A stretch of DNA of 64,000 nucleotides, from the sequence record PP430345. The stretch is one strand, 5' to 3'. Under the pieces are notes generated by a model. The model was not told the DNA's origin. It saw nothing but the letters and a program-made list of their open reading frames with translations, and ran no database searches. The translations under genes and the position numbers were made by a program. The stretch comes from Escherichia phage vB_EcoM-LTH01. Positions 1 through 64,000 of this stretch are shown here, one piece after another. The first letter of the stretch is position 1. Each line of letters opens with the position of its first letter.

Positions 1-2
1 GA

Positions 3-164
3 TCAACGTCCTACATGAAGGCAGAGCACATTATTCGTATTCTTCCACTCGACCAGTTCGATGAAGAAGAAAAGAAAAAGGATAAACTTGTTTCCGATTA
101 TCGTGAAAAAGAACTTAAATTAAGACTTGACTTGTTGGAACAAGCTGGTGTAGACTATATCTAA
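3..164 (+). CDS. hypothetical protein, 5'-truncated by window edge (ends ...LEQAGVDYI)
   Basis: Open frame 3 from window start to TAA at 162-164; same strand as downstream early genes. Confidence 0.3.
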   Translation, partial: STSYMKAEHIIRILPLDQFDEEEKKKDKLVSDYREKELKLRLDLLEQAGVDYI

Positions 165-187
165 CTTGAAACGAAGAGGATAATATA

Positions 188-454
188 ATGTCAGAAAAAA
201 CTTTAGTTGGTATTGAAAAAGCTTTCATCGAATCTTTTGATGGGTGGGATGAAATTGATTGTGGGGTGATGTATTTTTACGACGTTGTGTTAAAAGAAGA
301 ATATAAGCATCTCGTACCAGAAGGAACTGCCTCTGTAGGTATGGCTGTTAGTTCGACTGAGAGCTATGTCCAATTTAATTTCTTCGACAAGGACGACAAA
401 GCTACAACAAAAGCTTTCGAGATTAATCTTACTTTAGGTAAAGAAAAGTTATAG
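188..454 (+). CDS. hypothetical protein
   Basis: ORF track; GAGGA-type RBS upstream; tight packing with neighbours. Confidence 0.5.
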   Translation: MSEKTLVGIEKAFIESFDGWDEIDCGVMYFYDVVLKEEYKHLVPEGTASVGMAVSSTESYVQFNFFDKDDKATTKAFEINLTLGKEKL

Positions 455-475
455 ACTACCGAGGGGAATAAATAA

Positions 476-733
476 ATGAAATTTTACTCAGCAAAACATA
501 AATTTAGCGGTGAATTTGTTTCATTTTGGCAGACTGCCGACGATGATGGTTTTGTACATACAAAATTAAGTCTTTCTAATAACGAAAGGGACACACCTTT
601 TGTGACCTCGTTAGAACAGGTAGCCAAACTGATCAAAGGTAATCTTAACAATGATTGGTCTATTATTGTATACGATGAGCTTAAGGAAGCTGTTGAAAAT
701 TCAATGCTTGAAATCGTAGTAATTGATATCTGA
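476..733 (+). CDS. hypothetical protein
   Basis: ORF track; GAGGGG upstream; stop overlaps next start (ATCTGATG). Confidence 0.5.
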   Translation: MKFYSAKHKFSGEFVSFWQTADDDGFVHTKLSLSNNERDTPFVTSLEQVAKLIKGNLNNDWSIIVYDELKEAVENSMLEIVVIDI

Positions 734-915
734 TGAAAGTCAAAATCTTAGAATCAAAGACCAAACTGCTTGAGCAACTTAAGTATTACGGTGTCCAAAA
801 AGATTCAATTCTTTTCGTGACAAAAGAAAGCGCGTCTGGTACTATTATTGCGAATAAGGGCAAGGGCTATCAATTTATGCTCTTGAAAGATGAATACGAA
901 ATAGTTGAAGAATAG
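733..915 (+). CDS. hypothetical protein
   Basis: ORF track; start overlaps upstream stop. Confidence 0.4.
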   Translation: MKVKILESKTKLLEQLKYYGVQKDSILFVTKESASGTIIANKGKGYQFMLLKDEYEIVEE

Positions 916-923
916 GAGTCACC

Positions 924-1160
924 ATGTGGCCTTTTAAAAAGAAAGAAACTGAAGAAAACAAACCAAGTTGTAAACATGATTTTGTCATTACTCAATGTAA
1001 TCAAGTTACAAAGGTAATGTCTCGCTTCTACGATACAGAAGAGATCAAGACAACAGTTGTGTCACGTATTTGTCGGCAATGCCTTGTACAAGAGGCTCAC
1101 ACTGTTCCAGGTCACATTGATTATTCTAAAGCTTTAAATATTTTTGGAGGTACTCGATGA
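924..1160 (+). CDS. small Cys-containing protein (possible zinc-binding)
   Basis: ORF track; CxxxxxxC ... CRQC spacing; GGAG RBS. Confidence 0.4.
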   Translation: MWPFKKKETEENKPSCKHDFVITQCNQVTKVMSRFYDTEEIKTTVVSRICRQCLVQEAHTVPGHIDYSKALNIFGGTR

Positions 1161-1543
1161 GTTTATCAAAAAATAGAAAAGAGTTTAATGAATTTATTGA
1201 CAGCTTGGCAGGAAAGCCTTATATTAATGCCATCGTCTCTAAATATCCTTTGGCGCATCTGACCTTTGTTCCAGAAAAGCGATTGTACCAACTGGAAGAG
1301 GATGAAGTATTTTGCTGTACGTGCGGTTGTGGTGAGGTAAAACCTATTATGGTCCCTTACCCAACATTGAGTGTTGTATCACATACCGACGGACTGGAGG
1401 AGGCAGTAATCCACGGTTTTTGGGTATCACCTTGTAAACAAAAAAGTTCTTTTGATGATGAAGGTATTGTTGAATACTATGACATTGAAGTATTCAATGA
1501 TAAAACTGGTGAAATTGTTAAAGTGGAGATCAATTACGAATGA
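1157..1543 (+). CDS. hypothetical protein with CCTCGCG cysteine cluster
   Basis: ORF track; ATGA overlap with upstream stop. Confidence 0.45.
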   Translation: MSLSKNRKEFNEFIDSLAGKPYINAIVSKYPLAHLTFVPEKRLYQLEEDEVFCCTCGCGEVKPIMVPYPTLSVVSHTDGLEEAVIHGFWVSPCKQKSSFDDEGIVEYYDIEVFNDKTGEIVKVEINYE

Positions 1544-1857
1544 AAATTGTATGGGGTTTTACTAAAATAATCTTTATGATCCTGTGCCTTGCTGTACTAA
1601 ACCCACATCGTTTACTGCTGGCCTTGATTCACCTTTTAGCTGCAATATTTAGTTTTATCGCTTGGCGACTAGAAGACCTCGCGGGCTTTATGGGGAAGTG
1701 CGTTAAGAAAGGCATGAAGAAATTCTGGCTTTTTGGTGAGAAGTTATTATCTGAGCCTTTACATAAGGAAATCGAAAAGCTGGATATTATTTTGAAGGCC
1801 GCAGAAAAGAAACTCAATCCGAATAATGTTGACAAGGAAAAGGATGATGGTGTATAA
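1540..1857 (+). CDS. putative membrane protein
   Basis: Two hydrophobic segments in first 45 aa; ATGA overlap. Confidence 0.4.
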   Translation: MKIVWGFTKIIFMILCLAVLNPHRLLLALIHLLAAIFSFIAWRLEDLAGFMGKCVKKGMKKFWLFGEKLLSEPLHKEIEKLDIILKAAEKKLNPNNVDKEKDDGV

Positions 1858-2050
1858 AGTATTCTGCGAATGGGATATTGGTCAAGAAGGTATTGCATTT
1901 GTTTCAGAAAAGGCAGCACTCAATTGGATAGAGGGTCAAAAAGATATTCTTCTGTCTGACATTGATGAGACTATAAAAAGTCTTATGAAGCAACGTCTTT
2001 TAGTTATTGAGCCACTAATTGTTATTGATGAAAAAGGAGAAAGAGTATGA
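1844..2050 (+). CDS. hypothetical protein
   Basis: ORF track 1826-2050; start moved to ATG 1844 after AAGGA RBS to reduce overlap. Confidence 0.35.
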   Translation: MMVYKVFCEWDIGQEGIAFVSEKAALNWIEGQKDILLSDIDETIKSLMKQRLLVIEPLIVIDEKGERV

Positions 2051-2655
2051 TCAAGAAGTTTGTTGCTTGGGTAAAATCGCTGTTTATTCCTCTGGAAGTA
2101 GAAACTGCGGCGATCGACAAGTATATTGCAAAGCAGGCCGAACAGCGTAAGGAGACTGAAAGCGTTAAATTCGGCCCAGTTGAAACACGCGATCTGGAAG
2201 AACCATTAAAAGAAAATGAGGTATTGGTTGGGGTAAACATCAAAGATAAGACGATGAAGGTTGTTGATATCTCTGTTGAACGACCAAAATCACAGGCTAC
2301 GCCGCCGAAACCGTTGGATGAACAACTGAAGGGTGTTGAATTACCGTCCTATGCTCAAGGTAAGAAATTACCACCGAAGGCAAAGCGACAGTATATTGAT
2401 CAGGCCCGTCGGGCAGCACCACGTAAGATGAGCGACTCTCCAAATGGGTATGGAACTAGCCAGGTTGATCCTCAGGTGGCAGCTTTAGGTGGTGTGGCAA
2501 CGTATACTGCTGTAATGTCCTCCAGTGAAGATCGTACAAGTAGTTCAAGTTCTCACTGTTCTTCAAGTCGGTCAAGTTCGTATGATAGCTCATCATCGTA
2601 TGATAGTTATTCTTCTGATAGTAGCAGCAGTAGTTCTTCAAGCAGTTGTGATTGA
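2047..2655 (+). CDS. hypothetical protein with Ser-rich low-complexity C-terminal tail
   Basis: ORF track; last ~45 aa are mostly S/D/Y. Confidence 0.5.
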   Translation: MIKKFVAWVKSLFIPLEVETAAIDKYIAKQAEQRKETESVKFGPVETRDLEEPLKENEVLVGVNIKDKTMKVVDISVERPKSQATPPKPLDEQLKGVELPSYAQGKKLPPKAKRQYIDQARRAAPRKMSDSPNGYGTSQVDPQVAALGGVATYTAVMSSSEDRTSSSSSHCSSSRSSSYDSSSSYDSYSSDSSSSSSSSSCD

Positions 2656-2722
2656 TATTTAAGAGAGGGGCCGAAAGGCTCCTCACATCGGGAGTAAGAG
2701 TTTTAATTAGAGGAGTGATGAA

Positions 2723-3124
2723 ATGCGTAAAGTATACCCTAAGAAGCCAAATGCCACTAAAACCCCACGCTACGGTTCTGAAGAATGTCCGCGAATCACG
2801 GATGAAGAATCTCGTATCGTTAAGGAAAATTTTGCAGAAATATTTTTGTTTGGTCCCACTAATAATGATCCGTACACTCTGTTGGCTGAACGTTTAGGCT
2901 CAGATCGCAATCGAGCAAAAACTGTATACTATGCTTGGGTTTATCGACAGAAAGGTCATTATTTTCGTCATGTTACTCGGGAGCGTCAAGTTCGTTCACG
3001 TTTAGTCTGTCGTATCAAAAAGTACACAGAATTCTTAAACAATCCAGAAACTATCTATCAGATTATGTGTCGTGCAGAAGATGAGGTTGACGAACTGATT
3101 GCTAAGGGGACTATCAAACAATGA
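2723..3124 (+). CDS. hypothetical protein
   Basis: ORF track; GAGGAG RBS upstream. Confidence 0.45.
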   Translation: MRKVYPKKPNATKTPRYGSEECPRITDEESRIVKENFAEIFLFGPTNNDPYTLLAERLGSDRNRAKTVYYAWVYRQKGHYFRHVTRERQVRSRLVCRIKKYTEFLNNPETIYQIMCRAEDEVDELIAKGTIKQ

Positions 3125-3272
3125 TGATTTCTCCAGAGATTTTTGTAACGTTTTTCATTATGGTTTCTCTTGCAGGATCAAGGTTTTTACCTTTCAACGT
3201 ACTAAGTGCGACATGGTTCATACTTGGGACAATATTTGCAGTAGAGACTACAAAATATTTTGGAGGTAGCTA

Positions 3273-3572
3273 TTGAAAAGGTTAATCATTTTATGTATAC
3301 TTCTTCTTGTTGGTTGCGGAGAGGGTGAAGATGAGCAGACAAAGCGATACAAAAATCTACCTTCTCTGATGCCAACAGAGGTTAAGGAGTTACACGAATT
3401 TTGCAAGAAGCAACACAATTATTACAACAGTTATGCGGTTGTTGTTGATGGTGAAGCAAAATCTGTAATTTGCAAGTTCAAAGATAGTGAACGTGAAAAA
3501 GGTATCTCCTCAGGTTATACGTGGGATGCTCAAAGTTTAAGAGATAAAATGAAGGGGGTTAAAAATGAGTAA
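3273..3572 (+). CDS. putative lipoprotein (TTG start)
   Basis: N-terminus MKRLIILCILLLVGCGEGED has signal peptide plus lipobox LVGC; GGAGG RBS at 3262-3266. Confidence 0.5.
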   Translation: MKRLIILCILLLVGCGEGEDEQTKRYKNLPSLMPTEVKELHEFCKKQHNYYNSYAVVVDGEAKSVICKFKDSEREKGISSGYTWDAQSLRDKMKGVKNE

Positions 3573-3753
3573 TGATCTTAGTTCACATGCGGTAATGGGA
3601 CCTGGTGGTGCACTGATCGGGATCGCAATCACAAAAGGTATTGCAAATGAAATTATCATGGAGTTTCAAAAGAAAGGTCGAACGGGTTACTATGCAACCC
3701 CTGTAGAAAGTTGGATGTTAGATTACTTTAAAGACGATACCGAGGAGGCTTAA
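3565..3753 (+). CDS. small Gly-rich membrane protein
   Basis: GPGGALIGIAITKGIA hydrophobic helix; overlaps neighbours by a few nt. Confidence 0.4.
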   Translation: MSNDLSSHAVMGPGGALIGIAITKGIANEIIMEFQKKGRTGYYATPVESWMLDYFKDDTEEA

Positions 3754-4340
3754 TGGAATACATTAGTTGGTTGTTTATCTTATCTGCGTGGGTTATCTTT
3801 GCTATCTGGTTAGCCCCTGTGATCATCGCTTTCCGTCGTAATCACAAGAACAAGGTTGTAATTTTAGCTTTGTCATTCTTTACTTCAATGATCCCTTACC
3901 CGCTTGCATTGTTTGCTTGTTGGATAGTTCTGTTGGCTTGGTCATTGTATAAAGTTTCAGTGGTCAATGATGGCTCAAAGTCTGCATATTTAGATTCTAA
4001 GTATCTTGAGTATGCAAAAGGACCGCAAGGTTTACCTGGTCCAATGGGTCCCCGTGGAGAGTCTGCTTATGAAACATACCTGAGAATTCTTCGTAAAGAA
4101 GATCCTAGCGCTATCCCACTAAATGAGAAGGATTGGCTGGATAGTTTAAAAGGGTTGGATGGTGACAAAGGTGATCGAGGGCCATCTGCATACGATCTGT
4201 ATTGCTTATCTGTATGGTCCAAAGGTGATGGTAAAGTACCTCTGTCTTTAGATGAGTGGCTAGAATCTCTCCGTGGTAAAGATGCAGACGAATTACCTTT
4301 ATCTAAAAAAGGTGTCGTTAGTCCACCAAAACGTCCTTGA
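3753..4340 (+). CDS. membrane protein with short collagen-like Gly-X-Y motifs
   Basis: Two N-terminal TM helices, then GPQGLPGPMGPRGESAYETYL and DGDKGDRGPSAYDLY motifs resembling modules of the collagen-like structural protein. Confidence 0.5.
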   Translation: MEYISWLFILSAWVIFAIWLAPVIIAFRRNHKNKVVILALSFFTSMIPYPLALFACWIVLLAWSLYKVSVVNDGSKSAYLDSKYLEYAKGPQGLPGPMGPRGESAYETYLRILRKEDPSAIPLNEKDWLDSLKGLDGDKGDRGPSAYDLYCLSVWSKGDGKVPLSLDEWLESLRGKDADELPLSKKGVVSPPKRP

Positions 4341-4394
4341 CAGAAAGTTAAGTGTGGGGCATAATGGCCCCACTTAAACAACAGAGGAAAGAAG

Positions 4395-4775
4395 ATGAGT
4401 ATTTTTGACGGTAAAGATTATTTGGTTGCTGATTGGATTCCTATCTCTGCGACACGTAACATTCACATTTACGATGGTGTTAAGAATTTGAATACGACGA
4501 TCATCTACACAAACAGTGAAGAAGACCGTGAAATGCAAATCATGAGTGTCTTCGGTATTGATGATGAGAATAAGATTGAAAAAGGTCGTGCTCGTATTGG
4601 TATCGACATTTTCGACCTGTCTGGTGACCAAAGTGCAGATCCCGTAAACATTGACCGTTCTCGTGTGTTTGCTCACAAAGAAGAACAATTTACGGAAGAA
4701 CTTATTAAAGACTTGCAGATGATCAACACTTTGTTTGATAATGTTCATGAAAAAGTTAAGCGAGTTTATCTCTAA
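4395..4775 (+). CDS. hypothetical protein
   Basis: ORF track; AGGAAAGAAG RBS. Confidence 0.5.
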   Translation: MSIFDGKDYLVADWIPISATRNIHIYDGVKNLNTTIIYTNSEEDREMQIMSVFGIDDENKIEKGRARIGIDIFDLSGDQSADPVNIDRSRVFAHKEEQFTEELIKDLQMINTLFDNVHEKVKRVYL

Positions 4776-4782
4776 AAGTTGT

Positions 4783-4811
4783 TTGCAATTCAAATAAGTT
4801 AGTTGTAATAT
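4783..4811 (+). promoter_or_regulatory. putative sigma70-like promoter (TTGCAA-17-TAATAT)
   Basis: Hexamers read directly upstream of the 4859 gene. Confidence 0.35.
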
Positions 4812-4858
4812 AGTTTCTCGGCCTTAAGTGGTGTGTTCAATAGTTAAAGGAGATTTAA

Positions 4859-6034
4859 ATGTCTGAAGTTAAAGTTATCAATGCTGTATACGATGCTGTT
4901 TCCGATACCACAGTAAACATTGCAGCAGGTACGATTGAACGTATCCTCATTAAACGTATTAATGAAGATGGTAGTCCACGCGTTACCACCTTTAAAGATA
5001 AGAATACAGGTCAGCAAAAAAGCATTAACAATACCCACCGCTATGCAGTTCTTCTGAAAGAAGGTGAAGACCAGGCTTGGATTTCTTTTGGTGAAGGTGA
5101 AGTTAAAAACCTGAAGTATGAGAATCAGTTCCAGATTAAAAATCCTGAAGGTGGTTACACTGATCTTAAAGAAGGTATGAAAATTCGCTTACCTGTTGTT
5201 ATCAAGACCTACACCAAACAAGATGGTAGTCAGGGTTCTTCTACGGAAGGTAAGAAAGCACGTATCAAGATTACTGACGCATCCGGTGCTCGTGAGCCTC
5301 GTCAGCAACAGCAGCAATCAAGTGGTTCCCAACAGCAGCAAAAGCCGTCTGGTGGTGCAGCTAAGAAGATTTATGGTGATATCACATCTATCGAAGGCAA
5401 TAAGGTAGTTGTTAAGCTGGAAGACGGCACAGAAGTTACTGTAAACCTCACTGATGAACAGACGGGTCAGATTACAGAAGGTGGTCGTATTGCAGGTGTT
5501 CGTTCAGATGATGGTACGGTTACAAGCTTTAAAGCTTACGGTCCAAAAGGTGCAAATACTGGAACAGGATCACGTTCAGGTAAAGGTAAAGACGATCTGC
5601 CTATTCGTTTAGGTAATGCACTGTCTATCACAGATGCGATGTTCCCGAATGAAACGATCGCAAATCAGGGTATTGTTGTAGAGCAAGTTCTTGCAGCGAT
5701 GGACTCCATTAAAGCAAAACTTCGCGAAGAGTTTAAATCTATGGATGATTATTCTTTTGGTGCTCGTTTAGGCCAGTGTGGTATTCTTTCTGCCCGTTGG
5801 GGAAGTAATAACATTGAAACGTTTATTGCTAAAACAGAAGAGAATTTCCGATTTATCTGTCAGTTGGAAGATAAGATCCGTAACGGGGCTTCAACCCCTA
5901 AGCAAGAAGAAAAGAAATCTGAGCCGGAACCGCAGTTAACTCCGTCAGCAGAAGATTCACCTACACCTGATATCGAAGGCCATGTGAATATGTCTGTAGA
6001 TGATATGGATTTTGACGACGATATTCCGTTTTGA
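4859..6034 (+). CDS. ssDNA-binding-like protein with E. coli SSB-type acidic C-terminal tip
   Basis: Strong RBS AAAGGAGA; C-terminus MSVDDMDFDDDIPF matches the host SSB tip; internal Q/G/S-rich linker (REPRQQQQQSSGSQQQQKPSGG); N-terminal fold not assignable by eye. Confidence 0.5.
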   Translation: MSEVKVINAVYDAVSDTTVNIAAGTIERILIKRINEDGSPRVTTFKDKNTGQQKSINNTHRYAVLLKEGEDQAWISFGEGEVKNLKYENQFQIKNPEGGYTDLKEGMKIRLPVVIKTYTKQDGSQGSSTEGKKARIKITDASGAREPRQQQQQSSGSQQQQKPSGGAAKKIYGDITSIEGNKVVVKLEDGTEVTVNLTDEQTGQITEGGRIAGVRSDDGTVTSFKAYGPKGANTGTGSRSGKGKDDLPIRLGNALSITDAMFPNETIANQGIVVEQVLAAMDSIKAKLREEFKSMDDYSFGARLGQCGILSARWGSNNIETFIAKTEENFRFICQLEDKIRNGASTPKQEEKKSEPEPQLTPSAEDSPTPDIEGHVNMSVDDMDFDDDIPF

Positions 6035-6054
6035 TCGTAAAATTTAGATAAAAA

Positions 6055-6084
6055 TAAAGGCGCTCATTTGAGCGCCTTTTCTTT
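6055..6084. terminator. bidirectional rho-independent terminator between convergent genes
   Basis: Hairpin AGGCGCTC-ATTT-GAGCGCCT flanked by A-run on one side and T-run on the other. Confidence 0.6.
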
Positions 6085-7318
6085 ATGCTGGAATAACTAT
6101 ACCTTCCAAGTTAAACTTCTGAGCTATCGTATTAGAGGCCGTAAAGTCAGCAGGGTACATAGCCCCTGTGTAACCTCTCCCTGTCCAGTAAAGATTACCA
6201 TTGCCACTAACAATTACTTTAAAAGTGTCAGCCAATGAGCCAGTCATATGGAGAATGCCGCCATCATCTATAATATCTTGATGTATGCTTTCAAAAGATG
6301 TTGCGTTGGTGGTTATAGGAAGATCTCTAAATAAGGAGTATGTGTATCCACCTTGTCCACCTGTCGATTGATAAACTCCATTAACCCTGTCAGAGATGAA
6401 TACTTGCAGTGCTGCCCTAGTGCTCACACTTGCGTTTGTATAACTGATCTGGTTAGTTAGGTAAACTTCAACTCCAGCAGGAATGCTTGCCATAGGTGCT
6501 AAATTAGGACCGAGGACGTTGGTTGAGTTTATCCCTGCTCTTGCTGCCGATCCAACTGCATCCCATGACCCATCTTCCCTCTGTGCAACAATAAGTATAA
6601 TAGATTGAGCACCTGAACCGCCAGCCGTGTTAGCCACTTGACCACGAGCACATTTTGCCCTAATATATCTTACAGAAGGGTCCCCAATAGTTGTCCAAGT
6701 TGATAATATTGTTCCGGCAGAAGTACCTGCTACTTGATCTACACCATTGTCGCCTCGGTATTTTAAAGTCCCATCAACCTCGACACGAATAGCATTATAG
6801 TTTGCAAAATACAGATATTTTGTTTTTTCACCCCAAGCTATTTGGGGTCCGTCTGGAAGAAGTCTATAAACAGTGCCGTCAGGTTGGATCGCATATGATC
6901 TAGCTATTTGTATTGCGGAAGATAAGATATTTACGCCGTCAACAATGTATGCAGATTCAGGCAAGACGTTCCAACTGTTTTGGAGAGTTGTGTCAACAGC
7001 GGGGAAGATTACGGCAGAGATATATTCATAGTGGTTATTATTTTTCTTAACCCATACACCGCCGTACAGTGTACTGTCTGTGCCTGCCTCATAAACTTCT
7101 TCGACACCCGTGTTAGTGAGTGTCCATCCAGAAGTTGCATTATTTGTGGTCCCTGTTTTACCAAGCCCGTTTAAATAATTAGATCCGGTTACATACAGAT
7201 GCCCATTAGTAAGCAAAATAAAAATATTTCCTGTACTGGTGCTTACGGCATATTTGATTGTAACGCCTACAGGCAGCGGAACACCGCCGCCGAAGTTAAT
7301 AATTGGAAAAGGGATCAT
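6083..7318 (-). CDS. putative tail fiber / receptor-binding protein
   Basis: Last gene of tail module, Gly/Thr/Asn-rich; AGGAGG RBS; family not assignable by eye. Confidence 0.45.
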   Translation of the reverse strand: MIPFPIINFGGGVPLPVGVTIKYAVSTSTGNIFILLTNGHLYVTGSNYLNGLGKTGTTNNATSGWTLTNTGVEEVYEAGTDSTLYGGVWVKKNNNHYEYISAVIFPAVDTTLQNSWNVLPESAYIVDGVNILSSAIQIARSYAIQPDGTVYRLLPDGPQIAWGEKTKYLYFANYNAIRVEVDGTLKYRGDNGVDQVAGTSAGTILSTWTTIGDPSVRYIRAKCARGQVANTAGGSGAQSIILIVAQREDGSWDAVGSAARAGINSTNVLGPNLAPMASIPAGVEVYLTNQISYTNASVSTRAALQVFISDRVNGVYQSTGGQGGYTYSLFRDLPITTNATSFESIHQDIIDDGGILHMTGSLADTFKVIVSGNGNLYWTGRGYTGAMYPADFTASNTIAQKFNLEGIVIPA

Positions 7319-7328
7319 TTATCCTCCT

Positions 7329-7353
7329 AAAAAGAAAAGGCCCCGAAGGGCCT
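7329..7353 (-). terminator. intrinsic terminator (GGCCC-CGAA-GGGCC hairpin + U-tract)
   Basis: Hairpin 7338-7353 followed on minus strand by TTTTCTTTT. Confidence 0.5.
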
Positions 7354-7356
7354 CTA

Positions 7357-10300
7357 TTAGCGACGAGTGATGAATACGTCAATCAATGGGCCTTTGCCAC
7401 GATAAACCATGTTAACTACCGATACAGTGTTTGCATCTGTGTTGATGGTTTCAGTACCGTGTACAACAAACTCCGATCCGAATGTTACCGCATGTCCACC
7501 TGTACCATCCTGTTCAAAGAAGAGGAACACTGACTCACCTTTTCCTGAACTCAACAGGCCAATCGGTGCTTTCACTTCAACATCATTTATAACGTTTACG
7601 TTATATATGCTCGTTGAGCCGTCTGGGATATAAGAAGAAGAGGTGGTGCTTACTTCTTTTGGTGTGGTGCTGAACTTGCTTGCGGAAATGGCGTTTTCAG
7701 AACTAAGGGATTGAACATTTAACGGTACAGTCGGGATATTAAACTGACCAGTTACAGTCAGGTCTGTTATGTTCGCCGTCGTTAACGTAGCTGTCGTGGT
7801 AGACAAAGATGCAGGCTCGATCGCCTTTCCAGACAAGTCGATATTGCCAGAGATGTTACCAACAACAGTCAGGTTTCCACCAACTCGAAGGTTCTTGTTG
7901 ATGTTTGCACCGGAAAGAGAAGTTATCCCGTATGTAGGTGCACCTTCATAATCTTCACCGAATGTACCAGATAATCCAGTTACCGATGTACGAGACTCAA
8001 TGGAAAGGGCACTTACTGTTCCCGTTGAGGTCATAGAAGCAACGTTAACGTCTTGAGAGCTAAGGTCAATGTTGCCAGTTACAGTTCCTGTTACGTTAAG
8101 GTCGCCCTGAATCTCACCTGGTCCACGAACTTCAAGAGCAGGATCACTAGACCCGACAGTACGAGTGATAACCGTGTTACCTGAAGTTACTTTACCAGCA
8201 CGGATATCATCGGTGATGACTTGATCAATGTTGCCTATCCCTGAAACCTCTAAGCTTCCTGCCATTACTTGTCCAGTTGAAATCAAAGAACCAACTTCAG
8301 CTTGACCTGTGGCAACAATTGCAGTAGTCTGAATCTCAACTTGAGCGGTTACGCTACGGGGAGAGATATCTTTACCGTTTATGCTTTCCGCTGTCCCTAA
8401 GGCGTTACCATTCGCGTCCAGAAGAGATCCAAATACCTGTACGTCATTGAAGCTTGCTTGACCTTGAACAGATGTGATATTACCAGCGGTGATAGTCAAA
8501 CCATCATTTAAGGTAACAGCACCTTCCAAGAGGCTAGTCTCTTCGACACGTAGCGTTTTAGTTCTCACAGACGTTGCAGACTGCACACTATTTGGAAGAA
8601 TGTCTTGACCAGTGACGTTTGCAAAGAATTGCTCACCATTGGCATTTGTCAGGTTTCCAGTTACCTGAAGATCTACCGTAGTAATCTTTTGATTGTTGGT
8701 TATGTTATTAGCAGTAACCTCGTCAAAAGTTGATCCACGAGTAACCGTCAGGGTATTAACCTGAATGTCCCGCCCAGTGAGGTCTACTTCAAAACCTGTT
8801 ACAGTTCCCGTGATTGTCAGGTTATTTACCTGAGTTTCTCCAGTGGCTGTCAGGTTTGCCGTTGTAACGCTCTCAGAAGCTTCTACAGACGTTGTTTCCA
8901 CAGAGGATGGGAGAATGTCTTGTCCGTCAACATTTCCCGTTACAGTGATTCCTGTGGTGGTTCCTGTGACTACAAGATTGTTAACCGTTGTGGTCGAAGT
9001 TGTTCCTGCGGTAATGTCGCCACTAACTGAGAGGCTCGCACCATCAATTGCAGCAGCCGTTATGTCCCCAGTATCTAAGCTTTGGATACTTAACTCACCG
9101 TCTAGAGTAATATCACCACGAACACGCATGTTGTTACCAACATCGATGTTTCCTGTGGTTGTCACCGAAGAAGGAGAGATTGCTTCACCATCAATAGAGA
9201 CTGTAACTCCCGTCAGGTTTCCAGTGATCTCAAGATCCTTGATCGTTGCCTTGTTAGTCACTGTCAGATCTTGGAATTCAACAGCAGAAGTTCCAAAGTC
9301 GATATCGGCCCTGAGTGTTCCATTAACCGTCAGGTTGTTTACCGTAACATCGCCGGAAGCAGTAGTAGGTCCAGTAATGTTTAAGCTCTCTGCCACAGTA
9401 ACAGATGTTGCACTCACATTACGAGGGGAAATGTCTTTCCCGTCAACACCGATTCCAGCACCCGTGAGAGTACCTTCGATTCTTACATTTTTCAATACTG
9501 TATTGCCAGCAACGGCAAGATCTGCACCGAGAGTTGTATTTCCCTTGACCTCCGCAGTTCTTTCAACCACAATGCTGTTAGGATTAATATCCAGACCTTC
9601 AACGTCAGCCTTCAATCCTTCAATGGTGTTCGTCACACGAAGAGTATTTATTTCCGCAATACCGTCAACGATCAGCTGTGGGCGGTCTTCTGCGTTATTG
9701 GCATTACCCTCTAAGTGAAGATAGTCACCTTGCATGAATCCATCAACATCAAGAGAATTCGTGGAAACAGAGGTATTTCCAACCTTGATCTCTCTCGCAG
9801 TTATATTATCGCTATCAACAACACCAGTGGTGACTTGGAAAGGCTTTATATTTGTTCTTTTGGTTAACCCTGCCTGGGGTGGAACGCCATTTTGTTCAAA
9901 TGCGATTTCTGCGTCTGTGCCTGTCATTCGTAATCTTTTTAAAGATAATTCGGCATCAAGAGCAGCGATCCTGTCGCCAGTGAAGATGGTTTCTCCACTT
10001 ACATAGAGATCTTTCAGACTCGCATCATCTGCAACGATAATGTTTTGGAATTCACCTTTGGACTCTTCAAGAACCTCACCACGTACTTTTTCTATTTCTC
10101 GGCTAACCCAAGCGGTGTTCGCGATAGTAAATGAGCTATCACCTTCAGCAGCAAGAGGTACAGTAGGGTTTCCACGGAAGACAGGGGAAAGGATAGGGGC
10201 GTAAGTTTCTTGAATGTTACCTTTATCGAAGAAAGGTCTGAACTTCCCGTCGTTGATCGGACTGTCTCGCATAACGACAGGGGTACTAGTAGTTGCACCT

Positions 10301-10590
10301 GGGGCATACCACCAAGTTACGTTGCCATTTACATCGGTAAAGGCATACAACTGATTGAATTCAATAACTGAACTTCCATTTCTCCACGGTAACGGTGGAG
10401 TTTTGAAATAAAAGTTATCAATTATTGCTTTACGTACACTCGGGATTAAGCTACCATCTTCTGTAACAGCTTGTTCAGTTGCTGTGCCGTTGACGATCAA
10501 ATGAAGTCTTCGAGAGTCTTCGATGATCTGATCAACAGCAAGGTCTGCTTCGGTGCTTACCAGTGCCAATATATCAGTATTAGACGACAC
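7357..10590 (-). CDS. large tail fiber / tailspike-like protein (1077 aa)
   Basis: Repetitive T/G/N/V-rich segments (recurring ...GxDISPxSV... units); position in tail module. Confidence 0.6.
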   Translation of the reverse strand: MSSNTDILALVSTEADLAVDQIIEDSRRLHLIVNGTATEQAVTEDGSLIPSVRKAIIDNFYFKTPPLPWRNGSSVIEFNQLYAFTDVNGNVTWWYAPGATTSTPVVMRDSPINDGKFRPFFDKGNIQETYAPILSPVFRGNPTVPLAAEGDSSFTIANTAWVSREIEKVRGEVLEESKGEFQNIIVADDASLKDLYVSGETIFTGDRIAALDAELSLKRLRMTGTDAEIAFEQNGVPPQAGLTKRTNIKPFQVTTGVVDSDNITAREIKVGNTSVSTNSLDVDGFMQGDYLHLEGNANNAEDRPQLIVDGIAEINTLRVTNTIEGLKADVEGLDINPNSIVVERTAEVKGNTTLGADLAVAGNTVLKNVRIEGTLTGAGIGVDGKDISPRNVSATSVTVAESLNITGPTTASGDVTVNNLTVNGTLRADIDFGTSAVEFQDLTVTNKATIKDLEITGNLTGVTVSIDGEAISPSSVTTTGNIDVGNNMRVRGDITLDGELSIQSLDTGDITAAAIDGASLSVSGDITAGTTSTTTVNNLVVTGTTTGITVTGNVDGQDILPSSVETTSVEASESVTTANLTATGETQVNNLTITGTVTGFEVDLTGRDIQVNTLTVTRGSTFDEVTANNITNNQKITTVDLQVTGNLTNANGEQFFANVTGQDILPNSVQSATSVRTKTLRVEETSLLEGAVTLNDGLTITAGNITSVQGQASFNDVQVFGSLLDANGNALGTAESINGKDISPRSVTAQVEIQTTAIVATGQAEVGSLISTGQVMAGSLEVSGIGNIDQVITDDIRAGKVTSGNTVITRTVGSSDPALEVRGPGEIQGDLNVTGTVTGNIDLSSQDVNVASMTSTGTVSALSIESRTSVTGLSGTFGEDYEGAPTYGITSLSGANINKNLRVGGNLTVVGNISGNIDLSGKAIEPASLSTTTATLTTANITDLTVTGQFNIPTVPLNVQSLSSENAISASKFSTTPKEVSTTSSSYIPDGSTSIYNVNVINDVEVKAPIGLLSSGKGESVFLFFEQDGTGGHAVTFGSEFVVHGTETINTDANTVSVVNMVYRGKGPLIDVFITRR

Positions 10591-10602
10591 AGTTTTCTCC
10601 TC

Positions 10603-10863
10603 TTACTTGTTTTCGTCGGAAGGGTCTTTATCTTTTTTCAAAGATAATCCCCAACGGAGGTTGATGAGGTCACTCAACAGGTGTGGGGCCACTACCGTAG
10701 GGGCATAAAGCCATACGTACCATTCAGGCAATGTATTGTTGAATCCATACCAGAGAAAGACGGCAGTCATAGCAGCCATACCTACGTTAGACCAAAACTT
10801 CGTATGAGAAGCTTTATCTGGTTCCACCGCAGAGGTCACTAGGTCTTTGAGAAATTTTAACAT
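10603..10863 (-). CDS. small membrane protein (holin-like topology; function unknown)
   Basis: One hydrophobic helix plus charged C-terminus. Confidence 0.35.
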   Translation of the reverse strand: MLKFLKDLVTSAVEPDKASHTKFWSNVGMAAMTAVFLWYGFNNTLPEWYVWLYAPTVVAPHLLSDLINLRWGLSLKKDKDPSDENK

Positions 10864-10885
10864 AGATCACCTTCATTATCAATGT

Positions 10886-11344
10886 TCATACCATGTGGGC
10901 AATGAGCACTAGAAATATCACTACTGCTGTTCTTATCCATTCCGGTACGGTATTATCCTTCCAAGAATAAACGAACACAAAGGTTTCTATGAAATATTTG
11001 TGAGCGTCTCTAAGAGCGAATTCGTAAACCCATAAGGGGAACAATTCTGGATATTGGATTGCAAACACTTGAATAAGCATGAACGGAATACTTAGGCATA
11101 CGATAAGTTTTTGTCGTAATCCTTTCACTGTACAACCCATAGTGAAAAGCAGTATCGAATCCAATGTCCAGACGACATTAAAATAAAGAGTGATATCGAA
11201 ATTGATTTGCGTAGAGAAGAACCAAAGGATCAGGTTCTCCAATACGAGATAGGCCAGGCAAAGCCCAGCCATTATCTTTGTTCCACTCTCTTTTCGAGTA
11301 GCAAGGATTACGAAACAAATGCCATATATTATGGCTGTAATCAT
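10886..11344 (-). CDS. polytopic membrane protein
   Basis: About four hydrophobic segments. Confidence 0.45.
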   Translation of the reverse strand: MITAIIYGICFVILATRKESGTKIMAGLCLAYLVLENLILWFFSTQINFDITLYFNVVWTLDSILLFTMGCTVKGLRQKLIVCLSIPFMLIQVFAIQYPELFPLWVYEFALRDAHKYFIETFVFVYSWKDNTVPEWIRTAVVIFLVLIAHMV

Positions 11345-11673
11345 TTGCGGTTCTCAATAATTTTGTTTAGTAATTCTCGAATATCCTTCTGTAGAGCGTG
11401 GTTTTCTTCTTTTGCTTCCTTTCGCATATCTGTGATATCGGTCCTAATATCTTGGATCGTATCGGTGATATGTTTTATCTTACGGTCAAGAATGGCATCG
11501 ATACTATCCTTAGTAACCGCAGATTCCTTCAAGCGAAGAACATCTTTTTCAAGCTCACTTTGACGTGACTCTAATTTTTTAAAGTCGGTGTAAAAGATCT
11601 TTAATGCACCCAGCAAAATGAATGTTAAAAGACCCCAAAGTGCTTTCAGAACTGCCATTATATCAACAATCAT
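11341..11673 (-). CDS. membrane-anchored coiled-coil protein (start reassigned to internal ATG)
   Basis: ORF-track start 11706 lies inside a GC hairpin (11685-11708); GGAGA RBS precedes ATG at 11673 (MIVDIMAVLK...); N-terminal TM then heptad-rich charged domain. Confidence 0.4.
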   Translation of the reverse strand: MIVDIMAVLKALWGLLTFILLGALKIFYTDFKKLESRQSELEKDVLRLKESAVTKDSIDAILDRKIKHITDTIQDIRTDITDMRKEAKEENHALQKDIRELLNKIIENRK

Positions 11674-11712
11674 AAGTCTCCATAGTCGGGCCGAAGCCCG
11701 ACTCATCTAAGG

Positions 11713-12333
11713 TTAAAAGGTGAACTCTGACCAGTCGATATCACCAGGGGAGGTGCTATCAGGGATACGCATGACTTTAACTCTCATCTTGCGAAGATCG
11801 TTATATCTCTCAAGCTCATCGTCTGTAGCATCTCCCAATTCAACAGCATCCTGAAGCGGAACGATAACAGAACCGATCACTTGCAGAATGCCAGCCTTTC
11901 TTGCAGCGGTGCTAAAAGCAGGGTCATAATCTGCCTTAACTACCTGTTTACCGTTGAATGACCAAACACCGCCTTGCAAAGAAAAATCTTTGGGAAGTGT
12001 ATTAAGATCCACAACAGACAAACCACCTGGGTGAAGACGAGTAACCTCTTCACTCTTTGCCCAGCCACGGACAATACTATGTTCATCAAAGAAAACAACA
12101 TATTTCTTTTTGAACAGTTCGCGAGAGTCGTAGAAATCACGACCTTTATCGTCCTGAAAATACTGAACACCTTCTCCAAAAGCTTTAACTTCCGGTGTAT
12201 AAAGCTTGAAGTTATTCATTCTCATAATTAGCCCTCCACCGTTACCCATACGCCAGACATACGCTTCTGGATTGGTTTGTAATAACCTTGGTTTAATCCA
12301 AGTCCCGCTGAAACAACACCAGTGATTACGCAA
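11713..12333 (-). CDS. tail fiber assembly (chaperone) protein-like
   Basis: Directly downstream of tail fiber gene with overlap; size and acidic C-terminal region typical of Tfa/gpG-type proteins; true start may be an internal ATG. Confidence 0.5.
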   Translation of the reverse strand: MRNHWCCFSGTWIKPRLLQTNPEAYVWRMGNGGGLIMRMNNFKLYTPEVKAFGEGVQYFQDDKGRDFYDSRELFKKKYVVFFDEHSIVRGWAKSEEVTRLHPGGLSVVDLNTLPKDFSLQGGVWSFNGKQVVKADYDPAFSTAARKAGILQVIGSVIVPLQDAVELGDATDDELERYNDLRKMRVKVMRIPDSTSPGDIDWSEFTF

Positions 12334-13862
12334 CCTGCCGGAGCACGTACAGGACTGGTATAGTTGTCCCCATTCATTGTCGTTTGTTGCTCAATACCTA
12401 AACGAACATCTTCGATAGTTTGAACAACTACGGCTGGAATAACTGTAACCTGCCTTGTTGCTTGGATTCCCGTAATAGATCCACGAACAGTAATAACAGC
12501 AGTACCTGGAGCAACACCCGATACATATCCACTTTGTGTAACGACAGCAACGTTAGCATTACTGGTGGAATACACTAGCGGCTCGTTGGAGTTGGCAGGT
12601 GTTCTGTTAACAGGGATCACTTCAGAATCGTTAACTTCCACACTAGGGATGCTGCCGATACTGATCGCTGTCAATGGTGTGTATGAAACTATTTTAACCT
12701 GTGCCGATATACCTGTGGAGATAGAGGCAATGATGTTAGTTTCACCTGGTCCAGTCAATCTTACATTACCAGCGCTATCCACGGTTGCAACATTACCATT
12801 CTGAGAGGTCCAAGTAACAGGATATTGGCTCGCCAAGTTTGCAGGGAGAACTTGAGCAGATATCCCTTGGGTAAAACCTACACGATTTGTAATGCTATCT
12901 GGTGTAGTAACAAGTGCAGTTGGTGACAGACTTCCAGTACCTTGTGCCTGATCAGTCTTGATAATGTACATCACTGCGACGTTCTTAGGTCTGTTTTCCG
13001 GTGCAGTCGGAACTACACGGCTTGCATCGAATCGAACATCACCTGCTGGGTTTTTACGATCGTGGTCAGGACCCGAGTTTGAGTTATATTGCGTATAAAG
13101 CGCACCTTGTTCACGATAACCGTGATCAGTACGGATACTTTCGTAACCCATTACACCCGTAATGTTTCGAATCGCATCACCTTGAATAGAACCTAAAGCA
13201 CGACCAGAGTCAGGGTCGTAAGCTCCAGATCCGTGCGCCCATCCACGAAGGAACAATCCACGATAATCAGGGACTACGTTTCGTCCTAAAACTTGGTACA
13301 GTCGTGGGTTCTGAGATGTACTGAATACTTGCCCGTTACACTCCAAGAATCCCGCCGGAGGAACTTGACCAGCCCAAGTAAGAATTGCACCAATCGGAAC
13401 CAGACGAGGCTCAAGCTCATCAATACGTGCGTTTAATCGGGAAACTGCATTATCTAAGTCTTGAGATAAACGAGTAACACGCTGATCAACCGCAGTGATC
13501 TCACGACGAAGATCTGCAACAGTCTGCTCTACATAAGTTCTTAAAGTTGCAACAGATTGTCTTACGTTCGCAACATCTTCACGAATAACTTCCAGTTGAT
13601 TGTTTACTCGTGTTTCGAGTTCCTGAATCAGTCGCTTGTATTCTTCTTCAACCTCTGGAAACTTCTCTTCTACGATCCAATTAAGCCAAGCACCAGACTG
13701 GTGAAGAATATAGTTGAATTCTTCTGCCGCTGGTTTTTGCCCTTTGTCATAGCCCTTTGCTAAAAGGTCATCAATCGGTTTTGATTTGTTAGGTCTTCCA
13801 GTACCAGGAAGGTTAACATCTTGTGCCGCAAAGACAACAATCGGTGTTGTTGGTCTAGCCAT
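12228..13862 (-). CDS. tail fiber protein with collar-like and Ig-like (Big_2-type) domains
   Basis: LTWAGQVPPAGFLECNGQVFS...PDYRGLFLRGW resembles phage tail-collar domain; TWTSQNGNVATVDSAGNVRLTGPGETNIIAS resembles Big_2 repeats. Confidence 0.65.
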   Translation of the reverse strand: MARPTTPIVVFAAQDVNLPGTGRPNKSKPIDDLLAKGYDKGQKPAAEEFNYILHQSGAWLNWIVEEKFPEVEEEYKRLIQELETRVNNQLEVIREDVANVRQSVATLRTYVEQTVADLRREITAVDQRVTRLSQDLDNAVSRLNARIDELEPRLVPIGAILTWAGQVPPAGFLECNGQVFSTSQNPRLYQVLGRNVVPDYRGLFLRGWAHGSGAYDPDSGRALGSIQGDAIRNITGVMGYESIRTDHGYREQGALYTQYNSNSGPDHDRKNPAGDVRFDASRVVPTAPENRPKNVAVMYIIKTDQAQGTGSLSPTALVTTPDSITNRVGFTQGISAQVLPANLASQYPVTWTSQNGNVATVDSAGNVRLTGPGETNIIASISTGISAQVKIVSYTPLTAISIGSIPSVEVNDSEVIPVNRTPANSNEPLVYSTSNANVAVVTQSGYVSGVAPGTAVITVRGSITGIQATRQVTVIPAVVVQTIEDVRLGIEQQTTMNGDNYTSPVRAPAGCVITGVVSAGLGLNQGYYKPIQKRMSGVWVTVEG

Positions 13863-13874
13863 TAAATTCTCCCA

Positions 13875-14516
13875 TTAAAAGCCCCAAGGGTCTTCGTCGT
13901 CAGATACATAAACTAAAGTTGCAAGTCCACCCGCGCCAGTACGATCAGTGTCGTAGACGGATGCCCACCCAAATGCTTGTTCGTCACCCTCAAATCCAAA
14001 CGGGTATCCCTGATTCTCCACAACTCGCAAGTGAGTCACCAGAGGGAGCATATCAAGTATTTGGTCAAGAATAAGCTCAACTTCCACACAGGTATTGAAG
14101 ATGTTAATATCCATACGGTAATTTCTACCCTTATAGGTAGTCACACCCTCCTCACCGAATAATTGCTTCAGTGTGGATATAATTTCAGATCTTGTTCCAC
14201 TTTTAGATCCAATAGCTGTAAGGATTATAATAACAGCCCTGTACTCAGGATCATTCAATCCGTTACGGAAGATACCGTTTTGTCTGCCTATTTCGTCGAG
14301 AGTGTCGCCCTCTGCATTGATGATTGTTCTCATCTCTGCCAGTTCAACAGCTTTCTGATCTATGAGTTCAAGACGTTTCAAGAAGATCTCAAGGACCTTT
14401 TGGATGTTATCTTTATTCTCAAAGATCTCAGGGGGTAAATAATCAATACCCCCTTTGACGAAATCAGGCAGAGGATGGATGTGGTTAACATCCTTCTTTT
14501 CTGTAACCTCTGCCAT
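13875..14516 (-). CDS. baseplate/tail protein (P2 gpI-like position)
   Basis: Position between baseplate J-like gene and tail fiber; size ~210 aa. Confidence 0.4.
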   Translation of the reverse strand: MAEVTEKKDVNHIHPLPDFVKGGIDYLPPEIFENKDNIQKVLEIFLKRLELIDQKAVELAEMRTIINAEGDTLDEIGRQNGIFRNGLNDPEYRAVIIILTAIGSKSGTRSEIISTLKQLFGEEGVTTYKGRNYRMDINIFNTCVEVELILDQILDMLPLVTHLRVVENQGYPFGFEGDEQAFGWASVYDTDRTGAGGLATLVYVSDDEDPWGF

Positions 14517-14525
14517 TCTTTCTCC

Positions 14526-16010
14526 TTAAACTATCTGACGGAATTCAATATTCTCTGCGGACAGGGCGAATACTTCAGTAACATCGGCAGATACATCTGT
14601 TCCAACATAGGAAGACTCAGGTTCTTCTACGTTCTTAATCTCAACAAAAACTTGAGTGAAACGAGATGATGCCGTTGAACTGATAACTGTACCTACCAAC
14701 TGAACGTTGTACAGAGTTCCGGCTATAATAGTCCCATTTATCGCAGTAATCAAGCTATTTGAGATAGTTGTTTCTTCGACAACAGAAAGAGGTCTTCCAC
14801 GATAGCTGATTCTCATACTCAGGTTACGAGCTTGGGCCTTCGTGTGCCAGATTGTTTCTACTTGGTCATCTTCAGTGGTGATGTTGTAGAAAGTACTCCC
14901 TGACGTATTGTTGGAACCAGCGATAGTGTCGTAAAGTACCTGACTGATTTCAGCAGTGTTACCACCGTAAACAACAGGCATGAAGGAGTAAGGAGGCACA
15001 CCAACAGAGTTTGTCTTGTCGGTATTGTTTGCAAAGATCCTTACCTTCTCTATACCCTCAACTTTGTTCAGCAGTGCAGAAAGGATCGCTGCACGAGTGG
15101 CCTTTCCTGTGTTAACTGCATCAATTGCACGGAGACGGTATTCATTATCTGATTCTACGTCTGACCCTGGGGTGAATGCAATCAGGTTCGTCAAGTCAAG
15201 GAAACCCGCCGGAACCGGACTTATTCCACGAACACTGAAAGCATCACGAGATGTTAAACCAGGCTCCGTAGCTCTAACATCCATTGTGATAGTTCTAGTA
15301 CCTGCCAATGGTTGAGTACGGAAATCGATTCTGCTTGACAAGCCGATAAGGTTCTTGTTACTATCATACCCAATGTGGATAGAGTTGGCTACGGAATCAA
15401 TAATGATTTTATCACGGTTGGACAGGATAGTGTTCTCCACAATGAAATCTTTAATTGCAGAGAAGAATGCGATAACAGGCGCACCAGTGGTGGCTGTCAA
15501 TTGATATGTCATGGTCTTGATCGATTGATCATTGATGTTCTGGATCTGTAATCGGTAACTTCCGACAGAAAGATCCGAACCACGGATGACCTGAGCAAAA
15601 ATGTTTCCTGCAACCTGAACATCGTTAGATAGACGATAATCGTTGTCGATGGTGTATGCAGAGGCAGAGTAAATCATGTTGTAAGGGATAGTGGAATCAA
15701 TGGTCAACTGAACCTGACCTGTGCTTCGAGTCTTCCCGTTACGATAAATACCACGCTTAGATAAAAGGTCGTCAAGGTAAATACCTTCTGCACCTTGCAT
15801 TGTCTGTGCGTAATAAACAGAACCCATCAACAACCAGAGTTGATATTCACGTTCGTTAAAGATAGAAATGAGTTTGTCAGCAACTGAGTTACTTTCGGTA
15901 TTGAAATCTTCACCAAATTCATTCTTGAAAGTTTTCTTCGTTTCCTGAATCAAGTCTTCCATCGGCGGGAGGTTAAATCCACTACCCGTTAGACCGTAAT
16001 TGGACGCCAT
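14526..16010 (-). CDS. baseplate J-like wedge protein
   Basis: Size and position upstream of tail fiber genes in Mu/P2-like order. Confidence 0.55.
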   Translation of the reverse strand: MASNYGLTGSGFNLPPMEDLIQETKKTFKNEFGEDFNTESNSVADKLISIFNEREYQLWLLMGSVYYAQTMQGAEGIYLDDLLSKRGIYRNGKTRSTGQVQLTIDSTIPYNMIYSASAYTIDNDYRLSNDVQVAGNIFAQVIRGSDLSVGSYRLQIQNINDQSIKTMTYQLTATTGAPVIAFFSAIKDFIVENTILSNRDKIIIDSVANSIHIGYDSNKNLIGLSSRIDFRTQPLAGTRTITMDVRATEPGLTSRDAFSVRGISPVPAGFLDLTNLIAFTPGSDVESDNEYRLRAIDAVNTGKATRAAILSALLNKVEGIEKVRIFANNTDKTNSVGVPPYSFMPVVYGGNTAEISQVLYDTIAGSNNTSGSTFYNITTEDDQVETIWHTKAQARNLSMRISYRGRPLSVVEETTISNSLITAINGTIIAGTLYNVQLVGTVISSTASSRFTQVFVEIKNVEEPESSYVGTDVSADVTEVFALSAENIEFRQIV

Positions 16011-16101
16011 TGTTCCTCCTGCTCCAAAATTAGACGATAAGCGTATTTTATCATAATATCCAGAGAATTAAAAGAAAAGGGAGCACGAGGCTCCCTTGAG
16101 G

Positions 16102-16626
16102 TTATTTCCAGGTATTGACCCAAGTAGAGTCACCATATTTCGGTAATCTGAAGTTAATCAGGTAGTAAAGCTTGTTCTTGAATTCAATTAAAGAACCTTC
16201 GTCACCACACAGTTCAACGTTACCTTCCGGCGGTGTTGGATACTCATAAGTATCATCACCTAAGAATGCGAAGTTAATCTCTTCACCCTCTGACGTTACA
16301 ACCGTAAAGAAGCATTTATAACTACGGCTGTAAATCTCTACAGAGGAATTGAAATCTTTTATCGCGATCACATCCGGCTCTTGACGAACCTCTTGCTTTA
16401 TCCTATTATCCAGTACAGTTTTTGATAGTTTCTTGGCAATAAACATTCCGTAAGGGAAGCCTATTGTTTCATCGAAATACCAAGTTCCCTGCCAGATCCC
16501 GAAGCGAAGATAAAGCCTTTGACGTAAACTCATCTGGTTAGAGGTAACAACCTGCAAAGTCCTTGTCGAGAAATCAAGATCCCCTGTTAAGGGATCTAAA
16601 AGGAAGTCTTTAAATACTGTAGCCAT
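16102..16626 (-). CDS. baseplate protein (gp25/W-like position)
   Basis: Gene order only. Confidence 0.35.
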   Translation of the reverse strand: MATVFKDFLLDPLTGDLDFSTRTLQVVTSNQMSLRQRLYLRFGIWQGTWYFDETIGFPYGMFIAKKLSKTVLDNRIKQEVRQEPDVIAIKDFNSSVEIYSRSYKCFFTVVTSEGEEINFAFLGDDTYEYPTPPEGNVELCGDEGSLIEFKNKLYYLINFRLPKYGDSTWVNTWK

Positions 16627-17318
16627 TATACTTTAACCCCACTGGTATCACCACCTCTTTCAACGCCACTATGTCTATGGTTGAGGTAGTCGGCATAAAA
16701 ATCTTCCAGATCAACACCGGAAGCTGTGATCACGTTACCGGAGGTTGTTATGGTGCAACCATTCACCCTTACCATTCCAGACTCCATCACTTCTATGTTG
16801 GCAGGACCATTCGAAAACGTCATCTTACCACTTTGCTCAATCTTTAGATTGGCAGCAGGATTCTGAAACGTCATCGTCCCATCAGGCATCAGTGTCATAA
16901 CACCTTTATCGTTCTCAAGAACAACGTTGTCGGGATGAGCAGCCTTTCCATTACCTTCGGTAAATATCTGCGTCACAGCCCAACCAGGGAATAATTGATG
17001 GGTATTCACATCCTTAAAGTCACCTTCGTTCCTTTCAGAGAAAGCAACACCCACCAAATCTCCGACTTTTATAGGCATAGATAATCTTGCCTTTCCACCT
17101 GCGCCGGAAGGGAAGTTAATCGGAACATCGTAAATAACTGGATAAGCTTCTACTGTTCCGTTATCAAATTCCGTTTGTGCCATAGGTTTAACATCGACAG
17201 AGGGGATGGCGTAATTAACGCCAACCACTGTTCCTCGGATGTTAGTATGCACGTTGTTTCGCAGATATCTTCCGACAAAGACAGATAGTGCTGCATCATA
17301 ACGATCTACGTAAGCCAT
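16626..17318 (-). CDS. baseplate spike / assembly protein (gpV-like position)
   Basis: Gene order; ATGGCTTACGTAG start overlaps upstream stop. Confidence 0.35.
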   Translation of the reverse strand: MAYVDRYDAALSVFVGRYLRNNVHTNIRGTVVGVNYAIPSVDVKPMAQTEFDNGTVEAYPVIYDVPINFPSGAGGKARLSMPIKVGDLVGVAFSERNEGDFKDVNTHQLFPGWAVTQIFTEGNGKAAHPDNVVLENDKGVMTLMPDGTMTFQNPAANLKIEQSGKMTFSNGPANIEVMESGMVRVNGCTITTSGNVITASGVDLEDFYADYLNHRHSGVERGGDTSGVKV

Positions 17319-17321
17319 AAG

Positions 17322-18278
17322 TTATCTTATCAACTCCCCTCGTGTTTCTGCAAGACCTAATTCGGTTACCCAGTCGCCTGTTTCGTAACCGCCCCTGTGT
17401 GTCAACTCAATGACTTTGTAAAAACCCTTAATGTATCGAGTGTTCAGGTATACTGTAGACTCAGGAAGGATCGCACCATTAAGGAGTGTAGTCACTGTCA
17501 AACCAACGTCCTCCTTTACATTCTTCTCCTTCTTCTTTGAAGTCTCTTTTGTATCTTTTTTCTTTTTCTTCTTCGAGATGTTTGGTTGCTTTAACGTTGG
17601 AGTGCCAACCATCCCGCCTTCCTCGGAGATCTCGAACATCACATTTGCAAACCTGGAGCCTTCTTTTGTCCAATAAACAGCACCATCCTGTATGGAAAAG
17701 GTAGATCCAGTATTTTTTGCAAGGTTTTCTAAGTTCTGTGCCGCATTACCAGTAAATGCCATAGAACTCTGCAATGTGTCAGCACTAAAAGGAACAACAC
17801 GCCCTTTGGGTAGCTTAAGATCAGAGATAAGGTCATTAAGAACCTGATTCACAGGCGTTCCCTTTCGGTAAGATCGGGAGGTTGTGGCGGTAGTCAAGTT
17901 TAGCGTTCCATCACCAAAAATAAACTTAGTCTCTCGTGTTTCCTCTGAGAAAGTATCCTCTACAAACTCGATTGTTCCAGAAAAGATAAGTTTTTCGTCA
18001 CCATTGTACCCCGCTTTTAAAAGGACAGCGAGGGATTCTCTTTGGTTTATACTGAGGTAGTTAACAACGTCATCGGAAAGGTTAAATACACTTACGTATC
18101 CCTTGTTAGGTTCCTTTGAGTTGTCTTTCTTTAACTGAAAGGTAATATGAAGATCCTTGATCTCATATGCTTCACCTTGGTTACTGTTACTGGCGTAGCG
18201 CTCAATGTTGACGGGCTTTTCACCAATATAAACAGGTCTTCCGATAACTAAAGTATATGTCCTTTCCAATGCCTTCAT
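17322..18278 (-). CDS. baseplate hub-like protein
   Basis: Gene order; contains Lys-rich tract (KKKKKKD). Confidence 0.35.
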   Translation of the reverse strand: MKALERTYTLVIGRPVYIGEKPVNIERYASNSNQGEAYEIKDLHITFQLKKDNSKEPNKGYVSVFNLSDDVVNYLSINQRESLAVLLKAGYNGDEKLIFSGTIEFVEDTFSEETRETKFIFGDGTLNLTTATTSRSYRKGTPVNQVLNDLISDLKLPKGRVVPFSADTLQSSMAFTGNAAQNLENLAKNTGSTFSIQDGAVYWTKEGSRFANVMFEISEEGGMVGTPTLKQPNISKKKKKKDTKETSKKKEKNVKEDVGLTVTTLLNGAILPESTVYLNTRYIKGFYKVIELTHRGGYETGDWVTELGLAETRGELIR

Positions 18279-18646
18279 TAATTAATCGCCTCCACATCTT
18301 CCTCTCTGGATGCATAAATCATCTGGACACCAGAAAGAGGTCCAACATTATAACGACCCACACGAGTAGCAATATCTCGCAATGGGAATAAATACAGGTT
18401 ACCATCGGGAACATTATCCAAATAACGATAAGGTCCGATAATATCACTATAGCAAGTCAATTTGGTAGTTATCGTAGGAGAAACACCGATATCACCTAAA
18501 GAGAATAACCAAGACTCATCCCTTTCATTCCATGTAAAACGAACCTCGTAAGTTACGGAGTCGAGGACCACACGGAATGTTTCGTCAGGGTATCCAGTCA
18601 ATTCAAAATCGAATGTTCTCACATATTTCTTGTTAAGATCAATCAT
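18278..18646 (-). CDS. tail protein (unknown role)
   Basis: Gene order; translational coupling. Confidence 0.35.
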   Translation of the reverse strand: MIDLNKKYVRTFDFELTGYPDETFRVVLDSVTYEVRFTWNERDESWLFSLGDIGVSPTITTKLTCYSDIIGPYRYLDNVPDGNLYLFPLRDIATRVGRYNVGPLSGVQMIYASREEDVEAIN

Positions 18647-18648
18647 TA

Positions 18649-19524
18649 TTACCTCTTCAAAGATGCTGGATCAAATTCATATTTCTTACCTGCCTCTCCA
18701 GAGAAATCTGTCGTTCCTGTAAGTGCGTTTTCGATTCGCTCTTTTGCAGCAGCATTCTTTCCGAGATACGGTGTTTTACGCTTACCTTGAGCGTTGTCGC
18801 TAACAGAACCATTCTCTGCGGTCTGTTTAGTGCCAGAGTTTACATTCTTAGCTTTCTTAGGATCAGCAGTAGTTCTTGCTAAAACTGTTTTAGAAATATC
18901 ACGGAAACGGAACTCTTCTAGGGTCAAACTAACAGCAATGCTACCTCCCTGACCATTGTCACGAGTAACAGAGAAGTTTGTGATCACATAGTTCGTCAGG
19001 ATATCATCTTCTGTTACCAAGGTAACAAGTTGATGACCATCACCAATTTGCTTAAGGATCTCTACAGCTTTTGCTGGACGCTTGGATTGTAACGGGTTAT
19101 TTTTGTCTGTATCGAAATCAATATAGTTTCTCTCGTTTATAATTAAAGGAGAGTCAGTGATGACTGCCGAAAAACTAAATTTACCATCTTGAGTTACAAC
19201 ATGATCAGATGCTTTAGCTTTTGACTCTACAGCATAGCTGGTCTTGTTATAATCCTTTGTGTAGGTGTGGGTAGTAACAACGTCAAACAGGATAGCAATA
19301 TCGTCTGTTTGGTTCTTGTCGTAAAGAAGTGGTGCTCTACCTGTATTTATACCAGAAGCGAAGAGTGTGTATTGAACATCTTCACGCAACTTGGTATTCT
19401 GTGCCGTCTGTTTTTGACGGGCCTCTTCAGCTTGACCTTGCTGATACGCCTTGTCGATAGCAGCAATCTGCTCAGGTGAATACGTACCCATTTTGTAAGT
19501 GCTAGGTTTTAAATCAGTAGCCAT
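18649..19524 (-). CDS. tail protein downstream of tape measure (Mu gpP-like position)
   Basis: Gene order; AGGAGG RBS. Confidence 0.35.
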   Translation of the reverse strand: MATDLKPSTYKMGTYSPEQIAAIDKAYQQGQAEEARQKQTAQNTKLREDVQYTLFASGINTGRAPLLYDKNQTDDIAILFDVVTTHTYTKDYNKTSYAVESKAKASDHVVTQDGKFSFSAVITDSPLIINERNYIDFDTDKNNPLQSKRPAKAVEILKQIGDGHQLVTLVTEDDILTNYVITNFSVTRDNGQGGSIAVSLTLEEFRFRDISKTVLARTTADPKKAKNVNSGTKQTAENGSVSDNAQGKRKTPYLGKNAAAKERIENALTGTTDFSGEAGKKYEFDPASLKR

Positions 19525-19562
19525 AAGTTTCCTCCTTTCAGTATTTTAACACGAATAAGTAC

Positions 19563-19587
19563 AATAAAAAAGGGGGCCGAAGCCCCC
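19563..19587 (-). terminator. intrinsic terminator (GGGGGC-CGAA-GCCCCC + U-tract)
   Basis: Perfect 6-bp GC stem with CGAA loop, followed on minus strand by TTTTTTATT. Confidence 0.55.
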
Positions 19588-19592
19588 TGTAA

Positions 19593-22016
19593 TTATTGGT
19601 TACCACCCTGAGTGAGCAGGTTGATATTGAATCCGTTCTCTTCATCCACAATTGCACGGATATATTGACGAATCTCTCCACTCTTGATCTCAACGGTGAT
19701 CTTACCTTCAGGTGGTGCTGCTGGAGTTTCCAGAGGAAATCCGCTAGGGCGAATACCAGATGGAGTCGAGATAGTGTTAGGATCTACAGTTATGTCACGA
19801 GAGCCACCAAACAACTCTCTGAACACATCAGTTAACCCGACAGGTTGTGGAGTTACACCATATTGCTGCTGGAAAGCTGTTGCGTCAAGCCCTGCTCCAG
19901 CCAATCGGCTCTCTCCACTTTGGATAAAGCGGTCATTGATTTCTGACCCTGCTGAATAAAGCGTACCAAGGCCAAAAAGATTACCAAGCTTACCAAGTTG
20001 ACTGAATCTTCCAGCTACACTTGTCTTACCTGGGGTAGTTGCGCCACCAGAGGCTGTGGTGTTTGCACCAGTTGTGGTTTTTCCACCCGTAGCTAAATCT
20101 CCACCAAGGGTTCCACGAATCTCCTTAAGTGCACCTTTTAATCCTGCAATCTTAGCTAGGATATTAAACACTTTAGTTAGACCGCCGAGGAACAATCCGA
20201 TACCAAGGAGATAAGAACCCCAATCAAACACTTGACGAAGAGTATCACCTTCAACACCTATTTTCTTGAAGTAATAAGACACCACACGATCCAAAAGGAC
20301 AAGGTTATCATGTATTTCAAGAACCATGTCTGTAAATCCTTCAATTACGTTACCGAAGAATCTACCGATGGTGCTTGCAACGTTACCATTACTTGATAGG
20401 ATTGTAGCTAAGTTATTGAAAACTCTTGTCAGTTGTTCACCAAAGCCACCTTGGAATATTCTGTTTTGAAACTCTGCAAAAGTCTGAGTTAAACGCTGGT
20501 AAGCAACACGGTTACTTTCCAAAGCTTTATCCAGTGCACCACCTTTGTTAGCAGCCTCTGCATAGTATTTACCAACCAAAGGTATGATCTTGGAGGCTTT
20601 CAATTCACCATCTTCCATCAACTTCAACAATTTTGCAATGTCGATAGAGGTGTCGCCGAATGCTTCTTGAGTTGCTTTCAAGAATACCTGTAAAGAACCA
20701 GGAATTGCTTCAGCCAACTGACCCTTTAGTTCTTCAGCCATTACTTGACCTTTACCAAGGATCTGTTGAATTGCTGTAATGCCACGCTGATATCTTACAG
20801 GATCGACCTGAAGTGCGGTGGAATATTCAGAAAATGCACTAAATAATTCGTCTGTTTGAGATTTACTAATAACACCATCAGCAGAGATCGCTAACTGGGT
20901 AAATCCCTGCGATGCAGTTTTCAGATCCAAACCTAAACGGTATGCTTCGTCACGAACAAACTTAACACGCTGACCAGCTTCTTCTGCCGAATCAGAGATC
21001 AACAGAGATGTTGCATTGATTCCTTCGAAGAATTGACCTTGACGAGTTATTGATGCACCTGCTGAGAAAACTCCATATGCGGCAGTAGCACTTACCAAGC
21101 TGGAACGAACATCTTTAAGTGTGGAAGAGAAAGATCCAGCACTTGACTGTGCAGCACGGAATTGTCTTTCTAGCGCCTGTATGCTTTGACGATACTGCCC
21201 AGATGATAACGTACCAGCACGAAATTGTCTATTAAGATCTTCAATCCCACGACCTTCCGAGTCACGACCCAAAGCACCTGCATAACCACGACCATATCGA
21301 GAGGATAGACGAATACGTTGTTGTGCTGTAACATCATCAATACGGGCAGCAGCACGAGCAGCGCGGACACGTTCACGTTCCTGTTCTTGAGTTTGTTGCT
21401 TCTGCATTCTCTCTTTGATACGAGAACTACGTTGCATCGCTCTGTTTTGTGCAGCAATTAAATCAGGGTTGAATCGGCTATTAGGATCTCCAACAATACC
21501 TGACCCTGGCTCTCTGTTACCGCGAGATAATAATTGATTTGCAGCTTCCACACGTTGGATGTTGAAAGGCGGTAAAGGTGTCGCTGTACGGTTTGCAGAT
21601 CTTGCAGCAGCACGGGCAGCTTTCTCCTGTTCCTGATAGAACTTTCTCATCTCAGCAGAACCAGGGGATGCAGCCGTCAGGCTTTTAACCTGTTGTCGTA
21701 TTCTTGCAGCAGAAACCTTCTGAATTGCCTCTTTTGCCTTGGCTTCTTTCTTTGCCAGAGCAATACGATAATCAGTGGCCTTCTTCTCCTCACGCTTCCG
21801 AGTTTCTTCCAGACGTTTACTGACTAGTCTCATTTCACGAGCGGATTGTTTATAAGCCTCAGCAGGAGAATTCTTTCCGGCAGCGGTAGCCTCTGTTGAA
21901 GCCTTTTTCCATTCGTTGGAGAGTTTTCGGATCTCCTCACGAGCTTTTCGATAGGAACCTTTGTCAGTTTCAAATATGACTCGGTTCTTTGTTGTTGCAA
22001 TTACTTCAACAGCCAT
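19593..22016 (-). CDS. tail tape measure protein
   Basis: 807 aa, Ala/Arg/Gln-rich coiled-coil N-terminus, Gly-rich hydrophobic segment, canonical position after chaperone pair. Confidence 0.75.
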   Translation of the reverse strand: MAVEVIATTKNRVIFETDKGSYRKAREEIRKLSNEWKKASTEATAAGKNSPAEAYKQSAREMRLVSKRLEETRKREEKKATDYRIALAKKEAKAKEAIQKVSAARIRQQVKSLTAASPGSAEMRKFYQEQEKAARAAARSANRTATPLPPFNIQRVEAANQLLSRGNREPGSGIVGDPNSRFNPDLIAAQNRAMQRSSRIKERMQKQQTQEQERERVRAARAAARIDDVTAQQRIRLSSRYGRGYAGALGRDSEGRGIEDLNRQFRAGTLSSGQYRQSIQALERQFRAAQSSAGSFSSTLKDVRSSLVSATAAYGVFSAGASITRQGQFFEGINATSLLISDSAEEAGQRVKFVRDEAYRLGLDLKTASQGFTQLAISADGVISKSQTDELFSAFSEYSTALQVDPVRYQRGITAIQQILGKGQVMAEELKGQLAEAIPGSLQVFLKATQEAFGDTSIDIAKLLKLMEDGELKASKIIPLVGKYYAEAANKGGALDKALESNRVAYQRLTQTFAEFQNRIFQGGFGEQLTRVFNNLATILSSNGNVASTIGRFFGNVIEGFTDMVLEIHDNLVLLDRVVSYYFKKIGVEGDTLRQVFDWGSYLLGIGLFLGGLTKVFNILAKIAGLKGALKEIRGTLGGDLATGGKTTTGANTTASGGATTPGKTSVAGRFSQLGKLGNLFGLGTLYSAGSEINDRFIQSGESRLAGAGLDATAFQQQYGVTPQPVGLTDVFRELFGGSRDITVDPNTISTPSGIRPSGFPLETPAAPPEGKITVEIKSGEIRQYIRAIVDEENGFNINLLTQGGNQ

Positions 22017-22073
22017 TTCGACTCCTCATAATAAAAATAAAGGCCAGAGTCTTTCGACTCCAGCCCTATTTAT

Positions 22074-22325
22074 TTACTTTCTCCGTTTTAACTGGGCCTC
22101 TTGTTGTTCCATTCGCTGGCGTTCGTATTCCTTCTCTTTCTCTTGAACACCTTCCAAATATTCTTGAATATCTATATATTCATTTTTCTTAAGAAGGTCT
22201 TCCATGTCCCCACTTTCAATAGAAAGTTCATTAACTCCCTTGAATTTCTCCATGACACGGAAATAAAGATAGTCATACCATTTCAGACTGGAGTTTTTCC
22301 TACAATACTCCAAGGCCCTTTCCAC
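22074..22325 (-). CDS. tail assembly chaperone C-terminal extension frame (likely expressed by -1 frameshift from upstream ORF)
   Basis: Its frame stays open upstream across the stop of 22340-22810 and is in -1 register relative to it. Confidence 0.45.
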   Translation of the reverse strand: MERALEYCRKNSSLKWYDYLYFRVMEKFKGVNELSIESGDMEDLLKKNEYIDIQEYLEGVQEKEKEYERQRMEQQEAQLKRRK

Positions 22326-22339
22326 CGTACTCAGCGGCC

Positions 22340-22810
22340 TCAGGCTTCCGTCTGATCCAGTTGGTCCACCTTGCGAACCAGACCGAACTTCTGAAGGAGA
22401 TTTTCGATTGTCCCGAAACCGCTCTTGCCGAAAAAACAGCCGTAGTTCACCTGTATGATTTCAGCAAGTAACTTGAACAAATCTTCTACGTGACCATCAA
22501 ACACTTCATCGATATCAATCGGGCCGCCCATGTTGTCTACTTCAACGCCTTCCAGTAAAAGGTTGATAATTTCCAGACCACCTTCATCGATACGATCCAG
22601 AATATAAAGAATTGCGGTTGGGACAGCATCTTGAAAATCTTGTCCACCGGAAATAGCAGAGCCTGCCATTGTACCCAAAGGAACAGCTACCAGCTTGCCA
22701 ATTTTAGGCATATTACGGATAACTTGAGTAGGCGACCAATGATAAATCGTGAATCGCTTACCGCCGCAGAGAGTGATCTCTGTAGTCTTTTTAAATTTAA
22801 AACCTTGCAC
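22340..22810 (-). CDS. tail assembly chaperone
   Basis: Position between tail tube and tape measure genes; ends shortly after a U UUU UUC heptamer. Confidence 0.55.
   Translation of the reverse strand: MQGFKFKKTTEITLCGGKRFTIYHWSPTQVIRNMPKIGKLVAVPLGTMAGSAISGGQDFQDAVPTAILYILDRIDEGGLEIINLLLEGVEVDNMGGPIDIDEVFDGHVEDLFKLLAEIIQVNYGCFFGKSGFGTIENLLQKFGLVRKVDQLDQTEA
22430..22436 (-). promoter_or_regulatory. candidate -1 programmed frameshift slippery heptamer (T TTT TTC)
   Basis: Heptamer in the 0 frame of the chaperone ORF (codons TGT TTT TTC); -1 frame open from here to the stop at 22074. Confidence 0.45.
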
Positions 22811-22889
22811 GTTTACACTCCTGTGTCCACTTTGTTAATATAAATATGTCCATAGCGTGAGAAGGGCCTCATCCTTGAGGCTCACGTAA

Positions 22890-23372
22890 TTATTGATCCA
22901 GTCCGAGTATTCCACCGATACCAGCAGCAACGCCTTGAATCTGATCAGCGCTCAACTGTGCATCGACTACGCCAATTTCCCAGTCCATCTGACCTACTTC
23001 AGAACCGTAGGTCAGGTCTGGTTGACGTTGAATCCATCCGAAGGTGTTCAGAGATAGACCCTGAGAACCTTCAATCTGAATCGGGAAGTAAACAAGTCCG
23101 GTAAGACGGGCTTGCAACTGCCATTGAGAGAGATAACCGTTCCATACAGAGGTATTCTGCAAAGAGATGGTCACTACGCCGGAGTTATCACGGACGATAG
23201 CAGAACTCACTTCACCATCTACACCCGACAGCGGAGTAATGTTATCATTGTTACGAGAAACAACGACTTTCGTATCAGCGGCGAATCCAGAAACACGTTG
23301 ACCACCGATAAAGATCAGGACTTTGGCTGGGTCATACGCCTGGAGACTAATTAACTTAGGATTCAGTGCCAT
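22890..23372 (-). CDS. tail tube protein
   Basis: 160 aa directly downstream of sheath gene; canonical sheath-tube order. Confidence 0.65.
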   Translation of the reverse strand: MALNPKLISLQAYDPAKVLIFIGGQRVSGFAADTKVVVSRNNDNITPLSGVDGEVSSAIVRDNSGVVTISLQNTSVWNGYLSQWQLQARLTGLVYFPIQIEGSQGLSLNTFGWIQRQPDLTYGSEVGQMDWEIGVVDAQLSADQIQGVAAGIGGILGLDQ

Positions 23373-23375
23373 CTA

Positions 23376-24791
23376 TTACACCCCTACAGAAGAAGTAGTG
23401 AAAGAAGTCTGAGTGCTTTGGGTCGTAGTTTGAGGACGATCCAGAACAACAGCAGCGCGAATTTTAACGTAGTGCAGGGAGTTGTTGTAAACTACTTCAA
23501 CTTTAACATCACGCAGGATACGGTTAGCCAAGTCGTTGCTTGGAATTTCAGCACGACGAGGAATAGTAATGATTGGATCGTAGCTCACACGGTTCACTGT
23601 ATCATAACCAGTCAGAATACCACCGTTACGAATACCGATGTTGATTGGATTATTGAACAGGATAGAACGCAGAACCGGAAGATCTTCATCACTCATCTTC
23701 ATGGACTGGCCTTGATCAGAACGACGCTTCATGTATCCGAATACAGATTCTTCCATGCGGAATTTCAGCCAATGGGAGAAACGAATAACGTCAACATACT
23801 GACCGCTGGAGGTACGACCTTCGATGTAGCTGTTAGTGCCGTACATTGCACGATAGATGTTTGCGTTACGTCCCCAAGCGTTGCTACGCTGAGTTTCGGA
23901 GATGGTAGAAGGCTTCATGCCAGGCATTGTCTTCAGGTGAATAGAGTCACCGTAAGAAGGATCGTTGGCAGCCATTGCACCGATAACAGAACCTTCGGTG
24001 AATTCTACATCCGCTTCTTTGTCGTAAGTACCCAGAGAGTTGTAACCCAGAGCTTTCAGTGTATCAAACACGGAAGCGCTTTGGTTAGCTGCTGCCAGAG
24101 CATCGCTGTCACTGGAATTATATACGTGCAGTTTATAATTGGCTTGTGCAAATTCAGCCGCTGCAACGATATCTGCATCAGAACGTTGTTCGTGAGACAG
24201 GAAGTACCAGTTGTGGTTTTCAGCAAGTACCTGCGGAAGAACAGTTGCAACAGTTTCAACAGAGGTGTTTACAATCTTGTAATTACCTTCGCCTTTTCCT
24301 ACGCTGATAATTTCTGCGGATTGTACAACAACGACGACACCACCTTCAACAGTTGCAGTAACGCGACCAGCCAAATCCGCATCGTTGTTAATGCCTTCTG
24401 CCAGAGCGGTTGCGATCTGACCAGGGGTGTTTCCAACGTTAACCAAAATGGTGATTGCTTTAACAACCTTATTGATGGTAATATTTACAACAACACGTTC
24501 GGTATTGGTAGTGCCAGTAAAGTCGATTCGAGAACCCGACATAGACATACGACCAATAGCCACCAGTTGCGGAGCAAAAGAACCGCCAAATGCATTGGAT
24601 GCAAACTGATGCGCTGCGGAACCAACTGCAAATCCATCACCAACCAGACTTTCCAAAGACCCGTACAGACGGAGACGTTCAGGGAAGTTGTTGTGTACTG
24701 CTAAGAACATTGGGGTTTCAAACCCTACGGTATCAATAGGTTGAGTGCCAAGAGTTACCTCGACGTCAACTACCTTATCTTCATAAGCCAT
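23376..24791 (-). CDS. contractile tail sheath protein
   Basis: 471 aa; position and size; identifies a myovirus-type tail. Confidence 0.8.
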   Translation of the reverse strand: MAYEDKVVDVEVTLGTQPIDTVGFETPMFLAVHNNFPERLRLYGSLESLVGDGFAVGSAAHQFASNAFGGSFAPQLVAIGRMSMSGSRIDFTGTTNTERVVVNITINKVVKAITILVNVGNTPGQIATALAEGINNDADLAGRVTATVEGGVVVVVQSAEIISVGKGEGNYKIVNTSVETVATVLPQVLAENHNWYFLSHEQRSDADIVAAAEFAQANYKLHVYNSSDSDALAAANQSASVFDTLKALGYNSLGTYDKEADVEFTEGSVIGAMAANDPSYGDSIHLKTMPGMKPSTISETQRSNAWGRNANIYRAMYGTNSYIEGRTSSGQYVDVIRFSHWLKFRMEESVFGYMKRRSDQGQSMKMSDEDLPVLRSILFNNPINIGIRNGGILTGYDTVNRVSYDPIITIPRRAEIPSNDLANRILRDVKVEVVYNNSLHYVKIRAAVVLDRPQTTTQSTQTSFTTSSVGV

Positions 24792-24902
24792 GTTTATCCT
24801 CTGCTTCTAGACGATTATTGACTAGCACCGGAAGTGCCAATTGATTAGGGGCCGAAGCCCCTCATTTGTCACTGATAAGCGTGGGCCTATCAATAACCGG
24901 AT

Positions 24903-25562
24903 TTACTTCTCGTTTACAGTAACGATAGTATCGATGTAAGTGAAAGGAATATCCGGTTCTGGCGGGATACTAGGACCATCACCACCTGGTTTGACGTTGA
25001 TATCGATAAGGGCTTCATTTTCGATCTTGTTTCCAGAGGGATCTGAAACACTAGTGTCGATAATGATGCTTTCGATATTTTCAAACTGACCGAAGTCACT
25101 TTCAACGAATGTAACGTTAAAGGTAATCAGTACCCTTGCCCTGTTTTCGTAATATTGCTCATTAAGGGGAATTCTTAATCTTGCAATAGAAGAAGTGGAC
25201 GAGTAAGCATAAGGTGATCCGACAGGGAAGTATTTATCTCTTATCCATGCAAGGCTCAATGCCTGATGAAAACGAGTCAATGCCCAGTGAGGTTTTCCAC
25301 GATATGCGGTGAGTGTGTATGTTGCAGTGTAGTTGTGAACAGTGTGGGTGATACCATTCTCAACAATCTGATTTGTTTCCCAATCGAGAGGGCTTAAATC
25401 TGATAGGTCTACGAGGATGAATGGTCCCTCAACTTTAGGGATTGTTTCACCAGCTTCAACCACCTTGTAAGTGGTTACGTCTTTCAAGAGACGACCGATA
25501 ACCTTTGTGAGATTGCCCATAATCTCGTCGGAGTTTGTAAACTCATTAGGCAATTGATCCAT
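24903..25562 (-). CDS. neck / tail completion protein (unknown)
   Basis: Gene order between head and sheath genes. Confidence 0.35.
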   Translation of the reverse strand: MDQLPNEFTNSDEIMGNLTKVIGRLLKDVTTYKVVEAGETIPKVEGPFILVDLSDLSPLDWETNQIVENGITHTVHNYTATYTLTAYRGKPHWALTRFHQALSLAWIRDKYFPVGSPYAYSSTSSIARLRIPLNEQYYENRARVLITFNVTFVESDFGQFENIESIIIDTSVSDPSGNKIENEALIDINVKPGGDGPSIPPEPDIPFTYIDTIVTVNEK

Positions 25563-26002
25563 TATAATCCACCCTCTGTTCCAACAGGTACAGCGATCAG
25601 ATAGTAACGATATCTCATGTTGCCTGCACTTGGATAACGGTCAGCTTTCATTACTGTAAACCAACTGTTCTCACCAACAGAATTGGGAAGCCACAATTGA
25701 TCAGAAAGTTTATCCGTTCCTTCTTGTGCACGATACAATACAGTTTCTGAATACACAGTATAGGAGTCGTAATCTTCCTCACCTGCTGTAGTCAGTTGGT
25801 TGTTTTGATCACGAAGCGCTTTGCCTCGGATTGGTTGAATGACACACTCAACAGCCGTGAATGGTGTGTATTCAATTTCCAGACCACCGTTGTCGAATGG
25901 GTCATCCAAATCAACCTTTTTATAAGAACGTCTGCGACCTTCAACCTCGATACGAGGGATAAGCTGGTTGCGACGACTTAACAATAAATAGCCACGAGAC
26001 AT
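25562..26002 (-). CDS. neck / tail terminator-like protein (unknown)
   Basis: Gene order; translational coupling. Confidence 0.35.
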   Translation of the reverse strand: MSRGYLLLSRRNQLIPRIEVEGRRRSYKKVDLDDPFDNGGLEIEYTPFTAVECVIQPIRGKALRDQNNQLTTAGEEDYDSYTVYSETVLYRAQEGTDKLSDQLWLPNSVGENSWFTVMKADRYPSAGNMRYRYYLIAVPVGTEGGL

Positions 26003-26011
26003 TATGCCTCC

Positions 26012-26473
26012 TTAGTCTTTCGTAAGAGGAACAATCTTAAACTTCGCTGCATCTGAAAGATCGCCGTAATGGATCATTGCATCACTGAATCCTTTATAGC
26101 TCGCCCATGCAGTGGATACTCGGTTATTGGAGAACGTACCTTGATCAATTGTAAAACGAATGCTGTCAGCGTAGTCCTTACCGATTTTCTTGAGTGCAGG
26201 GCTATATGACTTACCTTTCAGCAAATCATCATTAAGCCTTTTGAGGTTCTTGATGAGTCCACCGCGATAATGAATCGAAGTAGAAAGCATGAAGTTACGT
26301 TCAGGAAGATTGTTCCATCCTAATTCGTGAATTGCTGCAAGAGTCGCCATATTTAGACCAGAATAGTGAGCCTCATCAAAGAAGCCCACCTCAATCTCTT
26401 TTGTTTCCAATTCAGAGAGTTGGTCGAAATAGTGATCCATGACAGAAAAATCAACTGTTGATGTTTTCTTCAC
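26012..26473 (-). CDS. head-tail joining protein (unknown)
   Basis: Gene order. Confidence 0.35.
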   Translation of the reverse strand: MKKTSTVDFSVMDHYFDQLSELETKEIEVGFFDEAHYSGLNMATLAAIHELGWNNLPERNFMLSTSIHYRGGLIKNLKRLNDDLLKGKSYSPALKKIGKDYADSIRFTIDQGTFSNNRVSTAWASYKGFSDAMIHYGDLSDAAKFKIVPLTKD

Positions 26474-26536
26474 GGTTATTTCTCCATGAAAGTTATTTTA
26501 CCACAATAGATGAGCAAAAGCAACAAAGTCAAAGCT

Positions 26537-27094
26537 TTAGTTGACCATCCAAGGATTACGCTTTCTTACACCAGTTCTTGTACCCACAGCAGGGAAAATA
26601 CCTGGTTCCATGAATCCATTGAAGGAATCCCGATTTCTTTTAACTCTCGCAAATTCACCATTCCTTGTTCCACCGATAATGATCAAACCGAGGCCAGAAC
26701 CTACGGCGTTGTCTTTAAGGCACGGGTCAATATACTCAGGATGCTCAGTCAACCAGTCGAGAAAGTCTTGCCAGTTTCCAGAGTTAGACCCGTATTTCAC
26801 AGATATGGTTTCATCGCCAACTTTTTCGAATCGTTCACGAATTGAAGAAGCACCACTTGAAACTTCCTGAACAATAAGCCAACGTACACAATCAAGAACG
26901 GTATTGTAAAGAATGATGGAGAACTGATCCGGCCTGTTTTCTAGGTCGTAACAAATCTTCCATTTATTATAGAAAAACAGAATCATGCTGTCAGGCATTT
27001 CATCTTCAGTAAGTCCACCTAAAAAGTTACGGACAAGTTGTACTACTTCTTCATCAGTCATGTTATCCTCCAGTGTATTAAAACATATTATCAC
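26537..27094 (-). CDS. hypothetical structural-module protein
   Basis: Gene order. Confidence 0.35.
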   Translation of the reverse strand: MIICFNTLEDNMTDEEVVQLVRNFLGGLTEDEMPDSMILFFYNKWKICYDLENRPDQFSIILYNTVLDCVRWLIVQEVSSGASSIRERFEKVGDETISVKYGSNSGNWQDFLDWLTEHPEYIDPCLKDNAVGSGLGLIIIGGTRNGEFARVKRNRDSFNGFMEPGIFPAVGTRTGVRKRNPWMVN

Positions 27095-27120
27095 AAAATA
27101 AAGAGAAAGTCATTTGTATA

Positions 27121-27146
27121 AAAATAAAGCCACCCGAAGGTGGCCT
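27121..27146 (-). terminator. intrinsic terminator (GCCACC-CGAA-GGTGGC + U-tract)
   Basis: Hairpin 27128-27146 followed on minus strand by TTTATTTT. Confidence 0.5.
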
Positions 27147-27153
27147 TATACAT

Positions 27154-28851
27154 TTAATAGACATTACCGGTTTGAATAGTTTGTGTAGCTCCGTCAAAAA
27201 TACAAATAGAATATATTGACAATCTCCCACCTGTGTCACTTGAAGAAGATTTATTCATCGTTGCTGTTATCCAAACCCTCCAACAACTTCCGTCGTTATT
27301 GTCTGTAACAACAAGGTGCATTGTATCTGGATACCCTACAGTCGCCGACGCATTTTCAACATAAGCAACAGTATTGCTCAATGTTGCATTACTTACCCTC
27401 CCTGTTTTTATTCTATTAATATCCGTGTAGTTAGCCGTCAAGTACCATCCAAAATTTATTTGTCTGGAAGAAGACGATGTTCCTGCGGAGAAACCTACCT
27501 TAACTTGACTAGCCAAACCTGCGGCGTCAATAATAAGCCTTACATTACCATTATTAGTACCGGGTAAAGGTAACCACATTTTTTTAGTCCCAGTAGGTGT
27601 ATTATAAACCCCAGCTAAGGTAGGAGTAGCAGCTGGACCTACATCTCCTTTATCCCCTTTGTCCCCTTTCTCGCCCTTAGGACCTTGAGGGCCTATCATA
27701 CCTGCCGGACCTTGTGGTCCAATAGCACCTGTCTCCCCCTGAGGGCCAGTCGGACCCCTGATACCCTGAGGGCCAGCTATGCCTTGAGTGCCTTGAGGGC
27801 CTGCTGGGCCGATATCTCCTTTATCTCCCTTAGGACCTTGCGGACCCTCTGGGCCAGTTGGTCCTGCATCACCCTTCACTCCCTGGGGACCTTGTGGACC
27901 TTGAGGACCAGTCGGACCTATATTACCTTGAGGGCCAGTTGGACCCGTTGCACCAATTGGACCTTGAGGACCTTCAGGGCCTGCTGGACCTTCAGCGCCT
28001 ATATCCCCTTTAGGTCCTTGTGGTCCCATAGGACCCTGAGGTCCTTCAGCACCTTGATCACCTTTGGGACCAACAGCGCCTGCAATCCCCTGAATACCCT
28101 GGGGACCCTGAGGGCCTGTTGGCCCTTGTTCCCCCCTTGCACCTTGATCACCTTTTGGACCCTGCGGTCCTTGTGGACCTGTTGGCCCTTGAGATCCTTC
28201 TAAGGCTAAGATAACCCAATCTTCATTTGTACCAGGTTCTGAGCCAATACTGGCAGAACTGGCAAAATACGTTGAACCATTGTAAGAAACCGAATCATTT
28301 TCAGAATAAGATTCCTCAGCGTCCCAAGTACCTTTGAAAGTCAAACCAGCAGGGCCAACCTCACCTTTTTCCCCTTTAGGGCCTGTAAGTCCGATCGGTC
28401 CTTGCGGACCTTCTGCTCCAGTCTCACCCTTAGGACCTTCAGGGCCAACAAGTCCCTGAGGACCTTGCTCACCTTTTTGTCCTTGTGGCCCTTGCGGACC
28501 CATAGGTCCTTGAGGGCCAACAATACCAGCTGCCCCCGCTATACCTGCGGGACCTTGTTCTCCTTTATCACCCTTAGGACCTGTAAGGCCACGGACACCT
28601 TCATCTCCTTTGGGACCAATAGGACCTTGCGGTCCAATATCCCCTTTTGGACCCTGAGGGCCAGCAGGTCCAACTGGACCTTGTTCTCCCTGAGGTCCGC
28701 GAGGACCAGTGTTACCAACATCACCTTGTTCTCCGACACGGGAAAACAAATCTTTAAACAAATACCTCTTTCTTGCATTAAGATCGTAAACGGCAGTCCC
28801 GAAATAAACCCCGCTGTGATCTCCCGTAATACCTTTAGCTGTAGAAGGCAT
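27154..28851 (-). CDS. collagen-like triple-helix repeat protein with globular C-terminal domain (565 aa)
   Basis: Long uninterrupted Gly-X-Y tracts ([23 protein letters not shown]...), then ~170-aa non-collagenous C-terminus. Confidence 0.75.
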
Positions 28852-28863
28852 AGATTACTCCTA

Positions 28864-29502
28864 TTAAACAGTGCGGAAAGATTCAGGTACGGAAGGAAGT
28901 TCTTCAATATTTTTTGCAATATTCACTTCTTTAATAAAAGTCCCCATATTATTGTAACTTTCTACATAAACGGAGATTATTTCTTTGATAAGTTCGATTA
29001 CATCTAGACGAAGATGCTCGATCACTTTATTATCATAAGTTAACAGACTAAATAATTGATCGTCTTCAGCCAGTTCTGCAACAGAAAGAATGGAGTGATA
29101 AAGAGACAGTGAATTTGAATCTACAGAATAGAAACTACCATCAACCTCTACGCCGCCCATGTTTTCATTTTCGAAATTAGATTTGGCAGAGTAGATTAAT
29201 TGTTCTTTTTCACGAGTCAAGTTATCAGCTAACTCTTCCTCGGTAAAATCCCTAACGTTCCAAGTTCTGTACCAGAAACCGTCTTCTCGCAATTCTGGAA
29301 GTCCTTCCGTCACAACATCCCCTTGCGGCATCGGTACATCATAAACCGCATGATATCCAACTTCAGCCATACCGACAGCGTAAACAAAGCTACCAATAGA
29401 TACGTTAGGATATTCAGCACGGTAGTCGGCCAGGTATACCGGATAACGCATGTCAGACATGCGGATCATGGGGGTCCAGCCATAAATCTTATCGATCACC
29501 AT
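28864..29502 (-). CDS. hypothetical protein between the two collagen-like genes
   Basis: ORF track; AAAGGAA RBS. Confidence 0.4.
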   Translation of the reverse strand: MVIDKIYGWTPMIRMSDMRYPVYLADYRAEYPNVSIGSFVYAVGMAEVGYHAVYDVPMPQGDVVTEGLPELREDGFWYRTWNVRDFTEEELADNLTREKEQLIYSAKSNFENENMGGVEVDGSFYSVDSNSLSLYHSILSVAELAEDDQLFSLLTYDNKVIEHLRLDVIELIKEIISVYVESYNNMGTFIKEVNIAKNIEELPSVPESFRTV

Positions 29503-29547
29503 ATTAATTCCTTTCTGAAAGAGGGGGCCTAAGCCCCCATTTAAAAA

Positions 29548-32500
29548 TTAACCTATAGTCATTGCTTGAGTACCCGTCAGGAACTCACCATCCCAGAACA
29601 AGGTCAGGATAGTGCGAGTAGCCCCGAGAGTAGGTGCTGTTCCGTTAGACCAAGCGATCTGGCTATCCCAGTTAATCTGACCACCGTTACCAGTGAATCG
29701 TAAGACTATGGTTTTAGCCCTTCCTGCTGGCAATCCGGTGATGACTAAGGATTTGTTGGTAGTCCCATCTAAAGTCCAAGCGTTACCTGTGCTTGCATCA
29801 ATTGCCCCTGTAGAAGCAACAACACGCAAATCGTACTGGTCCAGCTTAACCCATGCGCCGTTTTCACGAACATAGAACCCACCTTCCAGCGGTGCTTCCA
29901 GAACTGGAACCGTCAATGTAGACCAAGCACCATCTTTACGGACGTACTGGTTACCATCACGAGGTGCTTCCAGAACTTCTGCGGTAGGCAGTTCAGTCCA
30001 ATCACCGTCGGTACGGACATACAGCTTTCCGTCCCCTGGTGCGTCATACACGTTACCACCACCTAAGAATCCGAGCAGTGCCCAGTTCGTTGCGGAAGTT
30101 TTACGGTAATATTCCAGAGTGGAAGAGTTCAGGTACAAATCGTTAAGACGACCATCGCTAACCATCGGTGCACGAGGGAAAACAACCCACAATGTACCTT
30201 GATCACCTTTAGCACCTGTCGGACCAGAAGGGCCTTGCGGACCTTGGTTACCCGTTGGACCAACTGGTCCTACTGGACCTTGGATACGTCCTAAGTTTTC
30301 GTATGCTGCACCAGTCCAACCCCAGAAGTCACCTTGGATAAGATAACCTTGACCCAAAGTACCAGTTGAAGGTAATTCATCAGAGGTATCAAATCGACCA
30401 ATGATCTCTACACCAGGACCAATATCTCCCTGAGGACCTTGCTCACCCTGTGGGCCTTGGTCGCCTTGTGGTCCTACTTCACCACGTTCACCCTGAGGAC
30501 CTTGCTCCCCTTGTGGCCCTGTGGCTCCAGTATCACCTTTGTCACCTTTAGCGCCAGTCAATCCCTGAGGGCCCTGAGTACCCTGAGGACCTTGCTCCCC
30601 TTGTGGGCCACGGGCAACCCCAGCCTCTACAAAAGCAGTTCCGTCGAAAGCGTAACCGATCCCAGTGTCGTCTGTGACATAGAAATCACCTACAGCACCA
30701 GTTTGAGGAAGGTCTGCTTGAGATGGTACAGTTCCTTTAGGGATCAGGCCAGAGCCAACATCCCCCTTGTCGCCTTTGTCTCCTTTTGCACCAGTTTCAC
30801 CAGCAGGTCCTTGTGGTCCTTGGTCACCCGTAGAACCTTTCTCACCTTGTGGACCTTGAGGACCAACTTCTCCTTGAGGGCCGACCTCACCCTGCGGTCC
30901 GCGAACGGTTCCGGCAGAAACGAATTCCACGCCATCCCAAGCGTAACCGATCCCAGTGTCTTCAGCTACGTAGAAGTCACCTAATTCAGCAGTAGAAGGA
31001 AGTTCAGCGGAGGTTGCAACCAAACCTTTCAGCTTCAGTGCATCACCTGCGTCGCCTTTGTCTCCTTTGTCTCCTTTCTCACCAGTGTCGCCTTTGTCGC
31101 CCTTCAGACCCTGAGGTCCACGAGTAAGACCAGTCAGTACCCATGCAGTGCCATCCCAAGCATAACCATTACCTTCAGACTCTACAACGTAGAAGTCACC
31201 AGTGGTGGCATCGGCAGGAAGTGCTTCTTGAGTTGCAACAATACCACGAGCAACGATACCAATTCCAGTATCACCCTTATCACCCTTATCGCCCTTGTCA
31301 CCTTTTTCGCCAGTCTCACCCTGTGGACCAATACCACCTTGTGGACCAGTCTCACCTTGGGGGCCAGCAGGACCTTGTGCCCCTGTTGCACCCTGCGGTC
31401 CTTGTGCACCAGTCAGACCAATAGGACCTTGTGGACCTTGTGGTCCTACATCCCCTTGGGGACCTTTGATGTTACCAACGTTAGTCCACTGACCGCCAGT
31501 AAAGATATAAAGATCAGCTTCAATCAGATAAGCATCACCTTCACTAATACCAGTCTGAGGCAATTGGTCTTCGGAAGCTACTGAGCCAAGGATATTCAGA
31601 CCCGCACCAACAGGACCTTGTTCACCTTGTGGACCAGTTAATCCACGAGGGCCAGTTGCACCCACGTCACCTTTTTCACCCTTCAAGGTTGCAAGGTATT
31701 CATTAACTGAACCTTCGAAACCGTTAGCAACCGCGATAGTGTAGTTGTCGTCTCCTTTATCGCCTTTATCGCCTTTGTCCCCTTTATCGCCTTTATCACC
31801 CTTAGCACCAACTGGGCCTTGTGGGCCTTGGAAAGATCCCAAATCTTCCCAGTTACCAGTACCATCAGAAACGAAGACATTAGTTCCGATCAGGTAAGCA
31901 TCACCCGCATCAGCACCTGCTGGCAAACTTGCTTCATCGGCAACAGAACCTAAGATATTAATAGCGTTAGCATTCTTACCGTCAACACCAGGTTCACCCT
32001 GCGGTCCTTGTTCACCAACATCCCCTTTCTCACCCTTCAGCGATTCAAGAAATTCACGTTGAGAACCAACGTTACCGTTAGCCAGCCAGACCTGATAAGC
32101 AGAACGACCTTCAGGGCCAATCTGGCCTACTGGTTGCCATTTATCGGTATCTCCCGTCCAAACATACATCTTTTCTTGAATGATGTAGGCATCACCAGGT
32201 TTGTTCTCTTCTTGAGGAAGATCTTCGATACGCTGGAAAGAACCAAGGAGTTGCAGACCTATACCGTCAGCACCACGAAGGGTAGCCAACCAGTCATCGA
32301 CTGTTCCAACAAAGCCTGCGGTTTCAGCAACTTCAAATGCAGAAAGACCTTCAGGTCCAGCGAAGTTACCTACGTTTCTCCATTGTTTGATACCACCTTC
32401 AGTGATAACGGTAAAGAAACTCTGTCCGATTACGTATGTATCACCATTCGCAAGATCAACAACAGAAGGCAATTGATCTTCAGATGCCAAGGTGTCGAGG

Positions 32501-33348
32501 ATGTTGATACCAATACCAGCAGGGCCACGAGGACCTTCTACACCACGAGGGCCAGTTGCTCCAGTCAGACCGATAGGTCCAGTTGCGCCAGCAGGACCGA
32601 CTTCTCCAGTATCCCCTTTATCCCCTTTTTCACCCTGCGGGCCAACAGGTCCAGTTTCTCCGGCTGGGCCTTGTGGACCTGCTGGTCCTTGTTCACCCTG
32701 ATCGCCTTTGTCACCTTTGATGGTTTCTACAAACAGACCATCTGAACGTTGTTCCAGTTTGTTACCTGCATCTTGAGAAATGTCAGCACCAACTGGAGCC
32801 ACATACAGTGCACCTTCACGAACTTGCAAGCTGTTGTCGATAGCGGGGGAAACTTTAACTGCCAAACCATCAGGGTCTACAGACAAAGCGTTAGTTGAAG
32901 AGGTGGAAACTTTCAGGGATATACGGGAGTTTTTAGCAACCAGAGGATCTGCGGTAATTTCCAGTGCGTCACCAACAGCGGTAGTGGTAGCATGAACTGG
33001 CTCAACCAGAACACCTTCCAAACTGGCATCACCTTGAGCAGCAGCTTCTTCCGCAGTGACGTATTTTGCAACGTTCGCCTGAGAGGTAGATACTTTAGCA
33101 TCTCCAGCGGAAGCAAACAAGCCTTCCTCGTTATCAGTCTGAACCAGAGTCAGGGCGTTACCTGCACGGCGAGATAGCTTAACTTGAGCTTGCAGAGGGG
33201 AAGAGGTAGTACCATTACCAACTAACAGGGTAGATACAGTATCTTCCGTTTCAATACCGTTAAAAATAACTCCACCACCAGTGGTAGTTACGACAGGATC
33301 AGGAGCAGTAACGAATGCTTCCACGACCTTATCATTATATTCAGCCAT
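29548..33348 (-). CDS. giant modular collagen-like fiber protein (1266 aa)
   Basis: At least eight Gly-X-Y blocks alternating with ~40-aa repeated globular modules (GDAYLIG..., [17 protein letters not shown]...), [12 protein letters not shown] runs, three C-terminal repeats (YVR.DG.W). Confidence 0.75.
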
Positions 33349-33400
33349 TTATAAAATTCTCCTAGGGATTTAAGCCCCTGAACAGGGGCATGAGGTGAGA

Positions 33401-33994
33401 TTAAAGTGCAGCAGCTAAATCTTCAAGCATCCCATCAAAGGTTTTACCTTTGCTCAGTGAAATGCCGTATTCCACAGCGAAAGCTTCCAATGCCGCCTTA
33501 GATGCAGACTTTTTGCTGTCGTCACGCAGTTCTTCAGCCTTGGCTAAGATCTGAGATTTTTCTTCTTCAGTACGAGCAGTTAATTCTTCCTTTACTTCAA
33601 CTTCTTTAACTTCTTCAACTTTAGTGTTGACAAGTACAGACTCTTCCATTACCTTAGTTGGAGTATCAGTAACAATGGCTTCTTTGACAGCCTCAATTTT
33701 CTTAACATCCAAACGGAATTTTAAAGGATCTTTAGGCTTCTCTTTAAAGAATACTAGGAAACTTGTACCTTTTTGCACAGAAGCAAGGGTGTCGATACCG
33801 AGAGCGGTCATCTTTTCCATTTGAGTTAGAAAATCATAAAGGCCACGGGCAAGGACTAGTTTTCCGTCGTAGCTGTAAAGGAATGCACCTAAACGTGCAG
33901 AGGTGTTTACATCAAGCTTTTCTAGATATTCACCGAAGAACTTGAGCATGTGATATTCACTTTTAAAAATTTCCAAGTGAGTTTGCTTAGACAT
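33401..33994 (-). CDS. hypothetical structural protein downstream of major capsid gene
   Basis: ORF track; charged coiled-coil-like C-terminal half. Confidence 0.4.
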   Translation of the reverse strand: MSKQTHLEIFKSEYHMLKFFGEYLEKLDVNTSARLGAFLYSYDGKLVLARGLYDFLTQMEKMTALGIDTLASVQKGTSFLVFFKEKPKDPLKFRLDVKKIEAVKEAIVTDTPTKVMEESVLVNTKVEEVKEVEVKEELTARTEEEKSQILAKAEELRDDSKKSASKAALEAFAVEYGISLSKGKTFDGMLEDLAAAL

Positions 33995-34071
33995 TAAATT
34001 ACTCCTTCGTCATTGATTAGATTAATAGCCTATCTTATAATGGTACACTATTTTGCCTAAATTGTACAGGC

Positions 34072-34102
34072 ATAATAAAAAAGGCCACCCGAAGGTGACC
34101 TT
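34072..34102 (-). terminator. intrinsic terminator after major capsid gene
   Basis: GGCCACC-CGAA-GGTGACC hairpin (one mismatch) followed on minus strand by TTTTTTATTATG. Confidence 0.55.
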
Positions 34103-34118
34103 TAATCAGTTATTAAGA

Positions 34119-35114
34119 TTATTCAAACTTACCAACAGACTTAACTACCAGTTCAGGACGGTTGTTAACAGTCAGGAAGGAAGTTTCAGATTCGATCTTC
34201 GCTTCACGCAGGTACTGAGATTCTTTGAAGAATACATACAGTTCCTGAGCTACTTGGTTAGCACCTTCCAGAGTGTCGCTCGGCGCGTAATAGATTTCGA
34301 ACATACGATCGATACCACGAGGGAAGATGTATGCTTCACCAGCAGGGATGTTACCGGAAATGTCTTCGATGAACAGGATGTTCTTGTGTTCGAAGATACG
34401 GTTGTTGGCATTACCGCCCAGACGACGACGCAGGACTTCCTGAGTAGAAGGGTACTGAGAATATGCACCAGTTACCTGCGGGTGAGCGATCAGAGCAGAG
34501 AACCACTGACGGGATGCCATAACGACGATCTCGTAGTTGTCACCTTGGTCACCAGCGTAATCGATGATGTGTGCACGAGCTTCAGCTTCCAGCACTTCAA
34601 TCGGGTCAATAGCCAGAGCGGTGAAGTCAACGTCAGCAGTCTGCTGGGTTACACCCCAAACATCGTAGTAGTCGTAATCACAAACCGGATCGTTAGGGGA
34701 CCAGGAAGTACCTTTCAGAGCAGCGTACATTGCCTTGGATTTCAGAACCGCATGACTACGACGGATACGGGCCAAGTGACGAGCCACTTCAGCTTCAACA
34801 GTTGCCGGAGCGTTGTCAGTACCGAATTCACGGAAGTTCTGAATGTCTGCACGGTCGATAGAACGGTCAAGAGGGAAGAACGGGATGTTCAGGTTTACGA
34901 TCTTTTTACGATCATTACCCAGGTGCTGACGAACGCTACCACGCTGTACAGCATTGATCTGACCAGCACCGTCATCACGACGTTCGATTTTAGCGATAGT
35001 AGTACGACCAAAGTTCTCAGTGAACAGGTTCATGCTTTGAAGCAGGGTATCAACACGCGGCAGAGTAGAGATCAGGCCAGTGTAATCCAGGATTTGAAAA
35101 TCACCATTTTGCAT
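34119..35114 (-). CDS. major capsid protein (lambda gpE-like family)
   Basis: 331 aa; order decoration-like then capsid as in lambda D-E; followed by strong terminator; family by size/order and loose sequence resemblance. Confidence 0.65.
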   Translation of the reverse strand: MQNGDFQILDYTGLISTLPRVDTLLQSMNLFTENFGRTTIAKIERRDDGAGQINAVQRGSVRQHLGNDRKKIVNLNIPFFPLDRSIDRADIQNFREFGTDNAPATVEAEVARHLARIRRSHAVLKSKAMYAALKGTSWSPNDPVCDYDYYDVWGVTQQTADVDFTALAIDPIEVLEAEARAHIIDYAGDQGDNYEIVVMASRQWFSALIAHPQVTGAYSQYPSTQEVLRRRLGGNANNRIFEHKNILFIEDISGNIPAGEAYIFPRGIDRMFEIYYAPSDTLEGANQVAQELYVFFKESQYLREAKIESETSFLTVNNRPELVVKSVGKFE

Positions 35115-35137
35115 TTAAATATTCTCCTTCGAAAAAG

Positions 35138-35569
35138 TTACAGGACAGCGCCGAGGAATTCGGTAGCTACTACACGATCAGTTACTTGGTTACCAGCTTT
35201 AGACAGTGCCAGCTTACCAGCATCGTCAATTGCAGTACCGTCAGCGTAGACCAGTTTGGTTGCGTTCAGGGTCAGACCACGAACAGCGATAGTCATAGGA
35301 AGCTTCTCACCAGCCATCGGGGTAGCGCCGTCATGCTTGGTAACACCAGGCAGAACTTTACGGTCAACCAGAACACCGTAAACGTCAGCAGCGTCTGCAA
35401 CAGCAGCCGGAGTACCATCAGCTTTAACCAGCAGACCTGCGACCAGATCAGCAGTATAATCCATTTCTACTTCTTCAAAGTTCCAACCAGTGTCACCAAA
35501 TGCAACAACACGGCCCAGTACGATATCAGAGTAGTTACCTTCGAGAGTTACAACATGTGCTTTAGCCAT
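35138..35569 (-). CDS. head decoration-like protein
   Basis: 143 aa Ala/Gly/Val-rich, immediately upstream of capsid gene. Confidence 0.4.
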   Translation of the reverse strand: MAKAHVVTLEGNYSDIVLGRVVAFGDTGWNFEEVEMDYTADLVAGLLVKADGTPAAVADAADVYGVLVDRKVLPGVTKHDGATPMAGEKLPMTIAVRGLTLNATKLVYADGTAIDDAGKLALSKAGNQVTDRVVATEFLGAVL

Positions 35570-35589
35570 TCTATTCGTTTCCTCAATAA

Positions 35590-36684
35590 TTAGGCGTTAA
35601 TAAATTCAGCATTGCCGTTAGCAGCCTTAGCGATCTCTGCTGCACGTTCTGCGATTACTCGGTTCAAACGAGCCTGAGCGTCTTCAGAGCCTTTAGCAAC
35701 TTCAGTCAGTTGACCATCAGCACCTACTTCTTTGCCGTCAGCGAAGGATTTTTTGATCTCTTCGATTTCTGCATCTTTAGCGACGAGAGCTTCGTCTTTC
35801 TCTTTAAGAGCAGCAGCAGCTTTTTCCAGCACAGCAACAACAGATGCTTTAGCTGGGTCTTCGATCAGGTCAGCAACAGCTTCACGTTGGTCATCAGCAA
35901 CAAAACCAAAACTTGCAGCTTTGTTCAAGGCAACTTCACGTTTTGCAACAGCCTGAGCTTTAACGATTTCTTGAGCAGCGGTGAAGGTTTCTTTCATACC
36001 TTCAACCTGAGCCATCAACGCTTCATTAGCTTTCATCAGATCAATGAATTGTTGGGACTTGGTTACATCTACTTCTTTTTCCACAGGAGTCTCCTTGATG
36101 GTTGTGGTCGCTCCAGCGGAGCTTACAGGTTCAGGCTTAGTAGCTGATTTAACTACTTCACCAGTTTCTGGTTTGCGTAATTCTGAATTGTCACCAAAGT
36201 CAAGGCCCAATTCTTTACATCCGTCTTCAAACTGCTTGCGAGTCTTAATTAACTCGAAGCGTTCAACGAGAGAAAGGTCAGCACCTTCTTTTGCTTTCTT
36301 GATGATAGTGATTGTTTCAAGCTTCTCATCGAGATATTCTTGATGACGACGGATGTAATCAGCCGTATAAGAATCCAAGTCTTCAGGATCTTTATCAGCA
36401 TATTCGTCTTCGAAGGTAGTTGTGAAGCCCAGCAGCTTAGTAAGTAACTCAGCATCATCATAATACATGTGGAAGAAGCGACGTAAAAACTCTTCCATAC
36501 TGATAGTTACTTGAACTTGCTCAAGGGCTTTGATAACATCAACCGTCAGTTTGCTGGGGTCAATGTCAGATTTAGTGAGAAGGCTTACGTGGCGATTGTT
36601 CGCACTGTAACCTTGATCTCGGTGAGTTAGAGCAATTCCGCGAGATTTAATCTGGCGACCTTTCTCTATAAGGGTCTTAATCAT
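35590..36684 (-). CDS. putative scaffolding protein
   Basis: Ala/Glu/Lys-rich coiled-coil C-terminal half; position between portal side and capsid. Confidence 0.45.
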   Translation of the reverse strand: MIKTLIEKGRQIKSRGIALTHRDQGYSANNRHVSLLTKSDIDPSKLTVDVIKALEQVQVTISMEEFLRRFFHMYYDDAELLTKLLGFTTTFEDEYADKDPEDLDSYTADYIRRHQEYLDEKLETITIIKKAKEGADLSLVERFELIKTRKQFEDGCKELGLDFGDNSELRKPETGEVVKSATKPEPVSSAGATTTIKETPVEKEVDVTKSQQFIDLMKANEALMAQVEGMKETFTAAQEIVKAQAVAKREVALNKAASFGFVADDQREAVADLIEDPAKASVVAVLEKAAAALKEKDEALVAKDAEIEEIKKSFADGKEVGADGQLTEVAKGSEDAQARLNRVIAERAAEIAKAANGNAEFINA

Positions 36685-37301
36685 TATTCTTCCTCTTCCA
36701 ATTCGATACTGAAATCAAGATCGGATAGCTCATTTGTTTCCTCATTCAACATACCACCGCACTGAAGAGATAATCCACCGACGATGCCAGCTTTCTTTAA
36801 CTCCCATGCTTCAGGTGAATATTGAACCTTTGCTACCCATGATCCTGCTTTTATGATTTCTCCTGTTTGTGTGACAGTTACATCAATTTCTGGCTGAATC
36901 CAATGATCTACGATCTTGAATGCTTCGGTATCAACCAAGTGGTACAAGTTCTCAGTTACCGCACCGATTTCTTGAGCTTTCTTGAAATCTTGTTGTGCTT
37001 TAACTAGTGTCTCTTTGCTCATCCATTGTCCATGAGCATCCGGCGTATCAGGTTCGTAAATGATCTCGTAAGAAATCATCTCTTCTTTCTGTGCAGCTTT
37101 TTGGACAAGAACGGAGCCAATGGCTCCAGAAATAGAAGCCTCTTTATTGAAGCCCTGTTTAAGTAGCTCATTGGCCTTTTTCACAGCCCGTCCCTTTTGG
37201 ATTCGGGACAGATAGGTTTGTGAAGGAAGGTCGGAGATAGTAATGTTTTCCATCATTGCTCCCGTGATATTTATTTTAACACTGAACGATTCGTTTTGCA
37301 A
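36684..37301 (-). CDS. head morphogenesis protein (possible prohead protease position)
   Basis: Gene order only; acidic C-terminus EEEE. Confidence 0.3.
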   Translation of the reverse strand: MQNESFSVKINITGAMMENITISDLPSQTYLSRIQKGRAVKKANELLKQGFNKEASISGAIGSVLVQKAAQKEEMISYEIIYEPDTPDAHGQWMSKETLVKAQQDFKKAQEIGAVTENLYHLVDTEAFKIVDHWIQPEIDVTVTQTGEIIKAGSWVAKVQYSPEAWELKKAGIVGGLSLQCGGMLNEETNELSDLDFSIELEEEE

Positions 37302-37322
37302 GAGTCTGATTTAAATCAAAGA

Positions 37323-38855
37323 TCAATTTTCTAAATTAGAAACTGAATTATCTCTTGTTCCGCTAATCTTTGCAGTCCCGTTTCCAGAAGTCCCCTGTGC
37401 AAAGCCATCGCCAGAACGACTGGTATTATCTCCAAGGAGAAGCATAAGTTCTTCTTGCGAAATATCTTCACCAACTTGATAATCGATTCCAAGAACATCA
37501 AGAATGCGATTAATAACTTCCGGTGTCTTAGGCAAGTAGCCGACAGCACCCATACGCTGAACCGCTTTAGAGAAACCTTCCATGTCTGTATCAACGATCT
37601 GACCAAATTTAACGAATGGCATTTCTTTTTCTGCCAGACGAATACCGTTCAGAGCCAGAAGCTGAGGGAGCAGGTTTTCATTCAGTGCTTCAGCGATAAT
37701 TTCATTAACACGTTGTACAAATTGAGTATGGATAGTTTGTTTTGATTCCGACAGGTTGTATGAACCAGAAGCATCATTACCTACGTTCAGGAATCCCGCG
37801 CCCAGACGATCAAGGATTGATTTTTTACGATCACTGATCAGGTCACGAGTACTGTACTGTTTACCCATACCGTCAATGCCCTTCAGAGACATTGAGTACA
37901 GGGGTGAGTTATCTTTAACGTCAGACGGTAACATAAAGAAAGATTGCTCGCCTGAGTGGGCGTTTGCGGCATCCATCATTAGACCTTGAACCATCTCAGC
38001 TTCGTAGCTGGAAGGGTCGATAGCTGCTTTGTTAAGAATAGCAGAAGGAATCTTCAGTTCGATAACACCACCCATGTCTTTCGTAGCACCAACAACTTCA
38101 AGGTTCTCGATAAGAACTTTTTCACGCCAAGGTCGGTAACAAGCAACCAGCGGAGAAACGCCGAGCGCTTGAGAAGAAGAACCGCCAGTCGTCATGATCA
38201 TCAGCTTGTTTGCTGGAATAACAACATCATTCCCTCTACGAGAACCAGTCAGGCCACTCATAGAAGCACCAAGTGGACTATCTGTGTAGTTCTTGAAAGA
38301 ATCAAGTGACTGTTTAACACCAATAACACGAGAACCATCATCGCTGTACACGAGAGGGTTTTTACGACTCAGAGAAGCCTGTGGACGGAATGCAAGGTTT
38401 TTAATCTTAAATCGTCCTGCATATTCACCAGTCTGGATCTGAGTATATACCTTCTCAACTACAGAGATGCCGTATTCGTTAAATGTGGCAGCGTCACGGG
38501 CAAATTGACGCAGGGTTTGACCTTCCATGTTACGAAGGCAGAAGGTAATGAACTCGGCTGCGTCTTGAGACTCTTTAGATTTGCCAGGGATTACTTTGAA
38601 GTCCTTGAATGCTTTCTCTACGAAAGTGTAAAGCATATCAAGACCAGTCGCTACCGTAGCATCTTGTTTCATAGCTTCAACTGTACCGATCAATTGAGGC
38701 CATTTAATTTCTTCAGCTTTCATGCGTTCAGTTTCTACCTGAACCTTAGCTAAAGCAAAAGTACCTTGCTCACTCATTCGTAAACGAGCAACGTTTAATT
38801 CTTCGCTCGTCGCTTTACGAACCTGTGTGTTGCGACCTTTATTCTTCTTCTTCAA
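37323..38855 (-). CDS. portal protein
   Basis: 510 aa immediately downstream of terminase large subunit. Confidence 0.6.
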   Translation of the reverse strand: MKKKNKGRNTQVRKATSEELNVARLRMSEQGTFALAKVQVETERMKAEEIKWPQLIGTVEAMKQDATVATGLDMLYTFVEKAFKDFKVIPGKSKESQDAAEFITFCLRNMEGQTLRQFARDAATFNEYGISVVEKVYTQIQTGEYAGRFKIKNLAFRPQASLSRKNPLVYSDDGSRVIGVKQSLDSFKNYTDSPLGASMSGLTGSRRGNDVVIPANKLMIMTTGGSSSQALGVSPLVACYRPWREKVLIENLEVVGATKDMGGVIELKIPSAILNKAAIDPSSYEAEMVQGLMMDAANAHSGEQSFFMLPSDVKDNSPLYSMSLKGIDGMGKQYSTRDLISDRKKSILDRLGAGFLNVGNDASGSYNLSESKQTIHTQFVQRVNEIIAEALNENLLPQLLALNGIRLAEKEMPFVKFGQIVDTDMEGFSKAVQRMGAVGYLPKTPEVINRILDVLGIDYQVGEDISQEELMLLLGDNTSRSGDGFAQGTSGNGTAKISGTRDNSVSNLEN

Positions 38856-38870
38856 AATAATTCCCCTCAG

Positions 38871-40358
38871 TTATCGTCTATACCTGGAATACATCGTAGG
38901 GGCGTGAGGTCGTGGTATTGGAACAGCACGGACAATTTCTGTTTTCTCCAGATAGTTAATACCCGAAGAGATGGCATCCACCCAGTCGTCCTTACGTGAT
39001 CCAGTTGACCTCTCGCCGTCGAAAGATTCAAGTTCCTTCAATAAAGCTTCTAATGTGTCCACAGGGAAAGATTTCTCAACAATCCGTACAAATCCGTTCT
39101 GTGCTAAGTTAGCGAACGGAGAGAAGCGTACAAGCTTCTTTTTGTTACCTGGTGTTGGGTCTTTCTCAACCATGAACCCTTGATTCAATAACTCACGAGA
39201 AGATGTAGTAAATTCGGATAGACCTGCTTGACCAGGGTCAACAGGGAAGATGATCCTAACGTCATCTCCGTCATGTATTGCCTGTTTAAGAATAATCTTG
39301 TCACGCTCACCTGCTTTTTTGCAGAAGCGTCCGGCTTGTCCAGTGGACCAATCGCCAGTATCAACGAATTCATCACAATAATCACCGAACAGGTAGTAGA
39401 ACCCATCCTGATCTCGCGCTACACCTATACCTGCCGTGAAGTCAGGTGTTTTGTTACCTGTGGAACGCTCTGTACCTGCTTTATCGTAAGATCTAACCTT
39501 GTCGCAATTAAGCGGGAGATGATCTACATTTTTGAGGAAAGAACGTTTAAAATAGTTTGCACCCTGCGGACGAGCATCCCAGTTACCATGAAGAAGTCGT
39601 GCACGGTCAACCTCGTTAAGACCTTCCAACTGAGCAAGGTATTCGGGGTTGTTGATAAGCATTGGCGGGTTGTCATAAATAGTGGAAGATATGAATGTGA
39701 ACGATACGGGCTTACATTTCTTACCATAACGTTTCTTCAACTCCTCTACTGAGTCTCCCCACATGTATTGGTCATCCACACGGACGAAATAACGAATAAC
39801 TCCGTCTTTTTCAGGATTAGGATAGCCATCCTTATCGAGATACCAGTCAACCATCTTACGAAGGTAATGATCAGGATCAGGGTTGCAACTTATTACCATA
39901 CGGGAAGGGTATTTTGAGTTTGAACGCAAACGGGACATCATATATTCCAACTGTTCCCATTCGAACTGTGTTCCTTCGTCAACTCCGATAAAGGTAAACT
40001 CCAATCCCTGAATATCGAATTTATCGCTTACGTGTTGCATAGACTGCCATTTAACGGTAGCCCCGTTAGGAAATGTTGCAGTCATTTCATTTTCTTTAAA
40101 CTTAGGCTTAACTACCGGAGGTAGTTGGTTGTAAATATCCTTAGCTTTGTCGAACAAACCACCTTGTCCACGAATCTGAGGGACGGTACGACGGAACATG
40201 ATACATGCTGTTCTGGGGTCGTTTACAATCAACAAAGGCATCAACTGGAGCAGGTAGGACTTACCTGATCCTGCTGCACCACCTATAACCATTATTTGTG
40301 CGTCAGATTCGAGAACCATTTGTTGCTTTCGACTCGCTGGTGCGAATGTAGCAGACAT
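38871..40358 (-). CDS. terminase large subunit
   Basis: Walker A GGAAGSGKS near N-terminus, Walker B-like FIGVDEGTQF, C-terminal nuclease-sized domain; first gene of head module. Confidence 0.85.
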   Translation of the reverse strand: MSATFAPASRKQQMVLESDAQIMVIGGAAGSGKSYLLQLMPLLIVNDPRTACIMFRRTVPQIRGQGGLFDKAKDIYNQLPPVVKPKFKENEMTATFPNGATVKWQSMQHVSDKFDIQGLEFTFIGVDEGTQFEWEQLEYMMSRLRSNSKYPSRMVISCNPDPDHYLRKMVDWYLDKDGYPNPEKDGVIRYFVRVDDQYMWGDSVEELKKRYGKKCKPVSFTFISSTIYDNPPMLINNPEYLAQLEGLNEVDRARLLHGNWDARPQGANYFKRSFLKNVDHLPLNCDKVRSYDKAGTERSTGNKTPDFTAGIGVARDQDGFYYLFGDYCDEFVDTGDWSTGQAGRFCKKAGERDKIILKQAIHDGDDVRIIFPVDPGQAGLSEFTTSSRELLNQGFMVEKDPTPGNKKKLVRFSPFANLAQNGFVRIVEKSFPVDTLEALLKELESFDGERSTGSRKDDWVDAISSGINYLEKTEIVRAVPIPRPHAPTMYSRYRR

Positions 40359-40458
40359 AATTCTCCTTTAGTTCTTGACTTGAACTGATAAAAGGTATAT
40401 TACCATAAAAAGGATAAAAAATAAAGGCCAATGCATAAAAGCACTGACCTTGTCAACA

Positions 40459-40758
40459 TTATTTGCAGAACTCTGGTGGATTTTCTTTAAAAATATTACA
40501 AACGTAGGTCTGTAATCCTTCAGCACGTCTTTCTATTCTTGCAGCACGAAGATTGTTATGACTAAGAACGTCAGCAACAGTTGTCTTTGCAGAGCGTTTT
40601 TCCATAACCAGCTTAGGACCTTCTTTCTTCATAAGTTCAAGATCCGGCTTTTCGATCAGCTTTTCTATCTTAACTTCTTCAGTAGGACCACAAATTTCTT
40701 TACTCTGACAACCAACAAGACCAAAACAAAGGATAATTCCGGCGATAATCTTCTTCAT
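40459..40758 (-). CDS. outer-membrane lipoprotein, o-spanin-like
   Basis: MKKIIAGIILCFGLVGC has signal peptide plus lipobox; several Cys; start overlaps stop of upstream TM/coiled-coil gene. Confidence 0.45.
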   Translation of the reverse strand: MKKIIAGIILCFGLVGCQSKEICGPTEEVKIEKLIEKPDLELMKKEGPKLVMEKRSAKTTVADVLSHNNLRAARIERRAEGLQTYVCNIFKENPPEFCK

Positions 40759-41117
40759 TATTCCCCCAGTGATTTGTTATAGATATCAACTATCTCATCA
40801 TCCATAAATATTTCTTGTCCCTTTTTAGATTTTGCATAGTCGATTCTCATTGCCTCTACTTCATCACGTAATTTTTCCTCAGCGATGATCCGTTTTGCAT
40901 TTGCATAAGAAAGTTCTTCATTCAATCTCTTATTCTCTTCCAATGTAGAGTCAAGCTTTCCTTTGTACTCAGTAGCTTTCTTTATCCAAGCCGTGTTTGC
41001 AGCATCGTAGCCTTTGTCATATCCCACAGACTCAACGTGTCCGAGATACAGTTTTCCAGAAGTAAATAACGCAACGCCGATCATTGCGTAAATGAAATAT
41101 TTTTTAGCGGGTAACAT
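40758..41117 (-). CDS. inner-membrane coiled-coil protein, i-spanin-like (start at internal ATG 41117)
   Basis: AAGGAGGA RBS 7 nt before ATG (MLPAKKYFIY...); N-terminal TM then coiled-coil; upstream ATG 41174 would fall inside a terminator. Confidence 0.45.
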   Translation of the reverse strand: MLPAKKYFIYAMIGVALFTSGKLYLGHVESVGYDKGYDAANTAWIKKATEYKGKLDSTLEENKRLNEELSYANAKRIIAEEKLRDEVEAMRIDYAKSKKGQEIFMDDEIVDIYNKSLGE

Positions 41118-41154
41118 ATAAATCCTCCTTTTGGATATTTTATCACCGAAATCA

Positions 41155-41186
41155 CAAATAAAAAAGCCTCCCAAATGAGGGAGGCT
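41155..41186 (-). terminator. intrinsic terminator ending the tRNA operon
   Basis: Hairpin GCCTCCC-TCATTT-GGGAGGC followed on minus strand by TTTTTTATTTG. Confidence 0.6.
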
Positions 41187-41234
41187 GAGGCGAAGGAGAG
41201 GAGATTATATTATTGTTATTATATGAGGGTAAAT

Positions 41235-41309
41235 TGGCTGGGGATACTGGACTCGAACCAGTGAATGTTGGAATCAAAATCCAATGCCTTACCGCTTGGC
41301 TAATCCCCA
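41235..41309 (-). tRNA. tRNA-Gln (anticodon TTG)
   Basis: Manual cloverleaf: 7-bp acceptor, anticodon arm TTGGA-TTTTGAT-TCCAA, T-arm ACTGG-TTCGAGT-CCAGT, encoded CCA; close to E. coli tRNA-Gln. Confidence 0.8.
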
Positions 41310-41317
41310 TTTTTGTT

Positions 41318-41393
41318 TGGAGCGGATAACGAGACTCGAACTCGTGACATTCTGATTGGAAATCAGAAGCTCTACCAACTGAGCTATACCCGC
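41318..41393 (-). tRNA. tRNA-Gly (anticodon TCC)
   Basis: D-arm GCTCAGTTGGTAGAGC, anticodon arm TCTGA-TTTCCAA-TCAGA, T-arm ACGAG-TTCGAGT-CTCGT, CCA encoded. Confidence 0.8.
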
Positions 41394-41398
41394 ATATT

Positions 41399-41475
41399 TG
41401 GTCGGTGTACGAGGATTTGAACCTCGAACCTAATGCTCCCAAAGCATTCGCGCTACCAAGTTGCGCTATACACCG
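41399..41475 (-). tRNA. tRNA-Pro (anticodon TGG)
   Basis: Anticodon arm AATGC-TTTGGGA-GCATT, T-arm CGAGG-TTCAAAT-CCTCG, CCA encoded. Confidence 0.8.
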
Positions 41476-41479
41476 TATT

Positions 41480-41560
41480 TGGCGTGAAGGTGAAGAGTCG
41501 AACTCCTTACGACTGGTTTTGGAGGCCAGCTTGCCACCGTGACAATTATGTTACCCGCAC
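41480..41560 (-). tRNA. tRNA-Trp-like (anticodon CCA), atypical 5' half
   Basis: Anticodon loop CTCCAAA and T-arm GGAGTTCGA resemble tRNA-Trp, but acceptor pairing needs a mismatch and the D-arm region is ~5 nt too long. Confidence 0.4.
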
Positions 41561-41569
41561 ATTAATTTG

Positions 41570-41642
41570 GTTTCCGTACTGGATTCGAACCAGTATCACA
41601 ACGAGACGTTGCGGGAATCTTATCCTATAAGCCTAACGGAAA
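41570..41642 (-). tRNA. tRNA-like element, possibly non-functional
   Basis: Perfect acceptor (TTTCCGT/ACGGAAA), U8-A9 and T-arm ACTGG-TTCGAAT-CCAGT, but anticodon-position hairpin has a 3-nt TCT loop on a 7-bp stem. Confidence 0.3.
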
Positions 41643-41645
41643 ATT

Positions 41646-41732
41646 TGGTGCATTGTGATGGAGTCGAACCACCCGAGTTCTATGAACAGCAGATTTACAG
41701 TCTGCCCCGCTACCCCTACGGTCTAACAATGC
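41646..41732 (-). tRNA. tRNA-Tyr (anticodon GTA), long variable arm
   Basis: Anticodon arm GCAGA-CTGTAAA-TCTGC identical to E. coli tRNA-Tyr; variable arm GTTC-ATA-GAAC; perfect 7-bp acceptor; CCA encoded. Confidence 0.8.
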
Positions 41733-42040
41733 CTTATCCTACGGTCACACAAGTCTGACCATCTATCTCTGAGCAAGGGATTTCAAAATGTCTCCCGTCC
41801 CCAAATACATCTCGCCACATAGTCTATTCGGAAGCGGGAGTCTATGCACACCCCTTGCGGTAAGTGACCTCACTTTGAGATCAGCATCTTCCTTATTCGA
41901 CGAGTTAAATTCTCTTTAAGGTAGCCAGTGTTCGCAGCACTAACTATGAGGTATCCGTAAGATGATTTCAGTCATCTACCGAAAAATTACACCAAGCAAC
42001 TACCTTAAAGAGAACTTCTTAGTAAAGGCCCTTGCGAGCC

Positions 42041-42415
42041 TTAATCTTCACCTTCTGCCATTTTATACTCACGAATCTGAGTAGTTAATGGAATAGCATC
42101 TTTAAATGCATCAGAAGGGCCTTGATGAGTTTCTGAATTTGCAGAAGTAGTTCCTCCTGCCAGATCCTCTTCATTATCTTCCATTGTGTACAGATTGTTT
42201 GCCTTTTCAGCTTGCTCAAGAATATACTTCGCAGTAGTTTCTTTAACTTTCTCTGTACCGGAAGTCAGTAGACCTTCCAGAGTTTTAATTGCTTGAGGAG
42301 TAAGTCTTGCAAACTCGGAACGAGCATGAAGAATTGCTCTCTCAGTATTGATTGCAATGCTTTCCTCTGTAGTAGGCCGACCGCGTTTTCGAGTAACGAT
42401 TTCAGCTTTAGCCAT
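42041..42415 (-). CDS. hypothetical early protein (basic N-terminus RKRGRPTTEE, acidic C-terminus)
   Basis: ORF track 42041-42421; ATG 42415 preferred (GAGG + 5-nt spacer); promoter-like hexamers just upstream. Confidence 0.45.
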   Translation of the reverse strand: MAKAEIVTRKRGRPTTEESIAINTERAILHARSEFARLTPQAIKTLEGLLTSGTEKVKETTAKYILEQAEKANNLYTMEDNEEDLAGGTTSANSETHQGPSDAFKDAIPLTTQIREYKMAEGED

Positions 42416-42442
42416 AAACACCTCAATTCAGTCGATATAACT

Positions 42443-42471
42443 ATATTAGCAGTATAATAGGATTATGTCAA
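42443..42471 (-). promoter_or_regulatory. putative sigma70-like promoter (TTGACA-17-TAATAT)
   Basis: Consensus -35 and 4/6 -10 read on minus strand upstream of the 42415 start. Confidence 0.4.
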
Positions 42472-42607
42472 GAACTTATTGAAATGTATTAAGAAATGAA
42501 ATGGGGGTGCGCCGTTTCTGCTGTAATCTACGTCGTTATCGTTGAGGGAACTCGTAGTCAGGGAACATCAGTCCGACGACTTATCGGGAGCGACCCGACT
42601 TCTTATG

Positions 42608-42682
42608 TGGTGGCCCTGGGTGGAATCGAACCACCGTCTGGCGATTATGAGTCGCTTGCTTGAACCGTCCAGCTACAGGGCC
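42608..42682 (-). tRNA. tRNA-Met (anticodon CAT; initiator vs elongator vs tRNA-Ile2 not resolved)
   Basis: Perfect acceptor GGCCCTG/CAGGGCC, anticodon loop CTCATAA, T-arm GGTGG-TTCGATT-CCACC, discriminator A, CCA encoded. Confidence 0.75.
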
Positions 42683-42701
42683 TGTATTTAAAAGAACTTA
42701 G

Positions 42702-42780
42702 CGCGGGAGGAAGGACTCGAACCTTCATACTCCAATTACTCGATTAACGACGGTTTAGAAGACCGTTGAGATACACCCGC
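42702..42780 (-). tRNA. tRNA-Arg(TCT)-like element with non-canonical architecture
   Basis: T-arm GAAGG-TTCGAGT-CCTTC and perfect hairpin ACGGT-CTTCTAA-ACCGT, but the hairpin sits at the D-arm position; no canonical cloverleaf found. Confidence 0.3.
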
Positions 42781-43093
42781 GCTAAATTCTCTTGTGGGTG
42801 GTGACAGGTTTTGGATATTTAACGACAGGATAACCTTAAACCTCGTCATCATGACAAGGGGTACACCGTAAAAGATTGTCGTGGTATTAAAACTATAATG
42901 ATCCGTGGATCACTAATCAGACGATCTTCGACGGCTCCCCGATATACACAGGGATGGACTGGGCATCCCATTTAGTCGCAGTCAACCAAAAGCGTAAATC
43001 GCGGCGGTGGTATATTGGTTCCAACATATATTTATCCACCCAGCCTTCAAGATGACTAATCTCTCAGGCAACAAAATAATCTTACATATTTAA

Positions 43094-43276
43094 TCAGCTA
43101 TTGTCAACAGGTTTTTTACCATTAATGCAGAGATTACACATCACTGATCTCTTTGGTCCTAAAAACCTGTAACCGCAAACAAAACACTGACAAGTGTAGC
43201 CTTTTTGTTTTTCATGGTTGCGAGGATCATCGAAACTTAGAGATTCAAAGGTCTGGTCTTTCATCATACATCCCAA
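43094..43276 (-). CDS. small zinc-ribbon-like protein (CQCFVCG ... CNLC)
   Basis: ORF track; two Cys pairs. Confidence 0.4.
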   Translation of the reverse strand: MGCMMKDQTFESLSFDDPRNHEKQKGYTCQCFVCGYRFLGPKRSVMCNLCINGKKPVDNS

Positions 43277-43371
43277 TTCTCCTCGTTAATAATTCCTTCT
43301 CCGAATCCTACGAAACCATCAAATTCGTCTTTCATTAACCTTCTCCGTATCCAATCATGTATCTTCTCCTA

Positions 43372-43590
43372 TTACAGTTTAACAACACTAACGCTAAAGC
43401 CAGGTATGGTTTTACACTCAGCTTCCATAGATTCAAGAGTCCCTTCAACAAGTTCTTTTTCTACAGCTTCGAAAATCTCTTCGATGCTCAAGCCGGACTT
43501 TTCCATCTTAGCTTTTAACATCTCTTCCATATCTTCGTTAGTGTAGTCAATTTCATAAGTAACCTTGAGTTCTACAACCTGTTTAGTCAT
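43372..43590 (-). CDS. small acidic protein (paralog A)
   Basis: 72 aa, E/D-rich; shares pattern with adjacent 74-aa ORF. Confidence 0.45.
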   Translation of the reverse strand: MTKQVVELKVTYEIDYTNEDMEEMLKAKMEKSGLSIEEIFEAVEKELVEGTLESMEAECKTIPGFSVSVVKL

Positions 43591-43807
43591 TGGCGATCTC
43601 CGAAACGGTAACTTCAGTAGTTAACCCAGGGAATTCTGAATCATCATTAGGGAACTGTTCTACAAACCCCTCAAGAAATTGCTGCGGGAATGTCTTGTAG
43701 AGTTCTTCAACTGTAATACCTTGACGCTCAGAAGCTTCTTTCATTTCTTTGCTAAGAGCTTCATTAGTCTTATCTACGGTAAAGTTCAATGTAATGCTAA
43801 ATTTCAT
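43583..43807 (-). CDS. small acidic protein (paralog B)
   Basis: 74 aa, E/D-rich; overlaps neighbour by 8 nt. Confidence 0.45.
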   Translation of the reverse strand: MKFSITLNFTVDKTNEALSKEMKEASERQGITVEELYKTFPQQFLEGFVEQFPNDDSEFPGLTTEVTVSEIAND

Positions 43808-44052
43808 TTTGCCTCCATAAAAGTCATCTTGTAACGAGAAGTTAAGTCACCCTCGTTGGGGTAGAAGAAGTATATTCGATTTCCTTTCCCAAAGTCAATC
43901 TTTTTCCAACACTCCAGAGAAAACCCTGTAGTCTCAAAAGCAATGTCGTTACCCTCATCGAAAGCTTCATCATAGCTGTTAAAGGTATCGATATACTCTT
44001 CCGTTACGTATCCAGCAGCACCGTATTCCAGTGCAAGTTTAAAGTTTTTCAT
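43804..44052 (-). CDS. small acidic protein
   Basis: 82 aa, acidic/aromatic; translationally coupled. Confidence 0.45.
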   Translation of the reverse strand: MKNFKLALEYGAAGYVTEEYIDTFNSYDEAFDEGNDIAFETTGFSLECWKKIDFGKGNRIYFFYPNEGDLTSRYKMTFMEAK

Positions 44053-44110
44053 ATTAGTTAACCAGTCAAATAAAAGTATACCTCCATTTTACTGGCATAA
44101 CCAATGATAG

Positions 44111-44356
44111 TCAATGTAACTCAAGCGATTGAAGAAGTCCAGAAATTTCTTCTTCAAGTTTAGACTCTATTTGAATCTCCTTACATGGAATCATAAACTC
44201 TGGAACCATATCGGCATAAACTCTCTCAGAAACGATTTGAGCGTTCATTGCACTCCAGTCAAGAAAAGACATGACTTCATCTGTTTCTTTCATGAGAGAG
44301 CTTCCTATTGCGTTTAAACGGCATTCTGAAACCTGATTCACGATTACCTCCATCAA
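44111..44356 (-). CDS. hypothetical protein
   Basis: ORF track; overlaps upstream stop. Confidence 0.4.
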   Translation of the reverse strand: MMEVIVNQVSECRLNAIGSSLMKETDEVMSFLDWSAMNAQIVSERVYADMVPEFMIPCKEIQIESKLEEEISGLLQSLELH

Positions 44357-44739
44357 TATCCGTACTTCTCTTTAAGTATTGGGTCGTTAACCACAATGTA
44401 ATGACGTGGTTTCGACTTCCCGTTGATTATCACCTTATCTCTGTAAATCCTGATGTAACCGCCAGTCTCCATCTTCTTAAGGAATGCACTTACCTTGGCT
44501 TGACTGGTCGGTGACATTTGAAACAACTCACACAATGCCACCTGTGATTCATAGAAACACGTTTCCACTGATTCGCCCTGTCGAGAAGCAAACTCCGCAA
44601 AGAATGAAAATCTCCACCTCAAAAGTATCATCCTCTTTAAATCCTCGCCGGACATTTCAGTAACCCAACGAAGAGGAAGCATGGCGAACGCATCGTCTTC
44701 AAAAGTCTTCTTCCCAACAGAGGTGTTTATCTCAAACAT
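44353..44739 (-). CDS. putative winged-helix DNA-binding protein (first gene of leftward early operon)
   Basis: C-terminal SQAKVSAFLKKMETGGYIRIYRDKV resembles a wHTH recognition helix plus wing; AAGAGGAGG RBS; adjacent to repeat-rich control region. Confidence 0.4.
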   Translation of the reverse strand: MFEINTSVGKKTFEDDAFAMLPLRWVTEMSGEDLKRMILLRWRFSFFAEFASRQGESVETCFYESQVALCELFQMSPTSQAKVSAFLKKMETGGYIRIYRDKVIINGKSKPRHYIVVNDPILKEKYGY

Positions 44740-44767
44740 AGACCCTCCTCTTAATCTTACCTTCGCT

Positions 44768-44795
44768 ATCTTACATGACTATCCCAACATGTCAA
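44768..44795 (-). promoter_or_regulatory. putative leftward early promoter (TTGACA-16-TAAGAT)
   Basis: Read on minus strand upstream of the 44739 start. Confidence 0.35.
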
Positions 44796-44879
44796 ACCCT
44801 TTATGCCCGTTTAGGCATACAATACTATATTAGATTTCCCTGGCTCGAAGCCTCTCGCCAAACCCTTTATCATTATAAT

Positions 44880-44929
44880 TTATTCATTTCATTCATAAAT
44901 TATATAATAATTATTCATTTCATTCATAA
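44880..44929. repeat. two copies of 19-bp direct repeat TTATTCATTTCATTCATAA separated by 12 bp
   Basis: Exact copies at 44880-44898 and 44911-44929 in AT-rich intergenic DNA. Confidence 0.7.
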
Positions 44930-44953
44930 TTATTATTAAAAACAATAAAAACA

Positions 44954-45022
44954 AGATCTTTTATAAGATCTTTTTATATATATGATCTATAGATCTACAG
45001 ATCTTAAAGGATCTTTTATAGA
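44954..45022. repeat. GATC-dense repeat block (6 GATC in 60 bp; AGATCTTTTATA-like unit x3)
   Basis: AGATCT at 44954, 44966, 44991, 44999; GATC also at 44984 and 45010. Confidence 0.7.
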
Positions 45023-45052
45023 TTTTATACTAAATTTTTTAAATTTAAAGTC

Positions 45053-45081
45053 TTGACATGGAGTTTTTACATAGGTATAGT
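45053..45081 (+). promoter_or_regulatory. putative rightward early promoter (TTGACA-17-TATAGT)
   Basis: Hexamers read upstream of the 45117 gene. Confidence 0.45.
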
Positions 45082-45116
45082 GACTCTACTTTAACAAACA
45101 ACAGGTTATCTTTATA

Positions 45117-45398
45117 ATGATTTTGAATAATAAATGTAAAAAGTTATCAGAGAATGAATTAAGTCATCTTCAAGCTATGAGAGAAGCTTGGCATTCAGCA
45201 AAAGCTGGACTGAAAGTATGTGTTGTGACTGTTTACGAATGTGACTGGTACACCATTTTGGGGAACTATTACGGAGTAATGAATCAGTATGTGGAAAAAG
45301 GCTTGATTTATCATCGTGTGGAAGATAGTATGAATCCTGACTTACAGCTTGTGGCTGAAGATTTGGATAATGTACTAATAACTTTGGAGATGATCTAA
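45117..45398 (+). CDS. hypothetical early protein
   Basis: ORF track; first gene after divergent promoter. Confidence 0.45.
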   Translation: MILNNKCKKLSENELSHLQAMREAWHSAKAGLKVCVVTVYECDWYTILGNYYGVMNQYVEKGLIYHRVEDSMNPDLQLVAEDLDNVLITLEMI

Positions 45399-45537
45399 TG
45401 AAAGAGTGTAACGATATTGTTGCGTTTGGATTGAACATCGTGGAGTTTGGAACAGTGTGGTTTCTGATGCTAATAGCATTTGGTGTCAGTTTGGTTAAGT
45501 ATCTTAACAAAGGTATTGGAGAGAGGAAAAGTAAATC

Positions 45538-45837
45538 ATGAAATTGATCTTTAGTGATGAATTAAGCGAGCAGTTGGAAAACATCTTTCGTGCACAGGAA
45601 AAGCCTCGGTTCTACTTGTGGTGTACAGAACTGAATGACCAGTTTAAATACCTCGAAGAAATCCTCGAAGGGAGGGGTGTAGAACTCACTGTGGCGAAAG
45701 TAAGACAGAACTGTGACAACTTATGCCTCTCTGTGATTGGTGACGCTGACGAGGTTGCTTGGATGGATATGGCCCTATTGGTCTATTCACATAATCATCG
45801 TTATAAGCACCTTCTTGTTTTGGAGCATATGGAATGA
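45538..45837 (+). CDS. hypothetical protein
   Basis: ORF track; GAGAGGAAA RBS. Confidence 0.45.
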   Translation: MKLIFSDELSEQLENIFRAQEKPRFYLWCTELNDQFKYLEEILEGRGVELTVAKVRQNCDNLCLSVIGDADEVAWMDMALLVYSHNHRYKHLLVLEHME

Positions 45838-46172
45838 AAAAGTCTATTGTGGCGTACAAGTTGTTTAGAGTCAGGAAAGACGGTACAATAGGCCCCCTAT
45901 TTATCAATAGATCTTTAGTCGTAGAAAAGAATAAGTGGATGGAAGCTGAAAATCATCCTACTCGGGGATTTTCTGTACGACCAGGTTGGCATTGTACACT
46001 TAAACCTGAAGCTCCTCATCTGAAGATAAACCTTAAATCGGGAGAGATCCGTAAATGGTTCAAGGTTGAAGTTCAAGGCACTGTTAATTTTCAAAGACCT
46101 GAATCTCAAGGCGGCACTTGGATATTGGCAGAAAGATTACGCGTTCTGGAGGAGGTATCTGGCAGTGTGTGA
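45834..46172 (+). CDS. hypothetical protein
   Basis: ORF track; ATGA overlap. Confidence 0.45.
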   Translation: MKKSIVAYKLFRVRKDGTIGPLFINRSLVVEKNKWMEAENHPTRGFSVRPGWHCTLKPEAPHLKINLKSGEIRKWFKVEVQGTVNFQRPESQGGTWILAERLRVLEEVSGSV

Positions 46173-46404
46173 ATGTGATAATTGTAAGCTTGGGAAAAGG
46201 ATCGGGGATGTTCGAGAATACCTGAAAGATCGCCCTGATCTTGTTGACACTCTTGATGAACTGTATAGTGAATACATTCATGTAAGTACGGATCTTGAGT
46301 GGCTTGAGAACGTTGTAAATAAAAGGTGGCCTAATTACCAGGGGTGTATGAAGGCTTATGGTTGGGTAGAGGACAAAAAGGAGACTAATGATGAAAGTTG
46401 TTGA
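46165..46404 (+). CDS. hypothetical Cys-containing protein (GTG start)
   Basis: ORF-track frame 46066-46404 overlaps previous gene by 107 nt; GTG 46165 after GGAGG (46150-54) gives an 8-nt overlap. Confidence 0.35.
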   Translation: MCECDNCKLGKRIGDVREYLKDRPDLVDTLDELYSEYIHVSTDLEWLENVVNKRWPNYQGCMKAYGWVEDKKETNDESC

Positions 46405-46582
46405 TATAGAGATCAGTGAGAACATTGCTGGTGGGTATTCTCTTCTGGTATGTAATCGTGAAGGTGGTGAGATTGTTCACGGCTATAAGGTTGGTGGGAT
46501 GGACACTGTAGAGTCATTCACTGTTCCTTTGGACGTATTACTGGAAGCAATCAAGAATAACACCTACGATACTGAAGAGTGA
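46388..46582 (+). CDS. hypothetical protein
   Basis: ORF track; AGGAG RBS. Confidence 0.4.
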   Translation: MMKVVDIEISENIAGGYSLLVCNREGGEIVHGYKVGGMDTVESFTVPLDVLLEAIKNNTYDTEE

Positions 46583-46586
46583 TGCT

Positions 46587-46958
46587 ATGACGACAGAGAA
46601 GAAGCCTTTTGACAAGACGGCCTTTGTTTTTAATACGCCAGTTGAAAAACTTGAAGAATGTTTGTTGACATGCAATGAAGAGTTGAGTAGACTGCTCACT
46701 ATTCCGAAACCGGACCCTTGGGTACAGGATCGTATCGACGATCTGTCTTATTGGTTGGGTATTTGGGAGCTACAGCTTCCTGACGCTAAGAGACGGAAGA
46801 TGACAACCGTTCCTATGAGTGCGATAGAAAGAGTCGTGCTTGGGCTGTATGAGAAGCCAGAGGAGCCTAAAAAGGCTTGGACCAAACCGAAAAAGAAAGC
46901 ACCACCAAAGGTGGAAAAGGAGAAGAAACGTGTCACAAAAAAGAAAAAGTCTGTCTGA
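46587..46958 (+). CDS. hypothetical protein with Lys-rich C-terminus
   Basis: ORF track. Confidence 0.45.
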   Translation: MTTEKKPFDKTAFVFNTPVEKLEECLLTCNEELSRLLTIPKPDPWVQDRIDDLSYWLGIWELQLPDAKRRKMTTVPMSAIERVVLGLYEKPEEPKKAWTKPKKKAPPKVEKEKKRVTKKKKSV

Positions 46959-46977
46959 GAAATGGCTTAGTAACGGA

Positions 46978-47331
46978 ATGTCAAACCAGTGGATTGATTC
47001 TGGATTGGCAACCTGCTTGAAAAAGCCAAACAAGACGCTCATCGAAGAAGAACCAAAAGATGAAGTTTTCGAATCTCCGAATGGAAGTGTTTGGATTGTG
47101 GCTGTCGATTACAGTGGACGGGTAACCGTCCTTAAAGCACCAAATATTCATCCTGCATTGCTTGACGAGGGTCCTGAAGCGGAGTATATTGGTCTTCCAC
47201 CTGATTCAGATTCTGGCCCTGGTGTTTACCGTTGGACGTGTAGTTATCATGAAAGTAAGGATCGAGAATCTAATCTTGTGGACGGTTTTGAGTTTCATGT
47301 GGAGAAAGAAGAGGTTCTTTTCTCTGTTTAG
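46978..47331 (+). CDS. hypothetical protein
   Basis: ORF-track frame 46840-47331 trimmed to first ATG past upstream stop. Confidence 0.35.
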   Translation: MSNQWIDSGLATCLKKPNKTLIEEEPKDEVFESPNGSVWIVAVDYSGRVTVLKAPNIHPALLDEGPEAEYIGLPPDSDSGPGVYRWTCSYHESKDRESNLVDGFEFHVEKEEVLFSV

Positions 47332-47340
47332 GAGGAAACA

Positions 47341-47562
47341 ATGAGGATAAGTAAGAAGACTCATCCGTTTTATTTCACCAATGTCTATATGGGTGGGGAA
47401 CTGAAGAAATCCAGCTTTGATGCTTGGTATCGAGGGATCAAAGCATTCGCATTTCTCCGTCGGAACATTGGTGGCATCATTAAAAAGAATGATCAGTTCT
47501 TTAAAGAGAATCCTGATTATGTTGAAGGTGCTCTTTGTGGAAAACTAAAGGAGACTAAATGA
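47341..47562 (+). CDS. hypothetical protein
   Basis: ORF track; GGAGG RBS. Confidence 0.45.
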   Translation: MRISKKTHPFYFTNVYMGGELKKSSFDAWYRGIKAFAFLRRNIGGIIKKNDQFFKENPDYVEGALCGKLKETK

Positions 47563-47894
47563 AATATCGGTTCAATGGCTACAAAACTAAATTTACCTCT
47601 CTTAAGTTTGTTGTTGGTAAGGTATATGATTTCAAAGATCGAGTTTTTGAAGTTGCTAATGAAGATGGGATCATGCTATCGGGTAGCGACGAGAATGGTA
47701 CAACCGGAGTGATCGTATTTTTTAAGGACTATGATTTCGAAGTTGTTGGGGAGGGAAGTCCTGAGATACGGTATATTGTTAGTGGCAAGAATGTAACTAA
47801 AGAGGTCTTTGAAGAGGTTAAAAAATCCCTAGAAGATCTTGACAAGATTGGGTTTGGTCTGGCAAAATACACATTAGAAATCAAAGCAAACTAA
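47559..47894 (+). CDS. hypothetical protein
   Basis: ORF track; ATGA overlap. Confidence 0.45.
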   Translation: MKYRFNGYKTKFTSLKFVVGKVYDFKDRVFEVANEDGIMLSGSDENGTTGVIVFFKDYDFEVVGEGSPEIRYIVSGKNVTKEVFEEVKKSLEDLDKIGFGLAKYTLEIKAN

Positions 47895-47900
47895 GGAGAA

Positions 47901-49271
47901 GTGATGAGCGTAACTAAGATTATCGAACAACTGGCAGCAACCGGATCAACAAAAGAAAAAGAAGCGATCTTACGTAGTCATGCGGATAACGATGGCCTGC
48001 GTGAAGTATTTCGGGTAGCATATAGCAAAGAGTTAAACTTCTTTGTTCGCAGTTTTAAGGTTGATCCTGCAACTTTCCACCAAGGAAGCCGTAATCTGCA
48101 AGAGAGTATTGATCTTATCGTCAACGATGTTGCAAGCCGTATGTACACTGGGCATGAAGCTCGTGATGTTCTCACGAATGCCGTTCAACTGTGTGAAGAA
48201 CCCGAAACCCTGATAAAGATCATCAACCGCGATCTTGAGTGTGGTATCCAGACAACTCTGACCAACAAGGTTTGGAAGGACCTGATTACAGAGCCTCCTT
48301 ACCAGAGCTATACTCTTTTCAAAGAGGATCTCCTTCGTAATTTCAACTATGAGGGTGCTTTCTCCGACGAGAAGATGGACGGACTTTATGCAGACATTAT
48401 GGTTTGGCCTGAGCAGGTCATTTATCGTTCACGATCAGGGAAAGAGCTTAATTTCCGGTGTATTACTTCACTTGAGCAAAACCTGAAAGAAAAAGCCAAT
48501 TCTGATGGTCCTTTTGTTATGCACGGGGAAGGTTTAGTTATTGACCTGTCATACCCGCACGGGGTTCAACCACGAGAGATCGGTAACGGATATCTTAACC
48601 AAGATCCTGAAAACATTGATCCTAATCTGGTACGTTTGGTTGTTTGGGATGTTGTTTCTATGGACGAGTATATCGCACGTAAATCCAAGAAAAAATATAA
48701 AGACCGTCGTAAGCAGGTTGAAAATATTGTCAACTATGTTGATGAGTCTTCTCATTTCCAGATGATCCGTGGTCGTCAGATAGGCAGTCTTAAAGAGGCT
48801 ATTGACCACTTTATCGAAATGCGTTTGCAGAAGAAAGAGGGTACGGTTCTTAAAGAAGCGAATATGCCTTGGGGAGATAACAAGACTAAGAAAGGGATCA
48901 AACTTAAAAATGAGTTCGATGTTGATCTTGAGGTTGTGGCGACAACGCCTCACAAGAAGAAGCCTGGGCTTATTGGATCTCTGGTCTGCCGGACTCGTGA
49001 TGGACTTCTTGAAGTTGGTGCTGGGTCTGGACTTACTGATGCGCTTCGTAAAAAGCCGAGTGAGTATTTCATTGGGCAGATTATTACGATCAAGGCTAAT
49101 GACATTACTGATGCGGAGAATAAAGATCTGAAATCGCTGTTTTTGCCACGTTTAAATTATAAGTTTGTTGAACTTCGCTTTGATAAGAGCGTAGCCAACA
49201 GCCTGGAAGAAGTGATCGAAGCATCGAACTCTCTTCTGGATCTTCTTCGTAAAATTGCAGAGGAGGTTTAA
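47901..49271 (+). CDS. ATP-dependent DNA ligase
   Basis: Adenylation motif I KxDG present as EKMDGLYADI; 456 aa; AAGGAGAAG RBS. Confidence 0.65.
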   Translation: MMSVTKIIEQLAATGSTKEKEAILRSHADNDGLREVFRVAYSKELNFFVRSFKVDPATFHQGSRNLQESIDLIVNDVASRMYTGHEARDVLTNAVQLCEEPETLIKIINRDLECGIQTTLTNKVWKDLITEPPYQSYTLFKEDLLRNFNYEGAFSDEKMDGLYADIMVWPEQVIYRSRSGKELNFRCITSLEQNLKEKANSDGPFVMHGEGLVIDLSYPHGVQPREIGNGYLNQDPENIDPNLVRLVVWDVVSMDEYIARKSKKKYKDRRKQVENIVNYVDESSHFQMIRGRQIGSLKEAIDHFIEMRLQKKEGTVLKEANMPWGDNKTKKGIKLKNEFDVDLEVVATTPHKKKPGLIGSLVCRTRDGLLEVGAGSGLTDALRKKPSEYFIGQIITIKANDITDAENKDLKSLFLPRLNYKFVELRFDKSVANSLEEVIEASNSLLDLLRKIAEEV

Positions 49272-49273
49272 TA

Positions 49274-49735
49274 GTGGAAGCTTTAATTATCGCTGTTGTG
49301 GGGATTACACTTTACCTTTCCGTAATTTTGGGCGTTCCCGTGTTGCTTACTCGTAAGCCAGCAGGTAAGATCTTGAAGTTGATTCGTGAAGGATCTTCTC
49401 GGTTTGAGGTACATTCTGGAGTTTTTGTTCCTGAGGGCCATGAAGATCCTTGTGAGGATAATGATGATCTTTGGTATGTTGATTATACAATTGTTGATAC
49501 GGTCACAGGTAAGGTTACTTACATTGAAAAGGTTTGTGGTATTATCTCCGATAGCCTTTTCGTAAATGGCGATCTGTTCTGGATGAATGATTATGAAGGT
49601 ACACGACTTTACCACACCTGTCGTCGAATCGTTAAGCGACGTAATAAGGCTTCAAAAAAGGACAAACGATCTAAGTTCGAGATCGAAAAGGATGAAGCAC
49701 GTAAAGTTGCACTAGAAACTTATAAAGACTGTTGA
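49274..49735 (+). CDS. membrane-anchored hypothetical protein
   Basis: N-terminal hydrophobic helix; basic C-terminus. Confidence 0.4.
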   Translation: MEALIIAVVGITLYLSVILGVPVLLTRKPAGKILKLIREGSSRFEVHSGVFVPEGHEDPCEDNDDLWYVDYTIVDTVTGKVTYIEKVCGIISDSLFVNGDLFWMNDYEGTRLYHTCRRIVKRRNKASKKDKRSKFEIEKDEARKVALETYKDC

Positions 49736-49788
49736 CAATGATAAGGGGCCATTATACATGACCCCAAGTTAAACGAAAGGAGATTAAA

Positions 49789-50526
49789 TTGAAATACAAT
49801 GAATTGAGTACTGATCAAAAAACCTTTATTTCCGAGATGATTGATGTTAAGGGCAATAGCTTCTTTCGGGAAGCAGCAGAGCGAGTAAAAAATTGGAATT
49901 TTGTTGCTCGTGGTTTTCATGACTTCTCTGAAGATGTTTCAAAATTCCAAAAAACTCTTGTTATGGAAGAGTACAATGAACTTTATGATCTTGGTTTAAC
50001 TAAAAAGAATCGTAAGGAAATCATAGATGCACTTTGCGACTTGTTTGTAGTTGGATCATATTACAACTTCTTGAAAGGTGGTTCTGAAAACATCTGTCCT
50101 GCTGACAATGTTGGTACGTATAATCTGACTTCGCTTTATCGAACTCTTGATCAATTTATCGAGAGTGACAATACAAACGGGATCGTTATGGCGGTTGTTG
50201 CAATCATGCAGAACTCCAACTTTAATGCTCATCGTGCTTTAAATGAGGTTTTGGATTCAAATGATTCCAAGATCCCAACCGTGAAAGAATTTACAGAAGG
50301 TTTCTACAAGACGTATTACTTTTTTGCAGAAGCTGATTTTGATCTTGATGCCATGATGCGTTTGGAAGCAGAACAGATTGAACTGCGTAACCGTAACCGT
50401 TATCATGGTGTGAAGGGAAGTATCGTAAAAGGTGGTGATGGTATGGATCGAGTAGTATTTAAAGATAAGAACGGCAAGATCATGAAGCCGATCACTTATT
50501 TTGAAGCAAACCTAGAGGGAATGTAA
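49789..50526 (+). CDS. hypothetical protein, possibly MazG-like NTP pyrophosphohydrolase
   Basis: EEYNELYD and EIIDALCDLFVV resemble the EExxE..D motif pair of all-alpha NTP-PPases; weak. Confidence 0.3.
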   Translation: MKYNELSTDQKTFISEMIDVKGNSFFREAAERVKNWNFVARGFHDFSEDVSKFQKTLVMEEYNELYDLGLTKKNRKEIIDALCDLFVVGSYYNFLKGGSENICPADNVGTYNLTSLYRTLDQFIESDNTNGIVMAVVAIMQNSNFNAHRALNEVLDSNDSKIPTVKEFTEGFYKTYYFFAEADFDLDAMMRLEAEQIELRNRNRYHGVKGSIVKGGDGMDRVVFKDKNGKIMKPITYFEANLEGM

Positions 50527-50529
50527 TTA

Positions 50530-50706
50530 ATGCCGTTGTATTCTTACAAATGTGAAAAATGTGGTGAAGTTTTCGATCAAAATAGAAAGATCGCAGAACG
50601 TGAAAATGCTCCTTGCAAGTGTGGAGAGATTGCAGTAAAATGTTTGTCTGCTCCACGAGGAATTAAAAACGGTTATTGTGACCAGGGTAAAATGTTTGTA
50701 CGATAG
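50530..50706 (+). CDS. small zinc-ribbon protein (FmdB-like), 58 aa, absent from ORF track
   Basis: MPLYSYKCEKCGEVF...APCKCGE: two CxxC pairs with typical N-terminus; reading frame checked to TAG at 50704-50706. Confidence 0.5.
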   Translation: MPLYSYKCEKCGEVFDQNRKIAERENAPCKCGEIAVKCLSAPRGIKNGYCDQGKMFVR

Positions 50707-50714
50707 GGGGAATT

Positions 50715-51059
50715 ATGAATCAAGAAAAAGATGTTGAAAAACCTGGCTTACCTGTGTATGATGGTTCTCAGACTAAAATTTCTTTTGATGGTTTAGTTAT
50801 TACGGGTCTTGCAAGTGGTAAAAAATATGCTCGTCGTCCAAACGGTTATCATGAGATCTATGTCAGTGCATTAAGTCCTTTTGTCCGTCAGTTCCAAATT
50901 GGACTAAAAGGTAATTTAACCTTGAAGATCCATACGGGTTATGAAACATTTGCAACGTGTACTTTACCTTGTGAAACTGTAGCTCTGCTTGTGTCAGAGA
51001 TCAGTGATGAAATCCCAGTCTTTCAGGTTGTTTTTAAAGAACTTAAAAATCCTGCTTGA
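50715..51059 (+). CDS. hypothetical protein
   Basis: ORF track; GGGGGA RBS. Confidence 0.45.
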   Translation: MNQEKDVEKPGLPVYDGSQTKISFDGLVITGLASGKKYARRPNGYHEIYVSALSPFVRQFQIGLKGNLTLKIHTGYETFATCTLPCETVALLVSEISDEIPVFQVVFKELKNPA

Positions 51060-51144
51060 CATAAGATATTGAATGGGGTATTCTTACCCCATCGAAGCAA
51101 AGAAGTTAACTTACTATTTAAACATTAAAGAGGAGAAATACAAA

Positions 51145-51456
51145 ATGGCTAAATCTAAAACTGACCTGATCACTACCCTGCCTTCTGACCTGGAAGTTCG
51201 TAAGCGTCTGGCTAACATTGTTCAGGAAGGTGTTGAAGCTGTTCGTCGTCAGAAAGATGCTGCTGAAGATCTGAAAAGCATCCTGGCGATCACTAAAGAA
51301 GACCTGAACATCGACCCTAAATTCCTACGTACCCTGATCAACGGTGAATATGATAAGCAAGATGCAGCAGAGAAGAAACGTGCAGCGCTTGAAAGCCAGA
51401 TTGAACAACTGAACGAACTTGATATCTTGATGGGCCGTGAAGTTGGTGAAGAATAA
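51145..51456 (+). CDS. hypothetical protein (probably highly expressed)
   Basis: ORF-track frame from 51073; ATG 51145 preferred because of strong RBS AAAGAGGAG. Confidence 0.45.
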   Translation: MAKSKTDLITTLPSDLEVRKRLANIVQEGVEAVRRQKDAAEDLKSILAITKEDLNIDPKFLRTLINGEYDKQDAAEKKRAALESQIEQLNELDILMGREVGEE

Positions 51457-51496
51457 TATAAAGTTAATATCTTAAACTTCTATAAGGAGAAATTCT

Positions 51497-51718
51497 GTGA
51501 ATATCAAAGAAGTTAATCCAGGGCAGACAGTTAAGTTCAACCCACTGGGTAATTATGAGGATCGCTATAATTTGTACGGTGTTCAAGTTGGTGATACAGG
51601 TGTTGTTGAATTCGTTGATGAAGAATGTGAATATGTCACTGTTGCATTCACACGTCAGGACGGTGTTATCGTTGATGGTTTCTACGCAGAAGCTGAAGAT
51701 TTAGAACTCGTAGCTTAA
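51497..51718 (+). CDS. hypothetical protein
   Basis: ORF track; AAGGAGA RBS; followed by terminator. Confidence 0.45.
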   Translation: MNIKEVNPGQTVKFNPLGNYEDRYNLYGVQVGDTGVVEFVDEECEYVTVAFTRQDGVIVDGFYAEAEDLELVA

Positions 51719-51726
51719 GTAACGAT

Positions 51727-51750
51727 CGGGCCACATTAGTGTGGCCCTTA
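51727..51750 (+). terminator. intrinsic terminator-like hairpin (GGGCCACA-TTAG-TGTGGCCC)
   Basis: Perfect 8-bp stem followed by TTATAAT. Confidence 0.45.
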
Positions 51751-51781
51751 TAATGAAAAATACAAAAAAGGAGATACAAAT

Positions 51782-52024
51782 ATGAATATTAATTTTAACG
51801 ACGCAACTTACGAAAAACTGAAATACCTGGCTACTCTGGAAGGTCGATCAGTTGCAGCGTATATCTCCCAAAAGATGGATGAGCTTACAGGTCAACTGGT
51901 AAATGTTGAATATTCACTGAATGATATTCCAGAAGGTACGCCTCTTGCTCATATGGATCTAACTCCAAAGCCACGAATCGTAGATCGTGACACTGATGAA
52001 CAAGATGGTTACGCAAATTGGTAA
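51782..52024 (+). CDS. possible ribbon-helix-helix DNA-binding protein
   Basis: N-terminal NDATYEKLKYLATLEGRSVAAYISQKM resembles RHH strand-helix-helix pattern; AAGGAGA RBS. Confidence 0.35.
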   Translation: MNINFNDATYEKLKYLATLEGRSVAAYISQKMDELTGQLVNVEYSLNDIPEGTPLAHMDLTPKPRIVDRDTDEQDGYANW

Positions 52025-52033
52025 AAATTTTTA

Positions 52034-52060
52034 AGCCGCCCTTCGGGGCGGTTTTTCTTT
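52034..52060 (+). terminator. rho-independent terminator (CCGCCC-TTCG-GGGCGG + T-tract)
   Basis: GC stem with TTCG tetraloop followed by TTTTTCTTT. Confidence 0.7.
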
Positions 52061-52069
52061 ATCTATCTC

Positions 52070-52097
52070 TTGACACCTGCCTCCAGTTCTGTATAAT
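52070..52097 (+). promoter_or_regulatory. strong sigma70-consensus promoter (TTGACA-16-TATAAT)
   Basis: Perfect -35 at 52070-52075 and perfect -10 at 52092-52097, directly after terminator. Confidence 0.6.
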
Positions 52098-52126
52098 ACC
52101 TATATCAACCAACAACAGGAGATAAA

Positions 52127-52315
52127 ATGAATATTAAACTTACAAAAGAAATGATTGCCGTGTTTATGCAAATTTCGTCAGTTCGTGATGGGATGAGTAA
52201 AGAATCTAAGAGTATTAAGTTACCTGAAGTTGACTCTCTCGTAACACTTCTTGAAAATGTTGGAGCACTTATTCTTCGTGAAATGACCAAGCAAGATTCT
52301 ACTACAGAGGGGTGA
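52127..52315 (+). CDS. hypothetical protein
   Basis: ORF track; AGGAGA RBS. Confidence 0.45.
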
Positions 52316-52319
52316 TCAA

Positions 52320-52784
52320 TTGAAAACTTTTAAAGAACGTATGGAATTGTTAGATAAAGCTTTGTCTCGTGAAACTCCAGAGAGTTTGTTTGAAAAACTA
52401 CAGTCATACGGAAATGCTGATTACTCTTTCGAAGATATGATGGATGAGATTCCTGAGATCTGTTGGCAAACATGTTATTGGAATAACGATCAAAAAGTTC
52501 AACGTACTATTGTATGTGCAGCTAATCGGTTTAAATTGAAAGATGGTGGAACTCTGATTATCCCTGGATCTCGTCATTACTCTAAGGATATGGCAGAAGT
52601 GCTTGATGTGGTGGGGCCACAATTAGTATCTCAGCAAGTTTGTGGAGACGATCAAGGCTTTATCGACCAATACGGTAATTATTGGAATCGTGAAGAAGCA
52701 ATGATTATTGCAACTTATGCCGGACAGGTACGTATCGAACGTGGTGGAAGTGAGAAAGAACTTTACTCGGAGGACCTTTACTGA
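52320..52784 (+). CDS. hypothetical protein (TTG start)
   Basis: ORF track; GAGGGG RBS. Confidence 0.4.
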
Positions 52785-53056
52785 TGAACACTAAACAGCT
52801 TACTATTGAAGCTTTGCAGCTTAAGATAAAACAAATCGAGTATCTTAACCAGATGATGAAAGAGGGTTGGGGTACGTATACTAATCAGCCTGCCTGGGAG
52901 GCTTTAGGTCATCCATACCTGAACGATGCTTGTAATGGTAATATTCCTCGTGATGGGTTGAAACCTTTCTTACGGGATATGTACATTAAGGTTAACGAAG
53001 AGATCATTGATTCCCTTTACTATCAGATCAGGAAACTCGAAAATGAGAGTAATTGA
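52784..53056 (+). CDS. hypothetical protein
   Basis: ORF track; ATG overlaps upstream stop. Confidence 0.45.
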   Translation: MNTKQLTIEALQLKIKQIEYLNQMMKEGWGTYTNQPAWEALGHPYLNDACNGNIPRDGLKPFLRDMYIKVNEEIIDSLYYQIRKLENESN

Positions 53057-53243
53057 TTCTAAAAGTGATTATTTCAATTCTTTAAATGATAAGGACAAGA
53101 CTAAGATTCGTCACTTCATCGTAGAGATGGGATACACCAACTCTGAAGATTTGAAAGAGCATATTCTCGAATGTTACGTAGCTAAGAAATTTTCTTTGAC
53201 AAGTAAGTGTTTAAATGAGATTATACAGCACTACACGGCTTAA
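53043..53243 (+). CDS. hypothetical protein
   Basis: ORF-track frame 53007-53243 trimmed to ATG 53043. Confidence 0.35.
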   Translation: MRVIDSKSDYFNSLNDKDKTKIRHFIVEMGYTNSEDLKEHILECYVAKKFSLTSKCLNEIIQHYTA

Positions 53244-53256
53244 GGGGGATAGTTGA

Positions 53257-53589
53257 ATGGGTAAATTAGTTGTTTTGGAAGTTCGGGCAGCAGACTTAGC
53301 AAAGGCAGTTGGTTTCTTTAAATTTGAAGATTCTGAATTTCGTGAGCGATGGGGACTTAACTTACCATCCAAAATCTGTGGTCTTTTTAAGGCAAGTCAG
53401 ATCGAAGACCTGATTATTAAAAAGATTGTTAATCTTGATGGTGTGGAATTTAATAATATTGTCGTTTTCGACGAAGACTTTGATTGGTCTGCCTATTGCA
53501 GCCTTTCAGATTGGATTGCTAAATTCCCGATGGCAGAAAACTGTTCTGTTTCAATTCCTGGATCTTTACTGGAGATTGTGAATGTATAA
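53257..53589 (+). CDS. hypothetical protein
   Basis: ORF track; GGGGGA RBS. Confidence 0.45.
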   Translation: MGKLVVLEVRAADLAKAVGFFKFEDSEFRERWGLNLPSKICGLFKASQIEDLIIKKIVNLDGVEFNNIVVFDEDFDWSAYCSLSDWIAKFPMAENCSVSIPGSLLEIVNV

Positions 53590-53818
53590 TCAAGATATCG
53601 AAACGATTAAAGAAAGGCTTAAGTTGATGACAGCTTCGCCCAATGTAACGACTAAGGATGTTGATCTTATTCGTCAAACACTTCATGTAATAAATTCATT
53701 AGAAGAGGAGATCAAGTCTCTCAATGTTGATGTAGGTTGTTACAAACATGCTTATGTTGCGTTTGCTGACATTACGAAGATTATGGCTCGGGAGTTAGAA
53801 AAATCGAAACATTCTTAG
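53582..53818 (+). CDS. hypothetical protein
   Basis: ORF track; overlaps upstream by 8 nt. Confidence 0.4.
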   Translation: MYNQDIETIKERLKLMTASPNVTTKDVDLIRQTLHVINSLEEEIKSLNVDVGCYKHAYVAFADITKIMARELEKSKHS

Positions 53819-53954
53819 GGGTTATCGTTTTAATACTGGCATTCTACCTCTTCACAAGAGCGTGCTGGATTGGATTTTTCAGTACGCCTGACGGATTACT
53901 TTCGGTAGTGCTATTCTTGATTTCAATATCTGCATTGGATCTATAGGAGTTTTT

Positions 53955-54506
53955 ATGCGAGTCACTGATAAACATGTGTTCTTTTATTCTTATCGCGATG
54001 TTTTTAGTAATCATTACCAGGAGATCTCTCCATTCTCAAACTTCGACCAGAAGATGAAGGGGGTTTATTTCCACACTGGTGAGCATTACATGATGTATGA
54101 AAAGGCTATGCTTTTCGGTGACAAAGCTTCAGCGGAAAGGATCATTAAGGCCGTAACGCCGCAAGGTGCTAAAACGCTCGGTCGTAAGGTAAAGAATTTT
54201 GATCAGGCAGTTTGGGATGAAAATAAATTTAACATTGTGACCCGTTTAGTGTATAGTCGTATGTGTGATAATGGTAATCTCCGTGAACTTGCGGTAGGTT
54301 ACCGTAAAAAGGGTTTGAAGTTTGTAGAAGCCTCGCCGAGAGATCGTATATGGGGGATCGGTATGGACGAGAATCATCCTATGGTAGATGATGAAAGTTT
54401 CTGGTATGGAGAGAATCTTTTGGGGAAAGCCTGGGACGAAGCAACGGATATGATTATCGATGTTTCGGAAGCTATGAATATGATTGGTAAATGTGAGGCA
54501 TACTAA
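53955..54506 (+). CDS. NADAR-family (YbiA-like) hydrolase; candidate DNA ADP-ribosylation reversal enzyme
   Basis: N-terminal FFYSYRDVFSNHY, HYMMYEKAMLFGD, GRKVKNFDQAVWDE and ASPRDRIWGIGMDE match the conserved blocks of NADAR/DUF1768 as I recall them. Confidence 0.65.
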   Translation: MRVTDKHVFFYSYRDVFSNHYQEISPFSNFDQKMKGVYFHTGEHYMMYEKAMLFGDKASAERIIKAVTPQGAKTLGRKVKNFDQAVWDENKFNIVTRLVYSRMCDNGNLRELAVGYRKKGLKFVEASPRDRIWGIGMDENHPMVDDESFWYGENLLGKAWDEATDMIIDVSEAMNMIGKCEAY

Positions 54507-55010
54507 ATGAAATTAACTATCGAATTAATCCCAAGCACAGCTTGGGACAACAACCTTCGGTCTTACCTTACCCAATCTGGTTGGGACAAAGTTCGTCGAA
54601 AGTGCTATCAAGAAGCAAACTACCACTGTGAGGTTTGTGGAGGTCAAGGTGGAAATGGACGTAAGCATCCATGTGAAGCTCACGAGGTATGGGACTTTGT
54701 TGATGGGGAAGTTGTGTTAAGGGGTGTGATCGCTTTATGTCCTCCTTGCCACGAAGTAAAACATATCGGTCGTGCTCAAGCGACTGGTAACATGACTCGT
54801 GCAATACGACACTTTATGAAAGTTAACGGTGTTGACAAGAAGGCTGCTGAAGAATACATTAGGCAAGCTGCGGCATTGTGGCGAGAAAGAAGTAAGCAAG
54901 AGTGGTCTTTGAATATCGATTATCTGTATGAATACATGGGTAAAGATTTCAAATTCAAGCGACCAGTAAAAGAAGTTAAAGAAGACGAAGATTACGGCGA
55001 AGCATTTTAA
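54507..55010 (+). CDS. HNH-family endonuclease-like protein (possible free-standing homing endonuclease)
   Basis: CEVCG...H...AHEVWDF...CPPCHEVKH has the Cys-pair/His spacing of HNH nucleases; ATGA overlap with NADAR gene. Confidence 0.45.
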   Translation: MKLTIELIPSTAWDNNLRSYLTQSGWDKVRRKCYQEANYHCEVCGGQGGNGRKHPCEAHEVWDFVDGEVVLRGVIALCPPCHEVKHIGRAQATGNMTRAIRHFMKVNGVDKKAAEEYIRQAAALWRERSKQEWSLNIDYLYEYMGKDFKFKRPVKEVKEDEDYGEAF

Positions 55011-55023
55011 TAAGGAGAGGTCT

Positions 55024-56133
55024 ATGGGTTATCCGGTAATTGAAGATTGGTCAGGTATTATCGAAGACAACGTGGTTGTTGCACTTGATCTCGATCAAAC
55101 TTGCTATGTTGCTGCGGCTGGTGCAGAAAAAAGAACGATCATCGCTCGACACAAGGAGACTGGAAGGGAAAAAGAATTTCGCAACAAAACAGAGTTTTGG
55201 GGTCGCCAAAAGAATGTTGTTGGTGGATGGTTAAAAGACCAAAACATTAATATGGAAGCAAAAGCGGTTGCTCGCGGAAAAGAATTTACTCCGTGGACCC
55301 GTGATGATTTCGAGATCATTGAAAAGCAAACTCCAGAACCAGTGGAGAACTGTCTTCACTTATTGAAGATTAAGATCAATGCTATTCTTGAACACGTAGG
55401 ATCAGCAAACGGGCTTGGTGTTTTAGGTGGGAGTGGTAACTTCCGTCTTGCACTCCCGACCCCTGAGATCTATAAGGGTAACCGTGAAGATACTTTACGT
55501 CCTCTGTTGCTTGGGGAGACTCGTCGATATGTTCAGCAGAAGTATGGTGCGATCATTGTGGATGGTATTGAGGCAGATGATTATTTATCGATCCTTGGTT
55601 ACAAAGGTTATTTAAATTATCGAAAGACTGGAAAGTTCAGTCATATTGTGGCATCCTTTGATAAGGATCAGGTTCAGGTTCCTTCTCTGTTGTTTAACAC
55701 GATGCGTGATTCAACAGAGCGTACTTGGAAACATCCTGAACTCTGGTTGATTGATGATTCTATGGGTGAGATCTGGATGGAGTCTGGAAAGGTAAAAGGC
55801 TGGGGTAAGAAATTCTTCGGTTACCAAATGCTATTTGGTGATGCAGCGGATAACGTTAAACCATATCAAACCTTCGAGGGTCTTCGCTTTGGTGAAACAT
55901 CGGCTTTCCAGGTCATCTCCCCTTGTGCAGACGAGAAGAGTATGTGGTTAGCTATTATTGATCAGTATAAGAAGTGGTTTCCTGAGGGTGTTGAATATAC
56001 AGACCACTTAGGGAATCATCGTAAGTTTTCAGCGGGTCAGTGGGCTTCTGTCATTTTCCAGTGTGTTTATATGAAGCGCACAGAAAATGATAAGACAACA
56101 TTATCCTCAACTTTAAAACGGGTAGGTATTTAA
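55024..56133 (+). CDS. putative nuclease (5'-3' exonuclease/FEN-like motif)
   Basis: GAIIVDGIEADDYLSILGY resembles the GxEADD motif of 5' nucleases; N-terminal VVVALDLDQT acidic cluster; weak. Confidence 0.3.
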   Translation: MGYPVIEDWSGIIEDNVVVALDLDQTCYVAAAGAEKRTIIARHKETGREKEFRNKTEFWGRQKNVVGGWLKDQNINMEAKAVARGKEFTPWTRDDFEIIEKQTPEPVENCLHLLKIKINAILEHVGSANGLGVLGGSGNFRLALPTPEIYKGNREDTLRPLLLGETRRYVQQKYGAIIVDGIEADDYLSILGYKGYLNYRKTGKFSHIVASFDKDQVQVPSLLFNTMRDSTERTWKHPELWLIDDSMGEIWMESGKVKGWGKKFFGYQMLFGDAADNVKPYQTFEGLRFGETSAFQVISPCADEKSMWLAIIDQYKKWFPEGVEYTDHLGNHRKFSAGQWASVIFQCVYMKRTENDKTTLSSTLKRVGI

Positions 56134-56444
56134 TGTCAGGCTTTTCTGAGAGTTTTGATGATGTTATGATCGCTGACGAAATTCGTGCAGCACTCGTTCC
56201 TGGCGCAAAGCGCCAGGTCTACAAGATTGAAGAACCTTGGACTATGCTGGAGGAGCCTTGGAGAATTCAATGGTTTGACAAGCGTGTTGATTCTATCTGT
56301 CAGGTCTATGTTGTTGGTGATCCGTTCTACGATGAGAAATATGTAACTTTTATGGTTTACATGGACGGAGAAGTAAAGAACTATGTGTTCTTAATCGACC
56401 AATATCATTATCTTGATAATACCGAAGAAGGGGAATCAGCGTGA
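56133..56444 (+). CDS. hypothetical protein
   Basis: ORF track; translationally coupled. Confidence 0.45.
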   Translation: MSGFSESFDDVMIADEIRAALVPGAKRQVYKIEEPWTMLEEPWRIQWFDKRVDSICQVYVVGDPFYDEKYVTFMVYMDGEVKNYVFLIDQYHYLDNTEEGESA

Positions 56445-57019
56445 AAATTTTATCCATCGATCAGAGTATGGCTTCTTGTGCATGTGTAGTTTTTGACGGT
56501 AATGAACCGATCTTTAAAGAAGTATTGAAAACAACAGGATCTGCAAATGCCAAAGACTGGCAGATTCGTTTTGATAATCCTGTTGAGCAGATGGCATACA
56601 TTTCTCGACACATTGCGGATATTTGTGAGTCTTTCCAGGTCGAGAAGATCGTGCTGGAGTCTTTGAGCTTTGGATCTGCTGGTAATGCCACAAGGGATCT
56701 TGCAGGATTATTTTTCTGTATTCAGTTGACACTACTTCGAGATGGATATAGTATGGACAACATACACACCATTGCACCAACATCTGTTAAATCTTGGGCG
56801 CGAGGTAAATTACCTGGTGAGGAACAAGAGGTGATGAATGCAAAAGGTACGAAGATGGAAAAAATTAAAATGGATAAAGATCAAATGATGAAGGTTTGCG
56901 AGTTGATGGAACCTGGGTTTTTAGCTGGATATTCAAAGACAGGTAAGAACGGCGGGGCTACAGATCTTGCAGATGCCTACTTAATTGGGAGATGCTACCT
57001 TGAACGAAACGGTTATTGA
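56441..57019 (+). CDS. RuvC-like Holliday junction resolvase
   Basis: N-terminal KILSIDQS and C-terminal ATDLADAYLIGRCY resemble RuvC catalytic blocks. Confidence 0.5.
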   Translation: MKILSIDQSMASCACVVFDGNEPIFKEVLKTTGSANAKDWQIRFDNPVEQMAYISRHIADICESFQVEKIVLESLSFGSAGNATRDLAGLFFCIQLTLLRDGYSMDNIHTIAPTSVKSWARGKLPGEEQEVMNAKGTKMEKIKMDKDQMMKVCELMEPGFLAGYSKTGKNGGATDLADAYLIGRCYLERNGY

Positions 57020-57653
57020 ACGCTACGAATCTGAAGAGTTTTACCAGAGTAAGAAATTAGTGATCTGTTGGAATACCCTCGAAAGGGGGGATTTCATTGC
57101 TAAACTAAAGCACACTGCAAATAAGTTGGGGTTTGGTTCTTATCAGAAGGATCGTAGTGGTTACGATATAAACCTGTTTAATGAGCGATCTAAGCTGAAC
57201 ATGCACATTCAGACGATCAGTTCTGCACAGTGGTCTTTTTGGCAAAAAGTCAGAGGTATGTGTTTTGACGAAATCATCATCAGTGGGTATTCTTTTAAGT
57301 CTGTTTCTGATAAAGCTTCACTGAAAGAATTACTTTATTTGACGAAGCAAAAAGGTAATCCGATTTTTGATAATGCTTTAAGGGTTTTTATAAACTCAAG
57401 TCGATCTGAATTCTTTAAGGATTTTGATTCGAACGTTCCATCAGAGTTTAAAAATAATGTTGACAACAGTCTGTTTAGTAATATAAACTTTCCAATGTCA
57501 CTTTATCGCTTCGGAATGGAAGAGTATTTTGAAAACCCTGTTGCACCTACACACGGTGAGTTCTTAATGGCTTTGGCCTTGGAGGGAGTACATGCGAGTA
57601 CCGAGAGTGAGGAAGCGGCGGTCAAAGAGGCCACTATTCACAGCGAAGGATAA
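56985..57653 (+). CDS. hypothetical protein
   Basis: ORF track; 35-nt overlap with upstream gene, start uncertain. Confidence 0.4.
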   Translation: MGDATLNETVIERYESEEFYQSKKLVICWNTLERGDFIAKLKHTANKLGFGSYQKDRSGYDINLFNERSKLNMHIQTISSAQWSFWQKVRGMCFDEIIISGYSFKSVSDKASLKELLYLTKQKGNPIFDNALRVFINSSRSEFFKDFDSNVPSEFKNNVDNSLFSNINFPMSLYRFGMEEYFENPVAPTHGEFLMALALEGVHASTESEEAAVKEATIHSEG

Positions 57654-57696
57654 GGCAACTACACCTATCCGTGTTAAATTGAATAAGGATCTTTGG

Positions 57697-58170
57697 GTGA
57701 GTGGGTCGAAGGAAATAGCAAAATATCGTGATGAAATATTGCTTGACCAACAGGGAGTTTGTGCTATACTAGGTGAAGTTATGGAGAAGCCTTGTTTAGA
57801 CCATGATCACTTTGATGGAAAGGTTAGGGGTGTTATTGGAAGCACCCTGAACCTTTTCGAAGGTGGTGTACAAAAACTTTGGTCTAAACACATGGAAGAT
57901 AAAACAGACTTGACAATGAGTGAAGTTCTACGTAGAATGGCTGACTATCTCGAAAGGGATTACTCTTCAAGAAAGTTTCATGGTGAGATTGTTGCTGACC
58001 TGAAAAAATATTTGAAGAGATTAAAGAAAGAAACAATTGCAATGAACGCTTTATTGAGGTACAATGTAGTTATCGATGATAGTTTGGATAAAGGTGAAAT
58101 GATAACTCTTTATGTGAAAGCGTTTATCGATAAACTTGAGGAGGGTTATCTGTATGAGTCAAGAAGTTGA
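57697..58170 (+). CDS. endonuclease VII-like resolvase (GTG start, 157 aa)
   Basis: CAILGEVMEKPCLDHDHFDGKVRGVIGSTLN matches the EndoVII zinc/HN block; ORF-track start 57592 overlaps previous gene by 62 nt; GTG 57697 follows AAGGA with 7-nt spacer. Confidence 0.6.
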   Translation: MSGSKEIAKYRDEILLDQQGVCAILGEVMEKPCLDHDHFDGKVRGVIGSTLNLFEGGVQKLWSKHMEDKTDLTMSEVLRRMADYLERDYSSRKFHGEIVADLKKYLKRLKKETIAMNALLRYNVVIDDSLDKGEMITLYVKAFIDKLEEGYLYESRS

Positions 58171-58381
58171 CAATAACACCTACGGTTTACCAACCCTGCG
58201 GTTTTATTATCGCAATTGGAAAGGTGATTGTGGTTATCGTACTGTAACTGGTACGCCAGTGATGTGGTATGGTGAATCGCCGTATCATCGTGGCGAACAG
58301 TGGTTTATGAAAGCGTATGATGTAGATAAACAAGATATCCGTGACTTTGCTGTTGCCGATGTAATCGAATTTTTTAAATAA
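58154..58381 (+). CDS. hypothetical protein
   Basis: ORF-track frame from 58136; ATG 58154 after GAGG preferred. Confidence 0.4.
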   Translation: MSQEVDNNTYGLPTLRFYYRNWKGDCGYRTVTGTPVMWYGESPYHRGEQWFMKAYDVDKQDIRDFAVADVIEFFK

Positions 58382-58391
58382 GGAGTTTTTA

Positions 58392-59486
58392 GTGACTAAT
58401 AAAGTAACTTTTACTGTTGAACAAGTTCTGCAACTGATGAAACACGGTTTGTCTCAGCGCGAAGTAGCTCGCCAATTGGGTAAAGAGTCTCAGGAATCTA
58501 CGGTTCGTAATATGATCCGTCGTGAAATTCAAAAGAATGATGTTTCAAGTGTTAAGGAACTCCTTGAAATCACCCCAGCTTATGAAGATTACGAAAACTA
58601 TGCAGAATATATGCAGCAGAAAGAGTCAGGTGGGGAGTCTGTCGCTAAGATTGAAAAAGATTTCATTGAAAAGATCAAAGAGCAGAACCCAGGTGCTAAA
58701 GTTTTCCTTGGTGACATTGAAACATCTCCTTCTATAGCATATTCGTTTGGACGATTTAAACAGTTCATTGCACCGAAGCAGGTAATTATGGAACCGTACA
58801 TGCTGACATTCGCTGGTAAGTGGCTGCACAACCCATCGATCTTCAGCCGGAAGCTGACTGACTATCCAGAAGAGTTTGCACGAGATCACCAGTCAGATCG
58901 CAAGTTGATCGAAGACCTGTGGAAAGTTCTGGACGAATGTGATATCTTTATCGCACATAATGCTCGCTTTGACCGTGGTTGGGCAAATCAGCGTTTCGCA
59001 TATTACGGTATGCAACCGCCAAGCCCCTACATCACGATCGATACATTGGCTGCACTGAAAGAAGCTTTCTCTCTTCCTTCAAATGCACTTGAAGCAGCAT
59101 GTAACTATTTTGAACTTGATAGTCGTAAGCTGTCGCATGAAGGTTTCAGTCTGTGGCGACGTTGTGTTGAAGGTGACCCAACCGCATTTGAAGAGATGGA
59201 AGAATATAACATTGGTGATATTCCAACGCTGGAAGAACTGTATCTGACTGTACGACCTTTCATGCGGAAACATCCGAACATTGCATTGTTCCACAAAGAT
59301 CAATCAACTATGCGTTGTGTTCGTTGTGGTAGTGACGACTTAGTTATTGAGGAAGGTAAGTCAGCAGTAACGTTCTTGTCTAAGTTCAAGGTGTATCGTT
59401 GCCAGGAATGTGGTTCTTGTGCACGAGATCGTCAGAATGTTCGCGAGAAGGCAGCGATGAAGAAAACGCTGGCAAACATTCTGTAA
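58392..59486 (+). CDS. DEDD-type 3'-5' exonuclease with N-terminal HTH-like region
   Basis: Exo I-like FLGDIETSP and Exo III-like HNARFDRGW; C-terminal CVRCG...CQECG zinc-ribbon-like. Confidence 0.55.
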   Translation: MTNKVTFTVEQVLQLMKHGLSQREVARQLGKESQESTVRNMIRREIQKNDVSSVKELLEITPAYEDYENYAEYMQQKESGGESVAKIEKDFIEKIKEQNPGAKVFLGDIETSPSIAYSFGRFKQFIAPKQVIMEPYMLTFAGKWLHNPSIFSRKLTDYPEEFARDHQSDRKLIEDLWKVLDECDIFIAHNARFDRGWANQRFAYYGMQPPSPYITIDTLAALKEAFSLPSNALEAACNYFELDSRKLSHEGFSLWRRCVEGDPTAFEEMEEYNIGDIPTLEELYLTVRPFMRKHPNIALFHKDQSTMRCVRCGSDDLVIEEGKSAVTFLSKFKVYRCQECGSCARDRQNVREKAAMKKTLANIL

Positions 59487-59495
59487 TTTTATTTA

Positions 59496-59521
59496 ACCGC
59501 CCTTCGGGGCGGTTTTTTTTA
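59496..59521 (+). terminator. rho-independent terminator (near-copy of the 52034 terminator)
   Basis: ACCGCCC-TTCG-GGGCGGT followed by TTTTTTTTATT. Confidence 0.7.
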
Positions 59522-59545
59522 TTGTGAAAATGAGAGGAGATTAGT

Positions 59546-60184
59546 ATGAAATTCATTAATTTAAATGGTCCTGCTTTTTCTGGTAAAGATGCTCTTGCTA
59601 AAGAGATTGCAGAGTTAGTTACGGTAGATAATAACGTAGGTATTCATGTTGAGTTTAAAGGTTCCCTTATCGATCTAGCTATTCGTATTGCAGGTATTAA
59701 TCGTGAACTGTGGGATGCACTTTACCACCGCGATTATAAAGAAGTACCTCAACCATATTTTAATGTTGCAGGTAAACAAGTGTCCCCACGTAACTGGCTG
59801 ATCCATATCTCTGAGAATGTTGCGAAGCCTCTCTTCGGAGAAGAATACTTTGGTGTTGCTCTTGCCAAGCGTGTTAAAGATATTGCGAAAGGTATGGAAA
59901 TGAATGGTTATACCTGTACGTTTATTAGCTCTGATGGTGGATTTGTTCATGAAAGTGTTCCGGTAGTGAAGGCGGTAAATGGCGATTACACATTGATCCG
60001 TCTGCACCGTACTGATCCACGAACTGGTAATAAATTAACTTTTGAAGGCGATTCTCGTAATTATATTTACTCTGAGAATTTTCCTGAAAGTGCACGACCT
60101 AGAGATTTCGACGTTGAAAACGTTAATGGTAAGCTAACTGAAACTGCAAAATTAATTATCAAACTCTCAGAGGGGAAAGAGTAA
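59546..60184 (+). CDS. P-loop kinase, deoxynucleoside monophosphate kinase-like
   Basis: N-terminus MKFINLNGPAFSGKDALAKEI (P-loop) resembles T4 dNMP kinase N-terminus as I recall it; GAGAGGAGA RBS. Confidence 0.45.
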   Translation: MKFINLNGPAFSGKDALAKEIAELVTVDNNVGIHVEFKGSLIDLAIRIAGINRELWDALYHRDYKEVPQPYFNVAGKQVSPRNWLIHISENVAKPLFGEEYFGVALAKRVKDIAKGMEMNGYTCTFISSDGGFVHESVPVVKAVNGDYTLIRLHRTDPRTGNKLTFEGDSRNYIYSENFPESARPRDFDVENVNGKLTETAKLIIKLSEGKE

Positions 60185-60790
60185 ATGAAAAAAGCGATCA
60201 TTGTGGATGTTGACTTAACTATCGTTGATTCTGGATGGCCTTGGTTGCACTGGATGGAAAGCATCTATAATATGGAGGCTGATTCTGACCTTATGGAAAA
60301 GGACATTAGCGAGAATGGGTATTTTGATTACAATCTTTCTCGGTACTTTCCTGATCGCTGTAAGAAGGCTATCCCTCCATATGATTATTGGGAAGACCCT
60401 TTCTTGTATGATAAGATGTTCCCTATTGCGGGAGCAGTAGAGGCAATCAATAAGTTACATGCCGCAGGATTCCCTATTCGGTTTGTGTCTTATTGCAAGA
60501 AAGGTCATTTTAGTAGTAAAGTTCGTTTCTTGAAGCGACACTTCCCTAACCTGGATCTTGAAAATGGAACAGACGGGTGTGGTTTTTATGCTACAAAGTA
60601 CAAGGCTGGAGTTTCGGGTGATTACATCATTGATGATCGTAATAAATTTTTGAATCAATTTAGTGACAAGGTAGTAAAAATCAAGTATGATACACCCTTC
60701 AGTCAAGACGAAGAAGAGATCGGGTGTTACGACTTGGTAACTAGCGATTGGGCATCAATTGCTGAATTTATTTTGGAGAGAGAATCTTGA
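60185..60790 (+). CDS. HAD-superfamily hydrolase, likely 5'(3')-deoxyribonucleotidase
   Basis: HAD motif I in AIIVDVDLTIVDS; start overlaps stop of kinase gene. Confidence 0.45.
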   Translation: MKKAIIVDVDLTIVDSGWPWLHWMESIYNMEADSDLMEKDISENGYFDYNLSRYFPDRCKKAIPPYDYWEDPFLYDKMFPIAGAVEAINKLHAAGFPIRFVSYCKKGHFSSKVRFLKRHFPNLDLENGTDGCGFYATKYKAGVSGDYIIDDRNKFLNQFSDKVVKIKYDTPFSQDEEEIGCYDLVTSDWASIAEFILERES

Positions 60791-60972
60791 GATGTGGTAA
60801 AGGAAGATGGGTAGTTAGGGAAGGTGATTATGTAGAGATCCTTTCTAAAGAAAAGGGAAGCCTTTTGGCTTCCTTCAAAGTAAAAAGCGACATGTGCAAA
60901 GAAATGTTTGACATGTATCTTCACATTATGTACGATATTAGCGTTGATTACAAAATCAGGAAAATAAAATGA
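60787..60972 (+). CDS. hypothetical protein
   Basis: ORF track. Confidence 0.35.
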   Translation: MRCGKGRWVVREGDYVEILSKEKGSLLASFKVKSDMCKEMFDMYLHIMYDISVDYKIRKIK

Positions 60973-61175
60973 ATATAGTATTTTTCGAAGGTGAAGATTG
61001 GGAAGGTATTTATGTTGACGGTAAGTTAGTGTTAGAAGGCCACAGGGTAGACATTAAGGAATTTATTTCTTACTTGGCAAAGAAAAGACTTGCTAACTTA
61101 GAGATTGTAAGGGAAAATGATTTGAGTAGTCCAATTGAAGATTACTTGCCACAATTTGTTGAAGATTTAAATTAA
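60969..61175 (+). CDS. hypothetical protein
   Basis: ORF track. Confidence 0.4.
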   Translation: MNIVFFEGEDWEGIYVDGKLVLEGHRVDIKEFISYLAKKRLANLEIVRENDLSSPIEDYLPQFVEDLN

Positions 61176-61191
61176 TAGAGAGGAGATTTGA

Positions 61192-62220
61192 ATGTCCATG
61201 ATTGAAGCCCGTATTATTGCAGATTCTGTTGGCTATCGTAGTAAAGCTCGTATCACCACGTTTGAATTGACCTATCCTCGATTCATTCACTCAGAACTTA
61301 TGACACACCGACTGTTTAGTAGAAATGCAATGTCTTCTCGTGCAGTGCCGATCAAGACAATGGTTAAACTGATCCGTGAAAATATGGCAATGCCTGTTCG
61401 ATTTGGTGCTAACCAACCTGGTATGCAGGATAAAGGAACAGAACATGATGGTAAAGTATGGTATGATTGGGTGGAAGATACAAGTGGCGTGTGTCATGAA
61501 CTGTACTGTACCGGACGAGAAGCTTGGGCGAAGGCTGCGGAAAATGCCTGTGAATGGGCAGAACGTTTCGAGGCAGCGGGGTTCCATAAGCAGATTGCTA
61601 ACCGATTGATCGAGCCGTTCCAGATGATGAAGACTATCGTTACAGCAACAGAATTTGAAAACTTCTTCTGGTTACGTGTTGATGCAGACGCAGACCCAAC
61701 GATCGAAGTATTGGCTAAGAAAATGCACGAAGCTTATAAAGCTTCTACTCCAGAATGGTTACAACCTGGTGTGTGGCATACGCCTTACGTAGACCATTGT
61801 TTCGACTCTGGACCTTTGGGTGATGGGCATATTTTTGCAGGGTATTGTGTACAGGATGAAGATGGAAATCACATTATGCTGTCCGAAGAAGAGGCTTTGT
61901 CTATCTCTTCCTCTTGTTGTGGACAGGTAAGTTATCGTCGTCTTAACAATACGAAAGATAAGGCTTTGGATATTTATGCCAAGCTCGTATCCGGTAAAAA
62001 GGTCCACGCTTCTCCGTTCGAGCATCAGGCGAAGGAGATAGAAGAGACATTTGAACCCGATGAAGTACAAGACGGTTACAATATGGTAAATGTCCCTTGG
62101 TGTTCAGCATCTTGGGAAGAGGGTATTACTCACGTAGATCGTGACGGTAACTTCTGGAGTGGAAACCTGAAAGGGTTTGTTCAACATCGTCAGTTAATTC
62201 CTGGTCATGTTGCAAAATAA
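61192..62220 (+). CDS. ThyX-like (flavin-dependent thymidylate synthase fold) protein, divergent, with C-terminal extension
   Basis: FELTYPRFIHSELMTHRLFSRNAMSSR aligns with the ThyX block F..K.PIFV.RQ..RHR.......S, but first Arg of RHR is Thr; 342 aa is ~100 aa longer than typical ThyX. Confidence 0.45.
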   Translation: MSMIEARIIADSVGYRSKARITTFELTYPRFIHSELMTHRLFSRNAMSSRAVPIKTMVKLIRENMAMPVRFGANQPGMQDKGTEHDGKVWYDWVEDTSGVCHELYCTGREAWAKAAENACEWAERFEAAGFHKQIANRLIEPFQMMKTIVTATEFENFFWLRVDADADPTIEVLAKKMHEAYKASTPEWLQPGVWHTPYVDHCFDSGPLGDGHIFAGYCVQDEDGNHIMLSEEEALSISSSCCGQVSYRRLNNTKDKALDIYAKLVSGKKVHASPFEHQAKEIEETFEPDEVQDGYNMVNVPWCSASWEEGITHVDRDGNFWSGNLKGFVQHRQLIPGHVAK

Positions 62221-62287
62221 GTGTTGACATTGGTTAGTTAATTTTATATTATTATCGGCGCTGGGGCATATTGCCCCTCTTTTTAAA

Positions 62288-62782
62288 ATGTTGTACGAGG
62301 AGATTAAAATGGGTTTTAAGAAAGAAGTTAAATACGGTGCAGTAACTCTGGATTTCATTTTGGAATGTGCAAAAATCATGAACTTCGACCCGAAGGATGA
62401 CAAAACTCTTCGTAAAGTCCTTCACCTGATCGGTTTCCAAGTTTCAATTCTGAATGAAGAGACTGGTGAGTATAAACCTTGCCAGATTGACCGAATTAAC
62501 CGAGTGAATGTGCGTTGTATTGATAAACCGTACCTTTGCCGTGAAACAACAGTGTTTTCTGGACGTTTACGTGACAAATCAGAATTCCCACTGGTAGATA
62601 TCTACGAAAAGATGGATATCTTAGATGTTAGCAGTTCTAAAGCAACAGCTTTTGTTAATTCTTTGGATTTTGATATTCCGGTTGTTGAAAAAGTGAATAC
62701 CCGTAAATACACACGAAAAGAAGATCGTTCTGAAACAATCGTTATGGATCTTCCTGAGTTTTCTGAGACACTGATTAAATAA
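62288..62782 (+). CDS. hypothetical protein
   Basis: ORF track; GAGGAGA RBS. Confidence 0.45.
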   Translation: MLYEEIKMGFKKEVKYGAVTLDFILECAKIMNFDPKDDKTLRKVLHLIGFQVSILNEETGEYKPCQIDRINRVNVRCIDKPYLCRETTVFSGRLRDKSEFPLVDIYEKMDILDVSSSKATAFVNSLDFDIPVVEKVNTRKYTRKEDRSETIVMDLPEFSETLIK

Positions 62783-62796
62783 TAAGGAGAAATTTT

Positions 62797-63045
62797 ATGG
62801 GTAAAGCTAAATTAACAGTTCCGGTTGAGCAGACTAAGTGGTTCCAACGTGGTTTTGCAAGCAAGCATGAATACTTGGGTTGGTTGCAGTTTAATGATCT
62901 GGTTGATGATTCGTTTGGTTATGACGACACTTACCACGATCAGTACTCTGGATTAACTGTTCGATTAGGTGAACCGACATTTGAAAATGTCGATAAATAT
63001 GATACACTGATCAACAAGTCTGCAACTAAAACTGAAACTAAATAA
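62797..63045 (+). CDS. hypothetical protein
   Basis: ORF track; AAGGAGAAA RBS. Confidence 0.45.
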   Translation: MGKAKLTVPVEQTKWFQRGFASKHEYLGWLQFNDLVDDSFGYDDTYHDQYSGLTVRLGEPTFENVDKYDTLINKSATKTETK

Positions 63046-63057
63046 GGAGAAATAAAT

Positions 63058-64000
63058 TGGGTATTACTGTTCGTAAGCGTAATGGTTCTGTAGAGAAATT
63101 CGAAGCTGAGAAGATCAACCGTGTTGTAGTTTGGTCTTGTGAAGGGGTTAATGATGTAAGTCCTTCTGATATCCTGATGAAATCTCAGATTCAGATGTAT
63201 GATGGTGTAGAAACCGACGCGATTCACGATACCCTGATCAAGTCCGCAGCGGACCTAATTAGTGTAGAAAGTCCAAACTATCAGTATCCAGCAGCACGTC
63301 TGCTTCTGTTTAAACTGCGTAAGCAGGCTTATGGTGGTTTTGAACCTCGTCCACTGTACGCTCACATTCTTATGACTGTAGCTCGCGGTAAATACGATGA
63401 ACATCTGATTTCAGATTACACGAAAGAAGAGATTGAATTTTTAGATACAGTTATCGATCATGACCGTGATTTTGATTACACTTACGCAGCTATGCGTCAG
63501 TACGAAGATAAATATCTGGTCAAGGATCGTGTAACAGGTGAAATCTTTGAATCTCCTCAGACAGCACTGATGCTGATCGCAATGTGCTTGATGAGTAAAG
63601 AAGATCCTAAGAAGCGTCTACAAAAAGTGATTGATCTGTACAACATGGTTTCTACCATGAAGGTTTCTCTGCCTACTCCGATTATGGGTGGTGTACGAAC
63701 TCCGACTCGCCAATTCAGTTCTTGTGTTCTGATTGAATCAGGTGATGATATTAACCAGATCTTTGCAGCAGTTGAAGCACAAGGTAAGTATGCAGCACAG
63801 CGAGCAGGCATTGGTTTGAACTTTGGCGCTATTCGTGGACAGGACGCTCCTATTCGCGGTGGGGAAGTTAAACATGCAGGTACGGTCGGCATTGTTCGAA
63901 TGTATCAAGAATCTTTAGGTTGGGCATCTCAAGGTGGTCTGCGTAAAGCTTCAGCTAACTACTTTTATCCGATTTGGCACTGGGACTTTGAAAACCTGAT
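63058..64000 (+). CDS. nrdA: ribonucleotide reductase class I large subunit (NrdA), N-terminal ATP-cone; TTG start; 3'-truncated by window edge
   Basis: Translation from TTG 63058 (RBS AAGGAGAAA) gives LGITVRKRNGSVEKFEAEKINRVV (ATP-cone) and later LPTPIMGGVRTPTRQFSSCVLIE; open to window end; absent from ORF track. Confidence 0.8.

Follow-up and report, generated by a model that had tools for sequence, protein, structure and literature searches.

Bacteriophage T4 encodes a small RNA, rnaD (“species 2” or band D RNA), which Northern blot and RNA-seq analyses detect during infection as a discrete and stable species of about 110-120 nt (PMC9697503). Even for T4 itself no function has been assigned to this RNA (PMC3014915, PMC9697503). 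Its neighbour in the T4 tRNA region is another small stable RNA, rnaC. A literature search on rnaC and rnaD yielded only statements of unknown function. T4-type phages also carry the “promoter-early stem-loop” elements (PeSL), which Arbiol et al. reportedly described in 2010 as mobile regulatory cassettes. These short, non-coding cassettes combine an early promoter with an adjacent stem-loop, shuttle between phage genomes within variable regions and occur in many copies per genome. A canonical tRNA-Arg(UCU) has an acceptor, an anticodon and a T arm together with a D stem-loop at positions 10-25.

The window analysed here, i.e. the whole stretch of 64,000 nucleotides, belongs to a Vequintavirinae-like coliphage, which is most closely related to UPEC06, A5-4 and A7_1, all of them phages of the Vequintavirinae. 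A block of RNA elements was located on its minus strand (42443-43107), in a gap of approximately 620 bases around a tRNA-Met gene. The initial annotation had described this gap as a non-coding block between two minus-strand genes, which was borne out by our analysis: both flanking minus-strand ORFs (42041-42421 and 43094-43276) match PHROG families (E-values of 3e-29 and 2e-22) and are thus real phage genes, and no conserved ORF was detected between them. All conserved pieces of the block lie on the minus strand, that is the strand of the genes. From its upstream to its downstream end the block comprises the following features:

43079-43107, minus strand: putative sigma70-like promoter (TTGACA-17-TAAGAT; 10/12 in a consensus scan), likely start of an RNA-only unit, with transcription predicted to begin at about 43072
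42942-43078, minus strand: leader restricted to the clade (segment C), predicted to form several hairpins (fold z = -2.0 for 42942-43072, shuffle test)
42855-42941, minus strand: B1, a hairpin RNA module of 87 nt that forms a rod from the helices P0, P1-P2 and P3 (covariance model, covariation, RNAalifold)
42794-42854, minus strand: B2, a conserved 3' module recognised by sequence conservation, with its core at 42806-42852 (AUGAUGACGAGGUUUAAGGUUAUCCUGUCGUUAAAUAUCCAAAACCU)
42702-42780, minus strand: RNA resembling tRNA-Arg(UCU) but lacking a normal D arm (Rfam tRNA model, family covariation)
42608-42682, minus strand: canonical tRNA-Met (CAU) with encoded CCA end (ARAGORN; Rfam, 60.3 bits)
42502-42607 (3' limit approximate), minus strand: rnaD-family small RNA, homologue of the T4 “species 2”/band D RNA (sequence, position, covariation)
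42443-42471, minus strand: sigma70-like promoter TTGACA-17-(TG)TAATAT of the next gene (ORF 42421-42041; 10/12 in the scan, extended -10)

The remainder of the block outside the tRNA-shaped units had been characterised from the sequence as free of ORFs and as containing GC-rich self-complementary stretches, an observation that was largely right and could be confirmed in part, its interpretation likewise being supported in part. ORFs of 30-40 aa do exist on both strands, but none of them is conserved: in T4T and RB51 the stretch homologous to the block contains stop codons in all six frames. With regard to the base composition, 42500-42600 reaches 54.5% G+C compared to a window mean of 42.5% and a 95th percentile of 52% among 100-nt windows, whereas 42783-43090 has 42.2% and is thus not GC-rich. 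Self-complementarity is pronounced in B1 (z = -3.6), whereas 42495-42607 is not unusually stable when the sequence of the window is considered alone (z = -0.6); for 42796-42862 a z-value of -1.3 was obtained.

A search of 42480-42607 and 42783-43090 against Rfam 15 revealed no credible overlapping match at E<=10, only tRNA models passing, and the homologous regions of T-even phages did not match any family either. Several hits far below threshold were rejected as spurious, namely YrlA (overlapping tRNA-Gly and tRNA-Pro), plastid UTR families (on the antisense strand of tRNAs), Atu_C8 (on a terminator) and tmRNA_permuted (12 bits).

We consider it rather probable that the block as a whole represents a protein-free “stable-RNA operon” composed of structured-RNA modules which move between phage families. 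Host RNA polymerase would start at the sigma70-like promoter 43107-43079, and a single precursor would read through the leader, B1, B2, the tRNA-Arg-like RNA, tRNA-Met and the rnaD-like RNA. The pieces would be excised by the tRNA-maturation enzymes of the host: RNase P would generate the 5' ends of both tRNA-shaped units, an activity of the RNase E type would cleave the A/U-rich spacers immediately 3' of the CCA and exonucleases would trim the ends. The rnaD-like RNA would be released from tRNA-Met as its 3' trailer, in the same way as T4 rnaD is released from tRNA-Arg.

The promoter motif at 43079-43107 is unchanged in all five relatives while the adjoining coding sequence varies. The number of sigma70-like matches in the region (7 found, 5.4 expected) does not exceed chance. 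Homologues of the leader were found only in UPEC06, A5-4, A7_1, A73 and W70. At the other end, the promoter of the next gene, which is almost constant among the relatives (one substitution, located in the spacer), presumably marks the downstream limit of the RNA block.

The segment 42502-42607 is a member of the T4 rnaD family, based on its sequence, its site just 3' of a tRNA gene and covariation. When compared by BLAST with the annotated rnaD of RB7, a 46-nt stretch at the 5' end proved 91% identical and a 25-nt stretch at the 3' end 92% identical, and both the 5' block (GUCGUCGGACUGAUGUUCCCUG) and the 3' block (CAGCAGAAACGGCGCACC) conserved in T4 rnaD are present. Altogether 793 phage records match the segment. 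Similar to T4 rnaD it starts right after a tRNA on the same strand, position 42607 directly following the CCA of tRNA-Met. However, T4 rnaD follows tRNA-Arg in a member of the Straboviridae, whereas the copy described here follows tRNA-Met in a Vequintavirinae-like genome. A location just 3' of a tRNA gene was also observed in RB7, EnC15, KpM198 and PSTCR6, the groups represented being Tequatrovirus and Karamvirus together with one phage each of Klebsiella and Providencia; in the Gaprivervirus SP18 a short CDS is annotated between the rnaD element and tRNA-Arg.

The RNAalifold consensus of 14 sequences of the rnaD family consists of a 5' hairpin, a CGUCG/CGGCG closing helix and inner helices, with compensatory changes in 11 of the 20 pairs. 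The copy in the window fits every helix, its central hairpin resembling the short type of Karamvirus and the Klebsiella phages; its structure is backed by the comparison with relatives rather than by its own folding stability. Together with the conserved and strongly covarying hairpin B1 (42855-42941), this homologue gives substance to the earlier proposal of non-coding RNA candidates in the region. A homologue of rnaC was not found in the window.

The tRNA-Met gene, which is approximately 92% identical to its T-even counterparts, is the sole ARAGORN call in the block at default settings. Rfam adds a weak tRNA match of 35.8 bits at 42702-42780, which ARAGORN calls only at lowered thresholds. 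According to the Rfam alignment this RNA possesses a 7-bp acceptor stem, a 5-bp anticodon stem with the loop CUUCUAA and a normal T arm in common with canonical tRNA-Arg(UCU), but lacks the D stem-loop at its usual place: only 4 nt stand in place of 15 D-arm positions of the model, and 20 nt are inserted in addition. Instead, a D-loop-like segment of 23 nt (AGUAAUUGGAGUA) lies 3' of the anticodon arm, and a 3-bp CUC/GAG helix, which covaries to CGC/GCG, is formed around that arm. In contrast to the mitochondrial tRNAs that lack the D arm, the RNA is longer than a normal tRNA. The copy in the window has either a U-U mismatch in the acceptor stem or a register slip of 2 nt, and no encoded CCA.

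Members of this family were detected in 267-293 phage records. Among 32 distinct sequences 99.2% of the cells pair and 15 of the 20 pairs show compensatory changes, while the 7-nt linker UAUCUCA is constant throughout; a single member carries the anticodon CCU, which still specifies arginine. An exact-pattern scan retrieved the RNA from phages and only once from 185,579 bacterial and archaeal genomes. The Felixounavirus REP10 encodes 25 tRNAs without a canonical tRNA-Arg in addition to the Arg-like element, and in the phage Genie2 the Arg-like RNA occupies exactly the locus of the canonical tRNA-Arg(tct) in the sister Streptomyces phage Birchlyn. From these sequence comparisons the Arg-like RNA appears most likely to serve the phage as a tRNA for AGA/AGG codons, notwithstanding the rewiring of its D arm. 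No description of the family was found in the literature on D-armless phage tRNAs and on tRNA-Undet.

Both the rearranged tRNA-Arg-like family and the B1 family are defined in the present analysis by covariation. With a minimum free energy of -30 kcal/mol B1 is more stable than all of 200 shuffled sequences. In an alignment of 21 distinct sequences 98.6% of the cells pair and 12 of the 26 pairs show compensatory changes, including 2-nt insertions that match each other on the two strands of P2; none of 500 shuffles reached the observed pairing and covariation, and partners shifted against each other paired in 28-62% only. RNAalifold independently yielded the same fold. The pairing drops to 87.0% if the antisense strand is considered (5 A-C cells compared to 63 G-U cells in the sense strand), and two of the G-U pairs are invariant, which points to a sense-strand RNA. 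The helices enclose an asymmetric internal loop (UGAUUA / UAUAGUUUUAA..CC.C) whose invariant sequence is unchanged across phage families. The covariance model R1, built from 21 sequences (copies of the T-even phages, the kuraviruses and the UPEC06 group, including that of the window), recovers B1 in full length and as a single copy in the 64 kb (95.5 bits, E = 2.6e-24).

For B1 no Rfam match, annotation or paper was found, the literature search having covered the T4 small RNAs and the rIII-30.9 spacer. A kink-turn or C/D-box (CUGA, AUGAUGA) was considered and rejected, since the supported fold does not place the two motifs across from one another. No covariation is seen in B2, which varies too little for a test of structure; it could be a signal at the sequence level. 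None of the promoter types searched for within B2, by scan and by eye (sigma70, T4-early, T4-middle, T4-late), qualified.

Lack of conservation in related phages had been named in the initial annotation as an observation that would speak against its reading; the pieces of the block are in fact conserved well beyond the relatives. B1 is about 80% identical to the rIII-30.9 spacer of T-even phages, where it is oriented as the genes and where the T4 reference record carries no annotation, and the 47-nt core of B2 is 95-98% identical to T-even phages. In that spacer B1 and B2 have the same order and orientation as in the window but are flanked by two protein genes, whereas they form part of an RNA-only unit beside tRNAs here. 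Many T-even phages contain insertions of 50 or 150 nt between the two modules and some T-even records match B2 without B1. Conversely, B2 is exactly deleted in A73, and W70 shows the same two-piece match.

Outside the T-even phages, B1 is present in about 28 of 72 kuravirus records and constitutes in kuravirus 172-1 a clean insertion of ~92 nt relative to phiEco32. The tRNA array of Justusliebigvirus holds a copy 98-100% identical to T-even phages, accompanied by dead fragments of rIII and 30.9, which shows that such segments can enter tRNA arrays as passive recombination debris. Thus B1 occurs in four unrelated genomic settings, as one copy per genome record. Neither module was matched in 5,426 E. 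coli genomes by blastn, and B1-B2 is therefore no mimic of a host sequence at this sensitivity. Scans of IMG/VR and the JGI metagenomes with longer and gapped patterns retrieved only copies of the T-even and kuravirus type and no further lineages; almost all matches of a 14-mer scan of IMG/VR were due to chance, and a loose loop-motif scan filtered by R1 revealed no divergent copies of B1.

In T-even phages and kuraviruses B1 lies between protein genes and has neither its own promoter nor its own terminator, a setting equally compatible with a cis-acting signal and with a free RNA. No abundant small stable RNA of T4 is known to map outside its tRNA region; provided that none does, B1-B2 probably does not accumulate in T4 as an abundant free RNA.

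As to the role of B1, its sense-strand RNA would form a closed rod whose paired ends would withstand exonucleases, with the invariant internal loop as the presumed working surface. It would most likely be an accessory RNA directed at the host, binding a host factor, and not a regulator of a given neighbouring gene, since it occurs in four unrelated contexts and no protein gene lies downstream within the unit described here. Tentatively, B1 may represent a new class of horizontally mobile, host-directed phage RNA, traded among unrelated coliphages including T4: a compact hairpin that would use its invariant loop to trap a host factor such as an RNase, RNA polymerase or a defence protein. It would travel here together with a functional tRNA-Arg of rewired D arm, a tRNA architecture not recognised previously and seen in this analysis in phages only.

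Alternatively, B1 (alone or with B2) might be a cis-acting punctuation of polycistronic RNA, i.e. a processing or stabilising hairpin of the RNase III or RNase E type with no job of its own, in keeping with the processing signals suggested in the initial annotation, an explanation that we regard as possible though doubtful. It would agree with the position of the T-even and kuravirus copies between co-oriented genes, with the long irregular helix of about 19-21 bp (17-21 bp as P0 and P1-P2) below a large internal loop, which is reminiscent of the intercistronic RNase III sites of T7-type phages, and with the AG|UUUU read in the invariant loop, an A/U-rich single-stranded site similar to those of RNase E. 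The T7-type hairpins, with about two turns of irregular duplex, would resemble B1 in their irregular helix with an internal loop, their location between co-transcribed units and the sense strand. However, the two have no sequence similarity and the geometry differs, the loop of B1 being much larger (5-6 nt facing 18-21 nt) and invariant in sequence; furthermore, B1 is single-copy and horizontally mobile. The invariance of the loop across families is difficult to reconcile with the little sequence specificity of RNase III. B1 is moreover patchy and dispensable, being missing from most kuraviruses and, next to B2, from some T-even records, and its movement as a unit among four unrelated phage groups suits an accessory gene better than a processing site that evolved locally. 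In comparison with the PeSL cassettes, B1-B2 is likewise short, non-coding, hairpin-containing and mobile, but no promoter was called in it, neither in the window nor in T4T, and it is present in a single copy.

A passive origin, in which the segments are inert recombination debris acquired from co-infecting T-even phages in a recombination-prone tRNA region, seems unlikely. The identity of 91-98% between T-even phages and tRNA-Met, the 5' part of rnaD and B2 is what would be expected in this case, the Justusliebigvirus array provides a precedent, and B2 has been lost in A73, with an equal gap in W70. B1 of this clade, however, differs from the T-even copies by compensatory changes that keep every helix, the paired 2-nt insertions included, which presupposes selection on structure. 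The rnaD copy retains the family structure although its central hairpin has been exchanged for the Karamvirus type, and the modules are not accompanied by gene fragments here.

Quite improbable, too, is a function of B1-B2 as an antitermination leader that carries RNA polymerase through terminators or Rho sites of an untranslated operon, as do the rrn boxB-boxA leader and the HK022 put RNA. The modules are indeed situated ~130 nt downstream of the predicted promoter and ahead of untranslated RNA genes, and in kuravirus 172-1 B1 is followed directly by a terminator-like hairpin ahead of terL. On the other hand, a boxA is lacking, the best stretch of B2 agreeing by eye with 7 of the 13 positions of the rrn boxA consensus, the known antiterminator RNAs show no Rfam or sequence similarity, and T4T has no terminator-like site after B1-B2 until past gene 30.9.

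It is very unlikely that the conserved loops of B1 act as DNA, either as a weak sigma70 promoter (CTGATT-17-TATAGT) or as a protein-binding site, with the hairpin being incidental. Although a constant distance of 17 bp separates the two invariant motifs and TATAGT agrees with 5/6 of the -10 consensus, the -35-like hexamer agrees with 3/6 only, the promoter scan makes no call at this place and, in kuraviruses, a transcript from there would reach a terminator ~40 nt further on; a signal in duplex DNA would also leave the covariation of four helices, the invariant G-U pairs and the asymmetry between sense and antisense unexplained. Finally, we give hardly any credence to small proteins encoded by the 30-40 aa ORFs of both strands, every frame of which is broken by stops and frameshifts in the T-even homologues and whose substitutions are paired changes in stems instead of third codon positions, or to a degenerate group I intron, the intron remnant proposed in the initial annotation finding no group I intron model match even at E<=10 with lax filters.

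For about fifty years the T4 small RNAs C and D have been without a known function. The presence of an rnaD relative on a different tRNA in a phage that is not T4-like shows rnaD to be a portable unit, and the phage group of the window offers a second genetic system for an rnaD knock-out. B1 appears to be present in T4 itself as an RNA element under structural constraint that has escaped annotation, and since it moves among unrelated coliphages it is probably advantageous by itself in E. coli. The Arg-like family, if functional, would widen the range of shapes known for a working tRNA and would account for “tRNA-OTHER / Undet” calls in many phage annotations.

The Vequintavirinae-like E. coli phage from which the window originates encodes its genes around tRNA-Met on the minus strand, and the initial annotation had placed a non-coding block between two of them. 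This could be upheld: both flanking ORFs are regarded as real genes because of their matches to PHROG families, and the short ORFs within the block are not conserved, all frames being broken in the homologous sequence of T4T and RB51. tRNA-Met is the sole ARAGORN call between the flanking ORFs, and Rfam yields an additional weak tRNA match at 42702-42780. Relatives of the stretch are UPEC06, A5-4 and A7_1 (95-97% identity) as well as A73 and W70 with slightly lower values. All modules of the block lie on the gene strand.

Features of the block and its flanks, and related loci of other phages (L-numbers, own coordinates)
42041-42421, minus: flanking ORF, PHROG family match (E 3e-29)
42471-42443, minus: second promoter-like site, after the rnaD-like RNA and ahead of the next ORF
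42502-42607, minus: segment A, rnaD-family RNA (sequence, position, covariation)
42702-42780, minus: Arg-like element, resembling tRNA-Arg(UCU) (Rfam tRNA alignment, family covariation); further family members at L247-L251, L253 and L255-L303
42794-42941, minus: segment B, two portable modules, B1 and B2
42794-42854, minus: B2, 47-nt core with 95-98% identity to T-even phages
42855-42941, minus: B1, rod-shaped hairpin (covariation and fold)
42942-43078, minus: segment C, leader found in close relatives only
43094-43276, minus: flanking ORF, PHROG family match (E 2e-22)
43107-43079, minus: sigma70-like promoter TTGACA-17-TAAGAT (promoter scan)
L039 936-1225, L035 5900-6182, L005 601-889, L052 6124-6313: T-even loci with insertions between B1 and B2
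L304 2242-2673 (Justusliebigvirus muut), L128 1941-2371 (PD06): T-even-derived fragment

The structured character ascribed to the block is partly confirmed, since the claims on composition and folding hold in part. The G+C content reaches 54.5% at 42500-42600 versus a window mean of 42.5%, but 42783-43090, likewise said to contain GC-rich stretches, has 42.2% and is thus not GC-rich. Folding of the single sequence revealed 42855-42941 alone as exceptional (z = -3.6, 0/200 shuffles), whereas 42495-42607 was unremarkable by this measure (z = -0.6). The convincing structural evidence is the comparison with other phages rather than the window sequence by itself. On this basis the suggestion of candidate non-coding RNAs is supported by the rnaD-family RNA at 42502-42607 and the covarying B1 hairpin at 42855-42941.

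Segment A is a new member of the known rnaD family in a phage group previously without such an annotation. A sensitive phage-genome search matched its 5' part to hundreds of T4-like phages, the match in RB7 being the junction annotated as rnaD and tRNA-Arg. The window minus strand shares both the 5' block (91% over 46 nt) and the 3' block (92% over 25 nt) of rnaD, and the central hairpin matches the shorter version carried by Karamvirus EnC15 and Klebsiella phage M198. In RB7, EnC15, M198 and Providencia phage PSTCR6 the rnaD element directly follows a tRNA of differing identity inside a tRNA cluster; in the window segment A starts one base past the CCA of tRNA-Met. Double changes preserve 11 of the 20 pairs when 14 versions are aligned, the window copy is compatible with all helices of the family structure, and segment A agrees with the family in every testable membership feature. 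RNAs C and D of T4 are described as late RNAs of unknown function originating from the tRNA region (PMC3014915, PMC9697503, PMC12685909).

The window copy is furthermore a mosaic with T4-type 5' and 3' ends and a centre nearly identical to EnC15 and M198 (42559-42607 versus 42525-42558), which suggests recombination inside the RNA gene.

The Arg-like element is the most unusual component of the block. Its Rfam alignment shows 4 nt in place of the D arm and 20 extra nt in the variable region; three of four structural tRNA features are present, the D arm being the exception. The window copy has no encoded CCA and contains either a U-U mismatch in the acceptor stem or a 2-nt register slip. A local pseudogene was ruled out by 267-293 matching phage records, which include Felixounavirus, T5-like Klebsiella phages, jumbo coliphages, Justusliebigvirus and phages of Serratia, Streptomyces and Rhodococcus, and which frequently label the element “tRNA-OTHER” or “Undet”. 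An exact-pattern scan detected it in 51 IMG/VR contigs, but in a single contig when 185,579 bacterial and archaeal genomes were scanned. Among 32 distinct sequences 99.2% of the cells are paired, with compensatory change at 15 of 20 pairs; the 3-bp helix CUC/GAG becomes CGC/GCG in five sequences with zero broken pairs. The anticodon loop is CUUCUAA throughout, except for one member reading CCU, which still corresponds to arginine. In Felixounavirus REP10, encoding 25 tRNAs but no canonical tRNA-Arg, the element is the only Arg-type tRNA.

In the Streptomyces phage Genie2 it occupies, between identical flanks, the locus of a canonical tRNA-Arg(tct) in the sister phage Birchlyn, and its 23-nt extra segment resembles the 5' strand of the Birchlyn D arm plus D loop. 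The D-loop sequence appears relocated to the variable-loop position, and on this reading the D stem would still be formed, now enclosing the anticodon arm. The connectivity would then be rewired, although an L shape may be retained.

HNH/homing endonuclease genes directly adjoin the Arg-like gene in Roth50 (L249 689-1198) and the tRNA-Arg/rnaD unit in PSTCR6 (L177 530-852), and could explain the movement of these RNA modules between phages. In the first non-coding block of the window the tRNA-free gaps at 41476-41645 and 41733-42040 (minus strand), in which ARAGORN called no tRNA, match stretches of Phapecoctavirus, Justusliebigvirus, T5-like and Salmonella/Klebsiella phages partly annotated as tRNA-Ser, tRNA-Arg, tRNA-Glu or tRNA-Ile; they may represent degenerate or non-canonical tRNAs.

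Segment B matches about 140 nt in roughly 800 T-even records, where it occupies the unannotated rIII-30.9 spacer in preserved gene orientation, and was split into B1 and B2 because of the comparison among phages. B1-B2 has no Rfam match at the T-even loci or in the window, where the suggested intron remnant is not supported. Neither an annotation in the T4 reference record nor a paper describing B1-B2 was found.

An alignment of 21 distinct B1 sequences from T-even phages, kuraviruses and the clade of the window revealed both-sided changes in 12 of 26 pairs, a value reached by 0/500 shuffles; slid-partner controls gave 28-62% pairing and 0-2 compensatory pairs. RNAalifold independently predicted the identical fold, and helix P2 carries matching 2-nt insertions on its two strands. 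Two G-U pairs are invariant. Since G-U cells (63) exceed A-C cells (5), standard pairs account for 98.6% of the pair cells on the gene strand versus 87.0% on the opposite strand, which points to an RNA transcribed in gene direction. The stems are variable; the internal loop is essentially invariant (UGAUUA opposite UAUAGUUUUAA..CC.C). B2 is too uniform for its structure to be tested in this way.

Many T-even phages have one of two insertions, about 50 nt or about 150 nt long, exactly at the B1/B2 boundary, the former containing a partial B2 duplicate (GGTTATCTGTC), the latter G+C-rich and apparently structured; neither has an Rfam match.

Both modules occur separately. In kuravirus 172-1 compared with phiEco32, B1 without B2 is a clean insertion of about 92 nt, preceded by the stop codon of a gene and followed by a terminator-like hairpin ahead of terL; it occurs in about 28 of 72 kuravirus records. 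B2 is exactly missing in A73, W70 shows the same two-piece match, and some T-even records match B2 without B1. In Justusliebigvirus muut and PD06 B1-B2 shares 98-100% identity with T-even phages and lies in a tRNA array between tRNA-Gly and tRNA-Gln. B1 is single-copy per genome. B1-B2 was absent from the 5,426 E. coli genomes searched, and pattern scans of IMG/VR and metagenomes added no lineages; covariance models were applied to the retrieved sequences.

The surrounding Justusliebigvirus fragment (about 340 nt, 97-100% identical to T-even phages) comprises the rIII 3' end, B1-B2 and the 30.9 5' end, the gene pieces being dead. It is circularly permuted, the 30.9 start preceding the rIII end with 7-16 nt overlap, and looks as though it was taken up from an intermediate in tandem or circular form.

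Segment C starts just downstream of the sigma70-like promoter, which is invariant in five relatives while the neighbouring coding sequence varies. Since promoter-like matches in the block region are no commoner than chance, the transcription unit can only be inferred. A single precursor RNA would start at the 43107 promoter, and the units would be released by host RNase P, by exonucleases and by RNase E-type cuts in the A/U-rich spacers that follow each CCA, as is known for tRNA precursors of E. coli and T4.

B1 is presumed to act as an accessory RNA whose invariant loop acts on a host factor. In favour of this are its patchy occurrence inside families, its transfer as one unit among four unrelated coliphage groups, and its position, here and in Justusliebigvirus, among RNA genes where there is no protein gene that it could regulate. 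The strongest competing reading is a hairpin that serves in cis for RNase III/E-type processing or for stabilisation. B1 lies between genes in T-even phages and kuraviruses without its own promoter or terminator, and no abundant small T4 RNA is known to map outside the tRNA region, both of which fit this reading. B1-B2 can at most be likened to RNase III-type hairpins and belongs neither to Rfam families nor to PeSL cassettes. It is a real possibility that B2 and the Justusliebigvirus B1-B2 copy are passive recombination debris, but this leaves the compensatory evolution of B1 unexplained. Readings as a DNA-level signal, promoter, antitermination element, coding sequence or intron each have weak support or are contradicted.

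Structural constraint is shown for three families, the rnaD RNA, B1 and the Arg-like unit. Overall, sequence comparison suggests that the block is a variant of the stable RNAs of phage tRNA regions, holding one RNA motif without Rfam match that is present in T4 itself too and one non-canonical tRNA-like family that is widespread.

Follow-up and report, generated by a model that had tools for sequence, protein, structure and literature searches.

Three small overlapping genes on the minus strand of a 64 000-nucleotide stretch of phage DNA (the window) encode acidic proteins of 82, 74 and 72 amino acids (C82, B74 and A72), and form a cassette in which a gene found throughout the Vequintavirinae precedes a pair of diverged paralogues. 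We tentatively read the cassette as an early, co-translated set of small acidic accessory factors that bind host proteins, in which C82 would be a core fitness factor and A72 and B74 a lineage-restricted pair, and would give this explanation slightly less than an even chance.

Organization and coding status of the cassette

Starting from the promoter, the cassette consists of C82 (43804–44052, pI 4.49), B74 (43583–43807, pI 4.24) and A72 (43372–43590, pI 4.37), all on the minus strand. The ORF listing and the overlaps between the genes confirm the description, in an earlier note on this DNA, of three consecutive coupled reading frames of 72, 74 and 82 aa. C82 shares 4 nt (ATGA) with B74, the start codon of which overlaps the C82 stop; B74 and A72 overlap by 8 nt (ATGACTAA), and a GGAGG or GGAG motif stands directly 5′ of the start codons of both B74 and A72. 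Overlapping start and stop codons are frequent in compact phage genomes and are no proof of complex formation. The next genes on the minus strand are two micro-ORFs, which on direct translation read MIGYGEG (43335–43358) and MKDEFDGFVGFGEGIINEENWDV (43264–43335), each up to its stop codon, and a gene for a basic, zinc ribbon-like protein of 56 aa with four Cys residues (43094–43264), which matches phrog_8931 (E = 2.6e-22). On the other side, directly upstream of the promoter and on the same strand, lies a further small acidic ORF, D81 (44111–44353, pI 4.21). The cassette stands at the head of a tRNA-containing region, upstream of the terminase and structural genes and on the same strand as these.

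The DNA of the region is 94–96% identical to that of phages A5-4, A7_1, A73, W70 and UPEC06, members of the Vequintavirinae that have been described as the genus Septuagintavirus (PMC11370258), identifying the window as DNA of a Septuagintavirus-type phage of E. coli. A72 has the same sequence (100% identity) as a hypothetical protein of vB_EcoM-LTH01, and the counterparts of A72, B74 and C82 are all labelled 'hypothetical protein' in the records of the five phages. Nei–Gojobori comparisons with A5-4 and UPEC06, made where substitutions sufficed, yielded dN/dS values of 0.04–0.07 for A72, 0.10–0.12 for B74, 0.09 for C82 and 0.15–0.20 for D81. These low ratios (overall range 0.04–0.2) indicate that A72, B74 and C82 are real protein-coding genes under purifying selection. 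The dS of A72 (0.55–0.85) is unusually high when set against that of E128 (0.01–0.05), which suggests local mosaicism.

Asp and Glu make up 24%, 20% and 18% of A72, B74 and C82, respectively, and the calculated net charges are −9, −9 and −6 (−0.12, −0.12 and −0.07 per residue). The three proteins were previously called strongly acidic, which holds for their calculated pI of 4.2–4.5, although 'strongly' is only a relative term here: the 95 non-overlapping ORFs of the window have a median pI of 5.26, and 17% of them fall below 4.5. The acidity of the three proteins is thus genuine yet unexceptional for this phage. It is maintained family-wide, with a median pI of 4.39 for relatives of A72 and B74 (the A/B family) and 4.21 for relatives of C82 (the C family).

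A conserved promoter and gene order

The 58-nt gap 5′ of C82 holds a sigma70-type promoter, TTGACT-17 nt-TAAAAT, at 44086–44114 on the minus strand (10/12 in a consensus scan). The pattern TTGAC(T/A)-N17-TAAAAT/TAAGAT was found approximately 40–60 nt 5′ of the C-family start codon in all 18 loci inspected, namely 14 phages of several Vequintavirinae genera and four further metagenomic loci, and the equivalent site in the rV5 GenBank record is annotated 'Sigma70-type promoter; P75'. No terminator-like sites were found between 44052 and 43094, the interval running from C82 to the zinc ribbon-like ORF. Early expression is a reasonable expectation given the conserved host-type promoter upstream of C82, and the three genes are probably made early by the host RNA polymerase. 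The earlier description of these as early genes is plausible to that extent, the timing itself being inferred from the promoter consensus only; a literature search found no Vequintavirinae transcriptomes covering the three genes.

Every locus examined has the same gene order: promoter, C, (B, A), a micro-ORF with the motif (I/V)G(Y/F/W)GEG, the four-Cys basic protein and tRNAs. Homologues of the GYGEG micro-ORF are annotated in PVP-SE1 (gp91), 4MG (4MG_086), M5a (M5a_114), F1M1E and Hena1, and further ones occur at loci L018, L019 and L022, while homologues of the zinc ribbon-like protein sit at the same position in CR9, KaOmega, phiTE, PVP-SE1, L016 and L020. D81 is weakly similar to a conserved gene upstream of C in CR9 (E = 0.003) and L019 (E = 0.001), values obtained with a small database; it belongs to the context of the cassette and is no part of the A72/B74 pair.

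The wider neighbourhood in relatives hosts known or likely counter-defence functions, which is an association only. In most genera, a NAMPT gene lies directly upstream of the cassette; in the window, D81 and E128 occupy this place and NAMPT does not. Any guilt by association with NAMPT therefore comes from other genera and not from the window. A DNA methyltransferase gene is present in the neighbourhood at L016. In phiTE, the pseudo-ToxI escape locus, whose RNA neutralizes a defence ribonuclease (PMC3475682), lies approximately 1.9 kb downstream of phiTE_198–200 in the same tRNA region. When RNA elements (ToxI-like or other) and tandem repeats were sought in positions 40300–45300 of the window, nothing turned up besides tRNAs and some AT-rich repeats in the divergent intergenic region.

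A72 and B74 are old paralogues

BLASTP aligned A72 and B74 over 63 ungapped residues with 24% identity and 56% positives (pairwise E = 1e-10). Their Smith–Waterman score of 95 compares with 27.5 ± 5.2 for shuffled sequences (z = 12.9), and none of 5000 shuffles reached 95, which bears out the paralogy proposed in the earlier note. For the remaining pairs among A72, B74, C82 and D81, scores were not above chance, and by this comparison C82 is unrelated to A72 and B74.

The duplication itself had been described as local. A duplication giving rise to paralogues is upheld, but it is not a recent one: the B–A tandem, in which stop and start codons overlap, occurs in seven of the eight A-family lineages sampled (the window clade, L018, Certrevirus, L016, L019, L021 and L022), and the sampled lineages are only 25–45% identical to one another. 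Retention of the tandem across such divergent lineages points to an ancient duplication that has mostly been kept. At the eighth locus, L020, A follows C directly and B is absent, which indicates that B is not obligatory for A. The same locus weakens the idea of an obligate A–B heterodimer.

A72 matches phrog_28002, a PHROG without assigned function, with E = 1.2e-9, and is 35–38% identical over 69 residues to the members phiTE_200, CR9_277 and KaOmega gp290. Membership is borne out by a full-length profile match, a family size range of 71–79 aa and a position between C and the GYGEG micro-ORF and zinc ribbon-like genes. B74 had no significant match in the PHROGs scan; it joins the phrog_28002 superfamily solely through its paralogy with A72 and a joint A + B profile, and its position also fits. 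The same profile places the Certrevirus B-position proteins phiTE_199 and CR9_276 in one superfamily with B74, which can be aligned with the B-position proteins of Certrevirus and other lineages and is the faster-evolving copy of the pair. As far as we found, the paralogy of the A- and B-position proteins is absent from annotations.

Homologues of A72 were found in 19 phage records, limited to the Septuagintavirus clade and Certrevirus. Single-query, word-indexed protein searches returned near-identical proteins only, and a concatenated C + B + A alignment was used as a wider query. An exhaustive HMM search of 1.84 billion representative proteins with the joint A + B profile gave 23 matches. 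Of these, about 19 are real, every one 71–79 aa long and of A-type, B-type or Certrevirus B′-type; the four long matches (303–1399 aa) appear spurious, the three inspected being two repeat proteins and a designed repeat protein with a His tag. By these searches, A/B is a tiny, unannotated and lineage-restricted family, and it is missing from the majority of Vequintavirinae with the same modules for virion and replication. Its members align in register: an Asp (D15 in A72) is near-invariant, the two helices are commonly separated by a G-x-(S/T) turn, and the last strand is preceded by a P-G-(F/L) motif whose Gly is invariant.

C82 belongs to the rV5 ORF75 family

C82 matches phrog_5676 (E = 6.8e-24), likewise without assigned function, and belongs to the rV5 ORF75 (gp071) family, which includes PVP-SE1 gp92, phiTE_198 and bas54_0218. 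Besides the profile match, it shares with this family its length and its position, behind a P75-type promoter and upstream of tRNAs. With C82 as the tblastn query, the family was found in 106 phage records; the PVP-SE1 homologue as query retrieved 227, rV5 included. Across 114 Vequintavirus records, the rV5-type protein shows at least 99% identity, and C82, although only 30% identical to it, is related by hhalign (probability 96.8%). Given this distribution and relationship, C is a core Vequintavirinae gene.

The C proteins of Certrevirus and Kashira are 44–50% identical to C82. Residues K5, E19, D36, A38, F39, G43, L46, W49, D53, F54, G55, N58, Y61, P65, N66, E67, D69, Y74 and K75 are invariant in the C82 alignment. 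They are a mixture of structural residues (Gly, Pro, aromatic) and polar or charged ones, all at fixed sites, and this pattern resembles a specific site more than it does a diffuse array of charge. C82 and its Certrevirus-type relatives have an invariant DFG-x-GN...YPNE-x-D motif, whereas rV5-type proteins are without it.

Insertion data exist for an rV5-type orthologue. The gene bas54_0218 is reported at 134089–134331 in MaxBurger (bioRxiv 10.1101/2025.11.20.689424, supplement), and our tblastn match of the rV5-type C protein to that genome, at 134089–134328 and 100% identical, identifies the two as the same gene. HIDEN-SEQ classed it as non-essential, with 16 of 19 TA sites hit, and its mean insertion count on K-12 was 12.1, compared with 78–140 for bas54_0214–0217 and bas54_0219 (10.1101/2025.11.20.689424). 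Insertions in bas54_0218 are thus under-represented about 10-fold on E. coli K-12. The low counts are unlikely to reflect polarity on the essential bas54_0220, since the downstream neighbour bas54_0219 has normal counts. In the clinical-isolate comparison labelled K-12 versus CFE303, bas54_0218 showed no significant change (q = 0.195), and the two anti-defence genes reported for Bas54, bas54_0063 and bas54_0140, lie elsewhere in the genome (10.1101/2025.11.20.689424). These data fit a dispensable general fitness factor. The phenotype may not carry over from Bas54 to C82, because the C82 motif is not kept in the rV5-type subfamily.

Predicted structures

C82 was modelled with AF2 at high confidence from 19 homologues (pLDDT 91.9, pTM 0.81) as a compact α/β domain with the order β-β-α-β-β-β. 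A search of BFVD for fold neighbours yielded uncharacterized phage proteins only. The model of A72, built from 17 A/B sequences, had lower scores (pLDDT 81.9, pTM 0.55) and contains only two helices, at residues 19–32 and 36–59, while its terminal segments are unpaired and have no assigned secondary structure. Foldseek gave no significant PDB neighbour for A72 (best E = 4.5). The predicted A/B architecture is a strand, a helix, the G-x-S/T turn, a long helix, the P-G-(F/L) motif and a second strand. The terminal segments are strand-like, with alternating hydrophobic residues, and are unpaired in the monomer model, so that they probably pair in a homo- or heterodimer.

This predicted order of N-terminal strand, helix, G-x-S/T turn and helix is similar to that of RHH proteins such as CopG, Arc and the RHH antitoxins, and the top Foldseek matches of A72 were RHH or antitoxin chains, all non-significant (E > 4, probability < 0.1). 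None of 28 A/B family members matched an RHH Pfam family, however, and hhalign of A/B against CopG and Arc gave probabilities below 1%. The N-terminal residues of A72 that alternate with hydrophobics (E7, K9, T11, E13 and D15) are mostly acidic, unlike those of RHH proteins, and A/B is predicted to have an extra C-terminal strand. On these results, we reject RHH homology of A/B.

Alternative explanations

The earlier note had proposed that the three proteins are possible DNA mimics directed against restriction: surface carboxylates of at least one of A72, B74 and C82 would imitate the phosphate backbone, and the protein would block restriction enzymes (of type I or another type), BREX or further DNA-binding defences at an early stage of infection. 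T7 Ocr, ArdA, T4 Arn, UGI and AcrIIA4 resemble the cassette proteins in being small and negatively charged overall, and in their likely early expression from host-type promoters. The charge density of A72, B74 and C82 is below that of Ocr and ArdA and similar to that of UGI or AcrIIA4. None of the three proteins matched Ocr, ArdA or other characterized families in Pfam or NCBIfam at E ≤ 1 to 5, and none of the 28 A/B family members matched curated anti-restriction or DNA-mimic families. Scans of both sets against Pfam, PHROGs, NCBIfam and PADLOC returned unknown-function PHROGs only. Sequence-profile searches of the PDB with A72, B74 and C82 gave designed repeat proteins and chance matches only, fold searches with the acidic proteins gave nothing informative and no fold link to Ocr or ArdA, and no anti-defence assignments covering these genes were found in the literature. 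In the BASEL study, Vequintavirinae and related phages are reported to be 'exceptionally susceptible' to RM systems (PMC8594841). The Vequintavirus phages tested there carry the C family and lack A/B. Their sensitivity to restriction argues against C as an effective restriction blocker, and has no bearing on A/B, because those phages lack A/B. For C82, then, the anti-restriction proposal is not supported, given the lack of homology, the ordinary acidity, the compact α/β model and the sensitivity of the BASEL phages; for A72 and B74, DNA mimicry is unsupported rather than refuted. Overall, we regard mimicry of DNA by any of the three as very unlikely. A further reading, which we judge unlikely, is that A72 and B74, with or without C82, make up an early, stoichiometrically co-translated acidic hetero-oligomer of a new inhibitor family directed against a host nucleic-acid-binding defence or nucleoid protein. 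It would be a functional mimic or decoy of nucleic acid unrelated to Ocr, ArdA and known anti-CRISPRs, embedded in a counter-defence hotspot of the Vequintavirinae that includes NAMPT, the tRNA array and the phiTE pseudo-ToxI.

The position of the cassette could instead mean that it serves the adjacent tRNA array, by protecting or assisting the phage tRNAs or by inhibiting host defence nucleases that target tRNA, such as anticodon nucleases and effectors of the retron or PARIS type; an acidic surface would then imitate RNA. C is strictly linked to the 5′ side of the tRNA cluster throughout the subfamily, at every locus that extends far enough, pseudo-ToxI lies in the same region of phiTE, and acidic surfaces are compatible with nucleic-acid mimicry; this evidence, though, is purely positional. 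The tRNA genes of rV5 have their own annotated promoters, and in the window, promoter-like sites at 43107–43079 and 42471–42443 precede the tRNA-like element and ORF126, with the other tRNA genes further downstream. No homology to RNA-binding proteins or nuclease inhibitors was found in the family scans, and in Av-05, which has C, the 2 kb examined downstream contains no annotated tRNA. We consider a role in service of the tRNAs decidedly improbable. A purely internal role, in which the proteins serve for instance as small chaperones, in assembly or in regulating phage genes and interact with no host protein, would suit a core gene that is extremely conserved within Vequintavirus, in whose Bas54 orthologue insertions lower fitness even on laboratory K-12, and whose cassette lies upstream of the terminase and structural genes on their strand. 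Against it, the promoter is of host type rather than late, the Bas54 orthologue is non-essential, most Vequintavirinae that have virion and replication modules in common with this phage lack A/B, and the proteins are acidic with no DNA-binding signature. We think this internal role improbable.

A proposed role and its significance

The explanation that we favour, a set of early accessory factors that bind host proteins, would work as follows. C82, B74 and A72 would be co-transcribed from the conserved sigma70-type promoter early in infection and translationally coupled, and coupling would supply A72 and B74 in similar amounts. All three would be non-structural and would work through protein binding, and would be neither enzymes nor DNA mimics of the classical kind. 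In C82, the motif W49, D53-F54-G55, N58, Y61, P65-N66-E67 and D69 could form a specific binding site, one particular to the Septuagintavirus/Certrevirus-type subfamily. C may have a general role in fitness or host takeover, as opposed to one in strain-specific counter-defence, because its Bas54 orthologue is dispensable yet depleted of insertions on K-12. A72 and B74 would dimerize and engage a variable host target, possibly a defence protein or a nucleic-acid-binding protein; their patchy distribution and rapid divergence are the reason for suggesting an accessory factor with a target of this kind.

Few phages of E. coli and the Enterobacterales are isolated as often as the Vequintavirinae (rV5-like phages), which are also used in therapy cocktails; to our knowledge, no function has been assigned to the majority of their early genes. 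As it stands, the cassette is an ordinary cluster of early phage ORFs with a well-defined anatomy, sharply delimited and conserved subfamily-wide from the promoter through C, (B, A) and the micro-ORF to the zinc ribbon-like protein. If A/B or C prove to be defence inhibitors, they would constitute new families, and if not, they are ordinary early accessory ORFs. The cassette offers a short, concrete list for defence-system screens by deletion or over-expression, made up of a core gene whose effect on fitness can be measured and a pair of paralogues confined to certain lineages, and as neither the A/B nor the C family has characterized relatives, any function found for them would define new families.

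Divergence and gene starts in the cassette

Synonymous divergence of the window from its close relatives A5-4 and UPEC06 is very uneven within 1.4 kb (43372-43590 versus 44353-44739). Against both phages, dS is 0.55-0.85 for A72, one of the two paralogous genes for small acidic proteins, whereas it is 0.01-0.05 for E128, the minus-strand ORF upstream of D81; for B74, the other paralogue, it is 0.40-0.43 against UPEC06. The contrast of A72 and B74 with E128 points to mosaicism through recombination, with the A/B genes at its centre.

The neighbouring C gene is annotated as 97 aa (protein P0003) in the UPEC06 record (L002, 3961-4254) and in a metagenomic cluster, with a 15-residue N-terminal extension that overlaps the conserved -10 box. 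We rejected this longer version: since a TGA closes the upstream frame of C82 in the window, the genuine protein is the 82-aa form.

Conserved elements at the cassette end

Two minus-strand micro-ORFs, MIGYGEG and MKDEFDGFVGFGEGIINEENWDV, each ending in a stop codon, lie between A72 and the Zn-ribbon gene (43264-43358). Relatives have peptides at the same position that carry one or two copies of an (I/V)G(Y/F/W)GEG(I) motif, with E(E/N)W(G/D)V at the C-terminus; these are found in PVP-SE1 (gp91), 4MG, M5a, F1M1E, Hena1 and the metagenomic loci L018, L019 and L022, while in rV5-type phages the position is taken by a 111-nt ORF, matched by position. What is conserved here could be a frameshift-prone peptide, because an alternative frame in the window yields ...DERPDL, matching the C-terminus of PVP-SE1 gp91; it could also be a nucleotide element, because the GGAGAAGG repeats at the site resemble ribosome-binding sites.

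The cassette ends with a 56-aa protein (phrog_8931; 43094-43264, minus strand), the sole basic member (pI about 8.6) amid a run of acidic proteins. Its cysteine pattern, C-x-C-x2-C...C-x2-C, is zinc-ribbon-like, and the protein is kept in this closing position in Certrevirus, Seunavirus and metagenomic relatives.

Flanking regions

Adjoining tRNA-Met, a minus-strand element at 42702-42780 matches the Rfam tRNA model at 35.8 bits (gathering score 29); ARAGORN called no tRNA gene at this location. Either a divergent tRNA, the sixth of the set, or an element merely resembling a tRNA could account for this match. Among the tRNA genes lies a 126-aa ORF (phrog_3330; 42041-42421, minus strand) homologous to rV5 ORF74/bas51_0229 (27% identity, pairwise E = 2e-10). 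Its counterpart in position and length in Bas54, bas54_0220, was classed as 'Essential' by HIDEN-SEQ, with 1/20 TA sites hit (10.1101/2025.11.20.689424); the tRNA cluster thus contains an essential gene.

An AT-rich divergent intergenic region (44740-45116) separates the leftward operon (E128...) from the rightward one. A 31-nt unit is present there in 2.1 tandem copies (44867-44933) alongside shorter repeats, and each strand has strong promoter-like sites. A possible counterpart in Bas54, a ~2-kb intergenic region flanked by genes transcribed in opposite directions, tolerated no transposon insertions (10.1101/2025.11.20.689424).

Distribution and accessory genes

The rV5-type ORF75 gene, a member of the C family, is also present in 18 records labelled 'Campylobacter phage ...' (within MG065635-MG065677). 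The proteins are near-identical across all 18 and 100% identical in the nine listed, and most of the listed records have rV5-like genome sizes. These seem to be rV5-like coliphages under a Campylobacter label.

In one metagenomic relative, L016, an inserted N6/N4 DNA methyltransferase gene (2529-3254 of that locus) separates NAMPT from the C-B-A cassette. This insertion is a further sign that the cassette neighbourhood gathers defence-related accessory genes.

Follow-up and report, generated by a model that had tools for sequence, protein, structure and literature searches.

Introduction

Iteron-type theta origins, among them P1 oriR and the origins of pSC101, F and lambda, place direct repeats beside an AT-rich, easily melted block with clustered GATC sites and lie next to the gene of a small DNA-binding protein with a winged helix. 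In pSC101 and P1, that protein regulates itself through an inverted-repeat version of its site that overlaps its own promoter. The transcription-activated origins of T7 and T4 consist of a promoter and an AT-rich unwinding element. Sites under the control of Dam and SeqA include oriC, which is sequestered, methylation-sensitive promoters, and the pac site of phage P1, a methylation-controlled packaging start with clustered GATC repeats. rV5-like phages are widely used in phage therapy and biocontrol and, to our knowledge, their replication origin has never been located.

Here we analyse a 377-bp gap between divergent genes (positions 44740–45116) in a 64,000-nucleotide stretch of Escherichia phage vB_EcoM-LTH01 (PP430345), which we call the window. 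The phage is an rV5-related myovirus of the Vequintavirinae, ~99% identical to Escherichia phage UPEC06 and of a type with a genome of ~143 kb. The gap separates two outward-facing early promoters and adjoins a small winged-helix gene. An original prediction from the sequence had taken it for either a replication origin or a methylation-sensitive switch. We find support for a divergent early control region that also resembles a replication origin equipped with a dedicated binding protein. Its sequence anatomy, conservation and duplex stability are established, as is the fold class of the adjoining protein. The features are as follows.

44353–44739, minus strand: 128-aa winged-helix protein, first gene of the leftward operon (DUF6945/HTH_36-type relation)
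44795–44768, minus strand: leftward early promoter P_L, with -35 TTGACA (44795–44790), a 16-bp spacer and -10 TAAGAT (44773–44768), from a consensus scan
44798–44835, plus strand: 38-bp element composed of the inverted repeat, ACAATACTA (44819–44827) and TATTAGAT, with a second genomic copy
44802–44819, no strand assigned: inverted repeat TATGCC-CGTTTA-GGCATA with perfect 6-bp arms, abutting the P_L -35
44859–44870, plus strand: second copy of the 12-bp direct repeat CAAACCCTTTAT (first copy 44793–44804)
44874–44941, plus strand: repeat core of two units, each a TATAAT box and then the 19-mer TTATTCATTTCATTCATAA, from a repeat scan
44938–44952, plus strand: A-tract AAAAACAATAAAAAC, unique in the window, leading into the GATC units
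44954–45013, plus strand: six tandem GATCT(T/A) units in AT-rich DNA, four of them AGATCT, from motif positions
45021–45081, plus strand: rightward early promoter P_R with an A/T-rich UP-like element, from a consensus scan
45117–45398, plus strand: 93-aa first gene of the rightward early operon (phrog_12865)

The gap resembles iteron origins in its direct repeats, its AT-rich, easily melted block with clustered GATC, and its neighbouring winged-helix gene; as in pSC101 and P1, an inverted repeat lies at the protein's own promoter. Unlike those origins, it has only two 19-bp repeats, no DnaA boxes and a single-domain protein of 128 aa, and it lies in the 143-kb genome of a virulent myovirus that has a T7-like replisome of its own. 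The GATCT-plus-T-rich units agree with the E. coli oriC 13-mer GATCTnTTnTTTT at 8–9 of 11 specified positions. Strong promoters beside an easily unwound element recall T7 and T4; however, P_L and P_R point away from the AT-rich block, and their transcripts would not enter it. As at Dam/SeqA sites, GATC is very dense (one per 10 bp) and the phage group encodes an adenine methylase, whereas here the sites lie off the promoter hexamers and their number and spacing are not conserved.

Results

No other non-coding block of the gap is as well conserved as the repeat core. Its TATAAT boxes (44874–44879 and 44903–44908) precede 19-mers at 44880–44898 and 44911–44929. The two exact 19-bp direct repeats of the original prediction are thus present: TTATTCATTTCATTCATAA occurs exactly twice, and no further copy with three or fewer mismatches was found in the 64 kb. 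The 19-mers are 31 bp apart, and the repeat can be extended to a 31-nt unit at 84% identity. In 3000 first-order Markov simulations of 377 bp, an exact 19-bp repeat was never reached (the longest was 16). Identity to Certrevirus is 81% in the core compared with 29–64% in other segments, and this between genera whose winged-helix proteins share only ~50–57%. In phage A73, the identical T-to-A change has occurred in both 19-mers. Half of the genera with the winged-helix protein and its recognition helix lack these 19-bp repeats. By eye, the 19-mer gave no convincing match to IHF, Fur, ArgR, CpxR and similar motifs. A 54-aa open reading frame at 44775–44939, annotated in UPEC06, is broken in relatives by indels of 3, 7 and 1 bp, and we therefore treat the segment as non-coding.

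Two outward promoters flank the gap. The scan recovered the predicted outward hexamers on both sides, with 10 of 12 sigma-70 consensus positions matched in P_L and 11 of 12 in P_R (TTGACA at 45053–45058, a 17-bp spacer, TATAGT at 45076–45081). Since promoter-like matches in the scanned region are in total no more numerous than the shuffled expectation, support for these promoters comes from conservation. The P_L -35, read as TGTCAA(C) on the plus strand, is kept in 12 of 14 related intergenic regions, the exceptions being POP15 (AGTCAAG) and SSBI34 (without the hexamer). The P_R segment is 64% conserved with Certrevirus, has an invariant -35 hexamer and fits the published Certrevirus early-promoter consensus AAAA(N3)TGTTGAC(N19)TATAAT (PMC7344957). 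We rejected inward sigma-70 promoters in the repeat core: its two TATAAT boxes are conserved without a conserved -35 spacing, the distance to a -35-like hexamer being 11 bp in the window versus 18 bp in Certrevirus, as read from the alignment. An inward-facing promoter that uses the conserved TACAAT at 44818–44823, with no conserved -35, is a guess.

The gene at 45117–45398 keeps its position in Certrevirus phages and SSBI34. The leftward operon reaches the terminase and structural genes ~4.4 kb away; tRNAs and ~10 small genes lie between the gap and the large terminase gene. Cumulative GC skew has its minimum at 44–45 kb, which coincides with the switch in gene orientation and is therefore not independent evidence of an origin. 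The rV5 paper had drawn this conclusion too: skew analysis could not separate replication from transcription.

The GATC cluster is a local signal. An A-tract running into AGATC has been retained in Certrevirus, KB57, PVP-SE1, rV5 and the metagenomic contig L027. Six GATC sites in 60 bp, four of them within AGATCT, had been predicted, and their positions are confirmed (GATC at 44955, 44967, 44984, 44992, 45000 and 45010; AGATCT at 44954, 44966, 44991 and 44999). This is the densest cluster in the window (P ~0.012 with 386 sites placed uniformly); local base composition predicts 0.8 sites in 377 bp, and the rest of the UPEC06 genome never has more than three per 60 bp. The enrichment across the genome that had been proposed as a check is absent (5.5–6.1 GATC per kb, observed/expected ~1.0 under a second-order model), but this is the wrong test, as the signal lies in local clustering. 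Unit number varies, with five in A7_1 and A73, six to seven in L018 and, in other genera, one to four in the corresponding block; between phages of 97% identity, the block differs by gain or loss of 8–10-bp units.

In the window, the GATC sites precede the P_R start by ~75–133 bp and none of them touches a promoter hexamer, which makes a methylation-sensitive promoter switch of the classic type unlikely here. The E. coli host has Dam, and among the products of UPEC06 is a 169-aa methyltransferase carrying the motif NPPY. Certrevirus phages, in which two GATC sites fall within the P_R spacer, encode a Dam-type methylase, and the DNA of CB7 behaves as Dam-methylated (PMC7344957).

The same region is the least stable DNA of the window. 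Positions 44873–45072 have a nearest-neighbour free energy of -1.02 against a mean of -1.32 (sd 0.055) for 200-bp segments, which places them 5.5 sd above the window mean. They are 84% A+T, whereas other 200-bp stretches, in the window and the rest of the UPEC06 genome, do not exceed 73%. We consider the GATCT block (44954–45013) a candidate unwinding element and a candidate target of Dam or SeqA. No DnaA box (TTWTNCACA, up to one mismatch) was found in 44740–45052; the sole nearby match is a one-mismatch site at 45065, inside the P_R spacer.

The inverted repeat at P_L (44802–44819) is the most likely site of the winged-helix protein and a candidate operator or iteron. In the equivalent inverted repeats of other genera, arm changes occur on both sides. 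KB57, PVP-SE1, Ro1 and K54 have TATTCC-N6-GGAATA in two tandem copies with a third in the leader; Av-05 has two copies of TGTCCCC-N5-GGGGACA, and rV5 has four tandem copies of TGTCCGT-N3-ACGGACA. The tandem arrays of the KB57/PVP-SE1 group are confined to a single locus per genome.

In UPEC06, the 38-bp element has a second copy at 122625–122662 (L022:28626–28663), 97% identical over 38 bp, outside the window and in an unrelated intergenic spacer. Its component ACAATACTA comes after the inverted repeat in most genera. A shorter repeat had been described as 11 bp at 44793 and 44851; it is present and its first copy does start at 44793, where it overlaps the P_L -35, but it is 12 bp long and its second copy is at 44859. 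RNA folding of the inverted repeat and GC block gave weak z-scores (-1.5 to -1.9), and only the 38-bp copy outside the window precedes a strong terminator-like hairpin. An Rfam search of 44000–45600 with E up to 1 returned no RNA family. Two independent Logan contigs stop at ...ACAATACTAT, which suggested a physical genome end at that base. We reject this, because the 38-bp repeat begins at the same base and is longer than the assembler k-mer, which we take to be ~31.

The layout is shared across several genera. In 14 phages, drawn from Certrevirus, Seunavirus, Mydovirus, Henunavirus, Avunavirus and unclassified lineages, it lies upstream of the homologue of the 128-aa gene. The leftward promoter comes first, then one or more short inverted repeats, ACAATACTA, AT-rich repeats, an A-tract, the GATCT units and lastly the rightward promoter. 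This order is preserved across at least six lineages, and the winged-helix gene co-occurs with repeats in every lineage examined. Conservation across genera shows that the repeats and the GATC cluster are not due to chance.

A comparable arrangement exists in rV5, where tandem inverted repeats, ACTAA repeats, an A-tract and AGATCT directly follow gp075, a 116-aa winged-helix protein with the RefSeq name ‘replication initiation protein’. In rV5 and in Bas54, whose gp075 homologue is Bas54_0212 (DUF6945, HTH_36-like), a small winged-helix gene thus stands beside tandem inverted repeats, as it does here; unlike the window, the rV5 site is without 19-mers and has only one or two GATC sites. It lies inside an operon, with gp075 pointing toward the repeats, and not between divergent promoters. 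A related plan is found upstream of P0027, a long homologue in the contig L027, on which all genes are on the plus strand. Given these two sites away from divergent promoters, the element travels with the protein and not with a promoter pair.

The relationship between the two proteins is indirect. BLAST of the 128-aa protein against rV5 gp075 gave nothing, hhalign of the 128-aa family against gp075 gave E 1.4e-3, and gp075 reaches 27.2 bits against DUF6945 (cut-off 28). The protein P0029 matches both the 128-aa family profile (E 6.5e-4, 1.8 billion proteins) and, above threshold, Pfam DUF6945. We therefore set aside direct homology in favour of these weak profile links and the indirect link through P0029.

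Bas54, a V5-like phage, tolerates transposon insertions (HIDEN-SEQ library) both in its gp075 homologue and in the repeats at 132,575–132,870 that follow this gene (‘Intermediate’, with ~10-fold fewer reads than neighbours). Bas54_0212, annotated as a putative transcriptional regulator, is non-essential, and fitness is reduced when it is disrupted. A different, 2.5-kb non-coding region of Bas54 is entirely insertion-free and is a rival site for an essential origin or packaging site in the subfamily. We considered whether this rV5/Bas54 region is the homologue of the gap and rejected it, as it lies between convergent genes and has no repeats in common.

The winged-helix protein has initiator-like fold neighbours. 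Its best fold matches include the winged-helix domain of ORC2 and, from RepA_N plasmid initiators, the DNA-binding N-terminal domains (4pta and 4pql); further neighbours are the N-terminal domains of PLE RepA (4ro3) and DnaB/DnaD. We take 4pql to be a RepA domain, its entry giving only an S. aureus DNA-binding protein. The identities of 4pta (staphylococcal RepA_N) and 4ro3 (PLE RepA) are confirmed in bioRxiv 10.1101/639039. LexA, Fur and MarR are likewise good fold matches, and ordinary winged-helix regulators score nearly as well. Viral structure matches include proteins named replication initiator. The description of RepA_N initiators (RepA of staphylococcal pSK41 and pTZ2162; Vibrio PLE RepA) fits the elements TATTCC-CGAAAA-GGAATA and TGCCT-CAAAA-GGCA; in contrast to those initiators, the 128-aa protein is a single domain, without a C-terminal domain or a Pfam RepA_N match. 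No Pfam family exceeded its cut-off (the best below it were Cdc6_C, HTH_Crp_2, TrmB and HTH_36). A PDB sequence search returned only spurious designed Symfoil repeat proteins, and a profile search nothing significant.

Remote homologues of 233–253 aa carry an acidic C-terminal tail that ends in ...VPF, ...PPF or ...TNF. Such tails are reminiscent of those with which E. coli SSB and T7 gp2.5 and gp4 recruit partners; a tail of this kind, acidic with a terminal phenylalanine, typifies replication proteins and not repressors. The adjacent protein had been proposed to bind the repeats. It stands as the candidate binding protein of the gap, with its initiator-like fold neighbours, but its likeliest site is the inverted repeat and not primarily the 19-mers.

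Discussion

We favour, at a little under an even chance, an iteron-type origin set between the early promoters, the inverted repeat being bound by the protein whose promoter it adjoins. Of the two functions originally offered for the gap, the origin gains support from the anatomy, from the initiator-like fold neighbours of the protein and from the occurrence of the layout away from divergent promoters; a classic methylation-sensitive promoter switch is unlikely. The repeat core and GATC block lie ~75–210 bp upstream of both transcription starts, outside normal operator positions, and the core is conserved at 81% compared with 64% for the P_R region itself.

Such an origin might work as follows. 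The outward sigma-70 promoters P_L and P_R would drive the leftward and rightward early operons, and between them would lie a separate conserved cis-element comprising the inverted repeat, two semi-symmetric 19-mers, the A-tract and five to six GATCT units. Made early from P_L, the 128-aa protein would bind the inverted repeat by its own -35 and so regulate itself. It probably also binds the 19-mers, which are related to the inverted repeat by the loose pattern TAT(G/T)C-N6-9-(G/T)(A/C)ATA. Protein binding, together with negative supercoiling from two diverging transcription units, could open the AT/GATC block. Replication would then be started at the opened block by the T7-like primase-helicase and Pol A-type polymerase of the phage, both described in the rV5 paper. 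Methylation of GATC by host Dam, and possibly by the phage NPPY methyltransferase, with SeqA on newly replicated sites, may modulate firing.

It is also quite possible, if short of probable, that the gap serves transcriptional control only. The 128-aa protein would then bind the inverted repeat by P_L and its second copy as an autorepressor or activator, with no replication start, while the AT-rich repeats, A-tract and GATC sites would act as UP-like elements, bend sites or targets of nucleoid proteins (H-NS, Fis, IHF, SeqA) and so tune how strongly and when both early promoters fire. The recognition helix is kept without the 19-mers, which weighs against an origin. Further observations do so too and fit this account: DnaA boxes are absent, a second inverted-repeat copy sits in an unrelated spacer, as a transcription-factor site might, and Bas54 tolerates insertions in a homologue annotated as a transcriptional regulator. 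The two strong flanking promoters, with conserved hexamers that match the Certrevirus consensus, the abutment of the inverted repeat on the P_L -35, and the LexA, Fur and MarR fold matches point the same way. In the KB57/PVP-SE1 group the copies even bracket the promoter, two upstream and one in the transcribed leader, which is the classic autorepressor arrangement. Transcription alone, however, does not readily accommodate 19-mers and GATC sites that are too far from both starts for simple occlusion, an element that occurs in rV5 and L027 without a divergent promoter pair, a melting propensity that is extreme and unique in the genome, or the replication-type tails of the long homologues.

A P1-like pac site, at which GATC repeats mark the first cut by terminase and Dam methylation times cleavage, is very unlikely. 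A conserved GATC cluster in a unique non-coding site, a phage-encoded adenine methylase in the group and a leftward operon that runs to the terminase genes would suit it. Yet the large terminase gene is 4.4 kb distant, beyond the tRNAs and small genes, the GATC units range from one to seven with highly variable spacing, and the element is paired with the winged-helix gene and not with terminase genes, also in rV5 and L027; the 38-bp repeat accounts for the contig ends that had hinted at a physical terminus. That the gap is a neutral AT-rich spacer, whose repeats arose by slippage and persist only through their place between two promoters, we regard as most improbable. AT-rich DNA readily gives short repeats and false promoter matches, and the GATC block does gain and lose units between near-identical phages. 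Neutrality is difficult to reconcile with a core better conserved than the flanking winged-helix proteins, an exact 19-bp repeat absent from all simulations, the joint change of both 19-mers in A73, and the element order kept in at least six lineages.

The origin reading extends to the subfamily. It is conceivable, though we would stop well short of calling it probable, that Vequintavirinae, from rV5 to Certrevirus to UPEC06-like phages, share an unrecognised origin made up of a mini initiator of DUF6945/HTH_36 type, co-evolving semi-palindromic iterons and a methylation-dependent GATCT unwinding element. If so, a large virulent myovirus would have an iteron-and-initiator system at the service of its T7-like replisome, and the failure of skew analysis to find the origin would be explained. 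What emerges is a defined, conserved origin candidate of ~250 bp with a likely binding protein, and the same element in rV5 by gp075. If its role is purely regulatory, the gap would still mark the main switch region of early transcription, and a family of small proteins now annotated as hypothetical would gain a function. In both cases the gap is a site to avoid or to exploit in engineering rV5-like phages.

The spacer is the main divergence point of the genome map

All genes to the left of the 377-bp spacer at 44740-45116 run leftward (small ORFs and five tRNAs, then the large terminase and structural genes), and all genes to its right point rightward (small early ORFs followed by DNA ligase, 47901-49271). 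This makes the spacer the principal point of divergence on the genome map. Over 44300-45500, the window is 98.8% identical to UPEC06 (an Escherichia phage of the Vequintavirinae, 143 kb); its identity to phages A7_1, A5-4, A73, and W70 is 96.6-97.7%. The flanking features are as follows.

41235-42682, minus strand: tRNA cluster (Gln, Gly, Pro, Tyr, Met), part of the leftward operon, with the small early ORFs on one side and the terminase operon on the other
44353-44739, minus strand: 128-aa winged-helix protein
45117-45398, plus strand: 93-aa gene

A 54-aa ORF at 44775-44939 (plus strand), annotated as a hypothetical protein in UPEC06, lies wholly within the repeat region; it is probably not a gene, because indels in relatives disrupt its frame.

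The spacer holds direct repeats and a local GATC cluster

Both exact 19-mers of the original prediction are present (at 44880 and 44911), each within a 31-nt unit. An exact repeat of this length was reached in none of 3000 simulations at the same local composition, the longest simulated repeat being 16 bp. A short repeat, originally placed at 44851 as an 11-mer, does exist; however, it is 12 bp long (CAAACCCTTTAT) and its second copy starts at 44859. The outward promoter hexamers also correspond to promoter-like sites on both flanks. A second promoter-like match on the plus strand (45091-45118, TTAACA-16-TATAAT, 11 of 12 positions) is probably a false positive; its -10 and the ATG of the 93-aa gene overlap.

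The six predicted GATC sites lie at 44955-45010, four of them within AGATCT. This is the densest cluster of the window (six per 60 bp; probability ~0.012 with 386 sites placed uniformly), and only 0.8 sites per 377 bp are expected from local composition. Elsewhere in the genome, GATC never exceeds 3 per 60 bp. Genome-wide enrichment, proposed as a check, was not found, since the observed/expected ratio is 1.02 for the window and ~1.0 for the remaining 80 kb of UPEC06; the signal of the local cluster still stands.

GATC sites and promoter hexamers do not overlap in the window; two GATC sites fall inside the spacer of the rightward promoter (P_R) in Certrevirus. Certrevirus CB7 is reported to have a Dam-type methylase and to show a digestion pattern that fits Dam methylation (PMC7344957). 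In UPEC06, a methyltransferase of 169 aa carries an NPPY motif but matches no Pfam family; a C5 cytosine methylase is also encoded. Judging from the sequence, a SeqA- or Dam-dependent effect at the spacer is possible.

The spacer layout is conserved across genera

Homologues of the 128-aa ORF occur in 73 phage records, all from Vequintavirinae or close relatives. We compared 14 homologue loci from Certrevirus, Seunavirus, Mydovirus, Henunavirus, Avunavirus, SSBI34, and Kashira. At every one (14/14), the homologue is the first gene of its operon, and a second operon diverges from it across a spacer of 270-680 bp. In window orientation, the common plan begins with TGTCAA(C), the leftward -35 on the minus strand (kept in 12 of the 14 spacers), followed by one to three short inverted repeats and ACAATACTA. 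To the right follow AT-rich direct repeats, an A-tract (e.g., AAAAACAATAAAAC), and GATCT(T/A) units; then come an A/T-rich UP-like stretch and, after it, a TTGACA promoter directed rightward.

Arm sequences of the inverted repeats vary, but the symmetry is preserved: TATGCC/GGCATA in the window, TATTCC/GGAATA in KB57, PVP-SE1, Ro1, and K54, and TGTCCCC/GGGGACA in Av-05. Symmetry is imperfect in Hena1 and several Certrevirus phages. Certrevirus spacers (CR9, L002:1410-1500, and others) have GTAGCCC at the inverted-repeat position, complementary to a GGGCTAC that immediately precedes a T-run ~50 nt downstream; this pair folds with a weak z-score (-1.9). The 19-mers are limited to the window's lineage, Certrevirus, SSBI34, Kashira, and the metagenomic contig L018, and the KB57 group has two copies of ACTAACTTAT in their place. 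Tandem repeat arrays occupy one locus per genome in the KB57/PVP-SE1 group.

Against six Certrevirus phages, identity reaches 81% in the repeat core (44866-44950), 64% in the UP and P_R segment, 53% in the inverted-repeat segment, 35% in the GATC block, and 29-45% in the remainder. The winged-helix proteins beside the spacers are only ~50-57% identical. The GATC blocks of A7_1 and A73 lack one 10-bp GATCTATA-type unit (gap versus window 44976-44990) and thus hold five sites, not six. The cluster evolves by gain and loss of units. In A73, both 19-mers carry the identical T-to-A substitution (TTATTCATTACATTCATAA, equivalent to window 44888 and 44919), which suggests concerted evolution or selection for two identical sites.

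Possible initiator-like features of the winged-helix protein

The AlphaFold2 model of the 128-aa protein is confident (pLDDT 86) and comprises a helix-turn-helix, a long beta-hairpin wing, and a short C-terminal helix. No Pfam family scored above threshold for this protein. Foldseek ranked 4pql first, a DNA-binding protein from S. aureus and probably a RepA N-terminal domain. Among viral predicted structures, several proteins bearing the name replication initiator were matched, as was one DUF6945 protein, all with weak E-values. Work on the Vibrio PLE satellite describes 4ro3 as the PLE RepA N-terminal domain and 4pta and 4pt7 as RepA_N plasmid initiators (bioRxiv 10.1101/639039). The elements TATTCC-CGAAAA-GGAATA and TGCCT-CAAAA-GGCA fit a description given in that paper.

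All genera conserve both the recognition helix (S-x-x-K-V-S-x-F-L-x-x-M-E) and the wing (KPRHYIVVN). Because they are kept also in genera without 19-mers, the shared elements, rather than the 19-mers, are more likely to be the primary targets, as far as sequence comparison indicates. A loose pattern, TAT(G/T)C-N6-9-(G/T)(A/C)ATA, describes both the 19-mers and the inverted repeat and has four occurrences in 64 kb, three of which fall in the spacer, but carries little weight because it was chosen after the data were seen.

Remote homologues of 233-253 aa (P0025, P0027, P0028, and P0029) have acidic C-terminal tails ending in ...VPF, ...PPF, or ...TNF. E. coli SSB and T7 gp2.5 and gp4 use tails of this kind to contact their partners in replication. 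The tails of the longer homologues resemble these partner-binding tails; the 128-aa window protein has none.

The cis-element travels with the protein

BLAST detects no homologue of the 128-aa protein in phage rV5. There, gp075 is a 116-aa winged-helix protein with the RefSeq name "replication initiation protein", whose scores fall just short of the cut-offs for HTH_36 (24.5 bits, cut-off 25) and DUF6945 (27.2 bits, cut-off 28). When a profile of the 128-aa family was run against the whole library, it returned 19 relatives, including P0029, which matches DUF6945 above its cut-off and so links the 128-aa and DUF6945/gp075 families indirectly. Direct hhalign comparison of the 128-aa and gp075 families gave an E-value of 1.4e-3. 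Directly after gp075 come four tandem copies of TGTCCGT-N3-ACGGACA with a period of 21-22 bp, and beyond them ACTAA repeats, an A-tract, and AGATCT. In several rV5-like GenBank records, this site is labelled simply as a tandem repeat.

L016:2560-2830 (rV5 record about 65.06-65.33 kb), minus strand: rV5 repeat site, inside a leftward operon

The longer relative P0027 lies on a metagenomic contig (L027, JAAETK010001392.1) on which every gene has the same direction. The region upstream of it (L027:840-1090) combines AT-rich DNA with three TGTTCC/GGGAACA-type inverted repeats, a GATC-containing A-tract, and a close match to a DnaA box (GTATCCACA, 8 of 9 positions). The layouts at gp075 and P0027 show that the cis-element travels with the protein, not with a promoter pair.

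Origin and transcriptional readings of the spacer

An iteron-type origin, whose protein also autoregulates its own promoter, is tentatively ranked first among the readings. Across the 64 kb, duplex stability is lowest in the 200 bp at 44873-45072 (nearest-neighbour free energy -1.02 kcal/mol per step; window mean -1.32, sd 0.055; next-best value -1.18). This stretch is 84% A+T, and all other 200-bp stretches of UPEC06 are at most 73%. Cumulative GC skew reaches its minimum at 44-45 kb, coinciding with the switch in gene orientation, an ambiguity that the rV5 authors also faced in rV5. Against an origin, we found no DnaA boxes in the element, and in the KB57 group a third repeat copy sits in the leftward transcript's leader, as is typical of autorepressors. 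A purely transcriptional role ranks second, as a quite possible alternative. The 38-bp stretch at 44798-44835 (containing the inverted repeat, ACAATACTA, and ACAATACTATATTAGAT) has a second copy, 97% identical, in a distant and unrelated intergenic spacer outside the window (UPEC06 122625-122662, L022:28626-28663), which could indicate a transcription-factor regulon. Downstream of this copy come a terminator-like hairpin of very high stability (z -5.3) and, after another ~110 bp, an early-type promoter (GTTGACA-17-TAGAGT).

Transposon data from the V5-like phage Bas54 also argue against an origin: insertions were recovered at 17 of 20 sites in the gp075 homologue bas54_0212, which was rated "Intermediate" (~14 reads per site versus 140-400 in neighbouring genes), and a small ORF annotated over the repeats behaves likewise. 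A 2.5-kb non-coding region between convergent Bas54 genes received zero insertions. It corresponds to rV5 104.0-106.6 kb (L017:1515-4118, 2.6 kb), and its likely counterpart is formed by the ends of the UPEC06 record, outside the window (L022:48049-49141 and L023:1-1117; ~2 kb at a convergent gene junction with only tiny annotated ORFs). This insertion-free region is a rival candidate location for an essential origin or packaging site. That the spacer itself is a packaging site is improbable. The upstream ends of L019 and L021, independent Logan assemblies of related phages, stop at the identical base (...GGCATACAATACTAT); a physical genome end there was rejected, as the 38-bp repeat exceeds the assembler's k-mer (about 31) and explains the shared stop. 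Neutral DNA ranks last, as the least probable reading of all.

No description of this element and protein family was found in the papers searched; the kind of system is already well known. The origin and transcriptional readings are not mutually exclusive. The spacer is certainly a conserved back-to-back early-promoter region, and it certainly also includes a separate conserved cis-element found together with a small winged-helix protein.
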